Made by a program: the position numbers and the translations under genes
Source of the DNA: Gemmatimonadales bacterium
GTDB taxonomy: Bacteria; Gemmatimonadota; Gemmatimonadetes; Gemmatimonadales; GWC2-71-9
DNA: 64,000 bases
NCBI GenBank assembly: GCA_049680185.1
Contig: JBAUHI010000032.1
Coordinates: 3,767-67,766 of the forward strand
Direction: 5' to 3'
Notes under the pieces: generated by a model
Told to the model about the DNA's origin: nothing
The model's database searches: none
Seen by the model: only the letters and a program-made list of their open reading frames with translations
In this document: positions 1-64,000 of the stretch, in pieces
How positions within the stretch are numbered: the stretch's first letter is position 1
Layout of the letters: every line of letters begins with the position of its first letter

Positions 1-1622
1 CCATTCTGGATCAGGTTGACCAGCACCTGCTGGACGCCCGTGGGATCGGCGTCGAGGTCGAGAACGTGGTCGGGCAACTGGGTCACGAGTCGGACCTTCA
101 GCTGCTCCGCGACGGGCTTGAGTCCCGCCACGACGCCGAGCACCAACGACTTGACCGGTACCCGCTCCCGGTGGACATCGCGACCCCGCACAACGGCCAG
201 GAGATCCCTGACGATCGCGCGGGCGCGTTGGGCCTGCTGATGCACCACCAGCAGCAGCTCGCGATCTTCCGCGGCGAGGTGCGGGATGGCCGCCACTTCA
301 TCGGTCAGGTGCAGGATCGCCGTGAGCGGGTTGTTGAGCTCGTGCGCCACGCCCGACACCAGTCGGCCGACAGACGAGAGCTTGGCCTCCTGGAGCAGCT
401 CCGCCTGAGTGGCAATAAGTCGCTGGTATGCGGTGCGAAGCTCCTGCCCGTCGGCGCGGACCCGGACGGCCATCTGGTCGAAGGCCGAGGCGAGGGCGGC
501 GATCTCGTCGGTGCCGGGATAGCCCACCGCGGCGACATCGACCCTGCCGGCCGCCATCTCGATGGCCGCGGCCCTGATCCTGCCCAACGGGCGTACCAGG
601 CTCAGTGCCAGGGCGCGCAGGACGGCGAACCCGATCGCCATGGCCGCCAGCAGCGCGACGAGCGCGAGCAGTGCGGTGTGCTCCAGGTCGCGAGCGTAGT
701 CGCGGAATGGCGAAGTCGCCACCAACACCAGCCCTGGCGACCGGGCACCGACAAGCGACCGTGTGGCCACCACCTGATCGATCCCCTGACGGCTGGTGAA
801 CCAGCCATCAGGGCCGGTGAGGATCCGACCGATATCGTCGATGCCCGCATCCTCCAGCAGCATCGGTGCCCCGGCGCCCGCGACGATCCGGCCCGTGCCG
901 CGGTCGACGACGAACGCGGTCGTATGATCGCCGATGGCACCCATCGCCTGGGTCAACGCCGCAGCGTCCCCGGCGGTGGCGGCAAGGATATCGCCGAGCC
1001 TTTGACCGCGGATGGCCTCGAGGCGCGACTGTGCCTGGGTGAGGCTGATGAGGAAGACCGGCATCCCGAAGCCGAGCGCCACGGCAGCACCGACCACCAT
1101 CAGCCTGCCGTAGAGCCCGGTCCCCGTGAGTCCGCCGACGGGAAGTGCCGAGCGGCGGATCGATGCTTCGGCCAGCAGGTAGGCCGCCGCGCCGAGGATC
1201 ACGCCCAGCACCACTCCCTGCACCAGCACCTTGGCCGCTTCGACGTACGGCAACGCCGCGAAAAGCCGGAGCTGGATGGCGCCGAGGGCATAGCCGCCGG
1301 AGCTCACCGTGAGGGCGAGCAGTCCGGCCCGGCGCGGCAACAATGCGATGTCGCGAGAGGCCCCGGAATGGCCGGACTCGTGGCGCCAGGCCATCCGACG
1401 CCAGAGCAGCCAGGTCCCGAGCACCACGCCGAGCCATCCGACCACCGGCACTTCCCAGGCATAGCAGATGACGACCCAGCGGAGCTGGTCGGCGTTGACA
1501 CGCCACCAGACCGCAGAGAACGCGATCCCGACCACCCACCAGCAGAGCGTGCTGGTGAGCCAGAGGCGGAGCGCGAGTCGGCGGCCGAGGGAGTCGAGAG
1601 GGGTGCGCATGAGGCTCTTCAT
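1..1622 (-). CDS. sensor histidine kinase, 3' end cut by window edge
   Basis: Absent from the ORF track because this frame has no stop inside the window. My reverse-strand translation from ATG 1622 (alternative ATG 1610) reads MKSLMRTPLDSLGRRLAL. A HAMP-like LVRPLGRIRAAAIEMAAG lies near 540-600. The HisKA H-box VAHELNNPL is encoded at about 325-350. No closed minus-strand ORF is listed in this frame, so it is open to position 1. Confidence 0.8.
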   Translation of the reverse strand, partial: MKSLMRTPLDSLGRRLALRLWLTSTLCWWVVGIAFSAVWWRVNADQLRWVVICYAWEVPVVGWLGVVLGTWLLWRRMAWRHESGHSGASRDIALLPRRAGLLALTVSSGGYALGAIQLRLFAALPYVEAAKVLVQGVVLGVILGAAAYLLAEASIRRSALPVGGLTGTGLYGRLMVVGAAVALGFGMPVFLISLTQAQSRLEAIRGQRLGDILAATAGDAAALTQAMGAIGDHTTAFVVDRGTGRIVAGAGAPMLLEDAGIDDIGRILTGPDGWFTSRQGIDQVVATRSLVGARSPGLVLVATSPFRDYARDLEHTALLALVALLAAMAIGFAVLRALALSLVRPLGRIRAAAIEMAAGRVDVAAVGYPGTDEIAALASAFDQMAVRVRADGQELRTAYQRLIATQAELLQEAKLSSVGRLVSGVAHELNNPLTAILHLTDEVAAIPHLAAEDRELLLVVHQQAQRARAIVRDLLAVVRGRDVHRERVPVKSLVLGVVAGLKPVAEQLKVRLVTQLPDHVLDLDADPTGVQQVLVNLIQN

Positions 1623-1671
1623 CAAGATGCACCTTGCGGCACGGCTGGGCCAGCCTGATATCTTCCCTCCC

Positions 1672-2046
1672 ATGGATCGCACATTCGCAGCACTTGGCGC
1701 CCTGTCCGCCGCGATCGCCGTGGCGGCCGGCGCCTTCGGGGCCCACGCGCTCAAGGGACACCTCTCCCCTGATGATCTGGCCGTTTTCGAGACGAGCGCG
1801 AGGTACCAGATGTATCACGCGCTGGCACTCCTGGCCGTGGCGTGGGCAGCATCCCGATGGCCCGGCGGGGCGATGAATGCCGCAGGCTGGCTCTTCGTCA
1901 TCGGGACCCTGCTCTTCTCCGGCAGCCTCTACGCCTTGGCGCTCTCAGGCGTGCGCTGGCTCGGCGCGGTCACGCCGCTCGGCGGACTTGCCTTCCTGGC
2001 GGGGTGGCTCTGCCTCGCAGTCGGCGCCTGGCGCGGCCGACCGTGA
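1672..2046 (+). CDS. DUF423 (YgdD-like) small membrane protein
   Basis: In-frame ATG 1672 within ORF 1468..2046. Reads MDRTFAALGALSAAIAVAAGAFGAHALKGH followed by hydrophobic helices. The upstream part of the ORF is Arg/Ser-rich and overlaps the divergent kinase start. Confidence 0.75.
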   Translation: MDRTFAALGALSAAIAVAAGAFGAHALKGHLSPDDLAVFETSARYQMYHALALLAVAWAASRWPGGAMNAAGWLFVIGTLLFSGSLYALALSGVRWLGAVTPLGGLAFLAGWLCLAVGAWRGRP

Positions 2047-2633
2047 CCGACGGCGGGACCGAGTACGGCACCCTCCTGGTCCAGCTCGACCGCTGGTCCG
2101 CCGACGCGCATGCCCGGCATCCAGGGGTCATCCCCTGCCGCCTCGGATGTACCGCATGCTGCCATGGTCCGTTCGACATCTCCGCGGCCGATGCCGAGCT
2201 ACTGGGTCAGGGGCTGCAGATGCTGGAGCCGGGAGTGCGGGCCGGTGTGCGCGAGCGGGCCGGACGGCTTTTGACCGCGATGCAACGGGCAGCACCGGAA
2301 TGGGGGCCGCCCTGGCATATCGAGGACATCGGCGAGGATCGGTTCGACGAGCTGGTCGAGTCGCTGGCGAGTGAACCGTGCCCGCTCCTGGGCGCCGATG
2401 GCGGGTGCCTCGTGTATGCGCACCGGCCGGCGGTCTGCCGGATGATGGGACTCGGGATGCGGACACCGGAGGGCGATATCGACAACGCCTGCCCCATCCA
2501 GCACCAGTTCCCCGAATACACCGCACTCCCGCCGCAGCGGTTCGACCTGGCGGCGTTCGAGCGAGAGGAAGAGCGGCTGATCGTGCGGGCGGGCGGTGCC
2601 GAGACCACCATCGCGGCCGTGGCGGGAGCATAG
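2043..2633 (+). CDS. YkgJ/UPF0153 family cysteine-cluster (Fe-S or Zn) protein
   Basis: GTG 2043 overlaps the upstream stop as GTGA. CRLGCTACCHGPFD and CPLLGADGGCLVYAHRPAVCR match the CxxCxxCC-type YkgJ pattern. Confidence 0.7.
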   Translation: MTDGGTEYGTLLVQLDRWSADAHARHPGVIPCRLGCTACCHGPFDISAADAELLGQGLQMLEPGVRAGVRERAGRLLTAMQRAAPEWGPPWHIEDIGEDRFDELVESLASEPCPLLGADGGCLVYAHRPAVCRMMGLGMRTPEGDIDNACPIQHQFPEYTALPPQRFDLAAFEREEERLIVRAGGAETTIAAVAGA

Positions 2634-2715
2634 GCAGCACTGCCGGTCAGGATGCCACAAGCAAGGGGCTCCGATGGGATATCGGGGCCCCTTAATGTGC
2701 TACGGCCGATCTCCA

Positions 2716-3087
2716 TCAGCTGACCAAGTGCTGCAGGCCCCGGTTGTACGTGAAGAGGGTGAACAGCGCGACGATGACCACGACGGCGATGATGATCGGG
2801 AAGACGAAGGCGCCGCTGAAGATCCGGCTGTCATTCTTCAGGTGCATGTAGAACGCGGCCACCAAGGCGAACTTGGCCGCGGAGAGCAGCACCAGCAGGA
2901 GGATGAAGTTCGGGTCGACGAACGAAGCGATGGCACCCTTGATGCTGCCGTCGTGGATCGAGTAGGTCACGACCTCGAGCGCGGTCAGCGCGAACAGGAT
3001 CAGCGCGATGGCGGTGTAGGTCTTCCACCCGGAGTGGCCGCGGGCCTCGGCGGGGGCGGGGGCGGCGGCGGCAGCGTGCGCATTCAT
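2716..3087 (-). CDS. ctaF: cytochrome c oxidase subunit IV (bacterial CtaF-like)
   Basis: ATG 3087 (MNAHAAAA), 14 nt after the ctaE stop. Small multi-helix membrane protein with AAFYMHLKND. Last gene of the cta operon. Confidence 0.75.
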   Translation of the reverse strand: MNAHAAAAAPAPAEARGHSGWKTYTAIALILFALTALEVVTYSIHDGSIKGAIASFVDPNFILLLVLLSAAKFALVAAFYMHLKNDSRIFSGAFVFPIIIAVVVIVALFTLFTYNRGLQHLVS

Positions 3088-3101
3088 GGCGGTCGGACCC
3101 C

Positions 3102-3692
3102 TCACTTCATCAGGTAGACGACAGGGAAGATCACGATCCACACCACGTCGACGAAATGCCAGTACAGTGCCGCGATCTCCAGGTTCAGCGCCTTCTCAGG
3201 CGTCAGCTTGCCGCGGAGGCCCTGGATGAAGAGCGTGATGAGCCAGAGCACGCCCACCGACACGTGGGTGCCGTGGAACCCGGTCAGGGTGAAGAAGCTC
3301 GCCCCGAACAGGTTGGTATGGATGGTCAGGCCCTTCTGGACGAAATGCGTGAACTCGTAGACCTGCATCCCGACGAAGAAGAGCCCGCACAGGATGGTGA
3401 GCCCCAGGAAGCTCAGGAACTGCCCCCGCTTGCCGTGCTGCAGGCCGTTCAAGGCCAGCACCACGAAGAATGAGCTGAACAGGAGGAGAGCGGTGCCGAT
3501 GGTCACCAGCCCGATCTCGAGGATGTCGCTCGGGAACGGGCCGACCTTGCTCTGCCCCCGATAGATCACGTAGGTCGAGATCAGGGAGGCAAAGAAGAGG
3601 CACTCCGACCCGATGAAGATCCAGATCGCCAGCTTTCGGCTGTCGAGGCCGGTCGTGGTCGGCGGGTGCAATGCGTGCGCGTCGTGGGTCAC
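3102..3692 (-). CDS. ctaE: cytochrome c oxidase subunit III
   Basis: GTG 3692 lies 16 nt after the ctaD stop and is preceded by GGAG. Contains TLTGFHGTHVSVGVLW and ALYWHFVDVVW motifs. Confidence 0.85.
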   Translation of the reverse strand: MTHDAHALHPPTTTGLDSRKLAIWIFIGSECLFFASLISTYVIYRGQSKVGPFPSDILEIGLVTIGTALLLFSSFFVVLALNGLQHGKRGQFLSFLGLTILCGLFFVGMQVYEFTHFVQKGLTIHTNLFGASFFTLTGFHGTHVSVGVLWLITLFIQGLRGKLTPEKALNLEIAALYWHFVDVVWIVIFPVVYLMK

Positions 3693-3708
3693 ATCGATCT
3701 CCGAGGGG

Positions 3709-5544
3709 TCATTCGACCGGTTCGAACGCCCAGTTGAACACAGACACGAGGAGCAACGCCGCCCCCGCCAGGATGATCGGAAGCTTGACCCCGACCAGGA
3801 AGCCAACGAGGAAGATCAGGATCCCCCACGCCGCGAAGAACGGCCAGTAGCTCGACGGGGGCATGTGGATCCCCGCTCCCGATCCGCGGACCGGCTCGGG
3901 CAACGTGCCGCCGGCCTTCCGCTTGGCCGCCCAGAGCGGATCGCGTCCGTCGACCGTCGGGATCTGCTCGAAGTTGTGCGGCGGCGGCGGCGAGGGAATG
4001 GACCACTCGAGGGTGGCGCCGCCCCACGGATCGGCCGGGACCGGTGTCGTCGGGCGGGTGCGCCAGGTCTTGATGATGTTGATCAGGAAGACCAGGAATG
4101 AGGTGCCCAGGATGAGCGACCCGGCGGTGGCGACCGCATTCCAGAACGAGAACCCGAGTCCGGTCGGGTAAGTGTAGACCCTGCGTGGCATCCCGTTGAG
4201 TCCCAAGAAATGCATCGGGAAGAACGTCAGGTTGAACCCGATCAGCATGAGCCAGAAATGCACCTTGCCCAAGCGCTCATCCAGCATCCGGCCGAACATC
4301 TTGGGGAACCAGTAATAGGCGCCCGCCGTCAGCGCGAAGATCGACCCGCCGAAGAGCACATAGTGGAAGTGCGCCACGACGAAGTAGGTGTCGGTCTGCT
4401 GCAGGTCGGCCGGGGGCACCGCGTGCATCACGCCGGAGAGGCCGCCGATGATGAACATCGCGATGAACCCGAGCGCGAACATCATCGGCACCCGGAAGCG
4501 GAGACTGCCGCCCCAGATGGTGGCGATCCAGTTGAAGATCTTGACGCCGGTCGGGATCGCGATCAACATCGTGGTGAGCGAGAACACCGTGTCCGCGATC
4601 GGTCCCATCCCGACGGCGAACATGTGGTGGCTCCACACCCCGAACCCGAGGAACGCGATGAAGATGCCGGAGAACACCATCGCGGTGTAGCCGAAGATCG
4701 GCTTGCGCGAGAAGACCGGGAGCACTTCCGATACGATCCCGAAGGCCGGCAGGATCAGGATGTACACCTCGGGATGTCCGAAGATCCAGAACAGGTGCTG
4801 CCAGAGGACCGGATCGCCACCACCGGTCGGCACGTAGAAGCTGGTACCGAAGAATCGGTCCATCATCAGCAGGATCAGCGCGACCGTGATGACCGGGAAC
4901 GCCAGCAGCAGCAGCACCTGCGTGATGAGGCTCATCCACGTGAAGATCGGCATCCGGAGGAGCTTCATCCCGGGCGCCCGCATGTTGATGATCGTCGTGG
5001 CGAAATTGACCGCCGCCGCCAGCGAGGCGATGCCCAGCATCTGGAGGCCGAGGAGCCAGAAGTCGATGTTGATGGCCGGCGAATACTGGATGCTCGTCAG
5101 GTTGGCATATCCGAACCAGCCGGCGTTCGGCGCCGCGTGGAACAGGAAGCTCGAGTTGATGAACAGCCCGCCCAGCAGGAACACCCAGTAGCTGAAGGCG
5201 TTGAGCCGGGGGAACGCCACGTCCCGGGCACCGATCTGCAGCGGGATCATGAAATTGAAGAACATCGCCGACAACGGCATCACCGCGAGGAAGATCATCG
5301 TGGTGCCGTGCATCGTGAAGACCTGGTTGTACACCTCGGGCGACAGGAACGTGTTGTCCGGCCGCCCCAGCTGCCAGCGGAGCAGCAGCGCTTCGAGCCC
5401 ACCGATCAGGAAGAAGAGGAACGCGGTCGCACCGTAGAGGATGCCGATGCGCTTGTGATCGACGGTGGTGATCCAGCTCCACACGCCCGTCGCCTCGTGG
5501 GAGGCGCCGGCGGCGTGGTCGCGGGGAAGGGCGGCAGTGGCCAT
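3709..5544 (-). CDS. ctaD: cytochrome c oxidase subunit I
   Basis: 611 aa. Heme-copper oxidase signature WIFGHPEVYILILPAFGIVSEV, HHMFAVGM and FVVAHFHYVLFGG. Two extra C-terminal helices. Confidence 0.95.
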   Translation of the reverse strand: MATAALPRDHAAGASHEATGVWSWITTVDHKRIGILYGATAFLFFLIGGLEALLLRWQLGRPDNTFLSPEVYNQVFTMHGTTMIFLAVMPLSAMFFNFMIPLQIGARDVAFPRLNAFSYWVFLLGGLFINSSFLFHAAPNAGWFGYANLTSIQYSPAINIDFWLLGLQMLGIASLAAAVNFATTIINMRAPGMKLLRMPIFTWMSLITQVLLLLAFPVITVALILLMMDRFFGTSFYVPTGGGDPVLWQHLFWIFGHPEVYILILPAFGIVSEVLPVFSRKPIFGYTAMVFSGIFIAFLGFGVWSHHMFAVGMGPIADTVFSLTTMLIAIPTGVKIFNWIATIWGGSLRFRVPMMFALGFIAMFIIGGLSGVMHAVPPADLQQTDTYFVVAHFHYVLFGGSIFALTAGAYYWFPKMFGRMLDERLGKVHFWLMLIGFNLTFFPMHFLGLNGMPRRVYTYPTGLGFSFWNAVATAGSLILGTSFLVFLINIIKTWRTRPTTPVPADPWGGATLEWSIPSPPPPHNFEQIPTVDGRDPLWAAKRKAGGTLPEPVRGSGAGIHMPPSSYWPFFAAWGILIFLVGFLVGVKLPIILAGAALLLVSVFNWAFEPVE

Positions 5545-5578
5545 CGTATCTGTCAGGCTCTCGTGAGGGTCGACGCGC

Positions 5579-6625
5579 TCAACGATGCGCGCGGACGTAG
5601 TGGACGAGTGCAGCGATCTCGGGTTCGGTCAGCGGGCGAGGGAGCTTCATCAACGCGCCCGGCTTTGCCGCCTGCGGGTCCCGGAGCCAGATCGACATGG
5701 TCGAATCGCTCTCGGGGAACAATCCCGCCACGATGGTCCCACGACTGGCCACGTGGGACAGGTTGGGGCCCATCATCGACATGATGTGCTCGGTAGGTTG
5801 CCCGGCCATCGCGTGGCAGCCGACGCATCCCGCCGTGATGAAGAGTGCCTTCCCGACCTTGAAGAGCGAATCGGTGGAATCGCCGGCGAAGGGCATCAAC
5901 TGCGCCTGTTCCCACTGGGCGAACGTCGCCGAGTCCTGGACCACGATCCGGAAGCCCATCCGCCCGTGTTCCTCGCCGCAGAACTCGGCGCATTGCGATG
6001 GGTAGGTGCCGACGGTGTCGGCCTTGAACCAGAAGTGGTTGGTGTGCCCCGGGATCATGTCGCGCTTCCCGGCGAACTGCGGAACCCAGAAGCTGTGGAT
6101 CACGTCCGCCGAGGTGAGGCGGAGGTCCACCGTGCGGCCGAGCGGCACGTGCATCTCGTCGGCCGTGACCACCGTGTCCTTCCCCATCGGGTAGCGGAAC
6201 TCGAACCACCATTGGTGGCCGATCACGTCGACCTGCACCGAATTGCCGCCGGGCAGTTCCGACGTCTTGAAGATCGTCTTGACGGTGGGGACCGCGATGA
6301 TGGCCAGGATGATGGCCGGGATGATGGTCCAGGTGATCTCGAGGACGAGATTGCCGTGGGTCTGCTTCGGCTCGGGATCGCCGGGACGCTCCCGGAACTT
6401 GATCATCGCAAAGACCAGGGCGCCCTCGACGAGGATGAACACGCCGGTCGCCCACCACACCGTGGTGAACAGCAGGTGATCCACCATCCGGGCAAAGTCG
6501 CCCTTGGGGAGCAATGTGGTCTGGGGATAGTGTTCGGCGCAGCCGGCCACGACCAGCGCCAACAGCGGCGCCAGCCAGCGTGACCAACGGCCGGAACGGA
6601 ACGACGGTTCGGCGGAACGAGGCAT
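5579..6625 (-). CDS. ctaC: cytochrome c oxidase subunit II with fused C-terminal cytochrome c (caa3 type)
   Basis: ATG 6625 (MPRSAEP). Lipobox-like LVVAGC. CuA site HSFWVP..CAEFCGEEHGRM. Heme c site CVGCHAM. Confidence 0.9.
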   Translation of the reverse strand: MPRSAEPSFRSGRWSRWLAPLLALVVAGCAEHYPQTTLLPKGDFARMVDHLLFTTVWWATGVFILVEGALVFAMIKFRERPGDPEPKQTHGNLVLEITWTIIPAIILAIIAVPTVKTIFKTSELPGGNSVQVDVIGHQWWFEFRYPMGKDTVVTADEMHVPLGRTVDLRLTSADVIHSFWVPQFAGKRDMIPGHTNHFWFKADTVGTYPSQCAEFCGEEHGRMGFRIVVQDSATFAQWEQAQLMPFAGDSTDSLFKVGKALFITAGCVGCHAMAGQPTEHIMSMMGPNLSHVASRGTIVAGLFPESDSTMSIWLRDPQAAKPGALMKLPRPLTEPEIAALVHYVRAHR

Positions 6626-6925
6626 CAAGCGATCATCCTTGGGCGGTACCGGGCCAGGGGCCGGTGGAAAACACGCAGGCAGAATAGCCGCCGCAATGCA
6701 CCACGTCAAGGAATTCATCATCAGAATGAAGACGGCCTGAAACGAAGATGAAGACGACGGACGAGGCGGCCGGAAGGCGCCCGGAGCCCGAGGAAGATCG
6801 GGACATCCAGACCTGGATCCGAATCGATCGATCGGAAACTTTCAAGGCCTGCTGTTCGTTCCCGACTCCAACGTTGTTCGTATCGATCGGGCCACCCGCC
6901 ACCACCTACCCGGAACGAGCCTCCC

Positions 6926-7417
6926 ATGACCGCCGCTGAACGCCAGGCACTCATCCGCCAATACGCCGCCGGTCCCGCCAAGATCAAGGCGGCCCTCGCG
7001 CAGGTCCCCGCCGACGCACTGCAGTGGCGCCCGGGCCCGGGGAAATGGTCGGTCCATGAGATCGTGATCCACTGCGCCGACAGCGAGGTCCAGGCCCACA
7101 CGAGGATCCGGGCACTCCTGGCCGATGCCGATCCGGTCATCCACGCCTATGACCAGGACCGCTGGGCCGTCGCACTCGACTACCACCGACGCCCGCTCGC
7201 ACCGGCGCTCGCCACCATCGAGGCGGTCCGCGCCAACACCGTCGCGCTCATCGAATCGCTCACTGACGGGCAGTGGGCCCGTACCGGGCGCCATACGGAG
7301 TCAGGCCCCTTCTCGGCAGAAAAGTGGCTCACGATCTACGCCAAGCACCTCGATCAGGAGCGGCACGAAGGACAGATCCTGCGGAACCTGGAAGCGTGGC
7401 GCGGGCGGGGGAAGTAG
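6926..7417 (+). CDS. DinB-family (DinB_2) metal-dependent protein
   Basis: 163 aa. Four-helix DinB pattern with His residues in WSVHEIVIHCADSE and AKHLDQERHEGQI. Confidence 0.7.
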   Translation: MTAAERQALIRQYAAGPAKIKAALAQVPADALQWRPGPGKWSVHEIVIHCADSEVQAHTRIRALLADADPVIHAYDQDRWAVALDYHRRPLAPALATIEAVRANTVALIESLTDGQWARTGRHTESGPFSAEKWLTIYAKHLDQERHEGQILRNLEAWRGRGK

Positions 7418-7655
7418 GAGGAGGAGACGAGAGGAGAGGAGGCGATGGACGTGAGGAGGAGGTAAGGAATCAATGGTGGACTCGTGAGTCGCCGGCGACG
7501 TCATCCTGACACCGAGAGCCGCGCGGCCGAAGGATCGGCCAATCTGCCGATCGATCCTTCGGCCCTTCGGGCCTCAGGATGACGTGCTCGGAAAAGCCTC
7601 CCGCTCGCCTCTTCGCCTCCTCCCCTCTTCCTGCCTTTTCTCTTGATTCCCCCTC
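7418..7655. repeat. nested palindrome: purine-rich arm, GTCATCCTGA/GAAGGATCGG hairpin, pyrimidine-rich arm
   Basis: 7418-7469 is GAGGAGGAG-type purine tract. 7498-7538 is the left half of the core element and 7547-7585 its reverse complement. 7597-7655 is a CCTCCTC-type pyrimidine tract. It fills the gap between convergent genes. Confidence 0.85.
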
Positions 7656-7660
7656 GCGCG

Positions 7661-8299
7661 CTACTCGATCGGCACGTCGAACCGTACCTCGCGCTCGACC
7701 GGATACGAATAGTGCCACCACTCCATGTCGTACTGCTGGAACCCTTCCGCTTCCATCGCATGGCGGAGCAGGTCGCGGTCCGTGCGAGCCAGTCCGGTCG
7801 CGTTGGCCTCGTGGGCCTCGGGTGAGAAGGTGTCGAAGGGCGTCCCCATCTCGAGCGGACGCCCGGACTTCAAGTCGCGTAGGGTCAGGTCGATCGCCAG
7901 GCCCAAGTTATGGCGGCTCCGGCTGGCGATGTAGCCACCGGTCACCAGTTCCGGTCGGCCTACCCGCGAGGCCCACGCCACCATCTCGGCGGTGGCGCGG
8001 GCGGGCCGGTAGCTGTCGTAGATGAGGAGTCCGAGGCCCTGCCGGCGGAGCCGTGCCTCGACCCGCACCAGTGCGGCAGCGGCCTCGCGTCGAGTGAAGG
8101 CGCGATCGGCGGTGTATCCGGGAAGAGGCGCACCGGTGAAGTTGGAGTCGGTACGGTAGCGCAGGTCGACTGTGATGGTCGGATCGAGGGTGCGAACGTC
8201 GACCATCAGTGAATCGAATACGCGCTGATCGACCACAAGCGGCGTGGTGTCGGCAGGGGACTGCGGCGCGACGGCGAGGAGCAGGAGGAGAGGGAGCAT
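7661..8299 (-). CDS. D-alanyl-D-alanine dipeptidase (M15D, VanX/DdpX-like), secreted
   Basis: In-frame ATG 8299 gives signal-like MLPLLLLLAVAPQSPA. Zn-site motifs SRHNLGLAIDLTL and EWWHYSY. The longer ORF start at 8380 reads through the tandem repeat. Confidence 0.8.
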   Translation of the reverse strand: MLPLLLLLAVAPQSPADTTPLVVDQRVFDSLMVDVRTLDPTITVDLRYRTDSNFTGAPLPGYTADRAFTRREAAAALVRVEARLRRQGLGLLIYDSYRPARATAEMVAWASRVGRPELVTGGYIASRSRHNLGLAIDLTLRDLKSGRPLEMGTPFDTFSPEAHEANATGLARTDRDLLRHAMEAEGFQQYDMEWWHYSYPVEREVRFDVPIE

Positions 8300-8329
8300 G
8301 GGGGGAATATGGCTCGGATCGCCCCGGAC

Positions 8330-8496
8330 GTCATCCTGAGCAGAGCGAAAGATCGGCTGGCCTTCAGGGGTCCTCGTCATCCTGAGCAGAGCGAACGATC
8401 GGCTGGCCTTCAGGGGTCCTCGTCATCCTGAGCAGAGCGAAGGATCGGCTGGCCTTCAGGGGTCCTCGTCATCCTGAGCAGAGCGAAGGATCGGCC
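8330..8496. repeat. tandem array, 46-bp unit x 3.6
   Basis: Units at 8330, 8376, 8422 and 8468: GTCATCCTGAGCAGAGCGAANGATCGGCTGGCCTTCAGGGGTCCTC. They are identical except unit position 21 (A, C, G, G). The last unit is truncated 3 nt before the GIY-YIG stop codon. Confidence 0.95.
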
Positions 8497-8498
8497 CG

Positions 8499-8789
8499 CT
8501 ACCGAAGTTCTCCCAACTCGTCTGCACCAAGATCTCGCCACTCAGGGTTCGTGGCCTCGATGAGATCGACCTTCCGTTGACGCCGCCAACCCTTGAGCTG
8601 CCGCTCCCGCTCGACCATTGCCCGGGAAGACGGCGTCAACTCGAAATAGACCAGCCGATCGACCGAGTACCGATGAGTGAATCCCTCTCTCAGCCCCAGA
8701 CGGTGCTCTGCGACACGCTTGCGCAGGTCGGACGTCGAGCCGATGTACAACACCCGATTTCGATTGGCGAGGATGTAGACGTAGTACAC
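8499..8789 (-). CDS. GIY-YIG nuclease family protein (small stand-alone, COG2827-like)
   Basis: VYYVYILANRNRVLYIGSTSDLRKRVAEHRLG...RERQLKGWRRQRKVDLIEATNPEWRDL. I place the start at GTG 8789. The 59 upstream codons of ORF 8499..8966 are a translation of the flanking repeats (DVILSEAKDRP, HVILTPSAASGKDRP). Confidence 0.8.
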   Translation of the reverse strand: MYYVYILANRNRVLYIGSTSDLRKRVAEHRLGLREGFTHRYSVDRLVYFELTPSSRAMVERERQLKGWRRQRKVDLIEATNPEWRDLGADELGELR

Positions 8790-8805
8790 AGAGTCCTTGG
8801 TGGCG

Positions 8806-8893
8806 GGCCGATCCTTCCCGCTCGCTGCGCTCGGTGTCAGGATGACGTGCGCCGGAGCGACGGGCCGATCCTTCGCTTCGCTCAGGATGACGT
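8806..8893. repeat. two tandem right-half copies of the GTCATCCTGAG element (reverse complement orientation)
   Basis: 8806-8849 is GGCCGATCCTTC..GGTGTCAGGATGACGTG. 8862-8893 is GGGCCGATCCTTCGCTTCGCTCAGGATGACGTC. The reverse complement of the second matches the left-half unit at 8330-8496. Confidence 0.9.
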
Positions 8894-9022
8894 CGATCCT
8901 AAGGTCGGCTTCGGCATGTCGATAACCGAAATCGCGCACGGAGGCCCCGAAGATCGCCCACCGCATTGCGCCCCTCCGCTCCGGCCTGCATTATCGGGAA
9001 CCCATTTCTCCCGGATACCCCA

Positions 9023-10333
9023 ATGACCGATCGCCGCACCTTCCTCGCCGCCCTCGCCGCCCCGGCCGCCGCACGCGCCCTCAGCGTGCCCGCCGCCCAC
9101 CCCGCCGCGTCCCCGATCCTGGACGTCACCGACCCCCGGCCCCGGATGCCCGATCAGATCGGCGTCCGGGACGACGAGAAGTTCTGGAAGGAGCTGCGAC
9201 GCGAGTTCACGATCCCCAAGGACGAGGTGTTCTTCAATACCGGCACGATGGGATCGAGCCCCCGGATCGTGCAGGAGACGGTCATCGATCACATGCGCCA
9301 CGTCGACCGCGATGTGGCCCACTGGGACTACAAGGGCGACCACGAGCAGTACTTCACCGGCTACTTCAACGAACGCGGCTTTCGCGACCAACTGGGCCAG
9401 GTGCTCAACTGCAGCGGCAAGGACGTGGCCCTCTGTCAGAACGCCACGTTCGGGATGAACTTCGTCGCCAACGGGCTCGAACTCACTGCCGGTGACGAGG
9501 TGATCGTCACCGACCAGGCCCACCCCGGCGGCCGCAAAGGATTCGACCTCCGCGCCAAGCGGGAAGGGATCGTGGTGAAGGAAGTGAAGGTCCCCGACCC
9601 CGTCGCCTCACCCGACCAGCTCATCGACGGATTCACGGCCCTCACCACACCCAGGACCAAGGTCTGGGCCATCCCCCATATCTCCTCCGGCCGCGCCATC
9701 CGCTATCCGGTGGAGAAGCTCTGCGCCCTGGCCCACGACCGCGGCATCTTCTCCGCTGTGGACGGCGCCCAGGCGCTCGGCCATCTCGCCGTCGACGTGC
9801 AGGCGATGGGCTGCGACGCGTACTTCGGTTCTCCCCACAAGTGGATCCTGGCGCCCAAGGGCACCGGGTTCCTCTACGTCCGCCCCGAACGCCAGAAGGG
9901 ACTCTGGGCGACGCTCGCCTCGTTCGCATGGGATGATCAGGACGACCGGATGTTCGCCCTGATGCAATACGGCACCGGCAACCTGAGCCTGCTCAAGGGG
10001 CTCGGGAAGGCGATCGAGTTCCACCTCCAGATCGGCCCGAAGCGCGTCCAGGACCGGATCCTCGGTATGGCGGACCGGCTCCGGACCGCCCTCCAGGGTG
10101 TCCCGGGCGCCACCTTCGCCTCGCCGCTCCATCCCGACCTCACCTGCGCGTCGACGGTCTACGGGCTGAAGGGTGTCACCGGCGACGCGATCCAGGACTA
10201 CCTCTGGGACCACGGCAAGATCCGGGTCCGCAGCGAGGGCCCGGTCGGCGTTCGACACTGCTGCCACATCTACAACTCGCCGGCCGATGTGGACCGGGCG
10301 GTGGCGCTTCTGCGGTCGATGCCGCGGACGTAG
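9023..10333 (+). CDS. class V aminotransferase-fold PLP enzyme with Tat signal
   Basis: ATG 9023 gives MTDRRTFLAALAAPAAARALS, a twin-arginine motif. PLP-lysine context SPHKWILAPKGTGFLY. Confidence 0.8.
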   Translation: MTDRRTFLAALAAPAAARALSVPAAHPAASPILDVTDPRPRMPDQIGVRDDEKFWKELRREFTIPKDEVFFNTGTMGSSPRIVQETVIDHMRHVDRDVAHWDYKGDHEQYFTGYFNERGFRDQLGQVLNCSGKDVALCQNATFGMNFVANGLELTAGDEVIVTDQAHPGGRKGFDLRAKREGIVVKEVKVPDPVASPDQLIDGFTALTTPRTKVWAIPHISSGRAIRYPVEKLCALAHDRGIFSAVDGAQALGHLAVDVQAMGCDAYFGSPHKWILAPKGTGFLYVRPERQKGLWATLASFAWDDQDDRMFALMQYGTGNLSLLKGLGKAIEFHLQIGPKRVQDRILGMADRLRTALQGVPGATFASPLHPDLTCASTVYGLKGVTGDAIQDYLWDHGKIRVRSEGPVGVRHCCHIYNSPADVDRAVALLRSMPRT

Positions 10334-10385
10334 CAACTGCCTGAACCATCCCTCGCTGCGCCCGGGGTGGCGCAGCACAACACAC

Positions 10386-10578
10386 CACGGAGGCACGGAG
10401 GAACACGGAGCGGCACGGAGAACTACAGGTAACATGGGTGGCCAGCGGAAGCCCGTTCGTGAGGCAGCGTGACCGCGCTACCGTAACCCACGATCCCGGC
10501 CTGGAAGTTCGACCGACCACCCACACCACCAGCAGTCCTCCGTGCCTTGGCAGTTATTCTCCGTGCCTCCGTGTTCCG
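10386..10578. repeat. inverted CACGGAGG-type oligomer arms around a ~110-nt spacer
   Basis: Left arm 10386-10424 is CACGGAGGCACGGAGGAACACGGAGCGGCACGGAGAAC. Right arm 10536-10578 is GTCCTCCGTGCC..TTCTCCGTGCCTCCGTGTTCCG. Confidence 0.8.
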
Positions 10579-10680
10579 CGGTTGTTGTCGAGTCACGATC
10601 CTGGACAGCAAGAGCAGACCATTCCTCGACCGCTTCCGGCGCCCGCCACTCCTCCCCCTATCGCACCCACCGGGCGGGGT

Positions 10681-10741
10681 TATAATAGAAGGAGATATCA
10701 GCGGTCCCGGGCGGGAAGATGCCCGGGATCGTCTCCTTTTA
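10681..10741 (+). promoter_or_regulatory. greA leader: perfect -10 box, GC hairpin, T tract
   Basis: TATAAT at 10681-10686. Hairpin GGAGA..TCCCGGGC-gggaagat-GCCCGGGA..TCTCC at 10691-10736, followed by TTTTA. greA ATG is at 10761. Confidence 0.45.
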
Positions 10742-10760
10742 CTGTCAACGGACTATTCCC

Positions 10761-11231
10761 ATGATCCGTGAGATGCGAAACAAGCTCGGCAAGGAGATCG
10801 AAGACCTCTCCCACGAGCTCACCGTGACCCTCCCCCAGGCCATCGCCACCGCGGTCGCGATGGGCGACCTGCGCGAGAACTCGGAATACAAGGCCGCCCT
10901 GGAGCGCCAGCAGTTCGTCCAGGCCCGACTGGGCCAGCTCCATCAGCGCCTGAACCAGCTCCACCAGCTTTCGGCCATCGAGACCCCCGCCAACGAAGTG
11001 GGCCTGGGGTCGACGGTCACCGTGCTCGACGTCAAGACCAAGGAGAAGGAAGTTTTCGTGCTGGTCTTCGGCGAAATGGCCGATGTGGACTCAGGTCACA
11101 TCACCATCGCATCCCCGCTCGGTCGAGCGCTCAAAGGCCGCAAGGTGGGCGATCAAGTGGAACTCATCCTCCCCACGATGCGCCGCCAGCTCAAGGTCGT
11201 GGGCCTGGAAGCGGTCACGAAGGAGGCGTAG
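10761..11231 (+). CDS. greA: transcription elongation factor GreA
   Basis: ATG 10761 (MIREMRNKL). Coiled-coil acidic tip GDLRENSEYKAALERQ. C-terminal domain ITIASPLGRALKGRKVGD. Confidence 0.85.
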   Translation: MIREMRNKLGKEIEDLSHELTVTLPQAIATAVAMGDLRENSEYKAALERQQFVQARLGQLHQRLNQLHQLSAIETPANEVGLGSTVTVLDVKTKEKEVFVLVFGEMADVDSGHITIASPLGRALKGRKVGDQVELILPTMRRQLKVVGLEAVTKEA

Positions 11232-11599
11232 TGGACTTCCCCAAGAAACAGCTCCTCGTCGTCGGCGATCGGGTGCTCATCACGCCCGAAGAGGGAGAAG
11301 AGCGCACCCGCGTCGGGCTCTACCTCCCCGCCACCGCCCTCGACTCCCAACAGGTCCAGAGCGGCACGGTCATCGGCACCGGCCCCGGCGAGCCGATCGA
11401 CGACGTCTCCGCCCTCGACGCCGAACCGTGGAAGCTCGGCACCAAGGACCAACGCTTTCGTCCGATGCAGGCGCGGATCGGAGATCACGCGATCTTCTTC
11501 CGCAAGGCCGCGGTCGAGATCACTTTCGAGGAAAAGCGCTATCTCGTAGTCCCCCTCGCGGCGATCCTGGTGCTGGTGCGACAGGATATGCCTGTCTGA
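11231..11599 (+). CDS. GroES/Cpn10-fold family protein
   Basis: GTG 11231 overlaps the greA TAG by 1 nt. LLVVGDRVLITPEEGEERTRVGLYLP resembles the Cpn10 N-terminal strand and mobile-loop region. There is a long internal insertion relative to canonical GroES. Confidence 0.55.
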   Translation: MDFPKKQLLVVGDRVLITPEEGEERTRVGLYLPATALDSQQVQSGTVIGTGPGEPIDDVSALDAEPWKLGTKDQRFRPMQARIGDHAIFFRKAAVEITFEEKRYLVVPLAAILVLVRQDMPV

Positions 11600-11618
11600 C
11601 GGACGATCTGCGCGTGAC

Positions 11619-11704
11619 ACGTCATCCTGAGGACGCGCAGCGTTCGAAGGATCGGCCCATCACCTAGCCGATCCTTCGGCGCCTCCGGCGCCTCAGGATG
11701 ACGT
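11619..11704. repeat. compact hairpin copy of the GTCATCCTGAG/GAAGGATCGG element
   Basis: CACGTCATCCTGAGGACGCGCAGCGTTCGAAGGATCGGCCC..loop..GCCGATCCTTCGGCGCCTCCGGCGCCTCAGGATGACG. Followed by a pyrimidine tract at 11719-11747. Confidence 0.9.
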
Positions 11705-11755
11705 TTCGTCGAGCTGAGTCCTCCTCACCTCTTCCCCTCCTGTCCCCAGACTTCG

Positions 11756-12106
11756 ATGCCCGCCTCCCGACCCCCCTCGTCCCGCCAGTACCGCGCCGCC
11801 ATGTGGCTCATGGTGGTGCTGGCCGCCCTGGCGCTGGTTCCGACCGTCGCTGGCGCCCGCGGGGTCGTACCGCGCGCGGTCGGGGCCGCTTCGGGCGCGT
11901 TGGCCTTTGCCGCACTCGTCCTTGCCGGGCTCCTCGGCCTCAAGGGCGTGCGGCTCGCGGCGGCGGCCCGGGACGAAGCCGCCGAGCAGGCCGCGATGGT
12001 GATCCTGGCGGCCATGCTCAAGGACAAGACCCGTGAGGAGCTGGAGCCGCTCGCGCGATTGAAAGGTGCCGCCGGACAGGCGGCGCGGATGATCCTGGAC
12101 CGCTGA
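11756..12106 (+). CDS. hypothetical membrane protein
   Basis: 116-aa ORF with two hydrophobic helices (MWLMVVLAALALV, ALAFAALVLAGLLGL). Its stop overlaps the next start as TGATG. No recognisable family. Confidence 0.5.
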   Translation: MPASRPPSSRQYRAAMWLMVVLAALALVPTVAGARGVVPRAVGAASGALAFAALVLAGLLGLKGVRLAAAARDEAAEQAAMVILAAMLKDKTREELEPLARLKGAAGQAARMILDR

Positions 12107-12660
12107 TGTGCTACCTCCTCCGTCTCGCGAGCCCGCTCACCTTGAGCGAGATCCGCTCGATGCTTCCCGCCGGGATGACCGCCGACCTGCGCGACGCCTC
12201 CGAACTCCGCCCCTGGCGCACCCTGCTCCCCGAGACCCAGACCGTCGCCGCCCTGCTCCACGGCGGTTGCTCTTGCGACCTCGTCCGTCCCGCCCCTCCG
12301 GACGCCAAGATCGACGGCGCCGAGATCCGCAGGCGTTACCGCGCGCTCGGCGCCAGCCGGACCACGGTCATCGATGCACTGGATCGCCACGCCCGGAACC
12401 GCTCCCTGCGGCAGTACGCCCCGGGACACTGGCCAGTGGCACTCAATCGCTTCGTGGCCGAGCATGCCAGGAACGCCGGGGACGCGGGGACAGGATACCT
12501 GCTGGAGTATGAGGCGGATGGACGAATGGACGGATGGGCGGATGCTCTCGGGCGCGTCCCCACCCGACCATCCGTCCATGCGCCCATCCGCCTGGCCGTA
12601 CCCGTCCGCCACGACCACGCATGGCTGGTGCCTGACCGGGTGATCATCGTGACTCCGTAG
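12106..12660 (+). CDS. hypothetical protein
   Basis: 184-aa ORF translationally coupled to the upstream gene. No motif recognised. The C-terminal region contains an in-frame palindromic repeat (12513-12592). Confidence 0.5.
   Translation: MCYLLRLASPLTLSEIRSMLPAGMTADLRDASELRPWRTLLPETQTVAALLHGGCSCDLVRPAPPDAKIDGAEIRRRYRALGASRTTVIDALDRHARNRSLRQYAPGHWPVALNRFVAEHARNAGDAGTGYLLEYEADGRMDGWADALGRVPTRPSVHAPIRLAVPVRHDHAWLVPDRVIIVTP
12513..12592. repeat. GGATGG-type palindrome inside a CDS
   Basis: GGCGGATGGACGAATGGACGGATGGGCGGATG at 12513-12544 versus CCCGACCATCCGTCCATGCGCCCATCCGCC at 12563-12592, an imperfect reverse complement. Confidence 0.8.
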
Positions 12661-12715
12661 CGCATTCAGCGCGCCGGCCCGCAGGCACTATATTCGTTCC
12701 CCGGCAGTCTCTGCC

Positions 12716-14752
12716 GTGGAGCCAATGACATCCGAACCAGCCGGCGCCTTGCCGCCGGAACCGAACGACCCCGGACCCGACGCCGCCGAGCCCTCGACGC
12801 TGCGCCGGCTCAAGCACGCGCTCTTCGGCCGCCCCCGCGACCTGACCGACACCGGCCTTTTCCACCGGCTCTCTCTCATCCCCTTCCTGGCCTGGGTGGG
12901 ACTTGGCGCCGACGGGTTGTCGTCGTCCTCCTACGGCCCCGAAGAGGCGTTCCGCGCGCTGGGACAGCACACCTACCTGGCGCTCGGCCTCGCGGTCGTC
13001 ACCGCCTTTACCGTCCTCCTCATCTCGGCGGCGTACAGCCGGCTGATCGAAGAGTTCCCCACCGGCGGCGGCGGGTATGTGGTGGCCACCAAGCTCCTGG
13101 GGCCGAGCGCCGGCGTCATCTCCGGCAGCGCGCTGCTGGTCGACTACGTGCTGACCATCACGACGTCGCTCGCTGCGGCCGGCGACGCGCTCTTCAGCCT
13201 GCTCGGCCCCCAGTGGGTGCCGCTCAAGCTCCCGCTCGAATGCGTGCTGCTGGTGATGCTCACCGGGCTCAACATCCGGGGCGTACGGGAATCGGTCATC
13301 GCGCTGCTCCCGATCTTCCTCCTGTTCGTCATCACCCACATCATCGTGATCGGCGGCGGGATCGTGGCACACCTGGGCCGGGTGCCCGAGGTGGTCCAGC
13401 AGGTCCACACCGGGTACTCGAACGGGATGTCGATGCTCGGCGCCGTGGGGATGACCCTGCTCTTCGTGCGGGCGTACTCCCTGGGCGGCGGCACCTATAC
13501 CGGGATCGAGGCCGTGTCGAACGGTCTTCCCATCATGCGCGACCCCAAGGTCAGGACCGGCAAGCGCACGATGCTCTATATGGCGACCTCATTGGCGTTC
13601 ACCGCCGGCGGGTTGATCGTCTGCTACCTGCTCTGGGGCATCGGGCCGGTCGAGGGCAAGACGATGAACGCCGTGCTGGTGGAGCGGATGGTCGGCGGGA
13701 TGCCGTTCGGCCATCTCTTCTTCATCCTGACGCTCTTTTCGGAAGGGGCCCTGCTGCTCGTGGCCGCCCAGGCGGGCTTCATCGACGGCCCCCGAGTGCT
13801 CGCCAACATGGCGGTCGACTCGTGGGTCCCGCACCGCTTTGCCGCACTCTCCGAACGGCTCACCACCCAGAACGGGATCGTCCTGATGGGCATCGCCGCG
13901 CTCGCGGCGCTGCTCTACACCCAGGGACAGGTGAGCCACCTGATCGTGATGTACAGCATCAACGTGTTCCTCACCTTCTCGCTCTCGATGTTCGCGATGC
14001 TCAAGCATTGGCGCGCGGCCAAGGGACGCGCCGACCGCGGTCGCCGGATGACGCTCTTTGCTGCCGGCTTCGCGATGTGCGTCACCATCCTCGGCATCAC
14101 GCTCGTCGAGAAGTTCAGCGAGGGCGGCTGGGTCACCATCACGGTCACCGCGGTGCTGATCGGCGTCTGTCTCTGGATCCGCCGCCACTACCGCAGGTCC
14201 AGCGCCTCGGTCGAAGAGCTCTACCGCCAGCTGGGCGACCTCCCCACCACCGTCAAGCCCGGCGCCACGCCCGCGGTCCTGGACCCGAAGGCGCCGACCG
14301 CCGTGATGCTCGTGGCCTCATTCGGCGGGATCGGGATCCACACGCTGCTGAACATCTTCCGCGCCTTCCCGGGCCACTTCAAGAATGTCGTGTTCATCTC
14401 CGTTGGCGTCGTCGACTCCGGGGAGTTCAAGGGAGAACACGCCGTCCACGAGCTCAAGGCGCGCACCGACGAGATGCTGGCCCGCTATGTGAGCCTGGCC
14501 CAGGGACTTGGCGTTGCTGCGGCGTCTCGGATGGCCATCGGCACCGAGGTGGTGGAGACCGCGGAGCATCTCTGCCTCGACGTCGGGAAGGATTTTCCGC
14601 GGAGCACCTTCTTTGCCGGGAAGATGATCTTCCAGCGGGAGACCTGGTATCAGGGCATCCTCCACAACGAGACCGCCTTCGCCATCCAGAAGCGACTGCA
14701 GTGGGCGGGAAAGACCATGGTGACGATGCCGGTCCGGGTTCGGGAGGCATGA
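12716..14752 (+). CDS. APC-superfamily permease with ~220-aa C-terminal cytoplasmic domain
   Basis: 678 aa. About 12 predicted helices starting FLAWVGLGADGLSSSSYGPEE, then a soluble tail. The start could instead be ATG 12725. Confidence 0.8.
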   Translation: MEPMTSEPAGALPPEPNDPGPDAAEPSTLRRLKHALFGRPRDLTDTGLFHRLSLIPFLAWVGLGADGLSSSSYGPEEAFRALGQHTYLALGLAVVTAFTVLLISAAYSRLIEEFPTGGGGYVVATKLLGPSAGVISGSALLVDYVLTITTSLAAAGDALFSLLGPQWVPLKLPLECVLLVMLTGLNIRGVRESVIALLPIFLLFVITHIIVIGGGIVAHLGRVPEVVQQVHTGYSNGMSMLGAVGMTLLFVRAYSLGGGTYTGIEAVSNGLPIMRDPKVRTGKRTMLYMATSLAFTAGGLIVCYLLWGIGPVEGKTMNAVLVERMVGGMPFGHLFFILTLFSEGALLLVAAQAGFIDGPRVLANMAVDSWVPHRFAALSERLTTQNGIVLMGIAALAALLYTQGQVSHLIVMYSINVFLTFSLSMFAMLKHWRAAKGRADRGRRMTLFAAGFAMCVTILGITLVEKFSEGGWVTITVTAVLIGVCLWIRRHYRRSSASVEELYRQLGDLPTTVKPGATPAVLDPKAPTAVMLVASFGGIGIHTLLNIFRAFPGHFKNVVFISVGVVDSGEFKGEHAVHELKARTDEMLARYVSLAQGLGVAAASRMAIGTEVVETAEHLCLDVGKDFPRSTFFAGKMIFQRETWYQGILHNETAFAIQKRLQWAGKTMVTMPVRVREA

Positions 14753-14817
14753 CTGGCACTTCCGCACGCCATGGACGTAGTGTTGTGACACCCCCTTACC
14801 TGATCATCGGGATCTCC

Positions 14818-16485
14818 ATGCGCCGCGTCATTCTCCTCGCGTCACTCATCATCGCCCCCGCCCTGGGCCTTGCGGCCCAGACCCGCGTCTTTACCCACGC
14901 CGACACGCTGCGCGGTTCCAATACCCCCGAGCGCGCCTGGTGGGACGCCACATTCTACGACCTCCACGTCCGGGTAGATCCTGCCGACAGCAGCATCATC
15001 GGCGCGAACGGCATCACCTACCGGGTGCTCTCCCCCGGAAAGGTGATGCAGATCGACCTCCAGCCGCCGCTCGACATCGACAGCATCATCCAGGACGGGC
15101 GGCACCTTGCGTCCCGGCGCGATGGCAACGCGTTCTTCGTATCGCTCAAGGCCAAGCAACGAACGGGCCAGCGCAAGACGGTGTGGGTCTACTACCACGG
15201 CAGCTGGCGCCCCACCGCGGCCGACACCGGCCGGCGCCGGTTTGGCGGCCCCTTCCACTGGAACACCGACTCGCTCGGTCGGCCGTGGATCGCCACGGCG
15301 GACGAAGGCCCCGGTGCGAGCACCTGGTGGCCGGTCAAGGATCTCCCCGCGGACGAGCCCGACAGCCAGCGGATCGCCATCACCGTGCCCGATCCGATGA
15401 TCGACGTCTCCAACGGCCGGCTCCGTTCCACCACTCACAATCCCGATGGCACCACGACCTTTGAATGGTTCGTCGCAGATCCGATCAACACCTACGACGT
15501 GGCGATCAACGCGACCGCGGGCTATGTCGCCGTGCGCGATACGTTCACCGGCACCAACGGACCCCTCACCATCGAGTTCTGGTCGCTGGCCGCGCACCGT
15601 GCCGAGGCCGAAGCGCTGATCCCCCAGGTCAAGACCATGCTGGGCTGCTTCGAACATTGGTTCGGACCCTATCCCTGGTATCCCGACGGCTACAAGCTGA
15701 TCGAGGCTCCCTACCTCGGGATGGAGCACCAGAGCGGGATCGCGTACGGCAACCGATACCTCCCGGGGTACATCGGCCGCGACCTCTCCGGCACCGGCGA
15801 GGGGCTGGGATGGGACTACATCGTGGTGCACGAAAGCGCCCACGAATGGTTCGGCAACAACATCAGCGCCAAGGACCACGCCGACATGTGGATCCACGAG
15901 AGCTTCGCGATGTACGCCGAGGCGCTCTATCTCGAGTGCACCAAGGACCACGCCGCGGGGGACCGTTACCTCGTCGGCGTCAGGAAGAACATCAAGAACG
16001 ACGAGCCGATCATCGGCACCTACGGTGTCAATGACACGCCCCGTTCGCAGGACCGGTACTTCAAGGGCGCCAACATGCTGATGACGTTGCGCGCCGCAGT
16101 GAATGACGACGCGAAGTGGCTGGCGACGCTGCGCGGCCTCAACGCCACCTTCTGGCACCAGACGGTGACGGCCAAGGATATTCGCGATTACATGAGCGCC
16201 CATACTGGCGTCGACCTCCAGAAGATCTTCGTCCAGTACCAGGAAACGACGATGATCCCGGCGCTCCAGTACAAGAGCGACGGGACGACGCTTTCCTACC
16301 GCTGGAACAACGTCATTCCCGGCTTCGCGATGCCGGTCGGCGTGGCGCTCGGCCCCGACAGCACCGCCTATACCCGCCTGACCCCGACCGCCGACTGGCA
16401 GACGATGCCCTCGACCTTGAGCGACAGCGCTCAAGTGTGGGTGGATCCGGAGTTCTACGTGACGGCGGAGCTGGTCAAGAACTGA
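14818..16485 (+). CDS. M1-family zinc metallopeptidase, secreted
   Basis: ATG 14818 (MRRVILLASLIIAPALGLAAQ) inside the artefactual 1090-aa ORF 13213..16485. Contains GMEHQS, HESAHEWFGN and WIHESFAMY (HExxH-18-E). Confidence 0.85.
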   Translation: MRRVILLASLIIAPALGLAAQTRVFTHADTLRGSNTPERAWWDATFYDLHVRVDPADSSIIGANGITYRVLSPGKVMQIDLQPPLDIDSIIQDGRHLASRRDGNAFFVSLKAKQRTGQRKTVWVYYHGSWRPTAADTGRRRFGGPFHWNTDSLGRPWIATADEGPGASTWWPVKDLPADEPDSQRIAITVPDPMIDVSNGRLRSTTHNPDGTTTFEWFVADPINTYDVAINATAGYVAVRDTFTGTNGPLTIEFWSLAAHRAEAEALIPQVKTMLGCFEHWFGPYPWYPDGYKLIEAPYLGMEHQSGIAYGNRYLPGYIGRDLSGTGEGLGWDYIVVHESAHEWFGNNISAKDHADMWIHESFAMYAEALYLECTKDHAAGDRYLVGVRKNIKNDEPIIGTYGVNDTPRSQDRYFKGANMLMTLRAAVNDDAKWLATLRGLNATFWHQTVTAKDIRDYMSAHTGVDLQKIFVQYQETTMIPALQYKSDGTTLSYRWNNVIPGFAMPVGVALGPDSTAYTRLTPTADWQTMPSTLSDSAQVWVDPEFYVTAELVKN

Positions 16486-16514
16486 CCGACGGTGGTCGCG
16501 GCAGCATCCAGCGC

Positions 16515-16548
16515 ACCGGCCGTCCCGCGTGGGGCGGCCGGTCGCTTT
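16515..16548 (+). terminator. candidate intrinsic terminator after the M1 peptidase gene
   Basis: ACCGGCCGTCCC-gcgt-GGGGCGGCCGGT stem followed by CGCTTTCC. The T tract is weak. Confidence 0.4.
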
Positions 16549-16557
16549 CCATCCACC

Positions 16558-16585
16558 GTGAACATTTCCAGACCGGGAGACGTCC
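16558..16585 (+). promoter_or_regulatory. candidate ECF-type promoter
   Basis: GTGAAC, a 17-nt spacer, then CGTCC, about 40 nt upstream of the ECF sigma start. Resembles the GAAC..CGTC pattern of autoregulated ECF promoters. Confidence 0.4.
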
Positions 16586-16624
16586 CTATGACAACTTCCG
16601 CCCGGTGCCCAGGATGGAGCGTTG

Positions 16625-17194
16625 ATGCCTGAAAGAGGTCGGTCGGGGGAGGAAACGCTTCGGCTCCATCTGGTGGTGCTCCGGTGCCAGGCGGGGGACG
16701 AGCGAGCGTTCGCCCAGCTCTTCGAGTGGTTCGGCGAGCGCACCCTCCGACACCTGCGGGCGTTGGTCGATGAGGAGGCGGAGGATGCACAGCAGGAGCT
16801 CTGGCTGGCGGTATATCGCGGCCTCGGTGGATTGAGCGATCCGGCAGCCTTCCGGACCTGGCTCTTCCAGACCACCCGGCACCGGGCCTTTGACCTGCTG
16901 CGGCGCCGGAAGCGGGAACAGCGACTGCTCGAGCTGACCGCGGCGGAGCAGACGATCGACGGTGAGGCCATCGACGACGGCTCCACCCTCGGCCCCGATG
17001 ACCTGGAGCTGGCGGAGACGATGGCGGCGCTCTCGCCGATCCACCGGGAGGTCCTGCTTTTGCGATATCAGAACGACTTGAGCTACGCGGAGATCGCGCT
17101 GGTGGCCGGCTGTTCGATCGGGACCGTCAAATCCCGGCTGCACCAGGCCAAGGCGCGATTGCGGGAGACCATCAACCGAAGGGGAACATCATGA
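16625..17194 (+). CDS. ECF (sigma-70 family) RNA polymerase sigma factor
   Basis: Region 2 EDAQQELWLAVYRGL..FRTWLFQTTRHRAFDLLRR. Region 4 LSYAEIALVAGCSIGTVKSRLHQAK. A TTG at 16622 is an alternative start. Confidence 0.85.
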   Translation: MPERGRSGEETLRLHLVVLRCQAGDERAFAQLFEWFGERTLRHLRALVDEEAEDAQQELWLAVYRGLGGLSDPAAFRTWLFQTTRHRAFDLLRRRKREQRLLELTAAEQTIDGEAIDDGSTLGPDDLELAETMAALSPIHREVLLLRYQNDLSYAEIALVAGCSIGTVKSRLHQAKARLRETINRRGTS

Positions 17195-17571
17195 AGACCG
17201 AGAGCGCGAGCGCGGGACCGACCTGGGAAGTGATCGATGCCGAGAAGCGCCGCGACCGTTTCCTCCGGCGGGTGAACTTCGCAGCGTGGGGCGCCGTATG
17301 CGCCGTCGTGCTTGTGTACGCGGTGGCGATCGGCACGATCATCGTCTGGGCGGTCAAGAGAAGCGCGGTGGGGGCCGGGTCGCTGCTGGATGCGTTGCCC
17401 ATGCTCCTTCCCTTGGTCACGATCATCGGTGTGGTCTGCCTCCTCATTGCTGTCCTGACGACGATCGCCATCTTCCTCCGCTTCCGGACCGCGAGCCTGG
17501 CGGAGATCCAGCTCCGACTCGCGGCGCTCGAGCGGATGCTCGCGTCACCACCCGACCAAACCCGAAATTGA
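17191..17571 (+). CDS. membrane protein, possible anti-sigma factor
   Basis: ATGA overlap with the sigma gene. 126 aa with two or three hydrophobic helices. No zf-HC2 motif, so the anti-sigma role is inferred from position only. Confidence 0.55.
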   Translation: MKTESASAGPTWEVIDAEKRRDRFLRRVNFAAWGAVCAVVLVYAVAIGTIIVWAVKRSAVGAGSLLDALPMLLPLVTIIGVVCLLIAVLTTIAIFLRFRTASLAEIQLRLAALERMLASPPDQTRN

Positions 17572-17627
17572 GGCTCTCAGGTGTTCCGCTCAGCGCTCCC
17601 GAGGAGGGCGCATCTGCAGTCCCGCCC

Positions 17628-20051
17628 CTACCGTCCGAAGAAGCTCAGCCCGAAGTGCATCTGCCGGTCGGCGGCGTAGCGCGAATTGAGCGACCAGGTG
17701 AAATGCGCCGCCAGGTTGAAGGGTGAGAGGAACGGCGTCAGGTTGCCCAACCCGAACCCGACCTCGCCGTAGCCGCGTGGCGCGGTGAGGAGCATCTGGT
17801 CGGCGGGCTGGGGCGCGTGGTCCACGAAGTCGGTCCAGAACACGCCCCCCTGCACGCTCAGCGTGAACGGCAGCCGGTCGATCAGCGGCAGGTGACTCCG
17901 TGAAAAGAGCAGCCGGTCGAAGTCGTGCTGCACGGTGATCATCGCCGCGCGGTTGCCGGCGTAGTTCGTGTCGCCCAGGGTATTGAACCCGCCACTCTGG
18001 TAGGTGAGCGCCTTCATCCCGAAGTCGACGGTGAAATACCGTTGCGCCGGCATGGTCCCCGACCCGATCCCCGCCGCCGCAGTGATGGTGGTGACGCCCA
18101 GCCCCAGGGTCCGCTGCCGCCGCTGTACCTGCAGCGAATAGCGCTGGTAGGTGAAGTCGTCCGGAATGATGGTCGGCGCCGCGAGCTCGGCGCCGAGGCT
18201 CACGCGCGTCCAGGTGGCCGCTGGCAGGCGATCGGTGCGGGTGCCGGTGCGCCGCATCGGCCGCGAGTCGTAGGAAATGGTCGCACCCAGGGTGCGGAGC
18301 TGGCCGTCGGTGATCGGGATGTTGGGCCGGATCGGTCGGCGGGAACGGAACACCGAATAGTCGGTGACCACTGGCAGCGTGGATTGCGCCTCGTCATCGT
18401 AGCGCAGTTCCAGGTCGGTGAAATCGGCCACTTTGGTGGTGAGTGAGAGCGTGGTCCCCCGTTCCCGGTAGTAATCGAGGGGATCGATCCCGAAGAGCAG
18501 CGCGCGCACCGTCGGATTGTACGATCCCGAGACGAACGTCGGGCGGGTCACCACCTGATCGTGGTACTGGAGCCCCAGCCACGTCCGCTGGTCGGCAGAG
18601 AGGCGCGTTCGGCCGGACACTGAGAACTCGCCTGCGTCGCTCCCGGTGGCATACCCCACGCTGCCATCGGCACCGAGCCCGGGATGCGAGTCCCATCCCG
18701 CACCGATCCCGAGGTAGGCGCCTTCGACGCGATTGAAGTGGAAAAAGGCGGGGTCGGTCAGCAGGCGGATCGAGGTGGCGATGCCGCGTCGGGCGCGGGT
18801 CGGGAGATCTGGCGGGCGGCGCGCGATCGAGTCGATCCGCAGCCAGGCGGCGCGCTCCGCCGGCGAGAGCGGAAAGGCCGAGTCAGTGGCGGCCCAGAGG
18901 GTGCTGTCGGGACGGTCGGCGGCGAGATCCACGGCGATACGCACCTCGCCCAGGTCGGCGGGGGCGTTGCCGCGGTCGAACTCGAAGTCGCTCAATTCCG
19001 CCAGATGCTCGAATGCGAGATCGTGCGGGAAGCGCGGCAACGGGATCGAGAGGTGGAGCTCGCCGCTCAGGGTGATGCGATACGGCATCCAGCGGCCCGC
19101 GGCCCCCGGACGCAGGAGCTGGCGGTAGCGGAGGTCCCGGAGTGCGGTGAAATGCACCGCCCGGTCGAAGCCGACGTCGATCCCCGCCAGGTCGAAGCTG
19201 GAGTCGGCGATGTCGACCGTGCCGATGAAGAGCGGCGTGGCCTCCGAGCGCGGTGTGAGCGCCAGGCGGAAGACCCGCTGGCCGTCGACCGTCAGGGTAT
19301 CGAGGAGATCGTAGCGATAGTTGTCGAGCGCATCATCTGCGATCGGCGACACCACCGAAAATTGCCGGAACTCGATCCGTTCCCGCTGGAAATTGGCGAT
19401 CTCGCCAGCCGTCACGAGGTTCTGGCTGGCGCGGAGGTTGCCGGTCTGGCGGCGGGCCAGGATCGTTTCCTGGTAGTGATCCGGCCGCTGCCAGTAGATG
19501 CGGCTCCGAGACTCCGTCATCAGCATCACCGCCGCCGCCGAATCCTGCGACTTGGCGAGGTCGCGGACGGTGAACTTGACGTACGCCTGGTACTGGTAGT
19601 CGTGGGTGGTGGTGACGAGCTCGTGCTTGCGAGCGATCGCGGCGCGGATGATCCGGGTCGCTGCATCGTCGGTGCCGCGGATCGTGATCGGCGCCAATGA
19701 GAACGCGACCGGGTGGAGGTACACCGACAGTCGGACGCCTGCGCTGGCGGAGTCGACGCGGATCGTCGCAGGCCGATAGCCGATCTGGCGGATATCGATG
19801 TCGACCGGGACGGTCTCGGCCTGCAGTCGGAAGCAGCCGGCGTCGTCGGTCAACGTCGAGCGACCGGTGCCGACCACCCGGACCGTGGCGAGCCGGATCG
19901 GAGCACTGACCATCGTGTCGCGGACACACCCGGTGATCGTCACCGGCGCTGGTCCCTGCGCCTGGACGGCACCGGACGTGATGGTGGAGAGCGCCAACCA
20001 CAAGAGCGTGATCCGACCTGCCAGCCCACCTCGGTCTCTGCACTTCGGCAA
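17628..20051 (-). CDS. CarboxypepD_reg plus DUF5686-like outer-membrane protein
   Basis: 807 aa. N-terminal signal. VTITGCVRDTMVSAPIRLATVRVVGTGRSTLTDDAGCFRL is carboxypeptidase-regulatory-like. The remainder is beta-rich. TTG start at 20051. Confidence 0.7.
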   Translation of the reverse strand: MPKCRDRGGLAGRITLLWLALSTITSGAVQAQGPAPVTITGCVRDTMVSAPIRLATVRVVGTGRSTLTDDAGCFRLQAETVPVDIDIRQIGYRPATIRVDSASAGVRLSVYLHPVAFSLAPITIRGTDDAATRIIRAAIARKHELVTTTHDYQYQAYVKFTVRDLAKSQDSAAAVMLMTESRSRIYWQRPDHYQETILARRQTGNLRASQNLVTAGEIANFQRERIEFRQFSVVSPIADDALDNYRYDLLDTLTVDGQRVFRLALTPRSEATPLFIGTVDIADSSFDLAGIDVGFDRAVHFTALRDLRYRQLLRPGAAGRWMPYRITLSGELHLSIPLPRFPHDLAFEHLAELSDFEFDRGNAPADLGEVRIAVDLAADRPDSTLWAATDSAFPLSPAERAAWLRIDSIARRPPDLPTRARRGIATSIRLLTDPAFFHFNRVEGAYLGIGAGWDSHPGLGADGSVGYATGSDAGEFSVSGRTRLSADQRTWLGLQYHDQVVTRPTFVSGSYNPTVRALLFGIDPLDYYRERGTTLSLTTKVADFTDLELRYDDEAQSTLPVVTDYSVFRSRRPIRPNIPITDGQLRTLGATISYDSRPMRRTGTRTDRLPAATWTRVSLGAELAAPTIIPDDFTYQRYSLQVQRRQRTLGLGVTTITAAAGIGSGTMPAQRYFTVDFGMKALTYQSGGFNTLGDTNYAGNRAAMITVQHDFDRLLFSRSHLPLIDRLPFTLSVQGGVFWTDFVDHAPQPADQMLLTAPRGYGEVGFGLGNLTPFLSPFNLAAHFTWSLNSRYAADRQMHFGLSFFGR

Positions 20052-20160
20052 ATCCGCTCCTCGTCAGGTGGTCGACCATCGCTGGGGAACGTAAGGCCAC
20101 CGGGCATGCGAAGCGGCCCGCCGACGCGCCACAGCGGGCTGACCCGATCGGACCGGCATC

Positions 20161-20217
20161 TTGACAGGGCGCCATATCTTCGGTATATATTCGGTATCGT
20201 ACCGAACATGAGCCGAA
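20161..20217 (+). promoter_or_regulatory. sigma-70-type promoter with overlapping palindromic operator
   Basis: TTGACA at 20161-20166, 17-nt spacer, TATATA at 20184-20189. Perfect palindrome TTCGGTAtcgTACCGAA at 20190-20206. Extra half-sites TTCGGTA at 20179-20185 and CCGAA at 20213-20217. Confidence 0.6.
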
Positions 20218-20228
20218 GGAAGTGAGCC

Positions 20229-20387
20229 ATGCACGCCCCTGCCCCCCGCCCTTATCCACCGGCCAAGACCGACCGCAACCCGGAAACGCTGCTGCTGATC
20301 AAGGTGTGCCCGGAGTGCGCCGGGCCGGTGGTCCGGTCATCGGGATGCATCGCGTGCGTGCAGTGCGGATGGGGCAGATGCGGGTGA
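20229..20387 (+). CDS. small Cys-rich zinc-ribbon-like protein (52 aa), below ORF-track size cutoff
   Basis: My translation: MHAPAPRPYPPAKTDRNPETLLLIKVCPECAGPVVRSSGCIACVQCGWGRCG. GAAGGAAG lies 8 nt upstream of the ATG. Mostly G/C third positions. Sits directly downstream of the promoter/operator. Confidence 0.55.
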   Translation: MHAPAPRPYPPAKTDRNPETLLLIKVCPECAGPVVRSSGCIACVQCGWGRCG

Positions 20388-20455
20388 GGGGGCGCGTGAG
20401 GCGCATGCACAGCCGCGTGGGCGCGTAACGCAGCGAAGAGCGGGTTACAACGAGC

Positions 20456-21451
20456 ATGGCCACCCAACTCCCCCTCCTCGACTCCCCTGCCCCCTGGCAG
20501 GAGCTCGCGCGCCACGCGCGGGGCGCCTCCTACGTGCGGATCGAGTCGCGTCGGGTGCTGAACGGACCGGAGTCGACGGGAATGGGCTTCTGGTCCATCA
20601 ATCCATATATCGGATGCGAGTTCGGGTGCACCTACTGCTACGCGCGGGATACGCATCGATGGGCGGTGGAGCGGGCGGGTGAGGCGCATCAGCCGCATGA
20701 CGCGCTCCCACCCTGGCTCGCCTTCGAAAAGGTGATCCTGGTCAAGTCCGATGCGCCGGCGGTCTTCTCCCGCGGTCTTGTCCCGGCCCGCGTCATCGGC
20801 GACACGATCCTGATCGGCACGGCCACCGATCCGTACCAACCGGCCGAAAAGATGTTCGGGATCACCCGCGGCATCCTCGAGCGCCTCCTCGGCTATCGCG
20901 GCCTCACGCTCGGCATCATCACGAAGTCACCCTTGGTGGTGCGCGACGTCGAGCTCCTCGCCCGGCTCTCGACGCTGCACCAGCTCAAGGTGAGCATCTC
21001 CCTGGCCTCGCTCGACCGGCAGATCGTGCGACGACTGGAGGCGCGCTCCCCTGCCCCGCTCGCCCGGCTGCGGGCCTTGAAGGCGCTCACCGATGCCGGC
21101 ATCGAAGCGGGGTTGATGGTGGCACCGATCGTCCCCGGTATCACCGACGGACGGGCCGCGCTCCTGGCGCTGCTCGCGGCCGGGAAGGAAGCGGGAGCGC
21201 GCTACGCGTACGGGTCGGCGCTCCGACTCGGGCCCGCGGCGCGTGACCGTTTCCTTCCCCATCTGGCGCAGGAGTTCCCCGCGCTCAGTGATCGCTACGC
21301 GCGACGGTACGGCAGGTCCGACCGCGCCGGGAAGGACTACGAATCGGCCCTGGCCGCACGGTTCCATGCGTTGAAGGAGCAGCTTGGGTATCGTGATCTC
21401 GGCGAGTGGAAGCACCGGAGCCAGCCGGAACGAGAAGGTTCGCGCGCCTGA
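20456..21451 (+). CDS. radical SAM protein, SplB-like (COG1533 DNA repair photolyase family)
   Basis: 331 aa. CEFGCTYCYARDTH is a CxxxCxxC cluster near the N-terminus. Overall pattern matches the SplB-like family. Confidence 0.8.
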   Translation: MATQLPLLDSPAPWQELARHARGASYVRIESRRVLNGPESTGMGFWSINPYIGCEFGCTYCYARDTHRWAVERAGEAHQPHDALPPWLAFEKVILVKSDAPAVFSRGLVPARVIGDTILIGTATDPYQPAEKMFGITRGILERLLGYRGLTLGIITKSPLVVRDVELLARLSTLHQLKVSISLASLDRQIVRRLEARSPAPLARLRALKALTDAGIEAGLMVAPIVPGITDGRAALLALLAAGKEAGARYAYGSALRLGPAARDRFLPHLAQEFPALSDRYARRYGRSDRAGKDYESALAARFHALKEQLGYRDLGEWKHRSQPEREGSRA

Positions 21452-21539
21452 CAGGTATCACGAGGCTCCGCGATCAGGGCAGTGAGGCCGAACACAGGCT
21501 CGGATCAGAGCACCATCAAACCAACAAGGAAAGCGACCG

Positions 21540-22040
21540 ATGAACATCACCACCCTGCTGCTCCCGGAGTTCGACCGCGAAATGGCCTCCACCCGGAAAG
21601 TCCTCGGGCGCGTCCCCGAGGCGAAGGCCGCCTGGAAGCCGCACCCCAAGTCCTTTTCCTTGGGCGACCTCGCGGTCCACGTCGCAACGCTCCCGTACTG
21701 GGGCACCGTGACCTTCCGCGACACCGAATTCGACTATACCGAAAAGGTCGCCAAGGACCTGGCTCGGAAGTTCGAGGGGACCGCGGCACTGCTCACAATG
21801 TTCGACAACAACGCGGCCTCTGCCCGAGCCGAGCTGGCCAAGATGACCGATGCCGGCTGGTCGGTCCCGTGGACCTTCAAGTACGAGGGCCAGGTCGTGT
21901 TCACCAAGTCGAAGTATGAGACCTACCGCACCGACACCCTCGACCACCTGATCCATCATCGGGCACAGTTGACGGTGTATCTGCGGCTCAACGACGTGCC
22001 GCTGCCGAACCTCTACGGACCGACGGCGGACGAGAAGTAA
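21540..22040 (+). CDS. DinB-superfamily protein
   Basis: 166 aa. Contains LGDLAVHVATLPYW and LDHLIHHRAQLTVYLR. Confidence 0.75.
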   Translation: MNITTLLLPEFDREMASTRKVLGRVPEAKAAWKPHPKSFSLGDLAVHVATLPYWGTVTFRDTEFDYTEKVAKDLARKFEGTAALLTMFDNNAASARAELAKMTDAGWSVPWTFKYEGQVVFTKSKYETYRTDTLDHLIHHRAQLTVYLRLNDVPLPNLYGPTADEK

Positions 22041-22155
22041 GGTGGGCGAAGAGCGGGCGAGGAGCGGGCGAGGAGCGGACGGGAAGCGGGCAACAAGCGG
22101 GCGTAGTGGGGGCGGTGATCATGCACACCTACTCTGCCCGCTTCTTGCCCGCGCC
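22041..22155. repeat. GAAGAGCGGGCG-type oligomer tract with short complementary arm
   Basis: 22041-22105 is GGTGGGCGAAGAGCGGGCGAGGAGCGGGCGAGGAGCGGACGGGAAGCGGGCAACAAGCGGGCG. 22133-22155 is CTGCCCGCTTCTTGCCCGCGCC. It fills the gap between convergent genes. Confidence 0.8.
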
Positions 22156-22878
22156 CTACAGCATGATCTTGGCGAGCTCCGGGCCCTTCATGTCGGGGCC
22201 GCCATTGTCCATCGGCTCAACGCTCAACGCCGCACCCATCACCTTGGCACTTCCCGGCGGCATCCCGGTGGTGAACGTCGCCACCTTGCCGGGAACCACC
22301 TCGAGCACCACGCCCTGCCGCATCCCGCCGTCGGTGATGAACCAGAACTGATACTTCTGCCCCACCCTGGCCGGCGGCAGGCCATGCACCACCACCGACC
22401 AGCGGTGGGTGTGCTCATCGGCAAGGATCATCATCCCGCCCTGCTCCCCGTTCATCGCAAAGCTGGCATTGAGCACCCGACTCGCGTGGCGCGCCACGGA
22501 CATCGTGTCCTGGAGTGCCGCCAAGGCGGTCCGCTGCGATGCGACATCCACCTCGAGCGCCCCGATCCGCCGCTCCAGCTGGAAGACGAGCCCCACCGCC
22601 ACCAGGAGTGACGCCGCCAGTACCAGCGGCAGGATCCACCCACGCGTGCGCCGACGTCCCAGTGCCCGATCCAGCGCTTCGCGACGGAACCCGGGACGCG
22701 GCGCCACCGGTGCCACCCCCATCGGTAGCCACGCCAGTTCCGCCTCCAGCTCGGCCACCGCCGCGCGACAATCAGGACACCGCTTGAGGTGGTCGCGGAA
22801 GCTCCGCGCCTCCTCCGCGTCGAGCGCCTGCGCCACCCAGGCCGAGCGGTGTTCGAAGAACCAATCGTGTGCGGTCAT
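22156..22878 (-). CDS. anti-sigma factor (zf-HC2 N-terminus, RskA-like C-terminus)
   Basis: ATG 22878 (MTAHDWFFEH) overlaps the sigma stop as ATGA. HLKRCPDCRAAVAELE is the H-x3-C-x2-C motif. One TM helix. C-terminal FWFITDGG..ALSVEP. Confidence 0.8.
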   Translation of the reverse strand: MTAHDWFFEHRSAWVAQALDAEEARSFRDHLKRCPDCRAAVAELEAELAWLPMGVAPVAPRPGFRREALDRALGRRRTRGWILPLVLAASLLVAVGLVFQLERRIGALEVDVASQRTALAALQDTMSVARHASRVLNASFAMNGEQGGMMILADEHTHRWSVVVHGLPPARVGQKYQFWFITDGGMRQGVVLEVVPGKVATFTTGMPPGSAKVMGAALSVEPMDNGGPDMKGPELAKIML

Positions 22879-23498
22879 TGCACCCACTCCTTGAGCGGCG
22901 CCAGTGATCGACGCAGCTTGTCGAACGCGAGTCGCAGTCGGGTCTTGACCGTCCCCATCGGGATCGAGAGTTCCTGCGCGATCTCCGAATGGGTCAGGCC
23001 GTGGAAATACGCCAGGCGCACGGCAGCGCGCTGATCCTCCGGCAGCTGGAGCAATGCCGCGTGGATCCGTTCGTGCACGTGCCAACCGGGCGTCGCCGCT
23101 TCATTGACCTCCGGCGCCGCGGTCGCGAGTTCGCCCAGCACGCCGAGCGAGTGGGCCTGGTCGGCAGTGCGGAGGCGGCGGCCTCGGCGGCGGAGGCGGT
23201 CGATGGCCCGGTTCCGCGCCACCCGGATGAGCCATGGCATCAATCCACGGGGATCAGGCTCCACTTCCCCGATGCGGTCCCACACCGTGCCGAACACCTC
23301 AAAGACCACCTCTTCGGACTCTTCCCGATCGCGCAGGATCGATTGCGTCACACCGAGGAGCCAGGGAGAGGCCAGGTCGATCAACTCCGAAAGCGCCCCC
23401 TCATCCCGTGCGAGGAGGCGCTCCCGGAGGGAGGCCGGTGCGGTGGTCGAGAGCACCGCCAGCACCGGCGTGGAGCGAATATCCCGTTCGGGCGTCAC
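22875..23498 (-). CDS. ECF RNA polymerase sigma factor
   Basis: GTG 23498 overlaps the upstream stop as GTGA. Contains WLIRVARNRAIDRLRRR and LTHSEIAQELSIPMGTVKTRLRLA. Confidence 0.85.
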   Translation of the reverse strand: MTPERDIRSTPVLAVLSTTAPASLRERLLARDEGALSELIDLASPWLLGVTQSILRDREESEEVVFEVFGTVWDRIGEVEPDPRGLMPWLIRVARNRAIDRLRRRGRRLRTADQAHSLGVLGELATAAPEVNEAATPGWHVHERIHAALLQLPEDQRAAVRLAYFHGLTHSEIAQELSIPMGTVKTRLRLAFDKLRRSLAPLKEWVQ

Positions 23499-24001
23499 GG
23501 CTTCTTCATCATCCCCGTGTCGTGCTTCATCATGCCGTCGCCGTGCTTCATCATCCCCATGCCGTGAAGCGGCGCCTTGCCGACCACCGCGTGATGTGCT
23601 TTGGACCAGACGACGACGGTGTTGTACTCCCACACCTTGGCGCTCGCGGGTACGGTAAAGGTGCCGCCGCCCTGGCCGCCGGGGAGCTCGCCGAGCTCGA
23701 GCGCCGTGTCGTCGACCTTGCCGTCCTTGGTGAGGTAGACGAAGCCGTCGGGGGAGCCGGTAGACGTGAAGTCCTTGCTGATCTCGAGGAGGTGTTTGCC
23801 GTCCTTGACCGACATCGTGAAGGTCCCGGCGGCCGTGTGGGGTGCCACCCCTTCGAACGCGACCGCCGGCATCGCGTGATCCTTCATCATCATCTTGCTG
23901 TGGTCCATCTTGCCCGAATCCATCCCCATCCCGCCGCCAGCCTGGGCTGCGAGCGGTGCTGCGAGGAGGAGGAGAGCGAGGGGGGTCAGACGCATTCGCA
24001 T
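23495..24001 (-). CDS. secreted DM13-domain protein with Met/His-rich termini
   Basis: Signal MRMRLTPLALLLLAAPLAAQA. GMGMDSGKMDHSKMMMKDHAM near the N-terminus. DM13-like core GTFTMSVKDGKHLLEISKDFTSTGSPDGFVYL. C-terminal HGMGMMKHGDGMMKHDTGMMKKP. Confidence 0.75.
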   Translation of the reverse strand: MRMRLTPLALLLLAAPLAAQAGGGMGMDSGKMDHSKMMMKDHAMPAVAFEGVAPHTAAGTFTMSVKDGKHLLEISKDFTSTGSPDGFVYLTKDGKVDDTALELGELPGGQGGGTFTVPASAKVWEYNTVVVWSKAHHAVVGKAPLHGMGMMKHGDGMMKHDTGMMKKP

Positions 24002-24082
24002 ATGAGGCTCCTGTAGGGTGTGGGGGAACTTTCAGAGAATGCCGCTCGCCCGGGTAACGCTGGCCGGGCGAGAGCGGTTCTG

Positions 24083-24490
24083 TCATCGCTTCGAGGTCGG
24101 GGACCGGGACCTGGTCCGGCGAAATGGCGCCCTCGCGATCGCTTCGCCGTGAGCGTTCGACCAGATGATCATCGTGTCATACATCCTGAGGTCCGTCCCA
24201 TCGGGGATCGGGAAGGTCCCTCCCCCGATGTCCTTGATCTCTGCCACTTGCAGCGCCGTCGAGTCGACGACTCCACGCACGGCCAGATAGATGAAGGCAT
24301 CGGGGGCACCCCTGGTCTCGAAGTCATCCGAGAGTCTGATCCAGTGCCTCGCGCCATGCGTCACCATCTGGTAGCTCCCCGAGACACTGTTGGGGGCATA
24401 CGCAGTAAAGAAGACCGGGCGGCTCATCCGCTGTGCCGCGAGCGGGGTCGCAACGAGGAGCAGGACGAGGGGAACGATGGGCAGGCGCAT
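24083..24490 (-). CDS. secreted DM13-domain protein
   Basis: Signal MRLPIVPLVLLLVATPLAAQ. Core SGSYQMVTHGARHWIRLSDDFETRGAPDAFIYL, paralogous to the downstream gene. Confidence 0.7.
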   Translation of the reverse strand: MRLPIVPLVLLLVATPLAAQRMSRPVFFTAYAPNSVSGSYQMVTHGARHWIRLSDDFETRGAPDAFIYLAVRGVVDSTALQVAEIKDIGGGTFPIPDGTDLRMYDTMIIWSNAHGEAIARAPFRRTRSRSPTSKR

Positions 24491-24624
24491 TCAGTGGTCC
24501 TCGATCCAGGGGTAGTTCTAAGATCGTCCGGCGGTGAAATAGTGCCACCCCCCCTTCGTTCTCCTGTCACATACGGCGCCTCACCCCTTGGCCCCCTCGT
24601 CACAGCGCTCTTCCTCACCCCCGA

Positions 24625-24650
24625 CCCCTCTCCACGTTCGTGGAGAGGGG
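24625..24650. repeat. perfect 11-bp stem hairpin CCCCTCTCCAC-gttc-GTGGAGAGGGG
   Basis: Read directly. It lies in the divergent region between the DM13 operon and the 24775 gene. Confidence 0.9.
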
Positions 24651-24774
24651 GGCAGATCTCGACCGGTGGACTCCCCCTCCCACAGGGAACGGGGCGGGCG
24701 CCGAAGGGTAGGCACACCGATGGCGCAGAGCGACCGCTCCTCATACAATCCCTTATCCCTCACCGTGACCGGCC

Positions 24775-25194
24775 ATGGCAGCCCTGACCAGCATCACCCA
24801 GCTCCGCATCGTGCATTGGGCGCTCATCGCGTCGTCGGTGCTCATCACCGCCGTCGTCTGGGGTGCTCGCTCGATACCCGGCGCCGCACCGCCGGCGAAC
24901 CTGGCCACGGCGAGCATCCTCTACGTCGGCATCGCCGTAGGCGTGCTGGCCCTGACGATCGCGATGGCGGCGTGGCGCACGATCGTGCCCTACCAGCCCC
25001 CCAGTGAGCTGCGGGAGTGGCTCCAGAACGCCGGCCCCCGGATGATCATCACGTGGGGCCTCTGCGAAGGCGCCGCCGTGGTGGGCGGCATCACCTACTT
25101 CACGACAGGCAACGCGTGGGCATGTGGCGTGCTATCCGTTGCCGCCATCCTCGCAGTCATTTACCACTCACCGAGGAAGCTTGCCACATCGTGA
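24775..25194 (+). CDS. hypothetical membrane protein
   Basis: 139 aa with four hydrophobic helices. No family recognised. Confidence 0.55.
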   Translation: MAALTSITQLRIVHWALIASSVLITAVVWGARSIPGAAPPANLATASILYVGIAVGVLALTIAMAAWRTIVPYQPPSELREWLQNAGPRMIITWGLCEGAAVVGGITYFTTGNAWACGVLSVAAILAVIYHSPRKLATS

Positions 25195-25364
25195 CTTTGA
25201 GCTCCCCCGCCTATCCCACTCAGGACCCGAAGCTCGCTGTCACAAATGACGACACCTGTGCCTCCAGACCCAGCCCTACAGTGGGCGATTCTGAGGAGTT
25301 GATGCCGAAGCTGTTCGATAGTTGACACTCCAGCTCCACGCTCGCCCTCTCTGGTTGCCTTGCT

Positions 25365-25393
25365 GATGGTCACGTCATATGCTCCGTTGCCGC
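25365..25393 (+). promoter_or_regulatory. candidate sigma-70 promoter for the M42 peptidase gene
   Basis: TTGCCT at 25365-25370, 17-nt spacer, TATGCT at 25388-25393, in a locally AT-richer gap. Confidence 0.3.
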
Positions 25394-25448
25394 GATCATA
25401 TCTGTGCCAAGCGACCGACACCTTCACCGTCACCCCCTGGCGATCACC

Positions 25449-26594
25449 ATGCCTTCGTTCCTCCACACCCTCCTCGACTCCCCTGGCCCCTCCGGCTTCG
25501 AGACCGCTCCCGCTCGCCTCTGGCGCAAGGAGGCGGAGTCATTCGCCGATGACGTCCACGGCGATGTCCACGGGAATTCGTACGCGAGCGTCTTCGCAAC
25601 AGGCGAGAAGCGGGTGAAGAGCGGGCGGAAAGCGGGTGGACCGACTGGCACCGCCCACGACTCACGACCCACGACGCCGACGATCATGTTCGCCGGCCAC
25701 ATCGACGAGATCGGCCTGATGGTGGTCCACATCGACGAGAAAGGGTTCCTCACCTTCGACGGCATCGGCGGGTGGGACACCCAGGTCTTCGTGGGGCAAC
25801 GCGTCACGATCCTTGGCCGCAAGGGCCCCGTTCCCGGCGTCATCGGCAAGAAGGCGATCCACCTGATCGACAAGGACGATCGCGACAAGGTCTCCAAGAC
25901 AGACGACCTCTGGATCGACATCGGCGCCCGGAAGAGGGCCGAGGCGGAAAGCAAAGTCCGGGTGGGAGACGCCGGGGTGCTCACCTCGAAGGTGGAAGAA
26001 CTCCCCAACGGCAGGCTCGTAAGCCGAGCACTCGACAACCGCGTCGGCGCCTATGTGGTGCTCGAAGCGCTGCGCTTGATCGCCAAGGGTAAGTCACGCG
26101 CCACCCGCCACCCACCACAGGTGAACGTGACGGCGGTGGCAACGACGCAAGAAGAGATCGGTTACACCGGTGGCGGCGCCCGCACCTCCGCCACCACACT
26201 CGACGCCACGGTCGCCATCGCGGTCGACGTGACCCATGCCACCGACTATCCCGGCATCGAAAAGCGGAAGCACGGCGACTTCAAGCTCGGTGGCGGTCCG
26301 GTCCTCTCTCGCGGCTCCGCGGTCAATCCCGCCGTGTTCGATCTGCTGGTGGCGGCGGCAGAGCGGGAGAAGATCCCCTACACCGTGGAGGCGGCCCCCC
26401 GCGCCACCCATACCGACGCCGACAACATCTTCACCGCCCACCGCGGCGTCGCGACGGGCCTCGTGAGCGTCCCGCTCCGGTATATGCACTCGCCCAACGA
26501 GATGGTGGCCATGGAAGACCTGGAGCGCGCCGCTCGACTCCTGGCCGCATTCGCTAGGAGCGTGGGGCCGGAGACGAGTTTTGTGCCTCGGTGA
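25449..26594 (+). CDS. M42-family aminopeptidase (FrvX/TET-like)
   Basis: ATG 25449 (MPSFLHTLLDSPGPSGFE). Contains FAGHIDEIGLMV, ALDNRVG and TTQEEIGYTGG. Carries an unusual ~24-codon insertion at 25605-25676. Confidence 0.85.
   Translation: MPSFLHTLLDSPGPSGFETAPARLWRKEAESFADDVHGDVHGNSYASVFATGEKRVKSGRKAGGPTGTAHDSRPTTPTIMFAGHIDEIGLMVVHIDEKGFLTFDGIGGWDTQVFVGQRVTILGRKGPVPGVIGKKAIHLIDKDDRDKVSKTDDLWIDIGARKRAEAESKVRVGDAGVLTSKVEELPNGRLVSRALDNRVGAYVVLEALRLIAKGKSRATRHPPQVNVTAVATTQEEIGYTGGGARTSATTLDATVAIAVDVTHATDYPGIEKRKHGDFKLGGGPVLSRGSAVNPAVFDLLVAAAEREKIPYTVEAAPRATHTDADNIFTAHRGVATGLVSVPLRYMHSPNEMVAMEDLERAARLLAAFARSVGPETSFVPR
25605..25676 (+). repeat. in-frame repeat-like insertion inside the M42 gene
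   Basis: GAGAAGCGGGTGAAGAGCGGGCGGAAAGCGGGTGG..CACCGCCCACGACTCACGACCCACGAC. The left part matches the oligomer tract at 22041-22105. Encodes EKRVKSGRKAGGPTGTAHDSRPTT. Confidence 0.6.
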
Positions 26595-26775
26595 GCTTGC
26601 AGCTATCGGCTGTCAGGTGCTCTAGAAACACACGAGCCTCCGTGGACCTCCACGGGGGCTCGCTGATTTAGTTCTGCCTGATAGCTGATAGCTGTTAGCT
26701 GATATCTGTTAGCTGCTAGCTGCTCGCTGCTCGCTGCTCGCTGCTCGCTGCTCGCTGCTAGCTGCAAGCTGCAAG
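26595..26775. repeat. AGCTGATAGCTG/GCTGCTC oligomer palindromic element
   Basis: The outermost GCTTGCAGCT (26595-26604) pairs with AGCTGCAAGC (26764-26773). Central hairpin GAGCCTCCGTG-gacctc-CACGGGGGCTC at 26635-26661. Long right arm of CTGATAGCTG and (GCTGCTC)n at 26678-26775. Confidence 0.85.
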
Positions 26776-28332
26776 CTACCCGCCCGCCTTTGCCACCGCC
26801 TCGCGCACATCCTTGTCGCTGTCCAACGCAAGTTCCGCCAGCGCCGCCTGCGCCACGGGGCCGCCGGCCAGCTGCAGCCCCTCGATGGCCCAGATCCGCT
26901 GCGCCACCGGCTTCCGCTTGAAGAGCTTTCCGCCGGGACTCGCCATCCGGATCAGCGCTTGCACCCCCTCGGCCGATCCGCTCCGCCCCACCGAGTAGCA
27001 CACCTCGCGAAGGACCTCGGGCACGCTCTCTTCTTCCAGGATCGACACCAACCGGAGTCCGAGCGCCGGGAGCTTCTTCCCGTCGATCACCAACACGGCC
27101 TGCAAGCGCACCCCCGGCGCTGGATCCCGGAGTGCCGTGCGCAGTGGCTCGACGGTGCCGGGGGTGCCGATCTTGGCGAGCGCCACGATCGCGGCGCGCT
27201 TGACCCGCTCATCGGGGTGGGTCACATGTCGCGCCAGCACCGGCACCGCCGTCACGAGCTTGAGCTCACCGCACAGCTCCGCCACGTTCCGGATCACGAA
27301 CCAGTCGCCATGTTCCAGCGTCTTGACGACGACATCCGATCCGTGGGCCGACTCGACCAGCGCGTCAAAATAGTGGCGCCGCTCGATGATGGTGGGTGCT
27401 GAGGCCAGAAGGTCGAGCAACACGTCGGTGGCACTGTCGCCCATCCGGGCCATCACCAGCAATGCGTCGCGCTTGCGCTCGGGTTGCGGCACGAAACGCG
27501 CGATCTCCTCCAGCGTCCTCCGTGGGAGGAGCCGCTTGAGCGCGATGTTGTACATCCGTGCCACTTCCTTCGACCCCGCCTGCGGCTCCGCCTCCACCAC
27601 CCGCACCGCCGCACGGAGGATCCCGTCCCAGTCGGCCTTGAGCGCCGCGGCGTCAGCGCTCCCGGCCAACTCGCTGAGCAAGTGGGTCACGGCGGCGCCG
27701 GCGGGATCCGCGGCGATCGCCAGCGAGAGCTCGTCGATCCGGGCGGTCACGTCGTTGGCCGAAGGGACATAGTGCATCATCCCGCCGTCCTCGGGTGTCA
27801 TCCCACCAGGGCCGAGTGCCGGCAGCTCGACCGAACCACGCGGCGGTGCCGACCCGATCACCTTCCGTGGCACCTCTCGTGGCGGGCCTGCCGTCGCTGC
27901 ATCGGTGGACCCCAGCGCTGACACGGCCGGGCCCGACGACTCTGCCGCCGCCAGCCGGAACTGGCTCGCGCCCGGCTCGCCGACCGCGGTGATGAACTCT
28001 TGGATGTGACGATAGGTGCCGGCGGGCGCCGCAAGCGCCCGCAGGAGCGAGAGGAGCGGTCCCGCGCCGGTGCCTTCCGGCAGGATGATCTCGCCGACGC
28101 CGTGCTGCAGCATCTGGCGAGCGAACGCCGCTGCCTCGGTGGCTTCTTCCGGTGCCAGGATGCCCTGGTACGCCAGCCCCTCGGACGTGGCGCCCAACTC
28201 CACCGGGCTCACACCCAGCGTGGTCACGAGCGCGCGGAACGCCGCCTTGTGCTCCTCCTTCGCGCCAGGACGATCGCGCAGAAGGACGACGACATTCCAG
28301 ATCTCGGAGACCACCGACAGGGGAGCGCTCAT
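26776..28332 (-). CDS. HEAT-repeat protein
   Basis: 518 aa. The C-terminal half has PVLARHVTHPDERVKRAAIVALAKIG, LRDPAPGVRLQAV and DSDKDVREAVAKA repeats. The N-terminal half is unassigned. Confidence 0.65.
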   Translation of the reverse strand: MSAPLSVVSEIWNVVVLLRDRPGAKEEHKAAFRALVTTLGVSPVELGATSEGLAYQGILAPEEATEAAAFARQMLQHGVGEIILPEGTGAGPLLSLLRALAAPAGTYRHIQEFITAVGEPGASQFRLAAAESSGPAVSALGSTDAATAGPPREVPRKVIGSAPPRGSVELPALGPGGMTPEDGGMMHYVPSANDVTARIDELSLAIAADPAGAAVTHLLSELAGSADAAALKADWDGILRAAVRVVEAEPQAGSKEVARMYNIALKRLLPRRTLEEIARFVPQPERKRDALLVMARMGDSATDVLLDLLASAPTIIERRHYFDALVESAHGSDVVVKTLEHGDWFVIRNVAELCGELKLVTAVPVLARHVTHPDERVKRAAIVALAKIGTPGTVEPLRTALRDPAPGVRLQAVLVIDGKKLPALGLRLVSILEEESVPEVLREVCYSVGRSGSAEGVQALIRMASPGGKLFKRKPVAQRIWAIEGLQLAGGPVAQAALAELALDSDKDVREAVAKAGG

Positions 28333-28366
28333 AGGATGCGGCCAGCCGACCGCCGCCAGAAGCTAT

Positions 28367-29170
28367 TCACGCCCCAAGACCCCGGCAACGAGCGGCCAGC
28401 GCCTCGACGAGGTCGCCCCATCGCAGCGACCGGGCCGGCGCCTCCAGACGGCGGATGAGCGCTGCACCCGCCGGGAGCGGTGCCAGCCCGGCGCGGCCGA
28501 GCACCTGATCGATCGGCGCATCGGCAACGACCCGACCGCCATCGAGCGCGATGCCACGATCAGCGAGTTCGGCCGCAAAGCCGGGGTCATGGGTCACGGC
28601 GATGATGGCGGTACCCTGCGACCTGCGGGCGCGGAGCGCCGTCACGACGCGGGCCCGCGCCGAACGGTCAAGGGTCGCCGTCGGCTCGTCCAGCAGCAGG
28701 AGCCTCGGCTCCAGCGCCAGCACTCCTGCCAGCGCCACCAACCGGCGCTTAGGCAACGGAAGATCGTACGGATGGACCGCCGCCACATCCAGGAGGTCGA
28801 GCTCCGCCAGCGATCGCTCGACCGCCGCATCGATCCGCGCGGCGTCCCACCCGAGCGTCTCGGGGCCGAACCGCACATCGTCCCGGACCATCCGACGAAA
28901 GAGCTGATCCTCCGGCCGCTGGAAGAGGAACCCCACGGTTCCCGTCAGGTCCTCGGGATGGAGTCCCCCGGTCGACCGGCCACCGATCTCGATCGTCCCC
29001 GACCGCGGCTGCCGGAATGCCATCAGGAGCCGGAGAAGCGTCGTCTTTCCGGCACCATTGGGCCCCAGCAGCGCGATGCCCTCCCCAGCGGCGACCTCGA
29101 ACGACACGCCAGCAAGCGTCTCCCGCTCGGCGTACCCGAAGCATAGGTCCCGCACGCGGACAAAGGTCAT
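28367..29170 (-). CDS. ECF-transporter ATPase (EcfA-type), canonical
   Basis: Contains GPNGAGKTTLL, RRLVALAGVLA, LLLLDEPTATLD and IIAVTHD. 4-nt overlap with the upstream ATPase gene. Confidence 0.85.
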   Translation of the reverse strand: MTFVRVRDLCFGYAERETLAGVSFEVAAGEGIALLGPNGAGKTTLLRLLMAFRQPRSGTIEIGGRSTGGLHPEDLTGTVGFLFQRPEDQLFRRMVRDDVRFGPETLGWDAARIDAAVERSLAELDLLDVAAVHPYDLPLPKRRLVALAGVLALEPRLLLLDEPTATLDRSARARVVTALRARRSQGTAIIAVTHDPGFAAELADRGIALDGGRVVADAPIDQVLGRAGLAPLPAGAALIRRLEAPARSLRWGDLVEALAARCRGLGA

Positions 29171-30012
29171 GTTCGCATGACCCTGGCGGCTGCGCCCTCC
29201 AGAGTGAGCGGCACGCCGCCACGTGCCATCCCGGGCGCGTGCTCCGTCGCCGCGCGCCAGAGTTCTCCCACGGTGGTGCTCCCCGCGCCCAGCGCCCAGC
29301 AGCCATCGCTCGCGAGTACGGCAGCAGGTGCACCGTCCAACGCGACCTGTCCGTGCTCGAGCACGATGATCCGATCGGCCACCTCCAGCACGCCATCCGC
29401 ATCCTCGGTGGCGATCACCACCGCGGCACCGCGCCGCGCCTCCTCACGGAAGAGGGCGTACGCTCCGGCCCGCGCCGCAGGATCGAGTGCCGAGGCGGGC
29501 TCATCGAGCAGCCAGACCGCCGGTGCCAGCACCAGCATCGCCGCGAGTACCACCCGCTGCAGCTCTCCGCCGGACAGCTCGTTGGGCACTCGCTGGGCCA
29601 GGTGGCCGGCGCCGACCCGCGCCAGCGCATGCATCACGGCCGCCTCGATCCGGTCGCGCTCCCATCCGAGGTTGGCCGGCGCGAATGCCACCTCGTCAAA
29701 TACCGATTCGGCAAGTCCCGACAGCTGCAGGTGCGGCTGGGCCGAGACGTAGCCGATGCGTCCGGCGAGCGCCGCCCGGTGCGCGATGTCGCCGGGGTCG
29801 AGCTCGCCGACCCGGACCGAACCGGTCCGCTTGCCGCCGGTCAGGATCGGCGCAAAGCCTCCAGCCGCGAGCAAGAGAGTGCTCGAGCCGGCGCCGAGCT
29901 TCCCGAAGAGCCAGGTGACCTGACCGGCTGCGAAGGAGATCGACAGGTCACGGAGCGCTGGCGTACCTGCACCCGGATAGGAAAAGCTCACGCCATCGAA
30001 TCGGATCATCAT
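29167..30012 (-). CDS. ECF-transporter ATPase paralog with degenerate nucleotide site
   Basis: The Walker A position reads GKLGAGSSTLL, with Ser where the conserved Lys is expected. The H-loop reads VVIATEDADG, with Glu in place of His. Signature LSGGELQRV and Walker B WLLDEPASALD are retained. Confidence 0.8.
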   Translation of the reverse strand: MMIRFDGVSFSYPGAGTPALRDLSISFAAGQVTWLFGKLGAGSSTLLLAAGGFAPILTGGKRTGSVRVGELDPGDIAHRAALAGRIGYVSAQPHLQLSGLAESVFDEVAFAPANLGWERDRIEAAVMHALARVGAGHLAQRVPNELSGGELQRVVLAAMLVLAPAVWLLDEPASALDPAARAGAYALFREEARRGAAVVIATEDADGVLEVADRIIVLEHGQVALDGAPAAVLASDGCWALGAGSTTVGELWRAATEHAPGMARGGVPLTLEGAAARVMRT

Positions 30013-30767
30013 CGGGAGACCCGCCAGATGACCGCCACGACGACTGCAAGCACCGAGCCCCAGCGCACCACCCGGTCGAGTGGCGTGTCCACCGGCGGCG
30101 CGAGCGGTGTCCGCCGCGCGCCCGGTGCGGTCACCGCGGCAATGGCGCGGCCCTCGAGCGCCACGGCCCGGTCGTCGGCGTCCGCGAGCGCCCCGAGGAT
30201 GAGCGGCAGGGTGAGGGGGACGAGCGACGTGACACGCTGCACGATCGAGCCCTGTACCCGGAGCCCACGCGACCGCTGCGCGTCGCGGATCAACGTCGCC
30301 CGCTGACGCAACCGGGGGATCGTCTGCAACGTGGCGGCGACGAGATAGGCCGCCGCGAAGGGCCAGCGCCGTGCTGCAGCCGCGTCGACGAAACGCGAGG
30401 CACGGAATCCGCGGAGGGCCAGCATCGACGCTACCACGATCGCCGTGAGGCGGGCACCCTGCGCCAGTGCCTCGTCGAGCCCCGCGATCGACAGCGTCAC
30501 CGGTCCCCAGGTGGTGAACGGCGCATCACCGAGTACGCCCTGCACCAGGAGGAGCAGGAGCCAGAGCGGCAGTACGATGATGAGCGAGGGCGTGAGCGAT
30601 CCGGGGTCGCCGAGAACGGCGGCGACCGCGATGACGAGCAACGCCAGGACGACCGGCCCGATCGACGCTGGCAGCAGGAACGCCAGGACCACCACGGCGA
30701 CGGTGACCGTGAGCGACGTGAACGGGTGCGCCCGGGCCACGAGCGACCCGGACGCGGTCGACGTCAC
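30009..30767 (-). CDS. ECF-transporter transmembrane component (EcfT/CbiQ family)
   Basis: GTG 30767 overlaps the upstream stop as GTGA. Multi-helix protein with a conserved Arg-rich coupling region (RDAQRSRGL, ADADDRAVALEGR). Confidence 0.75.
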   Translation of the reverse strand: MTSTASGSLVARAHPFTSLTVTVAVVVLAFLLPASIGPVVLALLVIAVAAVLGDPGSLTPSLIIVLPLWLLLLLVQGVLGDAPFTTWGPVTLSIAGLDEALAQGARLTAIVVASMLALRGFRASRFVDAAAARRWPFAAAYLVAATLQTIPRLRQRATLIRDAQRSRGLRVQGSIVQRVTSLVPLTLPLILGALADADDRAVALEGRAIAAVTAPGARRTPLAPPVDTPLDRVVRWGSVLAVVVAVIWRVSR

Positions 30768-31342
30768 GCGTGACGCCCGGTGGCGTCGATGGCGATCGGG
30801 AAGCGACTCGCCATCCGCGCCGGGAGCGCCAGCAGCACCGCTGCCACCAACCCGAATGCGATCCCCTTGTCGACGAGGTCCGTCGAAATGCTCGCGAGCG
30901 TCACGGCCCGCTCGAGCGACAGGCCGAGGGAACGAAAGAGGGCGCCAAGCGCGGTGACGCCGGGCGCGGTGACGCCCTTGAAGAGCGAATAGGCAATGAC
31001 CGACGAGAGCGTGCCGCCGAGCAGGCCGCAAAAGGCGCCCCACCCGACCGCGCGCAGGATCGAGCGGAATCCCGAACGCCCCGCCGCGGCCGCGGCGACC
31101 AGCACGATCAGCACCTGGATCGGCAGGAATGCGAGCCACATCATCTGACCCGACAGGAGTGCCGTAAGCACCTGACTCAGGGCGCCGGTGAGCACCCCGG
31201 CCAGCGGGCCGAGGAGCGTCGTGACCAGGATGGTGCCGACGGAGTCGAGATAGATCGGCAGCCCGAGTTCCTGGACGATCTTTCCCATCGCCACGTTTAG
31301 GGCGATGCAGGTCGGCACCAGGGCCAGGAGGCGTGTATTCAC
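30764..31342 (-). CDS. ECF-transporter substrate-specific (S) component, substrate unknown
   Basis: 192 aa, six hydrophobic helices, LGLPIYLDSVGTILV motif. First gene of a four-gene unit with 4-nt overlaps. Confidence 0.7.
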   Translation of the reverse strand: MNTRLLALVPTCIALNVAMGKIVQELGLPIYLDSVGTILVTTLLGPLAGVLTGALSQVLTALLSGQMMWLAFLPIQVLIVLVAAAAAGRSGFRSILRAVGWGAFCGLLGGTLSSVIAYSLFKGVTAPGVTALGALFRSLGLSLERAVTLASISTDLVDKGIAFGLVAAVLLALPARMASRFPIAIDATGRHA

Positions 31343-31401
31343 CGGATGGATTCTATCGGGTGCGGGCGGCAGTGGAAATGGGGCGTTATCTTCCCGAAAC
31401 T

Positions 31402-32673
31402 ATGCGCTTCCATGCTGCCATCGCACTCGTCCTCGCCCTCGGCGCCACGGCACCGCTCCACGCCCAGCAGGCCGCCGAGGCCCGGGATCTTCTGAACGAC
31501 GTCAAGTTCCTTGCCTCGGACGCCCTCCAGGGCCGCAAGATCGGCACCCCGGGCGCCGACACCGCCGCAGCCTACCTGGCCCGACGGTTCGAGGCCGCCG
31601 GCCTGCAACCCGCGCCGGGCGGCTGGTTCCAGCGCTTCACCGTCGACCCCAACGCGCCGGCGACCCAGCACAGCGGCATCGGCGGCGCCACCGGGGAGAA
31701 CGTGATCGGGATCGTGCCCGGCCGTGACCCGCACCTCCAGGACCAGGTGATCGTGGTCGGCGCGCACTACGATCATCTGGGACTCGGCGGGTTCGGTGCC
31801 CTCGACCCCGACAGCACCGGCAAGGTCCACAACGGCGCCGACGACAACGCCTCGGGTTCCGCCGCACTCGTGGCGATCGCCCGCCATGTTGCCGCCCACC
31901 GACCCGCGCGCACCGTCGTGTTCATCGCGTTCAGCGGTGAGGAGGAGGGACTCCTCGGGAGCGACTGGTACGTCAAGCATCCGCTCTACCCGCTCGAGCA
32001 CACCGTCGCGATGATCAACCTCGACATGGTCGGACGGCTCCGCAACGCCCGGCTCATCGTGTACGGCTCCGCCACCGCCACCGAATGGCCGGCGCTCCTC
32101 GACTCGCTCAACCGGACCGCGCGCTTCGACCTGAAGGAACATGGCGACGGGTACGGACCCAGCGACCAGTCGTCGTTCTACGCGCGGCACCTGCCGGTGC
32201 TCTACCTGTTCACCGACCTGCATGCCGACTACCACCGGTCCACCGACGACTGGCAGAAGATCAACGCCGACGGGCTCGCCCGTGTGGCCGATTTTGCCGC
32301 CGCGATCGCGACGGCCGTGGCCGACCGGCACAGCGGACTGACGTTCGTCGATGTGCCGCAGCCGAGCGTCCAGGCCGACACCATGCCGGTCGTCACCTCG
32401 GGCTACGGCGCCTACCTCGGCACCATCCCGGACATGAGCGAGAGCCCTGGCGGCGTCGCGATCACCGGTGTCCATGCCGGAAGTCCGGCGGAGAAGGCCG
32501 GCCTGCTCGGCGGTGACGTGATCATCAAGATGGACGGCCACACCGTCGCCGACCTGATGGGAATGACCGAGGTACTGCGGGCCCACAAGGCGGGAGATAC
32601 CATCGAGATCGTCGTGCGGCGCAATGCCACCGACATCGTGACCCACGCCACCCTCGGCGTCCGGCACGACTGA
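31402..32673 (+). CDS. M28-family metallopeptidase with C-terminal PDZ domain, secreted
   Basis: ATG 31402 (MRFHAAIALVLALGATAPLHA). Contains AHYDHLG, GADDNASGSAAL and FSGEEEGLLGS. PDZ-like GVHAGSPAEKAGLLGGDVIIKMDG. Confidence 0.85.
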   Translation: MRFHAAIALVLALGATAPLHAQQAAEARDLLNDVKFLASDALQGRKIGTPGADTAAAYLARRFEAAGLQPAPGGWFQRFTVDPNAPATQHSGIGGATGENVIGIVPGRDPHLQDQVIVVGAHYDHLGLGGFGALDPDSTGKVHNGADDNASGSAALVAIARHVAAHRPARTVVFIAFSGEEEGLLGSDWYVKHPLYPLEHTVAMINLDMVGRLRNARLIVYGSATATEWPALLDSLNRTARFDLKEHGDGYGPSDQSSFYARHLPVLYLFTDLHADYHRSTDDWQKINADGLARVADFAAAIATAVADRHSGLTFVDVPQPSVQADTMPVVTSGYGAYLGTIPDMSESPGGVAITGVHAGSPAEKAGLLGGDVIIKMDGHTVADLMGMTEVLRAHKAGDTIEIVVRRNATDIVTHATLGVRHD

Positions 32674-33128
32674 TGCCGGTGCTCGATGGCGACCGGCTCG
32701 TCGGCGCACTCCGGGGCGCCTTTGCCCGTGAGGTGGGCCGGACCGCCCTGCTCCAACTGGCCGCCGACCGGATCCGCGCCGCCGGCGCGCCGTACACCTC
32801 CGCCTACCTCTATATGCTGGTCGGCGGGGAGCTGGTGCTAGAGGCCCACAGCGGCCGGGACACCGAGCACACCCGCATCCCCGTCGGCACGGGCGTCTGC
32901 GGCACCGCGGTGGCCACCGGACTCGACCAGAACGTGGGAGACATCCGCTCCCGCGAGAACTACCTCGCCTGCAATCTCGACACCCGCTCGGAACTCGTGG
33001 TGCTCATCCGCCTGGGCAGCACCATCCTCGGCCAGATCGACATCGACAGCGACGCCGTCGACCCGTTCACGCCGGAGGAAGAGGCCGAGGTACGAAAGGT
33101 GGCGGATGCGTTGGGGGTGTTGATCTAG
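32673..33128 (+). CDS. GAF-domain protein, free methionine-R-sulfoxide reductase-like
   Basis: TGATG coupling to the upstream gene. GVCGTAV, YLACN, SELVVLI and GQIDIDSD match the fRMsr/YebR pattern. Confidence 0.65.
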   Translation: MPVLDGDRLVGALRGAFAREVGRTALLQLAADRIRAAGAPYTSAYLYMLVGGELVLEAHSGRDTEHTRIPVGTGVCGTAVATGLDQNVGDIRSRENYLACNLDTRSELVVLIRLGSTILGQIDIDSDAVDPFTPEEEAEVRKVADALGVLI

Positions 33129-33348
33129 GAAGCGATCGGCTAACGGCGGCTATCAGCTATCGGCTATCAGCTATCGGCTGACAGCCAACTGCTCTGGCTA
33201 TCGGTTGTCAGCGATCAGCGGGCCCGAACGCGAGCAAGCCCCCGGCGTCTACGTCGGAGGCTTGGTTGTCACAGGAGCGTGCTGATAGCTGATGGCTGAT
33301 AGCTGATAGCTGCTAGCTCCTAGCTGATAACTGCTAGCCTCGAAGACC
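33129..33348. repeat. AGCTGATAGCTG oligomer palindromic element (second copy of family)
   Basis: Left arm 33131-33219 (CTATCAGCTATCGGCTATCAGCTATCGGCTGACAGCC...). Central hairpin AAGCCCCCG..CGGAGGCTT at 33236-33263. Right arm 33281-33339 (GCTGATAGCTGATGGCTGATAGCTGATAGCTG...). Confidence 0.85.
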
Positions 33349-34680
33349 CTACTCATCCACCTGCGCCTCGAGCGCGGCCCGCTCTTCCTCCGGCAACACC
33401 AGCCGCCGGTTGCGGCTCTCGTGGTCCAGCACTTCGGCGTACCGGCCCCATTCGATCACCGTCCGCATCAGCCCGTTGGCGCGGCTGAACGGGAAGCAGA
33501 TCGTCAGGTCGGCCAGGACCTCGTCCGCCTCGATGGATCCGTCGTTCTCCTTGATCATCCCCACCACCCGCGCGAACAGCGGATGCTCCATCACCTGCAC
33601 CCGGGTGAGTGCCTTCCGCTCCGCACTGTCGCCTGCCACCAGCTGCTGGCCCGCGGGTGTGAGTCGCACGTCATCGCCCGGCGTCACGACCCACGCCAGT
33701 TGCTCGGCTGCGCGTACGACGGACGTCATCCGGTCATAGTCGACCCCCAGCTCCTCGGCGATGTCGAACACCGAGTCCCCACCCTGGGCCCGGTCGGCAA
33801 GGTGGTCCAGCAGACCCATCACTTCCGAGACGTGCACCCGAGGGAAAGGGACCAAGCGCGCCGCGACGCCGCCGGCCGCTCGCTCCGGCTCGGGAAGGAG
33901 CGTTGCCGTGAGGATCGCGTAAAGCCGATCGACCGCGGCACCGAACAGGGGGCCTCGCGGATCCCGGGGATATGGGAGGGGATTGTCGAGCACCTCGCGG
34001 ATGTGCCCCGGATTGGTGCCGAAGACCACGATCCGGCCCGCCAGGTACACCGCCTCGTCGACGCTGTGCGTCACCACCACGATGGTGCTGACGCCGGTGT
34101 CGGGATCCTGCCACAGATCCACCACCTGTGAACGCAGGTTCTCCGCCGTCAGGGCGTCGAGCGCCCCGAACGGCTCGTCCATGAAGAGGATCTCCGGCTC
34201 CACGGCCAGCGCCCGGGCAAAGCCGACCCGCTGCTTCATCCCGCCGGAAAGCTCGCGAGGATACGCCTGCTCGAATCCATCGAGACCTACCGCCTCGATC
34301 GCGTGGTTGATGGCCTTCGCGTGATCCGTGCCCTCGCGTCCCCTGGCCGCGAGTCCCATCGCCACGTTCTGTTCCACCGTGAGCCACGGCAGGAGGGCAA
34401 AGGATTGGAAGACCATCGCCGAGGATGCGAGGACCCCTTCCACCGGCTGGCCGCGGTAGAGCACCTGGCCGGCGGTCGGACGGGTGAGTCCGGCCAGCAG
34501 CCGGAGCAACGTACTCTTGCCGCACCCCGACGGGCCGACGAACGCCACCACTTCGCGTTCGCGAATGGTGAGCGAGATGTCGCGCAGCGCCTCGAACTCC
34601 GCCTGCTTGGGGAGCCGGAAGCGCTGGATGACCCCGCGCGCCTCGAGCAGGATGTTGTTCGCTGCGGCAGGAGCGGTCAT
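33349..34680 (-). CDS. ABC transporter ATP-binding protein (NitT/TauT-like) with C-terminal accessory domain
   Basis: ATG 34680 (MTAPAAANN) overlaps the permease stop as ATGA. Contains GPSGCGKSTLL, LSGGMKQRVGFARAL and LFMDEPFGALD. About 190 extra C-terminal residues. Confidence 0.85.
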   Translation of the reverse strand: MTAPAAANNILLEARGVIQRFRLPKQAEFEALRDISLTIREREVVAFVGPSGCGKSTLLRLLAGLTRPTAGQVLYRGQPVEGVLASSAMVFQSFALLPWLTVEQNVAMGLAARGREGTDHAKAINHAIEAVGLDGFEQAYPRELSGGMKQRVGFARALAVEPEILFMDEPFGALDALTAENLRSQVVDLWQDPDTGVSTIVVVTHSVDEAVYLAGRIVVFGTNPGHIREVLDNPLPYPRDPRGPLFGAAVDRLYAILTATLLPEPERAAGGVAARLVPFPRVHVSEVMGLLDHLADRAQGGDSVFDIAEELGVDYDRMTSVVRAAEQLAWVVTPGDDVRLTPAGQQLVAGDSAERKALTRVQVMEHPLFARVVGMIKENDGSIEADEVLADLTICFPFSRANGLMRTVIEWGRYAEVLDHESRNRRLVLPEEERAALEAQVDE

Positions 34681-36482
34681 TGGGTCACTCCGTACTGGTT
34701 CTGGGCCAGGATGGCCAGCGGGCGCCACACCAGCCGGTTCCACCCCACGACGATCACGCTCATCACCGCGATGCCGCCCGCCAGGAGCGGGAAGTCGGCA
34801 TGCACCGTGGCGAGCGAAATGAGACTGCCAAGCCCCGGCGCGATGTGGGTCGTCCCGCCAGCCTGGACGTATTCCGCCACGATCGATCCATTCCAGGCGC
34901 CACCTGCGGCGGTGACCCATCCGGTCACGAGGGCCGGGAACGCCGCCGGCAGGTACAGCTGGCGCCAGCGCGCCCATCCGGTCATCTGGAACACATCGGC
35001 GGCCTCCGCGAGTTGGGGCGGCAGTGCCGCGACCGCGGAGATCACGTTGAAGAGGATATACCACTGTGCCGAGAGCACCATCAACGTCACGGCACCGATC
35101 CCCATCCCGGCCCCGACACTGAGCAGTCCGAGGATGACGAGCGGAAAGAGCATCGGCGCCGGGAATGAGGCCACGATCTGGATGACCGGCTGGAGCACCC
35201 GGGAGATCCGGGGTGAACGACCGATCAGGACGCCCACCGGGAGCGCCCACGCGGTCGAGAGCGCCACGGCCGTGAGGACCCGGGCGAAGGTGTATCCCGC
35301 CGAGCGCACGACGAGGAGCCACTGGCCGCCACTCAAGTGCGCGAGGAGCCGCACCAGCTGCAGCACTCCGAACCCGGCCCCCACCGCGACGATCACTGCC
35401 AGCACCGTCAACGTCACCCGCAGGACGCCATCACGCCCCGCACGGGGGCCCGGGAACCGGCGCAGGACACGGTCAGCGTGTCGCAGTGAACGACGGAACG
35501 GCATCGTGGCGACCCGGGCCGTTGCCACCGCCCGATGGCGCACCCTCCGGGCCTGCACCCGAAGCCGCGAGCGCCGCAGGAATTCCAGCAGCCAGTTGGT
35601 GGCCTGTCCCTCGCCCGCGGAATCATCGAGCCGGAACTTCTGGGCCCAGACCACCATCGGCCGCCAGAACAACCGGTCGACCGCGACGATCATCGTCGTC
35701 ATCGCCAGCAATGCCAGCAGTATCGCGCGCCGATCCCCGGCCTCGATGGCAGCGCTCATGTAGGCGCCGATCCCGGGCAGCCGAAAATCCCGGCCCCCGA
35801 GCTCGAACGCCTCGTTGACCATCAGGAAGAACCACCCGCCGGCCATCGACAACATCCCGTTCCAGACCAGACCCGGGGCCGCAGCCGGGACCTCGAGCCG
35901 CTTGAAGATGTCCCACGATCCCCACCCTGCCACCTGCGCCGCCTCGCGCAGCGGCTCCGGCACACTCTTGAGCGAGTTGTAGAAACTCAACGCCAGATTC
36001 CACGCCTGCGCCGTGAAGATCATCAAGATCGCGGCGAGCTCGAGCCCTGCATTGCGGTCGGGGAAGAGCGCCACCAACCCCAGCACCAGTCCCGGCAGGA
36101 ATCCGAGCACCGGGATGCTCTGCAGGATGTCCAGCACCGGGAGGAGGAAGCGCTCCGCGCGCGCCGAGGAGGCCGCCGCCCAGCCGAACCCGAACGCGAA
36201 GACGTAGGACACCACCAACGCCAGCACCCCGCGCGCCAGTGAAAAGAGCGTGTACCGCGGCAACGCCCCCGGCGACAGGTCGATCCGGACCGCCTGGTTG
36301 AGCGGCGCCTCGAACTGGTGTGCGAAGCTGACCACGGCGCCGATCACTGCCGCCACCAGGCAGAGTACCACCACGTCGGCGAACGACACCACCGACGTCC
36401 GCACCGGCGCCTGCTCGGCGACGTGCTCGGGCGGCGCCCCTTCGGGCGACGGAACGGGTTCGGTGTCCAGGGGTACTGTCAT
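34677..36482 (-). CDS. ABC transporter permease, duplicated (two fused permease domains)
   Basis: 601 aa. Two repeats of the binding-protein-dependent permease pattern (LPVLDILQSIPVLGFLP and LQPVIQIVASFPAPMLFP). Confidence 0.8.
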   Translation of the reverse strand: MTVPLDTEPVPSPEGAPPEHVAEQAPVRTSVVSFADVVVLCLVAAVIGAVVSFAHQFEAPLNQAVRIDLSPGALPRYTLFSLARGVLALVVSYVFAFGFGWAAASSARAERFLLPVLDILQSIPVLGFLPGLVLGLVALFPDRNAGLELAAILMIFTAQAWNLALSFYNSLKSVPEPLREAAQVAGWGSWDIFKRLEVPAAAPGLVWNGMLSMAGGWFFLMVNEAFELGGRDFRLPGIGAYMSAAIEAGDRRAILLALLAMTTMIVAVDRLFWRPMVVWAQKFRLDDSAGEGQATNWLLEFLRRSRLRVQARRVRHRAVATARVATMPFRRSLRHADRVLRRFPGPRAGRDGVLRVTLTVLAVIVAVGAGFGVLQLVRLLAHLSGGQWLLVVRSAGYTFARVLTAVALSTAWALPVGVLIGRSPRISRVLQPVIQIVASFPAPMLFPLVILGLLSVGAGMGIGAVTLMVLSAQWYILFNVISAVAALPPQLAEAADVFQMTGWARWRQLYLPAAFPALVTGWVTAAGGAWNGSIVAEYVQAGGTTHIAPGLGSLISLATVHADFPLLAGGIAVMSVIVVGWNRLVWRPLAILAQNQYGVTQ

Positions 36483-36523
36483 CGTTCCGGAATCTAGCGT
36501 TCGATGGCGGGCGCTTGTAGCTG

Positions 36524-37399
36524 GTGGCGGGCGGTCGGCGACGGGTAGATTGGGGCGTGATCGAGACCTTCGTTCGGCACGTCAATGGCGTCGAGCTCTT
36601 CGAGCGCCGCCGCGGTTCCGGCCCCATGGTCGTGGCCCTCCACGGCGGCCCGGGTGCCAGCCACGACTACCTGCTGCCCGGCTTCGACGCCCTGGCGGTC
36701 GACCGCACCGTCGTGCTGTACGACCAGCGCGGCGGCGGGCGATCGCCGCTGGCACGGGACGCGCATGCCGGATGGAAGGAGCACGTCGCCGACCTCCACG
36801 CCCTGAAAGAGCTCTGGGGCGATGCGCCGCTCGACCTCGTGGGCTATTCCTGGGGCGGCCTGCTGGCGATGCTGTACGCCATCGAGCACCCCTGCAGCGT
36901 GGCCCGCCTGGCGCTCGTCTCCCCCGCCCCGGCATATCGCGAGGCCCGCCTGGAATACGAACACCGCTACGCCGCGATCACCAACGGCGAATGGGCCCAG
37001 GCGGAACGCCGCCAGCTTCGCGAATCGGGATTGCAGACCCGGGACCTCGCCGCCTACCAGCGACGGCTCTTCGAGCTCGCCGTGGTCGCATACTTCAAGG
37101 ACCCGACCAAGGTCACCGAGCTCACCGGGTTCCGGCTGGTCGAGCGCATCCAGAAGGAAGTGTGGGCCTCCCTCGGCGACTACGACCTCCGGCCCGCACT
37201 CCAGAAGCTGGAGATCCCCGCCGTCGTGCTCCATGGGCGCGATGACGTGATCCCCTGGGAGGCGGCCCGCGAAACGGCAGAGTGCCTGCACGCAGAGTTC
37301 CACCTGATCCCCGACTGCGGGCACGTTCCGTATGTGGAAGGGTTCGAGACGTTCCGCAGTGTGCTCGATGCGTTCCTGCCTCGGACCCAACGTGGCTGA
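36524..37399 (+). CDS. alpha/beta hydrolase (proline iminopeptidase-like)
   Basis: Contains HGGPG and GYSWGG (a G-x-S-x-G nucleophile elbow), plus a C-terminal CGHVPYVE. GTG 36557 is an alternative start. Confidence 0.8.
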   Translation: MAGGRRRVDWGVIETFVRHVNGVELFERRRGSGPMVVALHGGPGASHDYLLPGFDALAVDRTVVLYDQRGGGRSPLARDAHAGWKEHVADLHALKELWGDAPLDLVGYSWGGLLAMLYAIEHPCSVARLALVSPAPAYREARLEYEHRYAAITNGEWAQAERRQLRESGLQTRDLAAYQRRLFELAVVAYFKDPTKVTELTGFRLVERIQKEVWASLGDYDLRPALQKLEIPAVVLHGRDDVIPWEAARETAECLHAEFHLIPDCGHVPYVEGFETFRSVLDAFLPRTQRG

Positions 37400-38051
37400 A
37401 CGGGTCGACCCATTCACGCTCGTCTTCGGGGCCCTCGCGGAACAGCGATTCCCGGGGCTCGCCGACTCGCTTCGCAGCACCGGACGAGACGAGATCGACC
37501 GTGAGGCCTTTGTGCTCGACCGGGCTGTCATCGAGCTCCTCCAGGACTTGGTGCCCGAGCCGCACGACGATGACCTGGTCGCGGAGTTCATCGCGATACT
37601 GCATCACGCCTACCTCTACTGGCGCGCCGGCTGTCCGCAGGTCGCGTTCGACCGTGCCCAGGCGGCACAGATCCTTTCGCCCGTCGGTGCGACGGACTCG
37701 GCCTCCGTCCATCCGACCATCCGCCCGACCACGTACTACCGCTTCCCCGAACGCCTGGTCTGGACCGAGCTCACACCGGGCGCGCCCCACGAACCGCTCG
37801 ACGGATTCTTTCTCAGGCCCGCCGGCAACGGGATCATCAGCGTGCTGGGGATCTTCGGGGTCCACGCCGCACGGCCGGGGTTCGGCGTCGCCGAGGCGGT
37901 GGGAACTCGTCCCTCGTCGTTGACGCGGCTGGACGGATCGCCCAGCTTCTCGCCGGTGCTCCCGGGCGGTGATGCGGCCGGCCTCCACTCGCTCGTGGGC
38001 ACCGACGAACTGCTCGAGCTCGCATCCCGGTCCGTCAACGAGGCTGCATGA
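37392..38051 (+). CDS. hypothetical protein, translationally coupled into the PolX operon
   Basis: GTG 37392 overlaps the hydrolase stop by 8 nt, and its own stop overlaps the PolX ATG as ATGA. No motif recognised. Contains a GGATGG-family half element at 37703-37730. Confidence 0.55.
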   Translation: MAERVDPFTLVFGALAEQRFPGLADSLRSTGRDEIDREAFVLDRAVIELLQDLVPEPHDDDLVAEFIAILHHAYLYWRAGCPQVAFDRAQAAQILSPVGATDSASVHPTIRPTTYYRFPERLVWTELTPGAPHEPLDGFFLRPAGNGIISVLGIFGVHAARPGFGVAEAVGTRPSSLTRLDGSPSFSPVLPGGDAAGLHSLVGTDELLELASRSVNEAA

Positions 38052-39778
38052 GCACGGTCGACAAGGACGCCGTCGCGGAGACGCTGGAACAGATCGCGGC
38101 ACTCCTCGAACTGAAAGGGGAGAACGCCTTCCGCGTCCGTGCCTTCCGTGGCGCGGCCCGCACGGTCGGCGCGCTGGCCGGGACCGTGGCCGCATCCTTG
38201 GAGGACGGATCGCTCGCCGCCGCGAAGGGCGTGGGCCCCGCCACGCTGCAGGTGGTGCAGGAGCTCGTGGCCTCCGGCAGGAGCACCATGCTTGATGAGC
38301 TTCGAGGCCAGGTGCCGCCGGGCCTCGTCGAAATGCTCCAGCTCCCCGGACTCGGCGTCTCCAAGGTCCGCCAGATCCAGGAGACGCTGCACATCGAGAC
38401 CATCGCTGAGCTGGAGGCCGCAGCGCGAGACGGCTCGCTCGCGGCGTTGCCGCGCTTTGGCGCCCGCACCGCCGCCAATGTGCTCGCCAGCATCGACTTC
38501 CTCCGCCGTTCGAGCGCGTACACGCTCTGCCACCACGCGGCGGCGGAAGCGGCGGCGCTCGCGGACGTGCTCGCGGCCTTGCCCGGTGTGGATCACGTGG
38601 TGGTCGCGGGCGATGTGCGCCGCCGGATGGAGGTCGCGCTGGGACTGAGCGTGGTGGTGATCGGTGACGTCCCACCGGCCGACTTCTTCAAGCGCCTCGC
38701 GGCGGTGCCCGGGATCGTCGAGTTCTCCGGGCACGATGAGCGGCGAGTGACGTTGCGGCAAAGCGGCGGGTCGCTGGCACAGGTCATCGTGACCACGCCC
38801 GCGAACGCCGGCGCCGTGCTCGTCCGCGCCACCGGCAGCGAGTCCCACATTGCGGCGCTGGAGGCGCACGCGCATTCGGTGGGCCACACGCTCGATGGCG
38901 CCGCCCTTTGGCACGGCAGCGCCTTCGTCCCCACACCCGATGAAGCGACGTTCTATCGCGCGCTGGGCCTGACGGAGATCCCCCCGGAGCTTCGCGAAGG
39001 AGAGTGCGAGGTCGCCGCCGCCGCGGGCACCCTGCCCACGTTGGTGACGCGCAGCGACCTCCGCGGTTTCCTCCACTGCCACTCCAGCTGGTCTGACGGC
39101 ACCACCAGCATCGAAGAGATGGCACTCGCCTGCAAGGCCGCCGGGTACTCGTATGTCGGACTCACGGACCACAGCCAGGCCGCGGCGTACGCCGGCGGGC
39201 TCAAGCCCGATGCCTTGGCACGCCAAGCTGATGAGGTGGACGCGCTCAACGCCCGCCTTTCCGGCATCCGGATCCTCAAGGGGATCGAGGCCGACATCCT
39301 GGCCGATGGCGCCCTCGATTATTCTGCCGCAGTCCTCGATCGACTCGACTTCGTCATCGGCTCGGTGCACAGCCGATTCCAGATGGGGCAGGACGAGATG
39401 ACCGCGCGGATGCTCCAGGCACTCGACGATCCCCACCTCACCATCGTAGGGCACCCGACCGGACGCCTGCTGCTGGCACGGGAAGGGTATGCCGTCGATC
39501 TCGACGCACTCATCGAGAAGGCGGCCAGGGTCGGTGCGGCGATCGAGATCAACGCCGATCCACACCGCCTCGATCTCGACTGGCGCATGCTGCGCAAGGC
39601 CCGCGCGGCGGGGCTCATCATCTCGATCGGCGCCGACGCCCACGATGTCGGCGGCATCGGGAACATGGAGTGGGGCGTGGGCATCGCGCGAAAAGGGTGG
39701 CTCACCGCCGCCGACATCCTCAACACCAGGAGTGCCGAGGATTTCCTGGCGTTCGCGAAGGCGCGGAGAGGCCACTGA
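38048..39778 (+). CDS. polX: DNA polymerase X family protein with C-terminal PHP domain
   Basis: 576 aa. N-terminal Hh[19 protein letters not shown] and [15 protein letters not shown] motifs [15 protein letters not shown] and GSVHSRF. Confidence 0.9.
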
Positions 39779-40425
39779 CCCGCCGAGCCCGCCCGCCGGC
39801 GCCGCCGGCAAAGATCTTCACGCGGCTCCGGCGGGCCTACCCCGACGCGCATTGTGCCTTGGACCATCAGAGCGCCTACCAGCTTCTGGCCGCCACCATC
39901 CTCTCGGCCCAGTGCACCGATGTGCGGGTGAACATGGTGACACCCGACCTCTTCCGCACCTACCCCACGCCTTCCAAGCTCGCGGCGGCGCGCCAGGACG
40001 ACGTCGAACGGATCATCCGGTCCACCGGATTCTTCCGCAACAAGGCCCGGAACCTGATCGCGATGGCGCAGGCGCTGGTGGCGGACCACGGCGGCAAGGT
40101 CCCGGATACGATGGCGGAGCTGCACGCCCTGCCCGGCGTCGGTCGCAAGACGGCGAACGTGGTCCTCGGCAACGCCTTCAACATCAACGAAGGCGTGGTG
40201 GTCGATACCCACGTCGGGCGCCTCTCGCGCCTCCTCGGCCTCACCCGCCACACCGATCCCGTGAAGGTCGAACAGGACCTGATGGCGCAGTTCCCGCGGG
40301 CCCGGTGGGCGGTGCTCTCGCACTTGCTCATTTCCCACGGACGCGCCGTGTGCATCGCCCGGCGGCCGCGGTGCAACGACTGCGTGCTGGCGGATATCTG
40401 TCCGTCATCCCAGGTCGATCGCTGA
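39775..40425 (+). CDS. nth: endonuclease III
   Basis: Contains [13 protein letters not shown] and [13 protein letters not shown], plus Fe-S cluster [17 protein letters not shown] (C-x6-C-x2-C-x5-C). The start is uncertain: CTG 39775 (CTGA overlap with PolX), GTG 39697 (82-nt overlap) or TTG 39859 (truncating). Confidence 0.85.
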
Positions 40426-40503
40426 CATCATCGGCCCCGAACGCGTAGATTGCCCCGGTGCGAGCGCTTGCCCCATCACTGACCCATTGACCCCCTGACA
40501 CTC

Positions 40504-41289
40504 GTGCCTGCCTCCCCTTCCGTCGCTTGGTCCCAGGTCGCCCGCGCCTACCAGCGCAACATCCTCCCCGGGTTCACTCCGGCGGCGGCGGCCTTGTGCA
40601 CTGCCCTGCGGGTCGGCGCCGGTGATCGAGTGCTGGATGTCGCCTGCGGCCCTGGAACGCTGTCGCTCGCAGCCCTGCGTCAGGGCGCGGAGCAGGTCAC
40701 CGGCGTCGATTTCGCGGCCGAGATGGTAGCGCTCGCCCAGGGCGCGACGGTCGGGAGCAACGCCGAGTTCTTCCTCGGCGATGCCACGGGGCTGCCGGTA
40801 CAGGATGGTTCGTTCGATGTGGCGGCTTCGAGCTTCGGCCTCATCTTCGCGCCCGATCCCCGGCGCGCGATGAGCGAACTCCATCGCGCACTCGTGCCTG
40901 GCGGACGGGCCGGGCTCATCGCCTGGCTGCGGGGCGATACCACCAACGCGTACTACGACCGGGTGTATCACCACCTCCCGCGGCCCACCACCACCCACGA
41001 CCCCTACGCTTGGGGTGATCGCGCCACCGCCCGCACCTGGTTCGGTGAATGGTTCGGCTACCTCGAACTGGCGACCATCACCGTGCCCTACGAAGGTCCG
41101 TCCCCCGCGGCGGTGTGGGAGGTGCTCCGCACCTCGACCGGCAGGGTGGCCGTGGCCTACGCGGCCCTCGACCGCGCCGCGCAGGAGCGGATGGATCGAG
41201 AGATGATCGATTTCTTCGAGCGGTTCCGCCGCCCCGAGGGCGGCATCTATTGGCCCCGCGAGGCGTTGATGATCACGGGGACGAAGTAG
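40504..41289 (+). CDS. class I SAM-dependent methyltransferase
   Basis: Motif I VLDVACGPGT. DGSFDVAASSFGLIF. GTG start. Confidence 0.8.
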   Translation: MPASPSVAWSQVARAYQRNILPGFTPAAAALCTALRVGAGDRVLDVACGPGTLSLAALRQGAEQVTGVDFAAEMVALAQGATVGSNAEFFLGDATGLPVQDGSFDVAASSFGLIFAPDPRRAMSELHRALVPGGRAGLIAWLRGDTTNAYYDRVYHHLPRPTTTHDPYAWGDRATARTWFGEWFGYLELATITVPYEGPSPAAVWEVLRTSTGRVAVAYAALDRAAQERMDREMIDFFERFRRPEGGIYWPREALMITGTK

Positions 41290-41490
41290 GTGAACGATGA
41301 AAAGTGAAAGGTGAACTGGATCTGGATGCGCTCGGCGGCCCGCTGATCACACGTCATCCTGAGGGGCCTTCAGGCCCCGAAGGACCGGCCTGCATAACGA
41401 CCCGATCCTTCGCTCTGCTCAGGATGACGTGCCTGTCCCGTCGGTCCCTTCCGATCCCACCCGTTCACCGTTGACCGTTTACCGTTCACC
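41289..41490. repeat. nested palindrome: GTGAAC-type outer arms around a GTCATCCTGAG/GAAGGA hairpin
   Basis: Outer left arm 41289-41319 is GGTGAACGATGAAAAGTGAAAGGTGAACTGG. Inner element at 41351-41430. Outer right arm 41457-41490 is CACCCGTTCACCGTTGACCGTTTACCGTTCACCC. Confidence 0.85.
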
Positions 41491-41493
41491 CAG

Positions 41494-43557
41494 ATGCCCA
41501 ACCGCCTCTCCACCGCCCGCTCAGCGTACCTCACGTCGGCCGCACATCAACCGGTCCACTGGCACCCGTGGGGCCCGGAGGCATTTGCCGCCGCGCGGTC
41601 GACCGGCCGTCCCATCCTGCTCGACATCGGCGCCGTCTGGTGCCACTGGTGCCACGTGATGGACGGCGAGAGCTACGAGGATCCGGCGCTCGCCGGGCTC
41701 CTCAACACCGAATTCGTGTGCATCAAGGTGGACCGTGACGAGCGGCCCGACATCGATGCGCGCTATCAGCGTGCCGTCCAGGCGCTCACCGGGCAGGGCG
41801 GCTGGCCGCTCACCGCGTTCCTCACGGCACAGGGCGAAGTGTTCTACGGCGGCACGTACTTCCCGCCCGAAGGACTCCACGGACGCCCAGGCTTTCGCTC
41901 GGTGCTCACCGAGGTGGCCCGCATCCACCGCGAGGAGCAGGGCCGGGTCGAGGCGCAAGCGCTCGCCATCAAACGGGCGCTGGCGCATGCCGAAGATCCC
42001 GCCGGCCCCATCGACCCGACCAACGGACTCCTCGACACGGCCGAAGCGGAGCTTGCCCGCCATTTTGACGCGCGGCACGGCGGGTTCGGCCGGGCGCCGA
42101 AATTCCCCCACCCCGCGGCCATCTCGTTCCTCATCGATCGCTGGTATGACTCCGGCCGCTCCGACCCCGGCGCGATGGCCCGTGACACCCTGCGCGGAAT
42201 GGCCCGAGGCGGATTTCACGACCAGGTGGGCGGTGGATTCCATCGGTACAGCGTGGACCCGGAATGGATCGTCCCGCATTTCGAAAAGATGGCGTATGAC
42301 AACGCCGAGCTCCTCAAGGCCTATCTCGATGGCCACGCCGCGTTCGACGATCCGTACTTTGGCGACGTTGCGCGGGACACCCTGGCCTGGATCCGGGAGG
42401 TGCTCGCCGATCCTGATGGCGGGTTCGGCACCAGCCAGGACGCCGACGTCGGCCTGGAGGACGACGGCAACTACTTCACCTGGACGATCGACGAAGCGCG
42501 GGCGGCGCTCACCGCCGACGAGTTCGAGGTCGTCGCGGCCCACTATGACATCGGCACCGCTGGCGAGATGCACCACGACCCCGCACGCAACGTGCTGTGG
42601 ATCGCCGAAGACACCCTCGCCATCGCGCATCGGACCGGACGACCGGCACCGGTGGTCGCCGACCTTCTCTCCCGCGGCAGGACAAAGCTCGCCGCGGCAC
42701 GACGCCTCCGACCTGCACCGTTCATCGACCGCACCCGCTACACCGGCTGGAACGCGATGCTCGCGAGTGCACTGCTCAGTGCCGCAGCACATCTCGACGA
42801 TCCTTGGGCCCGCACCCATGCGCTCCGAACGCTGGAACGGATCGGCCAGGAGTCACCCGATCCCGATGCCGTGCTGCACGTCACCGGCGGGATCAGCGGC
42901 CTTCTCGACGACCAGGTGCAGGTGGCGGCAGCCGCACTCGATGCCTACGAGACCACCGGTACTGAGCATTGGCTCGCATGGGCGGAAGCGATCATGGACC
43001 GGGTCTGGCGCGACTACCGCGACGAGGCCGCGGGAGGGCTGTTCGACATCGCGCATGCTCGCGGCGGGGAGGGACTCCTCCCCGAACGCACCAAACCCAT
43101 CCAGGACAGCCCCACCCCATCACCCAACGGGGTCGCCGCACTCACCTATGCCAGGCTCGCGGCCCTGACCGGCAGAGCGCACTGGCAGACGCGCCACCTC
43201 GAGCTCGTCCGGACGTTCGGCGGACAGGCGGCCGGACTCGGACTCTTCGGCGCCACCTTCCTCCGTGCGCTCGAATGGTCGCTCCTCCCGATGACGCACC
43301 TGGTCGTCGTCGGCCCCAAGGGGCACGCCGAGTCCGACCGGATGCATCGGTGGGCGTTGACGACATTCATCCCGCGCAAGGTGGTCCACCGCCTGACGAG
43401 CATCGCCGGCGTGCGCCCACTGCCACCGGCCCTGCAGGCGATGGTCAACGGGACGACCCCCCGTGCGTATGCCTGTCGGGGCGAGACCTGCCAGGCTCCC
43501 GCCGGCGATGATGCCACCTGGGCGGCGACCCTCGCGGCGCTGCGTCCCGTACACTAG
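41494..43557 (+). CDS. thioredoxin-domain protein, YyaL/DUF255 family
   Basis: 687 aa. WCHWCHVM in a thioredoxin-like N-terminus (ILLDIGAVWCHWCHVMDGESYED), followed by an alpha/alpha-toroid-like remainder. Confidence 0.85.
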   Translation: MPNRLSTARSAYLTSAAHQPVHWHPWGPEAFAAARSTGRPILLDIGAVWCHWCHVMDGESYEDPALAGLLNTEFVCIKVDRDERPDIDARYQRAVQALTGQGGWPLTAFLTAQGEVFYGGTYFPPEGLHGRPGFRSVLTEVARIHREEQGRVEAQALAIKRALAHAEDPAGPIDPTNGLLDTAEAELARHFDARHGGFGRAPKFPHPAAISFLIDRWYDSGRSDPGAMARDTLRGMARGGFHDQVGGGFHRYSVDPEWIVPHFEKMAYDNAELLKAYLDGHAAFDDPYFGDVARDTLAWIREVLADPDGGFGTSQDADVGLEDDGNYFTWTIDEARAALTADEFEVVAAHYDIGTAGEMHHDPARNVLWIAEDTLAIAHRTGRPAPVVADLLSRGRTKLAAARRLRPAPFIDRTRYTGWNAMLASALLSAAAHLDDPWARTHALRTLERIGQESPDPDAVLHVTGGISGLLDDQVQVAAAALDAYETTGTEHWLAWAEAIMDRVWRDYRDEAAGGLFDIAHARGGEGLLPERTKPIQDSPTPSPNGVAALTYARLAALTGRAHWQTRHLELVRTFGGQAAGLGLFGATFLRALEWSLLPMTHLVVVGPKGHAESDRMHRWALTTFIPRKVVHRLTSIAGVRPLPPALQAMVNGTTPRAYACRGETCQAPAGDDATWAATLAALRPVH

Positions 43558-43584
43558 AATCCGCGCTGGAGGCGTTCCGTCCGC

Positions 43585-44034
43585 ATGACACCAGAGTCCG
43601 GCCCACTCGGCGTGCGTCTCACCGCTTCCCAGCGGCGGCGCCTGACCGTGGCACTGAGCAGGGCGGAGGACGCACTCGACGCTGTCCGCCACGCCAGCAC
43701 CGCGTCGGAACCGCTCCGGCTCAGCGAGGAAGCGGCCGACGTGCCGGATGGGTTCCCCGGCCCCCTGCGTGCCTTGGCGCACGGTCTTGAGGAGGAGATC
43801 CGCGGCCTGGCGGATGGTCTGGGCCTGTCGCCGCTCACCTCATCGCGCCGGCGGCATCTCCTGTCCTTGTGCACCACCGGGGCCATCGGACTCTACGAGA
43901 GCCGGACGCGCGGACTCCGCGGCTATGGTGCGGTGGATCCGTTGATGGGCGAGGTCGTGGATCCGGTGCTGTCACGGATCGAGAACGGACTCTACCAGAT
44001 CGCCGAGGCATTGAGCGATCGAACGGAGGGATGA
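43585..44034 (+). CDS. hypothetical protein
   Basis: 149-aa ORF. Its stop overlaps the next ATG as ATGA. No motif recognised. Confidence 0.5.
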   Translation: MTPESGPLGVRLTASQRRRLTVALSRAEDALDAVRHASTASEPLRLSEEAADVPDGFPGPLRALAHGLEEEIRGLADGLGLSPLTSSRRRHLLSLCTTGAIGLYESRTRGLRGYGAVDPLMGEVVDPVLSRIENGLYQIAEALSDRTEG

Positions 44035-44414
44035 TGCACGGGATCAAGGGTGAGCAGACGCTGATGCGGATCCATCTCGGCGAACGGGACAAGTGGAAGG
44101 GCAAGCCCCTTCACGAGGCCATCGTCGAGCTCCTGCGTGCCCGTGGTTTTGCCGGCGCCACGGTGTTCCGCGCCGTGATGGGGTTCGGCGCCAGCTCCCA
44201 CATCCGGAGCGACAAGATCGAACTCCTGTCGATGGACCTCCCGCTCGTGGTCGAATGCGTCGACACTGAGGAGCATATCCAGGGTATCCTCCCCGAACTC
44301 GACGGGATGATCGGCGGCGGGCTCATCACCCTCGAACGGGCGCGCGTCATCATGTACCGCGCCGACCTGCCGCCCGAGCAGCGCACCGACAGCTGGCCCA
44401 TCGACCGGATCTGA
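44031..44414 (+). CDS. DUF190 (PII-like fold) protein
   Basis: ATG 44031 (MMHGIKGEQTLMRIHLGERDKWKGKPLHEAIVELLRARGFAGATVFRAVMGFG) matches the DUF190 pattern. Confidence 0.7.
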   Translation: MMHGIKGEQTLMRIHLGERDKWKGKPLHEAIVELLRARGFAGATVFRAVMGFGASSHIRSDKIELLSMDLPLVVECVDTEEHIQGILPELDGMIGGGLITLERARVIMYRADLPPEQRTDSWPIDRI

Positions 44415-44532
44415 CCGTTACAGCACCTGGTCGAGCAGGGCGATTTGCAGATGGCTAGATTGCTGACCGCCGGCTATGTCCCGCTTGTCGCTTCTCGTTT
44501 CCCCTGACCCCAACCTCCGACCCCCGACCCCC

Positions 44533-44979
44533 ATGAAGACCGCCACCATCGATACCGCCCGCGGCGTCATCACCGCCGAACTCTTTGCCGACGAGACGCC
44601 CAAGACCGTCGCGAACTTCGAGAAGCTCGCCAACGACGGCTTTTACGACGGGACCCGCTTCCATCGTGTCATCCCGAACTTCGTCATCCAAGGGGGCGAC
44701 CCGCTCTCCAAGGATCCGAACAACCCGCGCGTCGGCACCGGCGGCCCCGGCTACACCATCAAGTGCGAGACCGACCGGAACACCCACAAGCACGTTGCCG
44801 GCACGATGTCGATGGCGCATGCGGGCCGCGACACCGGCGGCAGCCAGTTCTTCATTGCCCACGGACCTCAGCCCCACCTCGACAAGGTCCACACGGTGTT
44901 CGGCCAGGTCACCTCGGGGATGGACGTGGTCAACGCCATCAAGCCCAATGACGTGGTGAACTCCATCCGCGTCGTCTGA
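44533..44979 (+). CDS. peptidyl-prolyl cis-trans isomerase (cyclophilin type)
   Basis: ATG 44533. Contains [30 protein letters not shown] and [12 protein letters not shown]. Confidence 0.9.
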
Positions 44980-45398
44980 TGCAGATCGTCCTGGCCTCCC
45001 TCGCCGATTACGCGCTGGTGGATCAGCAGGGCCGGCTTTCAGTGATCGGGATCTTCAGCCAGGTGTGGGTCTCCCAATTCCCCGCCGAGCACCGGCGGAC
45101 CCACCTCGTCATCCGGGTCATCGGCCGGCGGACCGAGATCGGCGAGCACAAGATCAGGATCCGTTTCCTCGACCCGGACGCCCGGGAGCTCCTGGGCGGC
45201 GAAGGGACCTTCCGCTTCGGTGAGCCGCCGGCCGGTGTCACCTTCGTCGAGGCCGCCGTCATCCTGGCGTATGACCTCCCGCTCCCGCGGGCGGGCCGCT
45301 ACGATGTCGAACTCACCCTCGACGCCGGCGAGTCCACACACCTTCCACTCACCGCGGCGTTGGTCCCGGCACCGGCCGCCCGATCTCCAGACGCATGA
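44979..45398 (+). CDS. hypothetical protein
   Basis: 139-aa ORF, TGATG-coupled to the PPIase gene. Beta-rich sequence with no motif I can name confidently. Confidence 0.5.
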   Translation: MQIVLASLADYALVDQQGRLSVIGIFSQVWVSQFPAEHRRTHLVIRVIGRRTEIGEHKIRIRFLDPDARELLGGEGTFRFGEPPAGVTFVEAAVILAYDLPLPRAGRYDVELTLDAGESTHLPLTAALVPAPAARSPDA

Positions 45399-45429
45399 AG
45401 GGACCCTAAAGGCTTGTCATTGCTGTACT

Positions 45430-45458
45430 TTGACAAACACCAACGGGCCTCGTAGACT
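45430..45458 (+). promoter_or_regulatory. sigma-70-type promoter upstream of the FadL-family gene
   Basis: TTGACA at 45430-45435, exactly 17 nt, TAGACT at 45453-45458, in an AT-richer gap about 60 nt upstream of ATG 45520. Confidence 0.55.
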
Positions 45459-45519
45459 AACGTTGCGGGGCCAAAAGTTCGCCATTCGTACTCGCTACAT
45501 TTTCCCTTGGAGTCACTCT

Positions 45520-46887
45520 ATGCGACGGTACCAGGTCTGGATGGCCGCCGGGATCTTCGCGGGCACCGCGCTCGCCGCGGCCCCCTCGCGCGTGGTCGCG
45601 CAGGGCTACGGTCTGTACGAGCACGATGCGTGCGCCATGGCCCGTGCCGGCACCGGCGTCGCGGCGCCCTGCGCGGATGGGTCGGCGATGTTCTTCAACC
45701 CCGCCGGACTCGCTGACATCTCCGGCAAGGTCGCCACCGTCGGTGGCGTCCTGATCAACACCTCCGGCAATTTTACGGCGGACGCCACGGGCAAGGTCAG
45801 CGACCTGACCGACGGCCACTACCCGGCGCCCAACGTCTACCTCGCGATGCCGCTCGGTACCAGCAAGTATGCCATCGGCCTGGGTCTCTTTGCCCCGTAC
45901 GGCCTGACGACGGAGTGGCCCACGACCGCCGCCGGCCGCTTCGACGGCTACAAGAGCAAGATCCAGAGCATCTACCTGCAGCCCACCATCGCAATGAAGC
46001 TGAACGACCGGTGGAACTTCGGCGCAGGGTTCGACCTCAACTTCATGAGCCTGGAGCTGGACCAGCGCCTCGACCTGTCGAGCCAGCAGGCCGCGCCCGG
46101 AGTCACCTTCGCCATGCTCGGCATACCGGCGGGCACCGACTTCGGCTCCGCCAGCCTCTCGGGCAACGGCACCGGCGTCGGCTACCACCTCGGCGTCCAG
46201 TTCAAAGCCTCGGATCGGGTCTCCTTCGGCCTCCGTTACATGTCGCGCCAGCTGGTGAAGTTCACCAGCGCCACGGCGAACTTCACTCAGGTGCCCACCG
46301 GGATCCTCCTGCCGGGCGGCAACCCATTCGGCGTACCCGCCGGGACCCCGCTCGACGCACTCGTGGCGGGCCAGTTCCTGCCAGACAGCGCGCTTTCGAG
46401 CCAGGGCGGCAGTACCTACCTCCGCATCCCGGAGCAGTTGGTGCTGGGCACTGCGTACAAGATCACTCCCAAGCTGACCGGGCTCTTCGACCTTCAGTGG
46501 ACCAACTGGGCGGTGTTCGATACCCTCACGGTCAAACTGGATCGGGCGGGGACCGAGGTGCTCCCCCAGGACAACAGCGCGGTGATCGACTGGCGGCTCG
46601 GCGGTGAGTACCAGCTCAACCCGTCGACCGTGTTGCGCGCCGGGATCCTGGCCCACAAGGGCGCCTCTCCCGACCAGAACGTGACGCCCAACCTCCCCGA
46701 AGGGAACCGGACCGAGCTCACGGCCGGCTTCGGCACCAAGCTCACGCCGATGCTCGGGTTCGATTTCGCGCTGCAATACATCGACCAAGCCGACCGCCGC
46801 GGACGATCCGGCCCGCCGGGACCCAACGACGGGCTCTACACGTTCAGCGCGTACCTGGTCGGTGCATCGTTCGTCTACCGCTTCTGA
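45520..46887 (+). CDS. outer-membrane hydrophobic-compound channel (OMPP1/FadL/TodX family)
   Basis: ATG 45520 (MRRYQVWMAAGIFAGTALAAAPS). FFNPAGLA near the N-terminus. Beta-barrel periodicity. C-terminal ...FVYRF. Confidence 0.8.
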   Translation: MRRYQVWMAAGIFAGTALAAAPSRVVAQGYGLYEHDACAMARAGTGVAAPCADGSAMFFNPAGLADISGKVATVGGVLINTSGNFTADATGKVSDLTDGHYPAPNVYLAMPLGTSKYAIGLGLFAPYGLTTEWPTTAAGRFDGYKSKIQSIYLQPTIAMKLNDRWNFGAGFDLNFMSLELDQRLDLSSQQAAPGVTFAMLGIPAGTDFGSASLSGNGTGVGYHLGVQFKASDRVSFGLRYMSRQLVKFTSATANFTQVPTGILLPGGNPFGVPAGTPLDALVAGQFLPDSALSSQGGSTYLRIPEQLVLGTAYKITPKLTGLFDLQWTNWAVFDTLTVKLDRAGTEVLPQDNSAVIDWRLGGEYQLNPSTVLRAGILAHKGASPDQNVTPNLPEGNRTELTAGFGTKLTPMLGFDFALQYIDQADRRGRSGPPGPNDGLYTFSAYLVGASFVYRF

Positions 46888-46903
46888 TCCGGAGACCCAA
46901 GCC

Positions 46904-48157
46904 ATGATGCGTCGTCATCTTCGTACCATCCTGGCCCTGGGCCTCATCGGGCTCACGGCCGGCTGCTTCAGCAACGAAAAGCTCAATTCCCCCTCGGCCC
47001 CCACCGGCGGCGCACTCTTCAGCCGGATGGTGTTCATGGGGAACAGCATCACCGCCGGCTTCCAGTCGGCGGGCATCAATGACAGCACCCAACGCCAGGG
47101 GTACGGGTTCCTCATCGCCCAGGCCGCAGGTGCACCGTATTACTACGCCTCACTGATGGGCCGCGGCTGTCCGGCACCATTCGATGACAACTCCACCCAG
47201 CACCGGGTAGGTGGCGGCGGGCCGGCCGACTGCGACCTCCGCTCGCCGGCGCCGCTCCCGTGGCTCAGCAACGTTGCGGTCCCCGGCGCACGGGCAGTCG
47301 AGACGTTCGACAACTTCGCCACACCGGTCTCGGCGTCGAACGCGCTCACCACGTTCATCCTCGGCGGCCGCACCCAGGTCCAGGCGATGCGCGCGGCGAA
47401 CCCCACGCTCGTGTCGGTTTGGATCGGCGCCAATGACGTGCTCGCCTCGCTCACCAACGGCGCCAACCCCGGCACCCCCCTGGCGGTCACATCCACCGCC
47501 ACCTTCGGTGCGCAGTACGACTCCCTGGCCGCCCAGCTTGACTCCACCGGTGCGAAGGTGGTGCTGATCGGCGTCCCGGACGTGACCAATATCCCGTACG
47601 CATCGTTCGGCGCCACGTATTGGTGCCTCAAGAACGCACCCGCATGCGGGCCGGCGTTCGGCGCGTCGTCACCCTTCCCGCCCACGTTCGCGGTCGACGT
47701 CAGCTGCGCCCCGAGCGCGGCCGTGCCGATCGAGGCGGGTGACTCGATCCTGGTACCCTGGACCGTCGGTGTGCCGCTTATCGGCGCCGCCGCACTGGGG
47801 GCGAGCGATACCCTCGACTGCTCGAACGACGTCGAGGTGGTGACACCGAGCGAGTTCGCCAATCTCAAGGCCGCGGTGGCGGCATTCAACGCCAAGATCT
47901 CGGCGACCGCCACGGCGCACGGGTGGGCCTACTTCGACCCCAACCCGACGCTCCTGGCGCTGCAGGCCGATCCGACGAAGGTGGCGCCGTTCCCGAGCCT
48001 GCCGGGGACTGCAGGGAATCCTGGACCCAACGTGTTGTTCGGGTCGATGTTCACGCTCGATGGCGTGCATCCGAGCGCCGCGGCGCACAAGATCATCGCC
48101 GATTCGCTGCTGTCGACCATCAACGCAAATTTCGGGACCTCTGTGCCACTGCCCTGA
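46904..48157 (+). CDS. SGNH/GDSL-family hydrolase lipoprotein
   Basis: ATG 46904 with GGAG upstream. Lipobox LTAGC. Block I FMGNSITAG. Block V LDGVHPSAAAH. Confidence 0.8.
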   Translation: MMRRHLRTILALGLIGLTAGCFSNEKLNSPSAPTGGALFSRMVFMGNSITAGFQSAGINDSTQRQGYGFLIAQAAGAPYYYASLMGRGCPAPFDDNSTQHRVGGGGPADCDLRSPAPLPWLSNVAVPGARAVETFDNFATPVSASNALTTFILGGRTQVQAMRAANPTLVSVWIGANDVLASLTNGANPGTPLAVTSTATFGAQYDSLAAQLDSTGAKVVLIGVPDVTNIPYASFGATYWCLKNAPACGPAFGASSPFPPTFAVDVSCAPSAAVPIEAGDSILVPWTVGVPLIGAAALGASDTLDCSNDVEVVTPSEFANLKAAVAAFNAKISATATAHGWAYFDPNPTLLALQADPTKVAPFPSLPGTAGNPGPNVLFGSMFTLDGVHPSAAAHKIIADSLLSTINANFGTSVPLP

Positions 48158-48177
48158 TCGAGCCGAACGCACATACG

Positions 48178-48217
48178 ACGCCCCGCGGACCGAGTGGTTC
48201 GCGGGGCGTTCGTTTCC
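48178..48217 (+). terminator. intrinsic terminator after the SGNH hydrolase gene
   Basis: Perfect 10-bp stem ACGCCCCGCG-12 nt-CGCGGGGCGT followed by TCGTTTCC. Confidence 0.6.
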
Positions 48218-48306
48218 GGTTAGAATCAGGGCGTGCAGGTAGGTCGCGGGGGCATGAGACCCACCCGCGACCTGCGACCCCTGACCGCCACCCGAGACCC
48301 GATCCC

Positions 48307-48882
48307 ATGCTCACCCGCCCTGCTGCCCTCGCCTTGATGCACGAATACACCGCCAACGAGGCCCTCCGCCGCCACATGTACGCGGTGGAGCTCGCGATGC
48401 GCGCAATGGCCCGGCGCGCCGGCGCCGATCAGGACGCCTGGGGCACCGTCGGCCTCCTCCACGACTTCGACTACGAGCGCTTCCCCAACGACGCACATTC
48501 CGCCACTGCAGAGCATCCAGCCGAGGGGGTTCGGATCCTGGCCGGACTGGGGGCACCGGAGGAGTGGCAGCAGGCGATCCTCGGCCACGCTGCCTACACT
48601 GGCGTTTCCCGCATCACACCAATGGCCATTGCGCTCTTCGCGGTGGATGAGCTGTCAGGATTCGTCGTGGCCTGTGCGCTCGTCCGCCCGTCCAGGAGCC
48701 TCAAGGACCTCGAGGTCGCAAGCGTCAAGAAGAAGCTCAAGGACAAGGGATTCGCGCGTGGCGTGAGCCGGGACGACATCACCACCGGCGCCGCAGAGCT
48801 CGCGGTGCCGCTGGAGGAACTCATCGCGATCGTGCTGGAAGCGCTCCGCCCCGACGAGCAGCTGCTGGGATTGGGCATGTGA
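48307..48882 (+). CDS. HD-domain phosphohydrolase
   Basis: ATG 48307 (MLTRPAALALMHEY). HD motif GLLHDFDYERF. HPAEGVRIL. Confidence 0.8.
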   Translation: MLTRPAALALMHEYTANEALRRHMYAVELAMRAMARRAGADQDAWGTVGLLHDFDYERFPNDAHSATAEHPAEGVRILAGLGAPEEWQQAILGHAAYTGVSRITPMAIALFAVDELSGFVVACALVRPSRSLKDLEVASVKKKLKDKGFARGVSRDDITTGAAELAVPLEELIAIVLEALRPDEQLLGLGM

Positions 48883-50327
48883 CCGTGGTGCCGGATCCCC
48901 ACCCCGCCCAGGTCCCGCGGTCGCCGGAGCATCCATCCGACCAGCTCGTCACCCGGGCGCTCGACCGGGCCACCGGCTCGCGGGCCATCCCCGGTAATCG
49001 AGTCGATCTGCTGCTCGATGGTCCGGTGGCGTATCCCGTGATGCTGGACCTGATCGCACGGGCGCGGCAGTGGATCCATTTCGAGAACTACATCATCCAT
49101 GACGACCCGACGGGCTGGCGGTTCGCCGAGGCACTCGCCGAGCGTGCGCGCGCAGGCGTCCGGGTCCGGGTACTCGCCGATTGGCTTGGGTCGCACGGGA
49201 CCGGTCGGAACTATTGGAACTTCCTGCGCAATGCTGGCGCCGAGGTCCGGCTATTTGGCCCGCCACGCTGGGACCTCTTTCGCAACTTCCTGCGCGATCA
49301 TCGCAAACTGGTGAGCGTCGACGGCGTTTCGGCAGTGACCGGTGGCCTCTGCATCGGCGATGAATGGGCGGGACGTCTGGATCGCGGAGTCCAACCCTGG
49401 CGCGACACGGCGGTCCGGATCGACGGACCGGCGGTCCCCGCCCTCGAGAATGCCTTTGCCCGCACCTGGTCGGCTGCCGGGGGCCAGATCGCTCCGACGG
49501 AGGGAATGTCGACGCAGGCCGAACAGGGCGATGCGGCCGTCCGAGTCATTGCCGGTGAGCCCGGCCAGGCCCGTTCCTACCGCACCATCCAGCTCCTCGT
49601 GGCCGGCGCCGCGGATCGGATCTGGATCACTGACGCCTATCTGGTGCTGCCACCGCCGATGTTGCAGGGTCTCCTCGACGCGGCCGGCGGCGGAGCCGAT
49701 GTTCGACTCCTCGTCCCCGGTGCCAGCGACCTGCCCATCGTCCGGAACCTGACCCGCACGGGCTACCGCGACCTTCTGAATGCCGGCGTGCGCATCCTGG
49801 AGTGGGGCGGACCGATGCTGCACGCCAAGTCCCTGGTCGTTGACGGGCGGTTCGGGCGGGTCGGGAGCAGCAACCTCAACGCATCCAGCCTGCTGGGCAA
49901 CTACGAGCTCGATGTGTTGATCGAAGATCGGGAATTCTGCGTGGCGCTCGAGGCCCAGTTCCGCATCGATTCGTCCCGCAGCTCGGAGATCATCCTCCGC
50001 CCTCGCCGGGGGCCGGAGCGCCTGCGGCCCTACCTTCCCCCCGCCTTCGCGCGGGTGCCGGGCCCCGAGGGCGCGCAACATCCACCCCTCGGCCCGCACG
50101 TGCGCACGCCGATGGAACGACGCGGGCGCACGGCGGTCCTCTTGCGTACCGTGGCCAGTGCAGCACGGCGGTCGATCTACGGGCCGCTGTTGCTCGCGTT
50201 CGTACTGCTGGCAGGGGTCGCACTCCTGCTCCCGCACGTCATTGCCTGGGGCGTGGGCATCCTTTCCTTATATCTCTCGGCTGCCGCCGCGACGGAGCTT
50301 TTCCGCCGGCGCCGCCGGGAGGGGTGA
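48879..50327 (+). CDS. phospholipase D / cardiolipin synthase-like protein
   Basis: Two HKD motifs, HRKLVSVDG and LHAKSLVVDG..GSSNLN. C-terminal TM helices. The GTG start overlaps the upstream stop. Confidence 0.85.
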   Translation: MTVVPDPHPAQVPRSPEHPSDQLVTRALDRATGSRAIPGNRVDLLLDGPVAYPVMLDLIARARQWIHFENYIIHDDPTGWRFAEALAERARAGVRVRVLADWLGSHGTGRNYWNFLRNAGAEVRLFGPPRWDLFRNFLRDHRKLVSVDGVSAVTGGLCIGDEWAGRLDRGVQPWRDTAVRIDGPAVPALENAFARTWSAAGGQIAPTEGMSTQAEQGDAAVRVIAGEPGQARSYRTIQLLVAGAADRIWITDAYLVLPPPMLQGLLDAAGGGADVRLLVPGASDLPIVRNLTRTGYRDLLNAGVRILEWGGPMLHAKSLVVDGRFGRVGSSNLNASSLLGNYELDVLIEDREFCVALEAQFRIDSSRSSEIILRPRRGPERLRPYLPPAFARVPGPEGAQHPPLGPHVRTPMERRGRTAVLLRTVASAARRSIYGPLLLAFVLLAGVALLLPHVIAWGVGILSLYLSAAAATELFRRRRREG

Positions 50328-50343
50328 CAAGGACCCTCAACGG

Positions 50344-50913
50344 ATGCCGCCAGCGCTGCGTACTACGACGGTGACAGACGCCGACCTCGCCGCCCGGGCC
50401 GCCCGGGGAGATGCCGACGCCTTCGGCGAGCTTATCACGCGGTACACCGCCGTGGCTCGACGACTGGCCCGTGCGGCGCTCGGCAACCACGATGACGGCG
50501 ATGACGCAGCGCAGGACGGCTTCCTGGCGGCGTGGCAGAACATCGACAAGTACGACGCGACCCGGCCGTTCGGGCCCTGGCTCTTGAGGATCGTGGTGAA
50601 CCGGGCGCGTGATCTCGGCCGGCGGCGGAAAGTGCGGCAGACCGACGAGATCCCGACCGACCGGGCGACCGAGGTCCCGAGCCCGGAACGGGAGACCGAC
50701 CGGGCGCTCCTGCGGGAGCAGTTGGCGGAGGCGCTGGACCGACTCCCCGAGCGACAACGGGTCGCGATCACCCTCTTCGACGGCGAGGGCTACCCCCACG
50801 CCGAGATCGCCAGGATGCTGGATGTACCCGAAGGGACCGTGCGGTCGGATGTCTTCCACGCGCGGCGAACGCTGCGCGAGGCCCTGGGCCAGTGGCAAGG
50901 AGGAACAGCATGA
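50344..50913 (+). CDS. ECF RNA polymerase sigma factor
   Basis: ATG 50344. Contains DAAQDGFLAAWQNIDKYD, WLLRIVVNRARDLGRRR and YPHAEIARMLDVPEGTVRSDVFHAR. Confidence 0.85.
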   Translation: MPPALRTTTVTDADLAARAARGDADAFGELITRYTAVARRLARAALGNHDDGDDAAQDGFLAAWQNIDKYDATRPFGPWLLRIVVNRARDLGRRRKVRQTDEIPTDRATEVPSPERETDRALLREQLAEALDRLPERQRVAITLFDGEGYPHAEIARMLDVPEGTVRSDVFHARRTLREALGQWQGGTA

Positions 50914-51227
50914 TCGACAATCCGTTCGATGCGGGCCCCGACGAGGCGCTCGGCGCCCTGCTCCGGGAAACGTTGTCGCGGGGCGATGATGCCGTGTTCG
51001 TGGCACGCGTCCGTCGCGACCTGCCCGCGGTGCAGGTGGGCGCGTGGGACCTCCTGGCCCGCTGGATGCGGCCTGGTCTCGTGGCCGCGGCCTTGGTGGC
51101 GCTCGCGGCCGGGCTCTGGTTGTCGCAGGGGGCCACGACTGGGACCGTGTCCTCGGCCGACCTCTTTGCCTCGGCCGACCAGGCGCCGCCTGACGTGCTC
51201 CTCACGCTCAGCATGGAGGGACGATGA
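50910..51227 (+). CDS. putative anti-sigma factor, single-pass membrane protein
   Basis: ATGA overlap with the sigma gene. 105 aa with one TM helix (LVAAALVALAAGLWL). The role is inferred from position. Confidence 0.55.
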   Translation: MIDNPFDAGPDEALGALLRETLSRGDDAVFVARVRRDLPAVQVGAWDLLARWMRPGLVAAALVALAAGLWLSQGATTGTVSSADLFASADQAPPDVLLTLSMEGR

Positions 51228-51610
51228 CCGGTACCGAGGGACCGAGGCGGACCTCGCGCCTGGGCGCGGCACTCCTGCTTGCCGCCGTATTCGTGGCGGG
51301 GGCCATCGCGGGGGGCGCTCTCGAGGCGGCGCACACATTGGGGCCGCGGCATCCACCACGTGGACCGGATGGTTTTGTGCGCCACTTGGCCGATGAGCTG
51401 ACGTTGAGCGCGCCGCAGCAGGACAGCGTGCGGGCCATCCTGCAGCGCCACAAGCCGCAGATGGACTCCGCATGGGCAGAGATGCGCCCGCGGGTTGAAA
51501 CTTTGCGGCAGACCATTCGTTCGGAGATCGCCGCACAGCTCGACAGCACGCAACGGGTGAAGTTCGACGACTTGAACCGCCGGGATGCAGCACGGCGACC
51601 GGGACAATGA
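51224..51610 (+). CDS. periplasmic Spy/CpxP-family (LTxxQ) protein
   Basis: ATGA overlap. Signal-anchor. LTLSAPQQDSVRAILQRH is an LTxxQ motif in a helical repeat. Confidence 0.65.
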   Translation: MTGTEGPRRTSRLGAALLLAAVFVAGAIAGGALEAAHTLGPRHPPRGPDGFVRHLADELTLSAPQQDSVRAILQRHKPQMDSAWAEMRPRVETLRQTIRSEIAAQLDSTQRVKFDDLNRRDAARRPGQ

Positions 51611-52908
51611 CCGACGTGAATCTCAATCGACTCCTCTTCGCTCCGGCGCTCCTGGCCACGCTTGCCGTCCCTGCCGCCGCCCAGCAGCGCAGTGTGACGC
51701 TCTCCGAGGCCATCGCGATGGCGCAGCGGGTGCAGGTGAACCTTCTGGCCGCACAGGGCGCGGTGCGGACCGCCGCCGCCGCCAAGACCGCCGTGGTAGG
51801 CGAGTACCTGCCGAACGTGAACGCCAATGCATCTGGCAGCCATTCGTACTCGGAGTTCCAGACCGCTGCATCCAGCGGTCAGATCCTCAGCGGCACCAAC
51901 ACCACGGTGAGCACGGGACTCTCGGCGAGCATCGATCTCTTCACCGGCTTCCGCCGGGGAGCGGACATGGCGGCTGCGAAGGCGGGGCAACTCTCCGCCG
52001 CGGCCGGGGTGGTCAGCGCCAAGTATGTGGTGGTGGTGAACACCACGGCGGCCTTCATCGCGGCGCTCACCCAACGACAGCTCGTCTCCGTCGACTCCGT
52101 GGCGGTGGTGCTGACGCAGACCGAGCTCAAGGCCGCGACCGACAAGATGCGCGCCGGCGCCGCCACGAAAGGCGACTCGCTCACGGCCATGGTGGCGTTC
52201 GGCAACGCGCAGCTCTCGCTCGTCAACGCCCAGGCTGCCTTGGTGGGCGCCGAGGCGTCGCTCGCCCACATCATCGGACTCGACGGCCAGGCGTCTGCCC
52301 AGGATGACTCCGCCTACTACCTCGTGATCACCAACGTGGACACCGCTGCCATCCGTCGCGATGCCTTGGCGATGGCCCCTGTCCTCCAGGCGGCGGAGGC
52401 CAGCGCCGACGCGGCCCACGCCAACTTGCGAGCCGCGAAATCCGGGTATTGGCCGACTTTGTCGGCATCCGCAAACGCGAGTTGGTCAGGGAGCGAAGGC
52501 CAGAACTACGAGCTCCTTCCCAATCGGTCCGTTGGATTGCAGCTGAGCTGGCCGCTCTTCAACCGGTTCACCCGAGAACGGAATATCATCACCAACGAGG
52601 TGGCGGCCGAGATCGCCGACGCCACCGCGATCGATGCCCGCCGCCAGCTCAACGCCTCGCTGACCCAGGCCATCGCCTCCCTGCAAGCGGCCGGGATCAG
52701 CATCAGGATCGGCCAGATCAGCATTAGTTCGGCCGATGAGGCACTCAGGGTGGTACAAGAGCGCTACCGGGCCGGCGCCGCAACCATCGTGGATGTGATG
52801 ACCGCCCAAAGTTCGCTCAACTCCGCACAAGTCACCGTGCTTCAGGCCCGCTTCAGCTATCTCAACGCCAAAGCCGCCCTCGAGGCGCTGATCGGACGGT
52901 CGCTGTGA
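51607..52908 (+). CDS. TolC-family outer-membrane efflux protein
   Basis: 433 aa. Signal sequence. Duplicated coiled-coil/beta pattern. [11 protein letters not shown]-type N-terminus. ATGA overlap. Confidence 0.85.
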
Positions 52909-53660
52909 GCGTTGATATCGACACCACCGCCGAACGGATGGCCCGACTCCCGGCCGATGTACCACGCGACGCGGTCATCGTGACCCGGAACCTCCAGCGC
53001 GAATACGTGATGGGCACCGAGGTCGTCCGGGCGCTCCGTGGCATCGACATGACGATCCGGAAGAACGAGTTCGTGGCCATCATGGGTCCGTCCGGGTCCG
53101 GCAAGTCGACGCTGATGAACATGATCGGCTGCCTGGACACGCCCTCCGCCGGAGAATATTGGCTCAACGGGCACCGCGTCTCCGAACTGGGGGATGACGC
53201 CCTGGCACAGATCCGGAACAAGGAGATCGGGTTCGTCTTCCAGACCTTCAACCTGCTCCCGCGCGCCACGGCACTCCAGAACGTGGAACTGCCGCTCGTC
53301 TACGCCGGGATGGGTGCCAAGGACCGGAAGGCCCAGGCCAGCGAGGCATTGCGGCGGGTACGCCTGGAGGATCGGATGGGGCACCGACCCAACGAACTGT
53401 CCGGCGGCCAGCGCCAGCGCGTTGCCATCGCGCGCGCGCTGGTCAACGTGCCGTCGATCCTCCTGGCCGATGAACCGACCGGCAACCTCGATTCACAGAC
53501 GGGCGTCGAGATCATGGCGCTCTTCAAGGACCTTCACAGCCAGGGCCAGACCATCGTCCTGGTGACCCACGAGCACGATATCGCGGAACAGGCGCTCCGT
53601 CAGATCCACATCCTGGACGGGCGTGTCAACCGCGACTTTGCCACCGAGAGGCCTTCCTGA
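52905..53660 (+). CDS. MacB/LolD-type ABC ATP-binding protein
   Basis: GTGA overlap. Contains [27 protein letters not shown] and [11 protein letters not shown]. Confidence 0.9.
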
Positions 53661-55258
53661 TGAAGTACACCCGTGTTCTCCTCGTAGCGGCGCTTGCCGC
53701 CTCCGCCGGCTGCAAGGCCAAGCAGGAGGTCCTGGTCTACCAGGCCATTCCCGTGAGCCGGCGCGACATCGTCGTCTCCGCCCAGGCCGCCGGGAGCATC
53801 CAGCCCGACACCACGGTCGACGTCAAGTCGCTCGCCTCGGGCGAAGTGACCAGCATCAAGGTGCAGACCGGCGAAGTGCTCCAGGCCGGCACGTTGATGG
53901 TCGAGATCGACCGCCGGCAGGCCAAGAACGCCGTCGACCAGTCCGAGGCCCAGTACGAGCAGGCGAAGGCCCAGCTCACGGTGGCCGAGGCGGCCAAGCG
54001 TCGCGCCGACACGCTCTTTGCCCAGCAGGCCATGACCGACGCCGACCACGACCAGGCCATCGTCAACTACGCGACCGCCCGGGCCAACCTCGTCACGGCC
54101 CGGGTCAACAACGAGAACAACATCATCGCGCTCTCGCAGACCGAGGTCCGCGCGCCGATCACCGGGATGGTCATCAGCCAGAACGTCGACCGAGGCAGCA
54201 TGATCGCGGCCACCGGCAAGGACGTCAGCGGCGGCACCACGCTCTTCCAGATGGCCAACATGAGCCTGGTGCAGGTCCACACCCTGGTGGACGAGACCGA
54301 CATCGGCAAGATCCAGGCAGGTCAGAGCACCACGGTGACCGTCGATGCGTACCCCAACCATCCCTTCGATGGCTACGTGATGAAGATCGAGCCAAGGGAC
54401 ACCGTGTCGCAGAACGTCACGATGTTCCCGGTGCTGGTGCGGATCGACAACAAGGACGGGATCCTTCGCCCCGGGATGAACGCCGAGGTGGAGATCCACG
54501 TCGGGCAGCGCCAGAACGTGCTGGCGGCCCCCAACGCCGCACTCCGTACCGACCGTGACTACGTCTCGGCCGCCCAGGTGCTCAACCTTGATCCCGAGAC
54601 CGTGGCGAACCAACTGGCGGCCTCCGACAGCGCCAGTCAGGCGGACGCGTCCCAGAGCTCGTCGCTGGGCGCTGCAGGGACGCCAGGCAAGGATCAGGCG
54701 GCGGGTGCCCACACGATGACCATGTCCAACGGCACCACGATCAAGCTGCCGGACGGTGTCACCGAGCAGCAGGTGAACGCGGCCTTCCAGCACATGCGGC
54801 AGGCCTTCCAGGGCGGCGGCGCGCCCTCCGCTGACGATCGCGCGCTGCTCCAGAAGGTGCGCAGCGCCAACCCGGACATGATGGGGAGCGGGCGTCGTGG
54901 CGGCGGGAATCGCGGCGGTGGCGGAGGCGGCAGCAGCACCGGGGTCGACTCACGGTTGGGCGGGAGCTTCATCGTGTTCGTCAAGCGGGGCGATTCCATC
55001 CGGCCGATGCGGGTCAAGACCGGACTCACCGACCTTGAATACAGCGAAGTGCTCTCGGGGCTCCAGGAAGGGGACTCGGTCCTGGTCTTGCCGAGCGCGA
55101 GCCTCGTGCAGAGCCAGCAGGAGTTCAAGGACCGGATCAACCGCTTTACGGGTGGCGGGAGCGTTCCCGGCATGAAGGCAACGCCGGCCAAGACCGCCAC
55201 GCCGGCCGCGGGTGGCGGCGGTGGCGGCGGTGGCGGGAACCGCGGCGGCGGACGGTAG
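53660..55258 (+). CDS. efflux periplasmic adaptor (MacA/HlyD family) lipoprotein with large low-complexity insertion
   Basis: Lipobox LAASAGC. Lipoyl and hairpin regions (VRAPITGMVISQNV). An insertion of about 135 aa at 54551-54964. Gly/Arg-rich C-terminal tail. Confidence 0.85.
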   Translation: MKYTRVLLVAALAASAGCKAKQEVLVYQAIPVSRRDIVVSAQAAGSIQPDTTVDVKSLASGEVTSIKVQTGEVLQAGTLMVEIDRRQAKNAVDQSEAQYEQAKAQLTVAEAAKRRADTLFAQQAMTDADHDQAIVNYATARANLVTARVNNENNIIALSQTEVRAPITGMVISQNVDRGSMIAATGKDVSGGTTLFQMANMSLVQVHTLVDETDIGKIQAGQSTTVTVDAYPNHPFDGYVMKIEPRDTVSQNVTMFPVLVRIDNKDGILRPGMNAEVEIHVGQRQNVLAAPNAALRTDRDYVSAAQVLNLDPETVANQLAASDSASQADASQSSSLGAAGTPGKDQAAGAHTMTMSNGTTIKLPDGVTEQQVNAAFQHMRQAFQGGGAPSADDRALLQKVRSANPDMMGSGRRGGGNRGGGGGGSSTGVDSRLGGSFIVFVKRGDSIRPMRVKTGLTDLEYSEVLSGLQEGDSVLVLPSASLVQSQQEFKDRINRFTGGGSVPGMKATPAKTATPAAGGGGGGGGGNRGGGR

Positions 55259-55264
55259 CGGCCC

Positions 55265-56476
55265 ATGCTCATCGGCGAGACCGTCACGGTCGCATTCCAG
55301 TCGATCCGGGCCAATAAGCTCCGGGCCGCACTCACGATGCTGGGGATCATCATCGGCGTCGGCGCCGTCATCACGATGGTGGCCCTCGGCTCGGGCGCCC
55401 AGAAGTCGGTCGAGGATCGGATCAACGCCCTCGGCGCCAACCTGCTCACGGTCTTCGCGGGACAGTCGTTCTCGGGCGGGTTCGCGTCGGCACAGCGAGT
55501 GAGCCTCACGACCGACGACGCGGCGGCACTCGACAGCAGCGCCACCACGCTCGAAGCCGTGGTGCCGGAGATCTCCAGCAACATGCAGATCAAGTACAGC
55601 AGCCAGAACTTCAACCTGTCGGTGACCGGGACGACGGCCAACTACGTCCAGGCCCACAATTACACGATGCCGTATGGGCGGATGTTCACCCGCGGCGACG
55701 ACGACGGGCGCCAGCGCTATGCGGTCCTGGGCGCGTCGCTGCCGGAGGAATGGGGACAGAATCCGACCTCGCTCATCCACCAGATGATCCACATCCGGGG
55801 GATCCCCTTCGAGGTCATCGGCATCCTGAGCCCCAAGGGGGCCCAGGGATTCAGCAACCCCGATGAACAGATCCTGATCCCGCTCCAGACCGCCAAGTAC
55901 CGGATCTTCGGGAGCAACCGTCTTCGCTCGATCTCGGTGGAGATCAAGGACGGCGTGCCGTCCGAACTCGCCATGGTGGACATCGAGCGCGTGATGCGCC
56001 GCAAGCACAAGATCCCGCCCGGCGCTGATGACGATTTCCAGATCCGTAACCAGTCGGACATCCTGGCCACTCAGCAGCAGGCCACCCAGGTCTTCACCGC
56101 ACTCCTGGCGAGCATCGCGGCCGTGAGCCTCCTGGTGGGCGGCATCGGCATCATGAACATCATGCTGGTCTCGGTCACCGAGCGGACCAAGGAGATAGGG
56201 ATCCGGAAGGCGCTCGGCGCCTCCCGCGGCACCATCCTATTCCAGTTCCTCATCGAGGCCCTCGTGCTCTGCCTCACCGGCGGCGTGCTGGGCATCCTGC
56301 TCGGCGTGGGCGGTGCGGTGATCCTGGCCAAGATCTTCAGTTGGAACACCCTGATCTCGCCGGTGGCCATCGCCATCGCATTCCTCTTCAGCGGCGCGGT
56401 GGGACTCTTCTTCGGACTCTGGCCCGCCAAGCGCGCAGCCAGCCTCGATCCGGTGGACGCGCTGCGGTACGAATAA
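55265..56476 (+). CDS. ABC transporter permease (MacB/FtsX family)
   Basis: 403 aa. N-terminal TM helix, periplasmic domain, C-terminal FtsX-type three helices (IGIRKALGASRGTILFQFLIEA). Confidence 0.9.
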   Translation: MLIGETVTVAFQSIRANKLRAALTMLGIIIGVGAVITMVALGSGAQKSVEDRINALGANLLTVFAGQSFSGGFASAQRVSLTTDDAAALDSSATTLEAVVPEISSNMQIKYSSQNFNLSVTGTTANYVQAHNYTMPYGRMFTRGDDDGRQRYAVLGASLPEEWGQNPTSLIHQMIHIRGIPFEVIGILSPKGAQGFSNPDEQILIPLQTAKYRIFGSNRLRSISVEIKDGVPSELAMVDIERVMRRKHKIPPGADDDFQIRNQSDILATQQQATQVFTALLASIAAVSLLVGGIGIMNIMLVSVTERTKEIGIRKALGASRGTILFQFLIEALVLCLTGGVLGILLGVGGAVILAKIFSWNTLISPVAIAIAFLFSGAVGLFFGLWPAKRAASLDPVDALRYE

Positions 56477-56676
56477 GGCGCGAGGAGATAAGAAGAAGAG
56501 AAGACGACGAGAAGAGGGGAACGGGGCTCCGCTCATGGCGGGGCCCCGTTTTCCATGAGGGAATGAGGTGATGCGAGGAAGAGGAGAACGGGACTCCGAG
56601 CAAGTTCGGGCCCGTTTCCCATCGCGCGCTCCCCTCACTTCCCCACCTCGCCTCCTCTTCTCCTCCTCCCTGTCCG
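56477..56676. repeat. purine-rich tracts, twin hairpins and a pyrimidine-rich tract
   Basis: 56477-56520 is GGCGCGAGGAGATAAGAAGAAGAGAAGACGACGAGAAGAGGGG. Hairpins at 56520-56554 and about 56588-56616. 56628-56676 is CTCCCCTCACTTCCCCACCTCGCCTCCTCTTCTCCTCCTCCC. Confidence 0.8.
56520..56554 (+). terminator. intrinsic terminator after the efflux operon
   Basis: AACGGGGCTCCG-ctcatgg-CGGGGCCCCGTT stem with one T-G position, followed by TTTT/CC. Confidence 0.6.
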
Positions 56677-56708
56677 ATTACCTTCCCGTACCTTCCACCC
56701 GCGCCCCC

Positions 56709-58991
56709 ATGCTCCCAGTCGCACTTCTACTGCAGGTGTCCGCCATGCTTCCTGCCGTGATCCCCGGCAAGGGAGCGCCGGATGTTGCCATCCCCCGGAT
56801 CGACGCGACGGCGGTGATCGACGGGAACCTGGACGAGGTGCCGTGGCAGCAGGCCGCGCGGCTCTCGGGATTCTGGGAGTACCAGCCCGCCGATGGGCGC
56901 CCGGCAGGCGAGGAGACCGAGGTCCGGGTCTGGTACTCTGCCAACGCCATCTACTTCGGGATCATCGCCCACGACGCGCAACCAGGTGCCATCCGGGCCA
57001 CCGTGGCCGATCGGGACAACATCCAGGGCGATGACAACGTCCGGATCTACCTCGACACGTTCAACGACCACCGGCGGGCCTATTTCTTCGGCGTCAATCC
57101 ACTCGGCGCCCAGGAGGACGGGGTGCGGGCCGAAGGCGGCTCATCGCCCGGGAACATCACCGGCGGCTCGACCGACCTGAACCCCGATTTCCTCTGGGAG
57201 TCCAAGGGCCACCTGACCCCGGACGGGTACGTGGTGGAGCTCCGCATTCCCTTCAAGAGCCTGCGGTTCCCCGGCGACGATCCGAAGTCGTGGGGGATCC
57301 AGGTCATCCGCACCGTCCAGCGCACCGGCTACCAGGATTCGTGGACGGATCTCCGTCGGGCCAACGCGAGCTTCCTGCTGCAGGACGGCACCTTCACCGG
57401 GATCCACGACATCCACCACGGCGTCGTGGTGGAGGCCCAGCCGTTCATCACCGGTGCCATGGAGGGCCAGCGGGACACCAGCACCGGTACCTTCGACCGT
57501 GGCGGGCTCCGGACCGAACTCGGCGCCAACCTCAAGCTGGGATTCAGCAGCTTCTCGGTCGATGCCACCGCGAATCCCGATTTCAGCCAGGTCGAGAGCG
57601 ATGCCGGACAGGTGACGCTCAACCAGCGATTCGCACTCTTCTATCCCGAAAAGCGCCCCTTCTTCCTCGAAGGGATCGAACTCTTCGCGACACCGAACCA
57701 GTTGGTGTACACCCGCCAGATCCAGGCTCCGGCTGGCGGGCTCAAGATCGCCGGCAAGGTGGGGCGGTTCACCTTCGCACATCTCACCGCCCTCGATGAG
57801 CCGGGCGGCGGCTCTGACGACGCGCTCTTCGATGTGGGACGTGTCCGGGCCGATCTCGGCGAGAATTCCAACGCCGGAGTGACCTATACGGACCGGACCG
57901 CGGGTTCGCTCTACAGCCGCGTCGCAGCCGCTGACATCCGCTACGTCTTCGGGAAGCTCTACTACTTCCAATCCCAGATCGGCGCGTCCTGGGTACGCGA
58001 TTCGACCGGCCAGCGTTCGAGCCCGATCTGGCAGGAGGAACTCGACCGCACCGGGCGCAAGTGGGGATTCAACTACCAGCTGACCGGCATCGGCCGCGGG
58101 TTCGAAGCGCGAGCCGGCTTCGTGCCGCGCAATAACATCGTCACCGCGCACGGATTCAACCGTTTTACTTGGTACGGCGCGCCCGGCGCATTGATGGAAA
58201 GCTTCACGATCTTCTTCGGGCCGCAGGCGACCTGGGACTATGGCCACTTCGATATGGCGCATCCGATCGAGGGCAGTACCAGCGCCAACATGATGCTTCG
58301 GCTCCGAGGCGGCTGGAATGTCACGGCGGTCCCGACATACGCATATGTCATCCCCGACTCGACGCTGTATGCTGGCTACGCGGTTGGGCATGGTGGTGGC
58401 CCCACGACGCCGTACACACTACCGGGAATGCTCGACGGCTGGACCGGGCAGCTCACCATCGGCACGCCGGTCTTCCAAGGGTTCAACGCCAGTGCGTCGG
58501 TATTCCGCGGGAAGGCGGCGCTCTTCGCCGAGGGGAGCCTCGGGACCGAGACCACGCTGACGGGATCGCTCTCCGTCCGACCGAGCCAGCAGGTGAGGGC
58601 CACCGGAAGCCTCATCGTCGACCGGCTGACGCGTGACCGGACCGGGGAGGAGTTCGCCCGGACCCTGATCCCTCGGCTCGAGTTGACGTTCCAGCCGAGC
58701 CGAGCGCTCTTCTTCCGCGTCGTAGGTGAGTACCGTTCCCAGCGGCTGGCGGCGCTCGAGGACCCCGCCACCGGCGATACGCTGGTCGTCAGTGGCACCC
58801 CGGCGACCGCTTCGGAGAGCAACACGTTCCGGATGGACTGGCTGGCGTCGTACCAGCCGACCCCGGGGACCGTGGCGTTCTTCGGCTATGGATCGAGCCT
58901 TGACGCCGGGATCAACACGCTGAGCTTCTCGCGACTGGTCCGGCAGAACGACGGATTCTTCGTCAAGTTCGCGTACCTGTTCCGGAAGTGA
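56709..58991 (+). CDS. CBM9-like / DUF5916-family secreted protein
   Basis: ATG 56709 (MLPVALLLQVSAMLPAV). IDGNLDEVPWQQAA..FWEYQPADG..VWYSANAIYFG matches the carbohydrate-binding family 9-like N-terminus. Long beta-rich remainder. Confidence 0.7.
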   Translation: MLPVALLLQVSAMLPAVIPGKGAPDVAIPRIDATAVIDGNLDEVPWQQAARLSGFWEYQPADGRPAGEETEVRVWYSANAIYFGIIAHDAQPGAIRATVADRDNIQGDDNVRIYLDTFNDHRRAYFFGVNPLGAQEDGVRAEGGSSPGNITGGSTDLNPDFLWESKGHLTPDGYVVELRIPFKSLRFPGDDPKSWGIQVIRTVQRTGYQDSWTDLRRANASFLLQDGTFTGIHDIHHGVVVEAQPFITGAMEGQRDTSTGTFDRGGLRTELGANLKLGFSSFSVDATANPDFSQVESDAGQVTLNQRFALFYPEKRPFFLEGIELFATPNQLVYTRQIQAPAGGLKIAGKVGRFTFAHLTALDEPGGGSDDALFDVGRVRADLGENSNAGVTYTDRTAGSLYSRVAAADIRYVFGKLYYFQSQIGASWVRDSTGQRSSPIWQEELDRTGRKWGFNYQLTGIGRGFEARAGFVPRNNIVTAHGFNRFTWYGAPGALMESFTIFFGPQATWDYGHFDMAHPIEGSTSANMMLRLRGGWNVTAVPTYAYVIPDSTLYAGYAVGHGGGPTTPYTLPGMLDGWTGQLTIGTPVFQGFNASASVFRGKAALFAEGSLGTETTLTGSLSVRPSQQVRATGSLIVDRLTRDRTGEEFARTLIPRLELTFQPSRALFFRVVGEYRSQRLAALEDPATGDTLVVSGTPATASESNTFRMDWLASYQPTPGTVAFFGYGSSLDAGINTLSFSRLVRQNDGFFVKFAYLFRK

Positions 58992-58995
58992 GGTA

Positions 58996-59040
58996 GTGGG
59001 TCGGATGGGCGGTTGGGCGGATGGGCGGATGGACAGTGAG
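58996..59040. repeat. GGATGGGCGG oligomer tract (half element)
   Basis: GTGGGTCGGATGGGCGGTTGGGCGGATGGGCGGATGGACAGTG. Same oligomer family as 12513-12544. No clear complementary arm nearby. Confidence 0.75.
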
Positions 59041-59097
59041 GTGGTGGAACCGTTCGGTGATGGCCAACGTTATCCCGTGTCACCCACCGGAGCCTGA

Positions 59098-59820
59098 ATG
59101 ACCGCCGTACCCCTCTCCGAAGCTGCCGCCGACGCGCCTGCCCCACCGGCACCGCACACTGGCGTACGCCGCCACCACTGGCTGGTGCGCCTGACGCATT
59201 GGATGAACGCGATCGTGCTCACAGGGCTGATCGCGAGCGGCCTCCAGATCTACGGCGCGTTCACCCGCTTCGGGCTCAAGGGCGGGATGCGCATCGGCCC
59301 CAATCCGTTCGAAGGGTATGGCTTCCCGCACTGGATGCGGCTCGGCGGCTGGCTGGCTGGCGGCCTGAATTGGCACTTTGCGCTCGGCTGGTTCTTCCTC
59401 TTCTCCGGCCTCGCCTACGTCCTGTATCTGGGCATCTCCGGCGAATGGCGATCCCTCCTCTTTCGTCCCCGCGACATCGGCCCAGCGGTCCAGATGCAGC
59501 TGTACTATCTGGGCCTCCGGAAAACGCACCCGCCACAGGGAAAGCACAACGCCCTCCAGAAAGGTGCGTACACGTTCATCGTGGCACTCGGCGCCCTGTC
59601 GGCGTTGACCGGCGTCGCGATCTACAAGCCGGTCCAGTTCCATTGGCTCACGGCACTCTTCGGCGGCTACGAGTTCGCCCGGTACTGGCACTTCGTGGCG
59701 GTCTGGGTCTTCGTGGCCTTCACGCTCACCCACGTGGCCCTCGTCTTCGCCGTCGATCCGGCGTCACTGCGTGCCATGCTCACCGGCTGGTACCGCGGGA
59801 GGTTCCCGAATCATGACTGA
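59098..59820 (+). CDS. b-type cytochrome membrane subunit
   Basis: 240 aa. HHWLVRLTHWMNAIVL and other conserved His residues in four to five helices. Overlaps the downstream molybdoenzyme gene by 8 nt. Confidence 0.75.
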   Translation: MTAVPLSEAAADAPAPPAPHTGVRRHHWLVRLTHWMNAIVLTGLIASGLQIYGAFTRFGLKGGMRIGPNPFEGYGFPHWMRLGGWLAGGLNWHFALGWFFLFSGLAYVLYLGISGEWRSLLFRPRDIGPAVQMQLYYLGLRKTHPPQGKHNALQKGAYTFIVALGALSALTGVAIYKPVQFHWLTALFGGYEFARYWHFVAVWVFVAFTLTHVALVFAVDPASLRAMLTGWYRGRFPNHD

Positions 59821-60523
59821 GCCCCTCACTCGACGCGACCTGTTCCGGATGGGCCTCGTGGCGGGCGCAGGCGCGCTCGTGTCCGGCTGCGGATGGGACG
59901 GCGGCCCCCTCAAGCCCGGGCTCGCCGCGATGGCGCGGCTCAACGACCGGGTGGGCGAGGCGCTCATCTCCCCGCACCGCCTGGCCCGGGAGTATCCGGT
60001 GTCGGAGCGCTCTGGGAGCGCATTTCCGATGTACTACGTGAGCGACGAGCTCCCGGTGCTTGCCGACCCCGCAGGGTGGCGCCTCACGGTCGCAGGGCTG
60101 GTCGCCAACCCGCTTACGCTCACGCTGGCCCAGATCCAGGCCCTCCCGCGGACGACGTACACCGTCAAGCACCATTGCGTGGAAGGGTGGACGGCCATCG
60201 CGACATGGACCGGCGTGCCACTCACGACGATCACCGCGATGGCGGCACCGACGCGAGCGGCCCGGTACGTGCGGTTCGACTCCTTCGATGCCGGGTACTA
60301 CAACGGCTGGGATCTGCAGACGGCGATGCATCCGCAGACGATGCTGGCCTACGGGTATAACGACCAGCCACTGAAGCCGGATCACGGCGCACCGCTCCGG
60401 CTCTACTCCCCGCTCAAGCTCGGATACAAGCTGACGAAGTTCGTCACCACGGTGACCTTCACCGCCGATCGCCCCGGAGGCTACTGGGAGGACCAGGGAT
60501 ACCCGTGGCTGGGAGGGCTGTGA
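59813..60523 (+). CDS. molybdopterin-dependent oxidoreductase (sulfite oxidase/YedY-MsrP-like fold), Tat lipoprotein
   Basis: ATG 59813 gives MTEPLTRRDLFRMGLVAGAGALVSGC, a twin-Arg motif plus lipobox. Contains VKHHCVEGWT and GAPLRLYSP. Confidence 0.8.
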   Translation: MTEPLTRRDLFRMGLVAGAGALVSGCGWDGGPLKPGLAAMARLNDRVGEALISPHRLAREYPVSERSGSAFPMYYVSDELPVLADPAGWRLTVAGLVANPLTLTLAQIQALPRTTYTVKHHCVEGWTAIATWTGVPLTTITAMAAPTRAARYVRFDSFDAGYYNGWDLQTAMHPQTMLAYGYNDQPLKPDHGAPLRLYSPLKLGYKLTKFVTTVTFTADRPGGYWEDQGYPWLGGL

Positions 60524-60632
60524 TACCGGTGGACGGTGAAGAGTGAACAGTGAACAGTGAACGGGGGCCTCCGTGGGATCTGCCAAGCTCCCGTTCACCG
60601 TTCCCCGTTCACCGTTGACGCCCTTGCCCGTT
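60521..60632. repeat. GTGAACGGTGAA-type palindromic element, copy 1
   Basis: Begins with TGATACCGGTGGACGGTGAAGAGTGAACAGTGAACAGTGAACGGG. Loop contains GCCTCCGTGG. Right arm is CCCGTTCACCGTTCCCCGTTCACCGTTGAC. Confidence 0.9.
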
Positions 60633-60874
60633 CATCCCTCTTCCAGTTCCACCGTCGCAGCTCCTGACCCGCCATACCTGACCCGGACGATCCAGGCCCG
60701 GCAGCAGACCTCGCAGTCCTCGACGTACTCCTGGGCGGTCCCGCCGCCCGGATCCAGGGCAATGACGCACGACGCCCCGCACCAGGGACACTGCACCTCC
60801 GCCTCGGTATCGGCGGTGCCGTCGCCCAGGGGGAACGCATCGTCGAGTGGGTCGTCGTCGGAAAAGTCGATCAT
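60632..60874 (-). CDS. CPXCG-motif cysteine-rich small protein
   Basis: 80 aa. VQCPWCGASCVIALDPGGGTAQEYVEDCEVCCRAWIV matches the CPxCG...EDCxVCC family pattern. Confidence 0.75.
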   Translation of the reverse strand: MIDFSDDDPLDDAFPLGDGTADTEAEVQCPWCGASCVIALDPGGGTAQEYVEDCEVCCRAWIVRVRYGGSGAATVELEEG

Positions 60875-60993
60875 GATACCGGTGAACGGTAAACGGTGAA
60901 GGGTGAACAGTGAACGGTGAACGGGGCGCCCAGCGGATCTTCGTGGGCGACCCGTTCACCGTTTCCATTTCACCGTTCACCGTTCCCGTTCAC
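60874..60993. repeat. GTGAACGGTGAA-type palindromic element, copy 2 (direct repeat of copy 1)
   Basis: Begins with TGATACCGGTGAACGGTAAACGGTGAAGGGTGAACAGTGAACGGTGAACGGGG. Right arm is CCCGTTCACCGTTTCCATTTCACCGTTCACCGTTCCCGTTCAC. Confidence 0.9.
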
Positions 60994-61007
60994 GCTATAT
61001 TCGCTCA

Positions 61008-62348
61008 ATGCGCCGTCCACTGACCGTCGCCAGCGGCCTCACGGCCGCGATGCTGCTCGCCCGGGCGTTCGGCACCCCGGCGCTGACCGATCCGACCGGC
61101 GCCCCGCTCCCCGCGTCACTCCACCTGTACTTCCCGCCCCTCAACATCCTGCTTGCTCCGGCCTTCGACCTCTGGGACGGCGTCTCGATGCTGGGGATGC
61201 GCCAGCTGGTGGCGTTCTTCCTCTGGAGCGCGGTGGCGATCGTGGTGTGGCGGGTGGGCGGACAGGCGTACAGGCGCACGGGCGCACGGGCCGCGTCCGC
61301 GCAGCGTCGGATCGTCCGTGCACTGTTCACTGAGCTGGCGATCATCGTCGGCGGCGTGTTCGCCCTCCTGCTCTTCGGGCTCGTAGGCCTGGTGTGGCAC
61401 CGACCGATGGTCTCCCTCGCAGGCGTGCCCGCCGGCCAGCTGGTGGTCGACCTGCACACCCACACCAATGTCTCACACGATGTCCACGGGACGCTGATGC
61501 GCGGGTTCGACGCCGACGCGGCCCGACGCTGGCACCAGCGCGCCGGATTCGACGCGTTCTTCGTCACCGACCACAACCTCATCGACGGGATCCCCGCCAA
61601 CGGCGGCCCGGTCGACGCCACGCCCGCCCTCTGCCCCGGCGAGGAGGTGAGTGCCGCCGACCAGCACGTGGTCCTCCTCGGCAACACCACCCTGGTGGAC
61701 AACCACGATTACGGCGACTCCCTCCCCGGGATCCTGCGGCTCTTCCGGGACGCGGGCCCGCGCTATGGTGCTGTGGCGATCGCCTCGATCCCGGAATACG
61801 ACAAGAACCATTTCCACGACCTGACCACGTTCGCCGATGCCGGGGTGCGCGGGTTCGAGATCGTCAACGGGGCGCCCAAGGCCAATGAGCTTACGCTGGC
61901 GCACCGCGATACGGTCATCGCGTTGGCCCGTGCACGGGATCTTCTGCTCTTGGGCGTGAGCGACAGTCACGGATGGGGTGCCACGGTGGAGGGGTGGACG
62001 CTGGTGCGGGTGGGTAGCGCACCGACGCACGGAGGCTCAGACGCTCAGGAAGCACCGGGAGCGGTCATTCCGAGCGTCCGAGCGTCAGTGCGCCTGTCCA
62101 CTTTCCCGCCGGTCTGCACCGCGATCCTGACCGCCCTTGAGCGCGGCTACGACGCCACCCAGATCGCCGCCCGCCACCGGCTGCGTCCCGATGCGTGGTG
62201 GCCCCGCTGGCTCACGCCGTTCGCGGTGGTCTGGGAGGGATGGCGGGCCATGGGCCTGGCCCAGGCATTCGGCTGGCTGCTGTGGATCTGGGGACTCGCA
62301 CTCATTGCGGCCCACCGCCCGGTCACTTCGTCAGGCGACAGACCTTGA
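61008..62348 (+). CDS. membrane-anchored PHP-domain-like metal phosphoesterase
   Basis: 446 aa. N-terminal and C-terminal TM helices. VVDLHTHTNVSHD and FFVTDHN motifs. Confidence 0.65.
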   Translation: MRRPLTVASGLTAAMLLARAFGTPALTDPTGAPLPASLHLYFPPLNILLAPAFDLWDGVSMLGMRQLVAFFLWSAVAIVVWRVGGQAYRRTGARAASAQRRIVRALFTELAIIVGGVFALLLFGLVGLVWHRPMVSLAGVPAGQLVVDLHTHTNVSHDVHGTLMRGFDADAARRWHQRAGFDAFFVTDHNLIDGIPANGGPVDATPALCPGEEVSAADQHVVLLGNTTLVDNHDYGDSLPGILRLFRDAGPRYGAVAIASIPEYDKNHFHDLTTFADAGVRGFEIVNGAPKANELTLAHRDTVIALARARDLLLLGVSDSHGWGATVEGWTLVRVGSAPTHGGSDAQEAPGAVIPSVRASVRLSTFPPVCTAILTALERGYDATQIAARHRLRPDAWWPRWLTPFAVVWEGWRAMGLAQAFGWLLWIWGLALIAAHRPVTSSGDRP

Positions 62349-63084
62349 TCTGACCTGGCGGGGTCGGATGGGCCGGCACGTCGAACACGGCAACGTACGT
62401 GGCATCACCATCCAGACGCTGCAGGCCACGCTCCCGATAACCCATCGCCCCCATCTCGCACGTGAGCAGCGAAGTCGGGGTTCCATGACGTGAGATCGGT
62501 CGGTCCACGTCCACGACGGCGACCCGCCCTCCCGGTGCGATGGCCGGCGCCAGGTTAAACAGGAACTCGTAGGGATTGGCGATCTCGTGGTACATATGCG
62601 ACATGAGCGCCAGGTCTACCGATGCGGGCGGCAGTTCCGGATCGGACGCCGCACCCAGCACCAGCGTCACCCCCCGGACCTTCTCGTGCTCCAGGCGTGC
62701 CTGCAGCCGGCCCAGATAGGTCTCGTCGATGTCCTCGCCGTAGATCACCGACCTGGGGCCCAGTCGCTGGGCCAGCCGAACGGTGTAGTAGCCTGAACCG
62801 GCGCCGATGTCGGCGACGCGGATCCCCGGCTTGAGGTCCAGGTAGTCGAACACCTTGTACGACTCTCCCTCCCGGTCACGGGCCGCCTCGCTGTTCCACC
62901 CCGGGCTGATGATCGGCGCCACCGGCCGGGCCGGGAGCGGAAAGGACGGCTGCTGCTGGGCCACCACCGCCCGACCGACGCCGGCCAGCAGCAGCACCCC
63001 GACCGTGAAGGATCGCCCACGACCCTCATGCACTCGCCCTCCCTTGCCTCCGGGCCACCCCGGACCGAGAATACGACATTCCAT
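62323..63084 (-). CDS. class I SAM-dependent methyltransferase with N-terminal signal/anchor
   Basis: Contains VADIGAGSGYYTVRLA and VDLALMSHMYHE. The start is uncertain (ATG 63084 or GTG 63033). Its 3' end overlaps the convergent gene by 26 nt. Confidence 0.75.
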   Translation of the reverse strand: MECRILGPGWPGGKGGRVHEGRGRSFTVGVLLLAGVGRAVVAQQQPSFPLPARPVAPIISPGWNSEAARDREGESYKVFDYLDLKPGIRVADIGAGSGYYTVRLAQRLGPRSVIYGEDIDETYLGRLQARLEHEKVRGVTLVLGAASDPELPPASVDLALMSHMYHEIANPYEFLFNLAPAIAPGGRVAVVDVDRPISRHGTPTSLLTCEMGAMGYRERGLQRLDGDATYVAVFDVPAHPTPPGQIKVCRLTK

Positions 63085-63110
63085 TAACGCCTATTCAAGG
63101 TCCCATTCCA

Positions 63111-64000
63111 ATGCCTCGAACGCAATTCCTCGGTACCGGCCTCGCCGTCCCCGACCACGTGGTCACCAACGACGACCTGTCAAAGGTGATGGATACCTCG
63201 GACGAATGGATCCGGGTCCGCACCGGGATCGAACAACGCCGTTGGGTGCAGGAAGGCGAGACCGGCGCCGGCCTCGGCCACAAGGCGGCGATCCAGGCAC
63301 TCGCCGCCGCGGGCGTCCAAGCCGGCGAGCTCGACGCGATCGTCTATGCCACCACTACGCCCGACCACTACGCGCCCGGCAACGGGGTGTACCTGCAGCA
63401 GCTGCTGGGCGTCGGCACGATCCCCGCGATCGACATCCGGATGCAATGCAGCGGGTTCATCTATGCGCTGTCGGTCGCCGACGCATGGATCCGCACCGGC
63501 ACCTACCGACGGATCCTGGTCGTGGGCCAGGAGATCCAGTCGACCGGCATGGATGTGAGCACCCGGGGCCGCAACACCGCCGTGATCTTTGCCGATGGTG
63601 CCGGTGCGGTGGTCCTGGGCCCGACCGACGACCCCTCGCGGGGCATCCTGTCGTTCGACCTGCATTCCCAAGGGGAACACGCCGACCTGCTGTGGGTCGA
63701 CGTGCCCGGCTCGATGTACCACCCGCGTATCTCGGAGACCCAGATCCGGGAAGGAAAGCACTTCCTCCAGATGGACGGCAAGGAGGTCTTTCGTCACGCC
63801 TCGACCCGGATGCCGGAATCGGTGCGGGCGGCGCTGGCAAGCGCCGGTCACACGACAGGTGACATTTCGCTCCTCATTCCGCACCAGGCCAATCTGCGGA
63901 TCTCGGAGATGGTGGCCAAGGCGCTGGCCCTCGCCCCCGATCGGGTCTACAACAACATCCAGCGCTACGGGAATACCACGGCGGCGACGATCCCCATCTG
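63111..64000 (+). CDS. fabH: beta-ketoacyl-ACP synthase III, 3' end cut by window edge
   Basis: Not in the ORF track because there is no stop in the window. My translation from ATG 63111: MPRTQFLGTGLAVPDHVVTNDDLSKVMDTSDEWIRVRTGI. Active-site Cys in MQCSGFIYAL, His in IPHQANLRI, Asn in YGNTTAATIP. Confidence 0.9.
   Translation, partial: MPRTQFLGTGLAVPDHVVTNDDLSKVMDTSDEWIRVRTGIEQRRWVQEGETGAGLGHKAAIQALAAAGVQAGELDAIVYATTTPDHYAPGNGVYLQQLLGVGTIPAIDIRMQCSGFIYALSVADAWIRTGTYRRILVVGQEIQSTGMDVSTRGRNTAVIFADGAGAVVLGPTDDPSRGILSFDLHSQGEHADLLWVDVPGSMYHPRISETQIREGKHFLQMDGKEVFRHASTRMPESVRAALASAGHTTGDISLLIPHQANLRISEMVAKALALAPDRVYNNIQRYGNTTAATIPI

Follow-up and report, generated by a model that had tools for sequence, protein, structure and literature searches.

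The Ssn family comprises single-domain GIY-YIG nucleases of about 94 residues that recognise a hairpin repeat and bind it only as single-stranded DNA (Chenal et al, Nat Commun 2025, PMC11893778). The system was first described in 2025 and has been studied in Neisseria and through three other enzymes (PMC11893778). The Neisseria repeat is known as NTS (CGTCATTCCCGCGMAVGCGGGAATCYRG) and the general term for such sites is Ssn-related motif, or SRM; NTS can be written as CGTCAT-TCCCGCG-...-GCGGGA-ATC and its variant NTSvar, given as CGTCATACTCGGGNNNNNCCCGAGTATC, as CGTCAT-ACTCGGG-N5-CCCGAGT-ATC, and about half of the Neisseria dRS3 copies are NTS (PMC11893778). Ssn cuts a few nucleotides upstream of the repeat, does not accept RNA or double-stranded DNA as a substrate, and is usually encoded by a gene that carries the repeat on its flanks (PMC11893778). 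Mutagenesis has shown that cleavage is governed by the three nucleotides 5′ of the palindrome and that the key base for binding is the C directly 3′ of it; the sequence of the stem matters, the identity of the loop is inessential, and the loop can be removed or replaced by extensions, including complementary ones that lengthen the stem (PMC11893778).

Several other systems resemble the repeats described here in part. REP/BIME repeats and their RAYT enzymes likewise consist of intergenic hairpin repeats that are recognised as single-stranded DNA, often occur as inverted pairs and mosaics, and border the gene of the cognate enzyme; in contrast, the enzyme found here is a GIY-YIG protein and not an HUH/Y1 transposase, and there is no sign of DNA joining. 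The Neisseria dRS3 or intergenic mosaic elements and the Correia-type MITEs are also short intergenic palindromic repeats in clustered mosaics, but differ from our repeats in sequence and organism, and Correia elements differ further in having target-site duplications and a length of about 150 nucleotides. At the level of the single strand, a repeat unit with a GC-GNA-GC tip and tandem G.A steps (T-GA-G and C-GA-A) resembles the d(GCGAAGC)-type mini-hairpins, which with their tandem sheared G.A pairs are reportedly unusually stable in single-stranded DNA; these are model oligonucleotides of physical chemistry and not genomic elements, and they may bear on the present units by analogy.

Here, we analysed a window of 64 kb (64,000 nucleotides) from a soil Gemmatimonadales MAG, in which G+C ranges from 64 to 71%, and find that it contains exactly 12 units of the form CGTC-ATCCT-GA-G-[5–19 nt]-C-GA-AGGAT-CGG, a count on which a regular expression and a covariance model agree. 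Run over the whole window with its filters off, the covariance model gives these 12 units 27.7–48.1 bits and the next match 13 bits. Judged by the left box alone, GTCATCCTGA occurs 24 times with at most one mismatch, against 5.2 expected, and its 12 exact copies are the family. The units are arranged as three convergent inverted pairs (A, 7498–7585; B, 11619–11704; C, 41351–41430) and one cassette (8328–8893), in which four tandem units are followed by a minus-strand open reading frame and by two units in the reverse orientation. The features are as follows:

7500..7538, plus strand: left unit of pair A, GTCATCCTGA-CACCGAGAGCCGCGCGGCC-GAAGGATCGG, apical insert of 19 nt, apical stem weak; 28.1 bits, E 4e-6.
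7551..7583, minus strand: right unit of pair A, GTCATCCTGAG-GCCC gaa GGGC-CGAAGGATCGA; 29.7 bits.
8330–8356, 8376–8402, 8422–8448 and 8468–8494, plus strand: left flank of the cassette, four tandem basal units; 41–48 bits.
8499..8789, minus strand: the ssn gene for a single-domain GIY-YIG nuclease of 96 aa, starting at GTG (MYYVYILANRNR...); Pfam PF01541, E 6e-15.
8808..8846, minus strand: inner unit of the right cassette flank, with the 19-nt insert CACCGAGCGCAGCGAGCGG; 27.7 bits.
8865..8891, minus strand: outer basal unit of the right cassette flank, GTCATCCTGAGCGAAGCGAAGGATCGG; 46.8 bits.
11621..11655, plus strand: left unit of pair B, apical stem GACGC gca GCGTT.
11668..11702, minus strand: right unit of pair B, apical stem GCGCC gga GGCGC.
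41353..41388, plus strand: left unit of pair C, apical stem GGGCC ttca GGCCC; right box GAAGGACC.
41402..41428, minus strand: right unit of pair C, basal form with a GCAGAGC apex; 47.6 bits.

An earlier note on this DNA had described the three pairs as copies of an element family with conserved boxes and variable inserts, and every string it quoted is found at its coordinates (7498–7585, 11619–11704, 41351–41430). Pair A, for instance, reads ACGTCATCCTGA-[19 nt]-GAAGGATCGGCC-aatct-GCCGATCGATCCTTC-[13 nt]-TCAGGATGACGT. The boxes are indeed conserved, and the stretch between them, of 5–19 nt, varies both among copies and between the two arms of one pair. The unit of the family, however, is the single arm and not the 88-nt pair, because units also form the 46-bp tandem array and flank a gene on either side. 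This array (8329–8495, four units; TRF period 46 bp, 3.6 copies, 98% matches) includes two units with a substitution that disrupts one pair of the basal stem, GAAAGATC and GAACGATC.

All units in the window are intergenic. Pair A lies between the convergent genes for a DinB_2 protein (6926–7417, plus strand) and a D-Ala-D-Ala dipeptidase (7661–8299, minus strand), pair B is downstream of a Cpn10-like open reading frame, and pair C is between a methyltransferase gene and a gene for a DUF255 thioredoxin-like protein; pairs B and C begin 20 and 62 nt past a stop codon, respectively. The cassette occupies the space between the divergent dipeptidase and class-V aminotransferase genes, and thus a divergent promoter region. 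Its ssn gene is about 900 bases from the 88-base element of pair A and stands between repeats of the same kind, four units to its left and two to its right.

PF01541 is the sole domain of the ssn product, which is 96 aa long when translated from the GTG at 8789. The annotated open reading frame of 155 aa, from an ATG at 8966, is probably over-extended: it translates two repeat units (...VILSEAKDRP...HVILTPSAASGKDRP...) and the homologues are mostly 93–101 aa long, so that the GTG start is the most likely one. A reading of the units as coding repeats, suggested by this longer frame that spans two of them, was set aside, and a literature search for the exact repeat sequence and its encoded peptide VILSEAKDL returned nothing relevant. 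Over 88 aa the protein of about 95 residues is 53% identical to a gonococcal open reading frame (tblastn E 2e-20, pairwise E 2e-30), which we found in a 7.3-Gb plasmid collection that included two N. gonorrhoeae chromosomes filed as plasmids, at one place in each chromosome. Nine NTS copies lie within 1.46 kb at this place, which therefore is the gonococcal ssnA locus, as identified by its NTS and not by annotation. The tblastn value is below the E < 1e-10 by which homologues have been defined (Chenal et al, 2025; PMC11893778). Residues Y5, Y15 and E62 align with gonococcal residues that match the published mutants Y6A, Y17A and E64A, with the N. meningitidis numbering transferred to the gonococcal frame by inference. 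Among other resources, NCBIfam gave a sub-threshold match to the protein and no specific model, and the sole relative in the PDB is the UPF0213 protein 1ZG2 (E 2e-4). We also observed that Actino-ugpB, an unrelated sRNA model, matches inside ssn in an Rfam search at E ≤ 1.

The repeats share their plan with the published sites as well. NTS, NTSvar and the units of the window have in common a scaffold of CGTCAT, a half-stem of 7 nt, a loop, the complementary half-stem and ATC, which in the window family reads CGTCAT-CCTGAGC-GNA-GCGAAGG-ATC. As in the described system, this is an oriented hairpin of 20–50 nt whose palindrome is preceded by GTC and followed by C, its conservation is centred on the 5′ GTC, the 3′ C and the basal stem, extensions are accommodated at the position of the loop, the gene is bordered by the repeats, and hundreds of intergenic copies are to be expected. 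The differences lie mostly in sequence and arrangement: the stem is ATCCTGAGC/GCGAAGGAT with a tandem G.A mismatch versus ATTCCCGC/GCGGGAAT, apical extensions reach about 35 nt naturally, most units are arranged as convergent inverted pairs, and they are carried by a soil Gemmatimonadales bacterium, with the 25-nt basal unit recurring in many phyla. The GTC ends point outward in the cassette of the window and inward beside the Neisseria gene; the units nearest to the Planktothrix gene also turn their GTC ends toward it, and the geometry of the cassette is therefore lineage-specific and not universal. The published degenerate SRM pattern, HGTCWYN(0-2)YYVSBRHN(0-5)WNVSBRGN(0-2)RNCYNB, fits the NTS consensus and none of the 258 units of our collection, so that membership of the repeat rests on its scaffold and context and not on the published definition. 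Taken with the gene, we consider it probable that each arm is an SRM, the oriented single-stranded hairpin that serves as the binding and cleavage signal of a small Ssn-family GIY-YIG nuclease.

How widespread are these units? A scan of a genome collection with the pattern CGTCATCCTGA-N(4-34)-GAAGGAYCGG returned at least 116 loci from many phyla and groups, with Gemmatimonadales, Verrucomicrobiota, Acidobacteriota, Alphaproteobacteria, Chloroflexota, Actinomycetota and others among the loci listed, and at least 258 units are present in these and the window together. Among the same units 72% have another unit within 150 nt, and the 91 adjacent pairs among the loci listed comprise 66 that are convergent, with their 3′ ends facing, 20 that are divergent and 5 in tandem. 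Arms also occur alone, in tandem, in opposite orientations, or about 300 nt apart around a gene.

The gene recurs with the units. Five more GIY-YIG open reading frames homologous to the window protein are found among the loci listed, four of them between a plus- and a minus-strand unit, and convergent gaps of 229–317 nt are ssn cassettes. The order unit–ssn–unit is present in the Gemmatimonadales locus L062, in L111 and twice in the alphaproteobacterial locus L051, and in two independently fetched homologues, L117 from an AT-rich organism and L125, the gene likewise lies between units. The two cassettes of L051, 2.4 kb apart, are homologous exactly from the outer GTC to the outer GAC; their arms are about 98% and their genes about 78% identical, and their flanks are unrelated. 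Because the homology ends at the outer ends of the units, the cassette is a discrete module bounded by them. The 80–88-nt elements have the geometry of the cassette minus the gene.

In 80 metagenomic loci with a homologous dipeptidase (58–68% identity; 298 kb), neither the regular expression nor the covariance model found a unit, and only one of them, L182, is clearly syntenic, with 3.7–12.7 kb of the window. There the spacer between the dipeptidase and DinB genes is 15 nt versus 243 nt in the window, the interval from the dipeptidase gene to greA is 317 nt versus 2419 nt, with neither ssn cassette nor aminotransferase gene, and the stretch after the Cpn10-like frame is about 60 nt versus about 205 nt, at a divergence too great for defining insertion boundaries. 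Spacers much shorter at all three positions indicate that the units and the low-complexity DNA around them are lineage-specific.

Which of the possible pairings is conserved? Within single arms, 23 units carry compensatory double changes, at four of the five basal pairs, ATCCT/AGGAT being replaced by ATCCC/GGGAT, ATTCT/AGAAT, ATGCT/AGCAT or ACCCT/AGGG, versus two units in which both boxes are changed and no pair is restored. For 34 distinct basal units, aligned without gaps to the hairpin .......(((((..((...))..)))))....., 92% of the cells are paired, four of the seven pairs vary on both sides, and 14 cells are changed on both sides versus 2.5 expected, a number reached in none of 500 shuffles; pairing falls to 26–48% when the partner columns are slid. 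Covariation among the collected copies thus places the pairing within the arm. At least 10 pairs combine two arms with different stem variants, each arm still internally paired (among them L019 558/613, L011 3428/3489, L039 2579/2656, L065 480/544 and L008 6142/6225), which means that pairing between the arms would be broken and is not maintained. Since the boxes pair within one arm and partner arms differ, each arm is a single hairpin.

The same alignment shows what does not vary. GTCAT is invariant, conservation of the C that follows the palindrome is at least 90%, and there is no variation at G13, A14, G22 and A23, which make up the G-A steps that separate the two helices, a pattern more in keeping with a tandem G.A mismatch than with an open loop. 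Tandem sheared G.A pairs form in Y-GA-R contexts. Folded as DNA, single arms give the expected hairpin in eight of nine cases, at modest energies, the exception being 7500–7538; the arm 7551..7583, for example, forms the basal stem, a 2×2 GA/GA loop and the apical stem, and the apical stems of 7500–7538 and 8808–8846 are weak. With nearest-neighbour DNA parameters, basal units reach −3 to −4 kcal/mol and do not surpass shuffled sequences, so that it is covariation and not thermodynamics that supports the hairpin.

Beyond the basal stem, the tip of the unit is free in sequence but not in structure. For 82 distinct inserts with a length of 12 nt or more, starting with G and ending with C, drawn from the loci listed (many phyla) and the window, the longest perfect hairpin stem averages 4.73 bp versus 3.24 bp in shuffles, a value reached in none of 1000 shuffles (z = 15). 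The inserts contain 48 different stem sequences, with GCA and GAA as the commonest loops and a bias to GNA. When each insert is folded against its own shuffles the mean z is −1.26 and 35% have p ≤ 0.05, in a test of low power on short GC-rich strings. The earlier note had held that the inserts are often self-complementary and that structure is kept while sequence varies, and had named random inserts as what would speak against it; both propositions are borne out by the excess over shuffles and the diversity of stems. Lineages have their own subfamilies: a basal form with the GC-GNA-GC tip, a Verrucomicrobia form GCGNAGC-stem-GCGNAGTC, and an alphaproteobacterial form GAGG-N-stem-N-(C/T)CTC.

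These observations bear on other readings of the element. The earlier note had predicted a branched cruciform with side hairpins. On this reading the 88-nt element would extrude as one unit with box 1 paired to box 1′ and box 2 to box 2′, the inserts would project as side hairpins, and the four-way shape would be what is selected. Energy minimisation does return such a fold for each of the three pairs, on either strand, and the frequency of close and mostly convergent neighbours would suit it, but any inverted repeat gives this fold. Compensatory changes lie within arms, linking the two boxes of one arm (23 versus 2 units), and not between arms, joining the two arms of pairs such as L019 558/613 into one stem would produce mismatches, and units also stand in tandem (8330–8494), head-to-head (20 cases) and on the two sides of ssn at a distance of about 300 nt. 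The branched fold of a strand with both arms therefore stands as a computed structure and falls as a conserved one, and we regard selection for it as very improbable. A different kind of explanation would make the palindromic inserts a mutational by-product, arising through fold-back synthesis at a nicked tip or through nested insertion or duplication of mini-hairpins. The explanation addresses no more than how the inserts arose and leaves room for their being part of an SRM. In its favour, perfect palindromes are numerous among the apical stems, inserts frequently contain the core motif GAGC-GNA-GCGA again (as in L035, CCCC-GAGCGCAGCGA-GGGG, and L011, GCGAAGC-GTA-GCGAAGTC), and GGCCTTCAGG is common to the spacer of the 46-bp array and the apical insert of 41353–41388. 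The bias of the loops to GNA, with GCA and GAA commonest, the conservation of purine internal loops inside subfamilies, and the covariation of the basal stem, which shows that pairing is under selection in these units, argue the other way; we see the by-product as a possible origin of the inserts, though one that we do not favour.

Could the units act in RNA, as has been proposed for REP, with pairs in 3′ untranslated regions working as terminators or stabilisers of 3′ ends? Their intergenic position is what such a role would ask for, with pair A between convergent genes and pairs B and C at short distances past stop codons, and the predicted folds of complete pairs are strong (−28 to −37 kcal/mol, z −5 to −8.6). 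However, the stems are not followed by a T-run (the post-stem sequences are GTGCTCGG, GTTTCGTC and GTGCCTGT), and a terminator scan of the window reported no unit and scored no pair as terminator-like. Rfam gave no match in the whole window at gathering score, and at E ≤ 1 only generic miRNA-precursor hairpin models overlap units. The cassette lies in a divergent promoter region and not at a 3′ end, the conserved unpaired GTC and C and the conserved G.A pairs point to recognition by a protein, and the associated enzyme family ignores RNA (PMC11893778). We therefore think a primary function in RNA unlikely, and the units may have a secondary effect on transcripts. Selection on a single strand, which the earlier note had suggested for single-stranded DNA or RNA, is the best reading, and of the two DNA fits better, the associated protein family being nucleases of single-stranded DNA only. 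A more conventional mobile element, either a DDE-transposase-driven MITE with terminal inverted repeats or a REP/BIME element moved by a RAYT tyrosine transposase, would likewise be short, multicopy and intergenic, and the pairs do have perfect terminal inverted repeats of 13–14 nt (ACGTCATCCTGAG). Yet none of the four loci, the three pairs and the cassette, has a visible target-site duplication, what repeats is a single arm, which also occurs alone and in tandem, and the gene between the arms, in the window and in five other loci, encodes a GIY-YIG nuclease and not a Y1 (IS200/IS605-like) transposase, with no other gene found there. We give this explanation hardly any credence.

What would the nuclease read in such a unit? 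In order, a unit consists of (C)GTC, ATCCT, GA, G(C), the apical part, (G)C, GA, AGGAT and C(GG): boxes 1 and 2 pair to form the basal stem ATCCT/AGGAT, the invariant tandem G.A/A.G lies above it, and the unpaired 5′ GTC and 3′ C make the site directional. If each arm is an SRM, the basal stem, the G.A step, the GTC and the C would be conserved because they are read by sequence, whereas the loop part would only have to fold back and join the two halves and would therefore be free in length and sequence as long as it is self-complementary. The cognate nuclease would be the ssn product (8499–8789, minus strand) from inside the unit–gene–unit cassette. By analogy with the enzymes of Neisseria, N. 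elongata, N. wadsworthii and Wolbachia, we infer that the window protein would bind the units as single-stranded DNA and cut a few nucleotides 5′ of the GTC. Candidate roles in the cell are restriction of incoming single-stranded DNA, the spread of the repeats, or both.

The three 80–88-nt elements may be non-autonomous relatives or deletion derivatives of the cassette. More tentatively, the unit–ssn–unit cassettes and the pairs that have no gene might be two forms, autonomous and non-autonomous respectively, of one mobile element that moves via single-stranded DNA and a GIY-YIG nuclease, across at least six named phyla. To our knowledge, no transposition chemistry that uses a GIY-YIG nuclease through single-stranded DNA has yet been described. 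If the element is mobile, a near-invariant 25-nt basal hairpin would have spread from AT-rich cyanobacteria to Gemmatimonadales of 67% GC, and the variable apical stems would record the lineage of the element or fold-back repair at the tip.

In conclusion, the element in the window is a new example of the known Ssn/SRM system and not a new kind of element, and these findings do not overturn the current understanding of that system. The boundaries of the cassette coincide with the outer ends of its units, which bears on the as yet unproven idea of mobility. What the covariation adds is that the hairpin forms inside one arm: reading by sequence applies to the hairpin's base and unpaired flanks, and the tip is under structural constraint only, which makes it a natural counterpart of the published loop-replacement experiments. 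Finally, a widespread class of SRM is missed by the published search pattern, and censuses based on that pattern therefore undercount the repeats.

The publicly annotated reading frame of ssn, the GIY-YIG nuclease gene (P0001; 155 aa, window 8499-8966, minus strand), appears to run upstream of the gene itself. Its residues 1-59 are a translation of two repeat units together with their spacer (…VILSEAKDRP…VILTPSAASGKDRP…), and, given that ssn homologues are mostly 93-101 aa long, the start is probably the GTG at 8789. Tails derived from repeats, at either the N- or the C-terminus, are probably common among annotated GIY-YIG proteins. Two 2.17-Mb chromosomes of Neisseria gonorrhoeae are entered as plasmids in the plasmid collection. 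At NZ_CP119142.1 1881119-1882582 (L206) the ssnA-homologous frame runs from about position 598 of the locus and the ATG at 594 is not in that frame, so that the homologue in this strain may be frameshifted at its start. For this accession the PLSDB gene table is incomplete (17 features) and has no feature under the ssnA-homologous frame.

The interval between the dipeptidase gene and greA is about 2.1 kb longer in the window (8300-10718) than in L182 (2184-2500), a syntenic metagenomic relative, and the additional sequence consists of the ssn cassette and a class-V aminotransferase gene (8966-10333), which may have been acquired together.

The 46-bp tandem array at the left flank of the cassette (8329-8495) has a 19-nt spacer, CTGGCCTTCAGGGGTCCT, and in two of its four units a substitution breaks a basal-stem pair. 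The stretch GGCCTTCAGG in this spacer recurs in the apical insert, GGGGCCTTCAGGCCCC, that pair C, one of the inverted pairs of Ssn-related motifs (SRMs), carries in its left unit (41353-41388). This suggests that loop positions and the spacers separating units trade small hairpin modules.

Short tandem repeats arranged as inverted arrays constitute a second class of intergenic structure in the window. Their unit length is mostly 7 nt (for instance GGTGAAC/GTTCACC and GCTATCA/TGATAGC), and AGGAG-rich tracts facing CTCCT-rich tracts also occur:

7396-7445 and 7601-7664, inverted array with SRM pair A at its centre
41289-41319 and 41460-41490, inverted array with SRM pair C at its centre
12515-12544 and 12559-12592, inverted array without SRM
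26678-26777, inverted array without SRM
33149-33179 and 33281-33338, inverted array without SRM
60536-60562 and 60591-60616, inverted array without SRM
60880-60924 and 60952-60993, inverted array without SRM

Such arrays would form long hairpins, and one idea is that the hairpin tips might serve as insertion sites for SRM pairs.

On plasmid p1 of Planktothrix agardhii (NZ_LR882964.1 18356-19628), an ssn homologue of about 50% identity is accompanied by units of the same family as in the window (GTCATTCTGAG…GAAGAATC), including three half-units in tandem. An MmeI-type restriction-modification gene lies on one side and DISARM drmA on the other; this homologue is therefore located within a defence island. 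The homologue on Sinorhizobium meliloti pSymB (CP090106.1 1664201-1665461) has a hairpin of another sequence, CCTCATCCCTGTG…CACAGGGATGAG, on its flanks, a case that shows that repeat and enzyme diverge in step.

Follow-up and report, generated by a model that had tools for sequence, protein, structure and literature searches.

A probable Ssn nuclease locus with GA-type hairpin repeats in a soil Gemmatimonadales genome

A gene for a small GIY-YIG nuclease in a 64-kb stretch of DNA from a soil Gemmatimonadales MAG (the whole stretch analyzed is called the window below) lies between inverted copies of a hairpin repeat that also occurs elsewhere in the window. The locus raises the question whether nuclease and repeats form one system and, if so, of which kind. 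In the original prediction the layout was compared with REP/RAYT, and no GIY-YIG equivalent of REP/RAYT was thought to be described. One does exist, namely the Ssn family of ~94-aa GIY-YIG nucleases, which cut ssDNA beside hairpin repeats (NTS/SRM) flanking their own genes, and the comparison with REP/RAYT/IS200 was drawn in the same paper (Chenal et al., 2025; PMC11893778). We consider it probable (about 0.85) that the locus is an Ssn-SRM locus, meaning that the protein belongs to the Ssn family and that the repeats, both those beside the gene and the dispersed ones, are its cognate SRMs. This type of system was published in 2025 and is here seen in a soil Gemmatimonadales genome; hence, it opens no new category.

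The nuclease gene and its product

The gene and its putative ribosome binding site were located as follows:

8499-8789, minus strand: ssn gene for a nuclease of 96 aa with GIY-YIG as its single domain (start codon GTG 8789, stop codon TAG 8501-8499)
8794-8798, minus strand: Shine-Dalgarno-like AAGGA, 5-9 nt 5′ of the GTG start, read from the sequence

The ORF at 8499-8966 (minus strand) was shown to contain the Pfam GIY-YIG domain PF01541 (E = 6e-15), which spans nearly the whole 96-aa protein. Together with the upstream AAGGA, this confirmed the previously proposed 97-codon GIY-YIG core from GTG 8789 to TAG 8499. The ORF is open from ATG 8966, and the public record (P0001) accordingly annotates a 155-aa product, in which the two upstream repeat units would encode an N-terminal extension. 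It is very hard to believe that this is the true product, since the extension is mere translated repeat (VILSEAKDR, VILTPSAASGKDR), the same repeat units are found in non-coding contexts too, the Pfam domain begins only at residue 61 of the long ORF, and the AAGGA sits before GTG 8789. Besides, the closest homologs of the window protein are 96 aa long with the N-terminus MYYVYIL or MYWVYIM, and the start of the 96-aa orthologs P0002 and P0004 matches the GTG start in the window. A recurring annotation error is flagged by this case, in which ssn ORFs are lengthened through translated repeats.

The AlphaFold model of the 96-aa protein (pLDDT 91) consists of one compact GIY-YIG domain, and its best structural matches were the catalytic domains of UPF0213, Slx1, I-TevI and UvrC, all of GIY-YIG type. 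Searches of NCBIfam, PADLOC and PHROGs gave weak sub-threshold GIY-YIG-type matches only and no specific family or defence system. The GIY-YIG fold and the best NCBIfam match (TIGR01453, a model of group I intron endonucleases) would agree with a free-standing homing endonuclease acting on a double-stranded site in a cognate allele. This explanation is most improbable: the match reached 19.7 bits compared to a cut-off of 56, the protein of only 96 aa has no DNA-binding domain, the gene is intergenic and lies in neither an intron nor an intein, synteny is conserved (see below), and dsDNA is not cut by the characterized homologs (PMC11893778). The protein shares the catalytic fold with I-TevI-type homing endonucleases; the second, DNA-binding domain, the cleavage of dsDNA and the location in introns or next to targets that mark that type do not apply here, and membership was rejected.

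The nearest solved structures are those of UPF0213/YhbQ (PDB 1ZG2 and 1YWL), which share fold and size with the window protein. However, the relation is distant: 1ZG2 scored only 25 bits (E = 2e-4 with a single sequence, improving to E = 1e-8 with a profile) and showed 26% identity in the structural alignment. Membership in UPF0213 (YhbQ/BH0048-like) was rejected, as the SsnA ORF from Neisseria scored far better, and we know of no repeat association for UPF0213.

The comparison with Neisseria was performed with the ORF at the SsnA locus of N. gonorrhoeae, standing in for N. meningitidis (Nm) SsnA. This ORF is the single one flanked by canonical NTS repeats, and it reproduces the published length of 94 aa as well as the numbering of the Y6, Y17 and E64 mutants, in which cleavage by Nm SsnA is abolished (PMC11893778). 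The window protein matched it with E = 2e-20 over 91% of the query in tblastn and with 53% identity (E = 2e-30) in pairwise BLASTP. It thereby lies within the loose homolog definition for Ssn (E < 1e-10 over >75% of the length) and below the strict one, which adds at least 60% identity (PMC11893778). Y5, Y15 and E62 of the window protein align with Y6, Y17 and E64 of SsnA, so that the catalytic Tyr, Tyr and Glu are shared; among 28 homologs, Y5 and E62 were invariant and Y15 was at least 90% conserved. In addition, Pfam, the model and the fold all show a lone GIY-YIG domain and no second domain for DNA binding, in a protein whose 96 aa are close to the ~94 aa of the Ssn family. The Ssn family has been placed in CDD cd10448 (GIY-YIG_unchar_3) (PMC11893778).

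GA-type hairpin units around the gene and elsewhere in the window

The following repeats and inverted repeats were found around ssn:

8329-8494, plus strand: tandem array of four 28-nt SRM units (CGTCATCCTGAGCAGAGCGAAGGATCGG), from Tandem Repeats Finder and the unit list
8329-8356, 8375-8402, 8421-8448 and 8467-8494, plus strand: the array units, with 18-nt spacers between them
8808-8847, minus strand: SRM unit (CGTCATCCTGACACCGAGCGCAGCGAGCGGGAAGGATCGG) whose internal stem-loop is long, located upstream of the ssn start and with its tail facing the gene
8865-8892, minus strand: outer SRM unit upstream of ssn (CGTCATCCTGAGCGAAGCGAAGGATCGG), forming an inverted repeat with the last array unit (39 nt, 87% complementary)
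8480-8503, no strand: left arm of an extended inverted repeat abutting the gene (AGAGCGAAGGATCGGCCCGCTACC), including the stop codon, with its partner at 8799-8822
8799-8822, no strand: right arm of the extended inverted repeat beside the ssn start (repeat search: 24 nt, 88% complementary)

The bracketing of the gene by inverted repeat copies proved real, with four units in tandem after the stop codon and two before the start. The array lies downstream of the ssn stop with its unit heads facing away from the gene, and its last unit ends a few nt short of the stop codon (8499-8501). Tandem Repeats Finder reported it at 8329-8495 with a period of 46, 3.6 copies and 98% matches. An independent assembly (L001) is identical over 8470-9867 (0 mismatches) and breaks within the last array unit; therefore, the copy number of 3.6 stands on one assembly. 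A CRISPR array was rejected as an explanation of the 46-bp period, as the 18-nt spacers are identical throughout and the whole period shows 98% matches. The GGATCGGCCCGC borders of the extended inverted repeat were found again in the orthologous loci L085 and L086.

Three convergent SRM doublets with no gene between the units were also identified, which bears out the earlier report of gene-less hairpins elsewhere:

7499-7584, plus-strand unit 7499-7538 and minus-strand unit 7551-7584: gene-less convergent SRM doublet
11620-11703, plus-strand unit 11620-11655 and minus-strand unit 11668-11703: gene-less convergent SRM doublet
41352-41429, plus-strand unit 41352-41388 and minus-strand unit 41402-41429: gene-less convergent SRM doublet

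The motif GTCATCCTGAG with at most one mismatch gave 14 matches in the window compared to 1.72 expected, a number reached in 0 of 100 shuffles. The first doublet is located between the convergent 3′ ends of a DinB_2 and an M15 peptidase gene and is nested in a purine/pyrimidine-rich palindrome (~7396-7664). The second begins 20 nt past the stop of the ORF 11231-11599. The third, flanked by a methyltransferase gene and a thioredoxin-domain gene, lies in the loop of a palindrome with GTGAACN heptamers (arms 41289-41319 and 41460-41490).

The original prediction placed the gene in the loop of a single palindrome built from two halves. This did not hold, as each half was shown to be a complete hairpin unit: the inner parts of the two units of one doublet are not complementary to each other but each is self-complementary, which makes the halves independent hairpins and not arms of one palindrome. 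The unit layout is CGTC, ATCCT, GA, a variable GC stem-loop, GA, AGGAT, CGG, which we call the GA-type. It would fold as a directional hairpin, in which an unpaired conserved 5′ (C)GTC precedes an outer stem of 5 bp (ATCCT/AGGAT). This stem encloses the conserved GA/GA internal loop and a variable inner stem-loop rich in GC, and it is followed directly by a conserved C. As DNA hairpins the 28-nt units are thermodynamically unexceptional (-2.8 kcal/mol, z about -0.2), so the case for the hairpin structure rests on covariation. In the alignment 99.2% of cells were paired, and both sides of a pair were changed in 52 cells compared to 14.4 in shuffles; at the two inner pairs, which are not forced by the selection of units, both sides were changed in 13 and 2 cells. 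G2, T3 and C4 were invariant among 56 distinct GA-type units, and C26 was at least 90% conserved.

These positions correspond to the functional determinants mapped in Nm, the 5′ GTC and a C just 3′ of the stem (PMC11893778); six units flank the gene. The window unit (CGTC-ATCCTGAGC-AGA-GCGAAGGAT-CGG) and the Neisseria NTS (CGTC-ATTCCCGC-GCAG-GCGGGAAT-CCGG) share the same frame, CGTC-AT...AT-C, and are both 28 nt long, and one locus from Dehalococcoidaceae (L023) contains units of both types. As in Neisseria, directional hairpin repeats flank the gene and are also dispersed in intergenic DNA, clustered in alternating orientation. Unlike the NTS, the GA-type hairpin has the outer stem ATCCT/AGGAT, the GA/GA internal loop and an inner stem-loop of 7-19 nt; the host here is a soil Gemmatimonadales MAG; and the inversion of the units on the two sides of the gene is strict, with the heads facing outward, whereas orientations are mixed at the gonococcal locus.

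The published SRM pattern, HGTCWYN(0-2)YYVSBRHN(0-5)WNVSBRGN(0-2)RNCYNB, gave 0 matches in the whole window (0-4 in shuffles), and in 80 fetched homolog loci no match lay 250 nt or less from the gene. The same implementation found 8 matches in 3.2 kb around gonococcal ssnA, and the negative result in the window is therefore taken as real. The pattern fails on the GA-type because of the internal GA loop and because T stands where the pattern demands V. A literature search for the motif strings returned only unrelated primers and plasmid sequences. The GA-type hairpins are unmatched by the published degenerate pattern but retain the functional frame, with the conserved GTC before and the conserved C after the stem.

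The repeats might instead act mainly as RNA or transcription elements, for example as bidirectional terminators or as mRNA-stabilizing hairpins as proposed for REPs, with a secondary link to the nuclease. All three doublets lie directly past gene 3′ ends and within other intergenic palindromes, and they fold strongly as RNA (z-scores -5.5 to -10). We nevertheless regard this explanation as quite unlikely. Rfam gave no match in the whole window at gathering thresholds, and the sub-threshold matches to miRNA hairpins and sRNAs obtained in E-value mode for 7300-9100 were rejected as generic hairpin noise. No T-tract terminators were found in 7300-9100 except for a single weak one within the gene, and a plain terminator hairpin would not need the invariant or near-invariant unpaired GTC and 3′ C. 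Besides, termination leaves the enrichment beside ssn genes across phyla unexplained (see next section), and Nm SsnA does not bind the RNA form of its repeat (PMC11893778).

Repeats beside homologous genes and turnover in relatives

The association was counted in 70 fully flanked homolog loci from many phyla, of which 67 had a GA-type head motif near the gene on at least one side. A plus head was present upstream in 54 loci and a minus head downstream in 55, and both were present in 44; hence, the layout first noticed in the window, in which inverted copies of a dispersed hairpin lie on either side of a nuclease gene, is a recurring one. The head density was 6.26 per kb near the gene compared to 0.198 per kb at distances above 500 nt (~30-fold). 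GA-type hairpins flank most members of this Ssn subclade, among them Acidobacteriota, Chloroflexota, Gemmatimonadota, Cyanobacteria, Firmicutes, Bacteroidota, Planctomycetota and others, and the published SRM pattern thus misses a large and phylogenetically broad class of Ssn-associated hairpins. If this is true, the published prevalence of Ssn-repeat pairing would be too low, because the GA-type escapes the pattern.

A further explanation is that SRM-ssn-SRM forms an IS-like or REPIN-RAYT-like element, in which the nuclease mobilizes the unit and the gene-less doublets are non-autonomous members spread in trans. We consider this doubtful; a hypothesis of the same kind was raised by the Ssn authors (PMC11893778). 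The mobile-element explanation does not conflict with the Ssn reading of the enzyme, to which it adds mobility as a further claim. It is favored by the inverted layout in the window, with the extended inverted repeat reaching the stop codon, and by the prevalence of inverted over direct orientation (70 vs. 22) among adjacent units within 80 nt in the homolog loci.

Two relatives with 82% and 74% identity were found to have the same gene neighborhood (aminotransferase, ssn, M15 peptidase), from which we conclude that ssn was inherited vertically. This conserved synteny argues against recent movement of the gene. The window holds only one ssn gene, as a second paralog was sought and none was found, and this single copy speaks against the mobile-element explanation and in favor of the Ssn reading. 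The three orthologous ssn loci differ in repeat number and internal loops, and the doublet 41352-41429 is missing from the orthologous spacer of the relative L168, in which the neighboring gene is 78% identical. Both observations agree with mobility, but they show turnover of the repeats only. Further points in favor are that two other copies of the heptamer palindrome in the window are free of SRMs, with 11-18 nt between the arms compared to 140 nt in the filled copy, and that breaks in the relatives' contigs fall at SRMs. In addition, 0 strict units were detected in 298 kb of related soil contigs compared to 9 in the 64-kb window. These 298 kb come from a metagenome scan with the M15 peptidase that yielded 80 loci, and as these are mostly non-syntenic homologs (58-68% identity), they are usable just as a negative control. 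One of them (L144) has neither the aminotransferase gene nor ssn nor the doublet. Apparent heads within the M15 peptidase loci were rejected as SRMs, being conserved coding sequence.

Against mobility, neither an empty/filled pair from close strains nor a target-site signature was obtained. The geometry also disagrees: the outward heads place the predicted cuts on opposite strands, while IS200/IS605 elements carry their hairpins and both cuts on one strand. The locus resembles IS200/IS605 TnpA in that a small nuclease gene lies between subterminal hairpins that, by analogy with the characterized homologs, would be recognized as ssDNA, but the two differ in fold and chemistry, and here the units are inverted and synteny of the gene is conserved among relatives. 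Enzymes of the GIY-YIG type act by hydrolysis and are not known to pass through a covalent intermediate with DNA. Alone, such an enzyme would not be capable of the strand transfer carried out by HUH transposases.

RAYTs are HUH/Y1 transposase-like proteins of the IS200/IS605 TnpA family that work through a covalent 5′-phosphotyrosine intermediate; REP/RAYT and REPIN systems were reportedly described by Nunvar et al. in 2010 and by Bertels and Rainey in 2011. As in REP/RAYT, a single-copy, vertically inherited nuclease gene is flanked by inverted short palindromic repeats, the repeat is also dispersed as intergenic inverted doublets, and the hairpin would, judging from the Ssn homologs, be recognized in ssDNA. 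The resemblance is one of layout only, since the window protein shows no homology to RAYTs and belongs to the hydrolytic GIY-YIG nucleases. Membership in REP/RAYT by HUH/Y1 transposase homology failed, as GIY-YIG was the sole Pfam family and the structure matched GIY-YIG proteins only.

Proposed function of the Ssn-SRM locus

Four Ssn homologs were reported to bind their repeat only as ssDNA and to cut a few nt upstream of it; they cleave ssDNA next to their own repeats and neither dsDNA nor RNA (PMC11893778). By analogy, the window enzyme would bind the folded unit only where that strand is single-stranded and would then hydrolyze the DNA a few nt 5′ of the GTC. The earlier suggestion that the nuclease recognizes the hairpin as its substrate agrees with this published biochemistry. 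In the cell, the likely consequence would be that ssDNA carrying SRMs is cleaved, for instance transforming or conjugative DNA on entry or intermediates of replication and recombination, and this may modulate recombination around SRM-marked sites. As a defined pair of enzyme and motif from an uncultivated soil lineage, it could broaden the set of site-specific ssDNA nucleases.

In this proposal ssn would be a resident gene passed on vertically, with turnover among the repeats near it and at other sites. The comparison of relatives provides evidence on a question left by the Ssn authors, with a stable nuclease gene whose repeats turn over. More speculatively, the GA-type doublets might be REPIN-like, gained and lost preferentially in the exposed loops of intergenic palindromes that were already present, and maintained by a domesticated, vertically inherited GIY-YIG ssDNA nuclease, which would make them a second, independently evolved counterpart of REPIN-RAYT.

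The ssn gene and its protein

One Pfam domain was identified in the ORF at 8499–8966 (minus strand): GIY-YIG (PF01541, E = 6e-15), which begins at residue 61. The window has a GC content of 67% and originates from a Gemmatimonadales metagenome-assembled genome (MAG). An AAGGA sequence is located 5–9 nt upstream of GTG 8789, and translation from this GTG gives a 96-aa product with the N-terminus MYYVYILAN, as in the closest 96-aa homologs. The public record of the nuclease (P0001) gives a 155-aa protein with its start at ATG 8966; the 59 additional residues correspond to upstream intergenic DNA (8790–8966) including two repeat units (VILSEAKDR, VILTPSAASGKDR). C-terminal tails reading SLRSE or SLRSG were seen in several ssn homologs and may be translated repeats. 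The AlphaFold model of the window protein was confident (pLDDT 91) and matched GIY-YIG domains only, the best being UPF0213 protein 1ZG2, with Slx1, I-TevI and UvrC ranking next; PDB as searched contained no Ssn structure.

Ssn proteins were described as small single-domain GIY-YIG proteins (CDD cd10448) whose genes lie beside hairpin repeats (Chenal et al., Nat Commun 2025; PMC11893778). The Neisseria repeat was named NTS, CGTCATTCCCGCGMAVGCGGGAATCYRG, and such repeats in general Ssn-related motifs (SRMs), with at least one SRM in 71% of homolog regions and SRMs on both sides in 42%. Binding of the repeat by four purified Ssn homologs was restricted to ssDNA, which was cut a few nucleotides upstream of the repeat; dsDNA, RNA and the reverse strand were not cleaved, and cleavage was abolished by Y6A, Y17A and E64A. 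The NTS-ssnA-NTS arrangement was likened in the Discussion to insertion sequences, IS200/IS605, REPs and BIMEs, and domestication was proposed (PMC11893778). Thus, the central idea of the original prediction, which compared the locus with REP/RAYT and knew of no described GIY-YIG equivalent, had already been published, and the window locus is one example of the Ssn-SRM system.

Two gonococcal chromosomes that PLSDB lists as plasmids were used as reference. The window protein matched one place in them (tblastn E = 2e-20, 91% of the query), and the ORF found there, with canonical NTS units on its flanks, showed 53% identity to the window protein (pairwise BLASTP, E = 2e-30). When three residues are assumed before the first conserved Thr, this ORF has 94 aa with Tyr 6, Tyr 17 and Glu 64, exactly reproducing the published length and mutant numbering, and it was therefore taken as the SsnA ortholog. 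The three residues align with Y5, Y15 and E62 of the window protein and are invariant or nearly so in 28 homologs. These comparisons showed that the window protein belongs to the Ssn family. One of the gonococcal sequences (L082; NZ_CP119142.1, a 2.17-Mb chromosome entered in PLSDB as a plasmid) contains no ATG, GTG or TTG at the expected SsnA start (1480–1500 of the locus); the in-frame codons are ATT ATA TGC ACG and a nearby ATG is out of frame, so that ssnA may use a rare start codon or be inactive in that strain.

Repeat units and their architecture

The following repeats were detected around ssn and elsewhere in the window:

8329–8495, tandem array of a 46-bp unit, 3.6 copies, 98% matches (Tandem Repeats Finder), ending a few nt before the ssn stop
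8808–8847 and 8865–8892, two units upstream of ssn, on the strand opposite to the array
7499–7584, 11620–11703 and 41352–41429, inverted doublets without a gene

The bracketing of the nuclease gene by inverted repeat copies and the presence of gene-less doublets elsewhere were thus as originally predicted. Allowing at most one mismatch, GTCATCCTGAG occurred 14 times compared to 1.72 expected, a number reached in 0 of 100 shuffles. In all, 12 units were recognized in the 64-kb window, nine of them strict GA-type. The same sequence from an independent assembly (L001) showed 0 mismatches over 8470–9867 but ends inside the last array unit; it therefore confirms the gene and the upstream units, not the array copy number. 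Contig ends of close relatives and of the independent assembly (L085 end, L001 end, L169 start) tend to fall in or beside SRMs or adjacent palindromes, as expected of dispersed repeats that split short-read assemblies.

Each unit is directional and contains, in order, (A)CGTC, ATCCT, GA, a variable inner stem-loop, GA, AGGAT and CGG. The two halves, previously regarded as arms of one palindrome, were each shown to be a complete hairpin unit, and in all three doublets the partners carry unlike inner segments that are unable to pair with one another. The 12 units have the outer boxes in common and differ in the inner segments (e.g., GC-AGA-GC, GC-GAA-GC, GGCCC-GAA-GGGCC, GGCGCC-GGA-GGCGCC and GGGGCC-TTCA-GGCCCC), which are plainly self-complementary in most units, with folding less clear for the long inserts in 7499–7538 and 8808–8847. 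DNA folding gave most units, including 8808–8847, a 5-bp outer stem and an inner stem separated by a 2x2 GA/GA internal loop; the exceptions were 7499–7538, which did not fold in this way, and 41352–41388, with a 4-bp outer stem. The folding energy of short units was not exceptional (z about -0.2), and the evidence for structure is therefore evolutionary. In a set of 56 distinct units of 28 nt, taken from both the window and homologous loci, 99.2% of cells were paired, where for the outer five pairs complementarity was required at unit collection, so that their variety counts and their pairing does not. Changes on both sides were found in 52 cells compared to 14.4 in shuffles, and the two inner pairs, not forced by unit selection, showed compensatory changes such as GC to AU, UA and CG. 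The unit architecture is shown by this covariation.

Motif class and layout across homologs

The NTS and the window unit are alike in being 28 nt long and in sharing a 5′ CGTC-AT and a 3′ AT-C(C)GG. Positions G2, T3 and C4 never varied among GA-type units, with C26 conserved to at least 90%, and these are the positions found to be critical in PMC11893778. However, the published degenerate SRM pattern gave 0 matches in the window and 0 in the vicinity of the gene across 80 homologous genome loci. Applied to 3.2 kb surrounding gonococcal ssnA, the same implementation found eight matches, showing that these negatives are real. Judged by its sequence, the window motif is an SRM variant outside the coverage of the published pattern. 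A Dehalococcoidaceae locus (L023) contains an NTS-type unit, TGTCATTCCCGCGCAGGCGGGAATCCAG, together with GA-type units and so links the two classes. In five further loci (L007, L013, L014, L015 and L024), units on one strand have ATCCT/AGGAT arms and those on the other ATTCT/AGAAT, which suggests two unit subtypes side by side in each locus.

Scanning a single genome for each species gave more than 590 relatives, and the best 80 loci were analysed. These were from Acidobacteriota, Gemmatimonadota, Chloroflexota, Cyanobacteria, Firmicutes, Bacteroidota, Planctomycetota, Verrucomicrobia, Nitrospinae, Proteobacteria and Bifidobacterium. In the 70 of 80 loci with at least 250 nt on each side, the head motif (GTCATYC...) was present on the gene strand upstream in 54 and on the opposite strand downstream in 55; 44 contained both heads in the arrangement of the window and 67 at least one. 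Heads were found at 6.26 per kb up to 250 nt from the gene compared to 0.198 per kb at distances above 500 nt, and neighbouring units were inverted in 70 cases and direct in 22. Thus, small GIY-YIG paralogs of this kind are usually flanked by inverted copies, as the original prediction proposed to check, and the gene-repeat association is shown to be conserved. What is added to the published system is modest: a GA-type motif class missed by the published pattern, its breadth across phyla, and the contrast of a syntenic gene with repeats that are gained or lost. On Planktothrix agardhii plasmid p1 (L083; NZ_LR882964.1 17356–20628), clusters of GA-type SRMs lie to either side of an ssn homolog that is located inside a defence-gene neighbourhood, with a type IIL MmeI-like restriction-modification gene on one side and drmA, the DISARM helicase gene, on the other.

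Repeat turnover, mobility and function

GIY-YIG nucleases are hydrolytic and act without a covalent intermediate, and a GIY-YIG enzyme alone would thus be unable to transpose DNA like HUH enzymes. That ssn and its SRMs form a mobile element is considered unlikely. The outward-facing heads would place the predicted cuts on opposite strands. Against recent movement of the gene itself, ssn is present as a single copy in the 64-kb window, and the two closest orthologs (82% and 74% identity; another Gemmatimonadales MAG and a farmland metagenome) share the same neighbourhood, both being divergent from a class-V aminotransferase gene; in one ortholog locus (L086) ssn is followed by the same M15 peptidase gene and GreA precedes. 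In a soil metagenome contig of a more distant relative (L144; Ga0302323_100010627), whose M15 peptidase shows 62% identity, the gene order is GreA, M15, DinB_2 with a 16-nt M15-DinB_2 gap and neither the aminotransferase gene nor ssn, so that neither the aminotransferase-ssn segment nor the doublet is universal at this locus.

Whereas the ssn gene is syntenic, the repeats are turning over. Unit number and inner loops vary among the three orthologous ssn loci, and strict GA-type units numbered 0 in 298 kb of related soil contigs compared to nine in the 64-kb window. The methyltransferase/thioredoxin-domain spacer is 204 nt with a doublet in the window and 121 nt without any SRM in a relative (thioredoxin-domain protein 78% identical). 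The nesting of two doublets in larger palindromes, described below, was taken as further evidence of turnover. These data show no more than gain or loss of the repeats.

Based on the purified homologs, the enzyme would bind the folded unit on the CGTCAT...GGATCGG strand when single-stranded and would cut a few nt 5′ of GTC. Speculatively, its cellular role might be to restrict or trim SRM-bearing ssDNA in the course of replication, recombination, conjugation or DNA uptake. A further role as transcript-end hairpins is possible for the doublets, all three of which come after gene 3′ ends, but this role leaves the conserved unpaired bases and the association with ssn unexplained.

Other repeats, built from heptamers, were also found in the window:

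60536–60619, 60884–60985, and 41289–41319 with 41460–41490, GTGAACN/NGTTCAC inverted-array palindromes, a second dispersed intergenic family
33147–33185 with 33281–33338, (GCTATCA)n and inverted (GCTGATA)n, about 100 nt apart
26678–26777, CTGCTAG/CTGCTCG array, 14 copies

Heptamer-based intergenic palindromes seem to be characteristic of this genome. The doublet at 41352–41429 lies between the arms of a GTGAACN palindrome, 140 nt apart, whereas the two other copies have 11–18 nt between the arms and no SRM. The doublet at 7499–7584 is nested in a larger imperfect palindrome (7396–7664) between convergent DinB_2 and M15 peptidase genes, with one purine-rich arm (GGAGGAGG...) and one pyrimidine-rich arm (CCTCCTCC...).

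Follow-up and report, generated by a model that had tools for sequence, protein, structure and literature searches.

A predicted SOS promoter with two direct-repeat LexA boxes in Gemmatimonadota

Direct repeats are an accepted class of LexA-binding motif, known from Alphaproteobacteria, Acidobacteria, Patescibacteria and Balneolaeota (PMC7739468; PMC4951493). The alphaproteobacterial and Acidobacterium motif, GTTC-N7-GTTC, repeats with an 11-bp period, lies in SOS promoters and is bound by canonical LexA (PMC4951493; PMC7739468), and according to PMC7739468 the LexA of Patescibacteria, like that of other listed lineages, has evolved to use a direct repeat. In Verrucomicrobia the LexA motif is the palindrome TGTTC-N4-GAACA, two adjacent LexA sites occupy one promoter, and the core regulon comprises lexA, splB (a COG1533 radical SAM gene) and imuA-imuB-dnaE2; LexA-regulated splB orthologues are further cited for Actinobacteria and for Alpha-, Beta- and Gammaproteobacteria (PMC4951493). 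The Cheo box of Gram-positive bacteria, CGAAC-N4-GTTCG, is an inverted repeat with a 4-nt spacer.

Binding of a direct repeat by a LexA dimer is explained by the flexible linker between the domains of the protein. A LexA-binding motif of Patescibacteria, attributed to Sanchez-Osuna, Barbe and Erill (2017, Environ Microbiol), is cited in PMC7739468 as a direct repeat. In Deinococcus, the RDRM of the DdrO-IrrE system is a palindrome of about 17 bp, TTnnGn-N5-nCnnAA, on the promoters of damage genes. In the literature that could be searched, we found no description of a Gemmatimonadota SOS response or SOS box, and a text search for TTCGG or CCGAA together with LexA returned nothing relevant.

Here we analyze a promoter in a 64,000-nucleotide stretch of Gemmatimonadales DNA (the window). 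Very probably it belongs to the SOS response, with LexA as its repressor acting through a pair of direct-repeat boxes that lie over the -10 and the transcription start.

The promoter, its boxes and the genes behind it

The features of the unit are collected in Table 1, and the sequence of 20160-20231 is cTTGACAgggcgccatatcTTCGGTATATATTCGGTATCGTACCGAACATGAGCCGAAGGAAGTGAGCCATG. The original prediction had described a near-consensus promoter here, with a further TTCGGTA at 20179-20185 and a CCGAA at 20213-20217, and each of these elements is present where it was placed. TATATA at 20184-20189 lies 17 nt from TTGACA. An alternative -10, TATATT at 20186-20191, would give a spacer of 19 nt; this hexamer is kept in the orthologous promoters, usually 16-17 nt after TTGAC instead. 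In Gemmatimonadaceae loci the ATG of the radical SAM gene follows TATATT by about 6-7 nt, a distance that points to mRNAs without a leader and favors TATATT as the hexamer in use. Transcription is predicted to start about 7 nt past the -10, near 20198. The 57-nt element is locally AT-rich, as had been noted; its GC content is 47%, that of the whole window 67%, and just 107 of the 63,943 stretches of 57 nt are as AT-rich. A sigma-70 promoter scan does not list the site, but only because the scan demands a T at -10 position 6, which TATATA lacks.

Table 1. Predicted elements of the promoter and genes of the unit, in window positions
Feature	Position	Strand	Remarks
-35 hexamer TTGACA	20161-20166	+	Read directly; cTTGAC kept at the matching place in most orthologous promoters
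Predicted LexA box 1 (promoter box), TTCGGtaTATaTTCGG	20179-20194	+	Exact match; overlaps spacer, -10 and discriminator
-10 region TATATATT	20184-20191	+	Read directly
Perfect palindrome TTCGGTAtcgTACCGAA	20190-20206		Made up of the inner half-sites of boxes 1 and 2 and the 7 nt between them
Predicted LexA box 2 (leader box)	20202-20217	-	CCGAAcatgagCCGAA on the + strand, TTCGGctCATgTTCGG on the - strand; exact core match
Shine-Dalgarno-like AGGAAG	20217-20222	+	Read directly; 6 nt before the ATG
52-aa Cys-rich zinc-ribbon ORF (CPECAGP..SGC..C..CGWG.CG)	20229-20387	+	First gene of the unit; an independent gene caller agrees
Radical SAM gene, PA0069/Rv2578c (COG1533 "SplB-like") group	20456-21451	+	Pfam Radical_SAM, E 1e-11
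DinB-family gene (DinB/DinB_2 four-helix bundle)	21540-22040	+	Pfam DinB, E 2.5e-5

Two 16-nt direct repeats overlap this promoter head to head, their inner half-sites 7 nt apart. Box 1 fits the consensus TTCGG-nn-TWT-n-TTCGG derived below, and box 2, which covers about +3 to +20, departs from it at one spacer position, with a C where 120 of 121 sites have a T. Box 1 on the -10 and box 2 in the first transcribed bases are placed as in the orthologous promoters. The reading as a sigma-70-type promoter overlapped by repressor sites, much as first proposed, is supported. The exact repeat TTCGG-N6-TTCGG occurs twice in the window against 0.23 copies expected, a number that only 2 of 100 shuffles reach. 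Direct repeats with one mismatch at 4728, 11879, 19355, 34008 and 46214 were set aside: they occur at chance frequency and, from the surrounding sequence, look intragenic. The palindromic LexA boxes CTGT-N8-ACAG, GAAC-N4-GTTC and TGTTC-N4-GAACA are all missing from 20150-20230.

The 52-codon Cys-rich ORF, the SplB-like radical SAM gene and the DinB-family gene named at the outset do lie downstream. At family level the 52-aa ORF resembles only class II ribonucleotide reductase, and there the C-terminal tail (PRK08665 positions 730-759, E 4e-6); a sequence search of solved structures gave only insignificant matches (E 0.5-0.7). Most related loci keep this zinc-ribbon ORF ahead of their radical SAM gene. 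The radical SAM protein matches NCBIfam rSAM_PA0069 (E 1e-62) and rSAM_Rv2578c (E 4e-57), in both cases under the equivalog cut-off, and has no solved relative by sequence search of structures. The spacer between these two genes folds no better than its shuffles. The DinB-family gene lies on the same strand, 88 nt past the radical SAM gene, with no + strand terminator found, and is probably co-transcribed with it.

Direct repeats and the palindrome in orthologous promoters

A search for relatives of the radical SAM protein, with each species represented by one genome, gave 80 loci (768 kb), 49-62% identical in that protein and nearly all titled as Gemmatimonadales or another Gemmatimonadota taxon. 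Their promoters share a four-part architecture, cTTGAC...TTCGG-nn-TATA-TTCGG...CCGAA-nAAAnn-CCGAA...~10 nt...start codon. Among the 75 usable promoters, classed by the boxes within 700 bp, 30 have both boxes, 24 have only the promoter box over the -10, 13 have only the leader box, one has both boxes far apart, and seven have none; a promoter-type box is thus found in 54 and a leader-type box in 43. Each of the seven loci without a near box has an exact direct repeat farther upstream, in several cases before a zinc-ribbon ORF. Over both strands of the 768 kb, the exact repeat TTCGG-N6-TTCGG occurs 119 times against 2.8 in composition-matched simulations, and each of the other spacers from N3 to N10 has 0-9 copies. 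Perfect 17-bp palindromes are not rare in the window, a point in favor of a chance arrangement without function. Conservation already refutes that reading, whose probability we regard as negligible: the direct repeat is enriched about 40-fold with a sharp preference for N6, 68 of 75 loci keep the architecture within the 700 bp ahead of the orthologous gene, and the box is tied to SOS genes in independent metagenomes, as described below.

The original prediction took the perfect palindrome at 20190-20206, whose sequence and position are as it described, to be the operator, TTCGGTA-N3-TACCGAA. In such a model a symmetric dimeric repressor would bind it, with the outer TTCGGTA and CCGAA as auxiliary elements. 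The palindrome is indeed perfect and lies directly past the -10. It proves little by itself, because the window holds eight perfect 7+3+7 palindromes (about 4 expected from 64,000/4^7), although TTCGGTAtcgTACCGAA is the sole exact match to its own sequence there. The search for further copies that had been proposed as a check, run on the related loci, found no such regulon: TTCGGTA-N3-TACCGAA is absent from 80 of 80 loci and, with up to two mismatches allowed, has no match at the orthologous promoters. Two paired TTCGG are always 6 nt apart, as are two paired CCGAA, whereas the inner distance from TTCGG to CCGAA in the 30 promoters with both boxes is 7 nt in 2, 8 in 7, 9 in 9, 10 in 8 and 11 in 4. 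Neither dyad symmetry nor a fixed inverted spacing, as expected of a symmetric operator, is therefore conserved in these promoters. Lone boxes occur in either orientation, as TTCGG..TTCGG or as CCGAA..CCGAA, and at lexA all four half-sites point the same way (see below). These observations largely refute the symmetric operator, which we consider highly improbable. The resemblance to the Deinococcus RDRM, a 17-bp palindrome with TT...AA ends, is likewise one of first appearance; here the palindrome is not conserved, and the conserved unit is a direct repeat that is also found at lexA.

Because the N6 spacing is fixed while the inverted distance varies from 7 to 11 nt, the predicted unit of recognition is the direct repeat, with an 11-bp period, and not the dyad. 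The perfect 17-bp palindrome is a by-product that arises because the inner halves of the two boxes happen to be 7 nt apart.

The palindrome could also act in RNA, as a hairpin in the 5´ leader or a translational element. TTCGGTAtcgTACCGAA could form a 7-bp hairpin, and many genes have CCGAA-N6-CCGAA in what is predicted to be their 5´ leader. However, since the predicted start is at the palindrome center, only half of the palindrome would be transcribed and no hairpin could form, and the leader at 20196-20240 folds no better than shuffled sequences (z +0.54). The promoter box lies upstream of the start and is present on leaderless genes as well, and the repeats at lexA are direct and cannot pair. 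We therefore rate a role in RNA as very remote.

Across 121 sites the consensus reads TTCGG-nn-T-W-T-n-TTCGG, and the two T's of its spacer occur in 120 of them. It resembles GTTC-N7-GTTC in being a direct repeat of 11-bp period in SOS promoters, since N6 between 5-mers gives the same period (119 sites against at most 9 at any other spacing), and the leader box is often cGAAC-N7-GAAg, which overlaps the GTTC-N7-GTTC pattern. It differs in its core, TTCGG, in which GG is required (all 121 sites were selected for GG after TTC), and in the base before TTC, which is mostly C or T and is G in only 8 of the 121, so that the core is not GTTC. The two nearly invariant T's in the spacer, and the phylum, are further differences. 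The original prediction had likewise set its half-site apart from CTGT-N8-ACAG, GAAC-N4-GTTC and GTTC-N7-GTTC, and this distinction is upheld. From the Verrucomicrobia palindrome the present boxes differ in being direct repeats, arranged head to head or in tandem. The half-site CGAAC of the Cheo box resembles CCGAA(C), but the Cheo box is inverted with a 4-nt spacer whereas the boxes here are direct repeats with an 11-bp period, and GAAC-N4-GTTC is not conserved in the orthologous promoters.

The box at lexA promoters

Searches with tblastn and a LexA profile found neither lexA nor recA in the window or the 80 radical SAM loci; since lexA is absent there, the link between the LexA of this genome and the promoter comes from other members of the order. 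A profile of the LexAs of low-GC contigs (see below), run against a protein collection, returned mostly LexAs named Patescibacteria and none of Gemmatimonadota. Gemmatimonadota proteins were reached with an invented GC-rich LexA-like query, which led to LexAs labelled Longimicrobiales and Gemmatimonadota, and a follow-up protein search added several labelled Gemmatimonadales. This yielded seven independent Gemmatimonadota lexA loci, three labelled Gemmatimonadales (L238/239, L240 and L241), one Longimicrobiales (L231) and one Gemmatimonadota (L230), with L232 and L234 unlabelled but of the same trp synteny; in all seven, lexA sits between trpC-trpF-trpB and trpD.

Each of these seven lexA promoters has two tandem TTCGG-N6-TTCGG boxes, as in L238 (cTTGCGtTTCGGacaaccTTCGGgTATCCTtgcTTCGGgtcctgTTCGG), L240 (cTTGCGaTTCGGtcaaccTTCGGgTATCGTtcaTTCGGttcctgTTCGG) and L230 (cTTGCGtTTCGGtaagtcTTCGGttatcataTTCGGtaaatcTTCGG). 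In promoters with a legible -35 (TTGCG) and -10, such as that of L238, the spacer is filled by the first box and the second lies past the -10. The lexA-proximal boxes are generally less consensus-like and lack the spacer T's that are nearly invariant elsewhere. Because all four half-sites at lexA point the same way, the unit here too appears to be a pair of direct repeats and not a dyad.

The same box was found beside lexA in eight contigs of 32-53% GC, all reached only through the motif and most of them clearly Patescibacteria; seven are the lexA matches of the metagenome scan described below, and the eighth (L170) was found by tblastn. Each has one box, in the arrangement TTGAC-TTCGG-N6-TTCGG-TAnnnT; in one example, acTTGACtTTCGGttttttTTCGGTATATA, it lies about 35 nt before the lexA ATG. 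Relatives of these LexAs are mostly named Patescibacteria, Parcubacteria, Kerfeldbacteria or Portnoybacteria. Core and spacing are the same as in the window and the recognition helices are similar, but in the low-GC contigs the single box fills the promoter spacer, whereas the Gemmatimonadota boxes lie about 11 bp farther downstream and are often paired. The Gemmatimonadota box appears to be the same motif as that at low-GC, mostly Patescibacteria lexA promoters, as judged from our own scan. One Myxococcota lexA has related repeats with a TTCGC core, and a single Acidobacteria lexA shows them weakly.

The Gemmatimonadota LexAs carry the Pfam domains LexA_DNA_bind and Peptidase_S24, and their best solved match is the LexA of PDB 3k2z. 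The columns AAG, G.SM and T.K are invariant, so that Ala-Gly, where LexA is cleaved, and the S24 peptidase residues Ser and Lys are all kept. A helix S[LV]ATVHEH is common to the Gemmatimonadota and most low-GC-contig LexAs, and the ATVHEHL of the helix-3 segment, SLATVHEHL, resembles STVHGHL in helix 3 of B. subtilis LexA. By these features, the proteins are canonical LexA.

The regulator had initially been left unnamed. The presence of the box at the promoter of lexA itself, in Gemmatimonadales, Longimicrobiales and Patescibacteria, makes LexA by a wide margin the likeliest binder. Counting against LexA are the absence of lexA from the window and the 80 loci, the missing spacer T's of the lexA-proximal boxes, the spacer mismatch in box 2 and the 19 nt between TTGACA and TATATT. 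A different regulator could bind the direct repeats and control both lexA and the damage genes, for example a further repressor or an activator akin to PafBC/DriD or DdrO, and damage genes are indeed under non-LexA regulators in Actinobacteria, Caulobacter and Deinococcus. That no regulator gene adjoins the radical SAM operons is counted in favor of this alternative. At lexA, however, the box fills the spacer or covers the -10 in two phyla that are very far apart, Gemmatimonadota and Patescibacteria, the second of which has tiny genomes, and autoregulation of lexA is the standard pattern. A position over the -10 and the start site fits a repressor and not an activator, and the recognition helices of the Gemmatimonadota and most low-GC-contig LexAs are alike. 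A direct-repeat motif has also been assigned already to Patescibacteria LexA in the literature. We consider another regulator improbable.

The architecture of the motif, its conservation, its regulon and its presence at lexA are shown by the sequences; LexA as the binder, a single dimer on each box, occlusion as the mode of repression and DNA damage as the inducer are inferred. In the most likely model, Gemmatimonadota LexA would recognize the 16-bp direct repeat TTCGG-nn-TWT-n-TTCGG, whose half-sites 11 bp apart, about one helical turn, would lie on one face of the DNA. By analogy with alphaproteobacterial LexA, each direct repeat would bind one dimer, and with both adjacent boxes occupied RNA polymerase would be denied access to the promoter. 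Once DNA is damaged, LexA would cleave itself under stimulation by RecA and so release the promoter, switching on the zinc-ribbon, SplB-like radical SAM and DinB-family genes.

A predicted regulon of damage genes and its implications

The same box, usually in its leader form, stands before other genes in the radical SAM loci, namely imuB-like, dnaE2, imuA, a second imuB type and tag, and the leader-type box is the only one before the imuB-like, dnaE2 and tag genes examined. The ImuB-like protein is a Y-family polymerase (Pfam IMS/IMS_C) whose catalytic acidic residues are replaced, so that it is predicted to be catalytically dead; DnaE2 has PHP and DNA_pol3_alpha domains, ImuA is RecA-like, and Tag is a 3-methyladenine glycosylase. 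Stand-alone DinB-family genes have a box of their own at L110, L142 and L211.

A scan of public metagenomes with the pattern TTGAC-N24-40-CCGAANAAANNCCGAA gave at least 124 matches in at least 120 contigs. Of the 124 matches listed, 58 adjoin SOS-type genes: radical SAM or zinc-ribbon genes (21), dnaE2 (10), tag (7), lexA (7), imuB-like genes (6), genes for a small Cys/His-rich protein (4) and stand-alone DinB-family genes (3). In viral contigs, the same promoter-plus-box pattern had 29 matches, near a rough chance estimate and almost all chance-like.

The suspicion of a DNA-damage regulon, first raised from the neighboring genes, gains support from the motif standing before imuA, imuB-like, dnaE2, tag, DinB-family and lexA genes. 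The gene set behind the box matches published SOS regulons, and it shares with the Verrucomicrobia SOS system both the core genes, including the COG1533 splB, and the placement of two adjacent sites on one promoter. In the features of a LexA/SOS operator that can be read from DNA, this would be an ordinary SOS promoter.

A broader reading is that TTCGG-nn-TWT-n-TTCGG is a LexA motif new for Gemmatimonadota, that it belongs to one LexA lineage with Patescibacteria (with TTCGC variants in Myxococcota and possibly Acidobacteria), and that the regulon includes uncharacterized SOS genes. We hold this tentatively, at a little less than an even chance. If it is true, it could reflect either an old direct-repeat mode of LexA binding or a lateral spread of lexA, and the uncharacterized regulon genes would be those for the free-standing zinc-ribbon protein and the small HGWYCEHG..CPAV family.

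For genome scans, our analysis illustrates that two direct-repeat sites can produce an eye-catching perfect palindrome as a side effect; genomes should be searched with TTCGGNNTWTNTTCGG and not with TTCGGTA-N3-TACCGAA. The occurrence of the same direct repeat at Patescibacteria lexA offers a case for studying how LexA specificity evolves. Our data also flag a conserved zinc-ribbon partner of a predicted SOS-regulated SplB-like radical SAM enzyme; given its homology to the redox tail of class II ribonucleotide reductase and its constant place before the radical SAM gene, the zinc-ribbon protein may be an electron or redox partner of that enzyme. For the Gemmatimonadota, an abundant soil phylum, these findings would provide the DNA-damage response with a regulator and with a binding motif that can be tested.

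The zinc-ribbon ORF and the spacer 5´ of the radical SAM gene

Throughout Gemmatimonadales, the 52-aa zinc-ribbon ORF was found to be kept as the immediate 5´ neighbor of the SplB-like radical SAM gene, with an extended N-terminus in some loci (L057, L161, and L215). Its sole resemblance is to class II (B12-dependent) ribonucleotide reductase, where the match covers the Cys-rich tail at the C-terminus (positions 730-759 of PRK08665, E 4e-6). The reductase tail shuttles reducing equivalents, and the zinc-ribbon protein may serve the radical SAM enzyme as a redox partner.

At many loci (for example L001, L004, L023, L032, and L040), we also noted short G-rich tandem repeats in the spacer that separates the radical SAM gene from the zinc-ribbon (or other upstream) gene, with units such as GGCGATTG, GGCAAGGC, and GGGGAAGC, often followed by complementary C-rich runs. 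RNA folding of the corresponding spacer in the window (20388-20455) gave no significant structure (z -1.1).

Features associated with the box or with lexA
Feature	Location	Detail
52-aa zinc-ribbon ORF	window 20229-20387	Cys pattern CPECAGP..SGC..C..CGWG.CG
CGNR zinc-finger (ABATE-like) protein gene	L007 8281-9117	immediately 5´ of box-bearing imuB-like gene
TTCGC-core repeat TTCGCctaggtTTCGCgacgcTTCGG	L237, Myxococcota lexA	upstream of 2630
TTCGC-core repeat ATTCGCcttttcTTTGCG	L236, Acidobacteria lexA	upstream of 3001
lexA-methyltransferase frame	L189	507 aa
lexA-methyltransferase frame	L173	507 aa
lexA-methyltransferase frame	L112	634 aa
putative LexA-methyltransferase fusion proteins		P0001, P0023, P0055, P0056, P0061, P0069, P0090

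A small protein family and phage-like contigs

On four GC-rich metagenome contigs (L154, L191, L209, and L228), we documented a family of small proteins that share the motif ...CG.GT.V..L[FY]RVD...HLVF.DRHGWYC[EQ]HG..CPAV, for which a Pfam search returned no match. Every member is preceded by TTGAC...CCGAAcAAAccCCGAA, and we consider the family a candidate new SOS-regulated gene.

The IMG/VR viral contigs L085 (identical to L145) and L102 carry TTGAC followed by CCGAACCGAACAAAAACCGAACGAACAAAAACCGAAC in a phage-like setting. This sequence contains three CCGAAC units with an 11-bp period, and may represent a phage promoter that exploits the direct-repeat LexA box of the host.

lexA loci: leaders, possible fusions and repeats in other phyla

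In the Longimicrobiales locus L231 (2590-3000), both lexA boxes lie ~360 bp 5´ of the annotated lexA start and are adjoined by a divergent trpC gene. From this distance, either the 5´ leader is long and GC-rich or the lexA start codon has been wrongly called.

In several Patescibacteria no stop codon separates lexA from a DNA methyltransferase domain that follows in the same frame, and Pfam PF01555 or PF02384 is present alongside the LexA domains. These look like LexA-methyltransferase fusion proteins. Perfect DnaA boxes (TTATCCACA) were observed at most about 100 bp from the lexA promoter in the Patescibacteria contigs L169, L173, and L112, which suggests a replication origin near lexA.

The lexA promoter of a Myxococcota locus and, more weakly, that of an Acidobacteria locus have direct repeats of a related kind, in which the core is TTCGC. 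With this one-base change of the core, the direct-repeat mode of LexA recognition may extend to further phyla.
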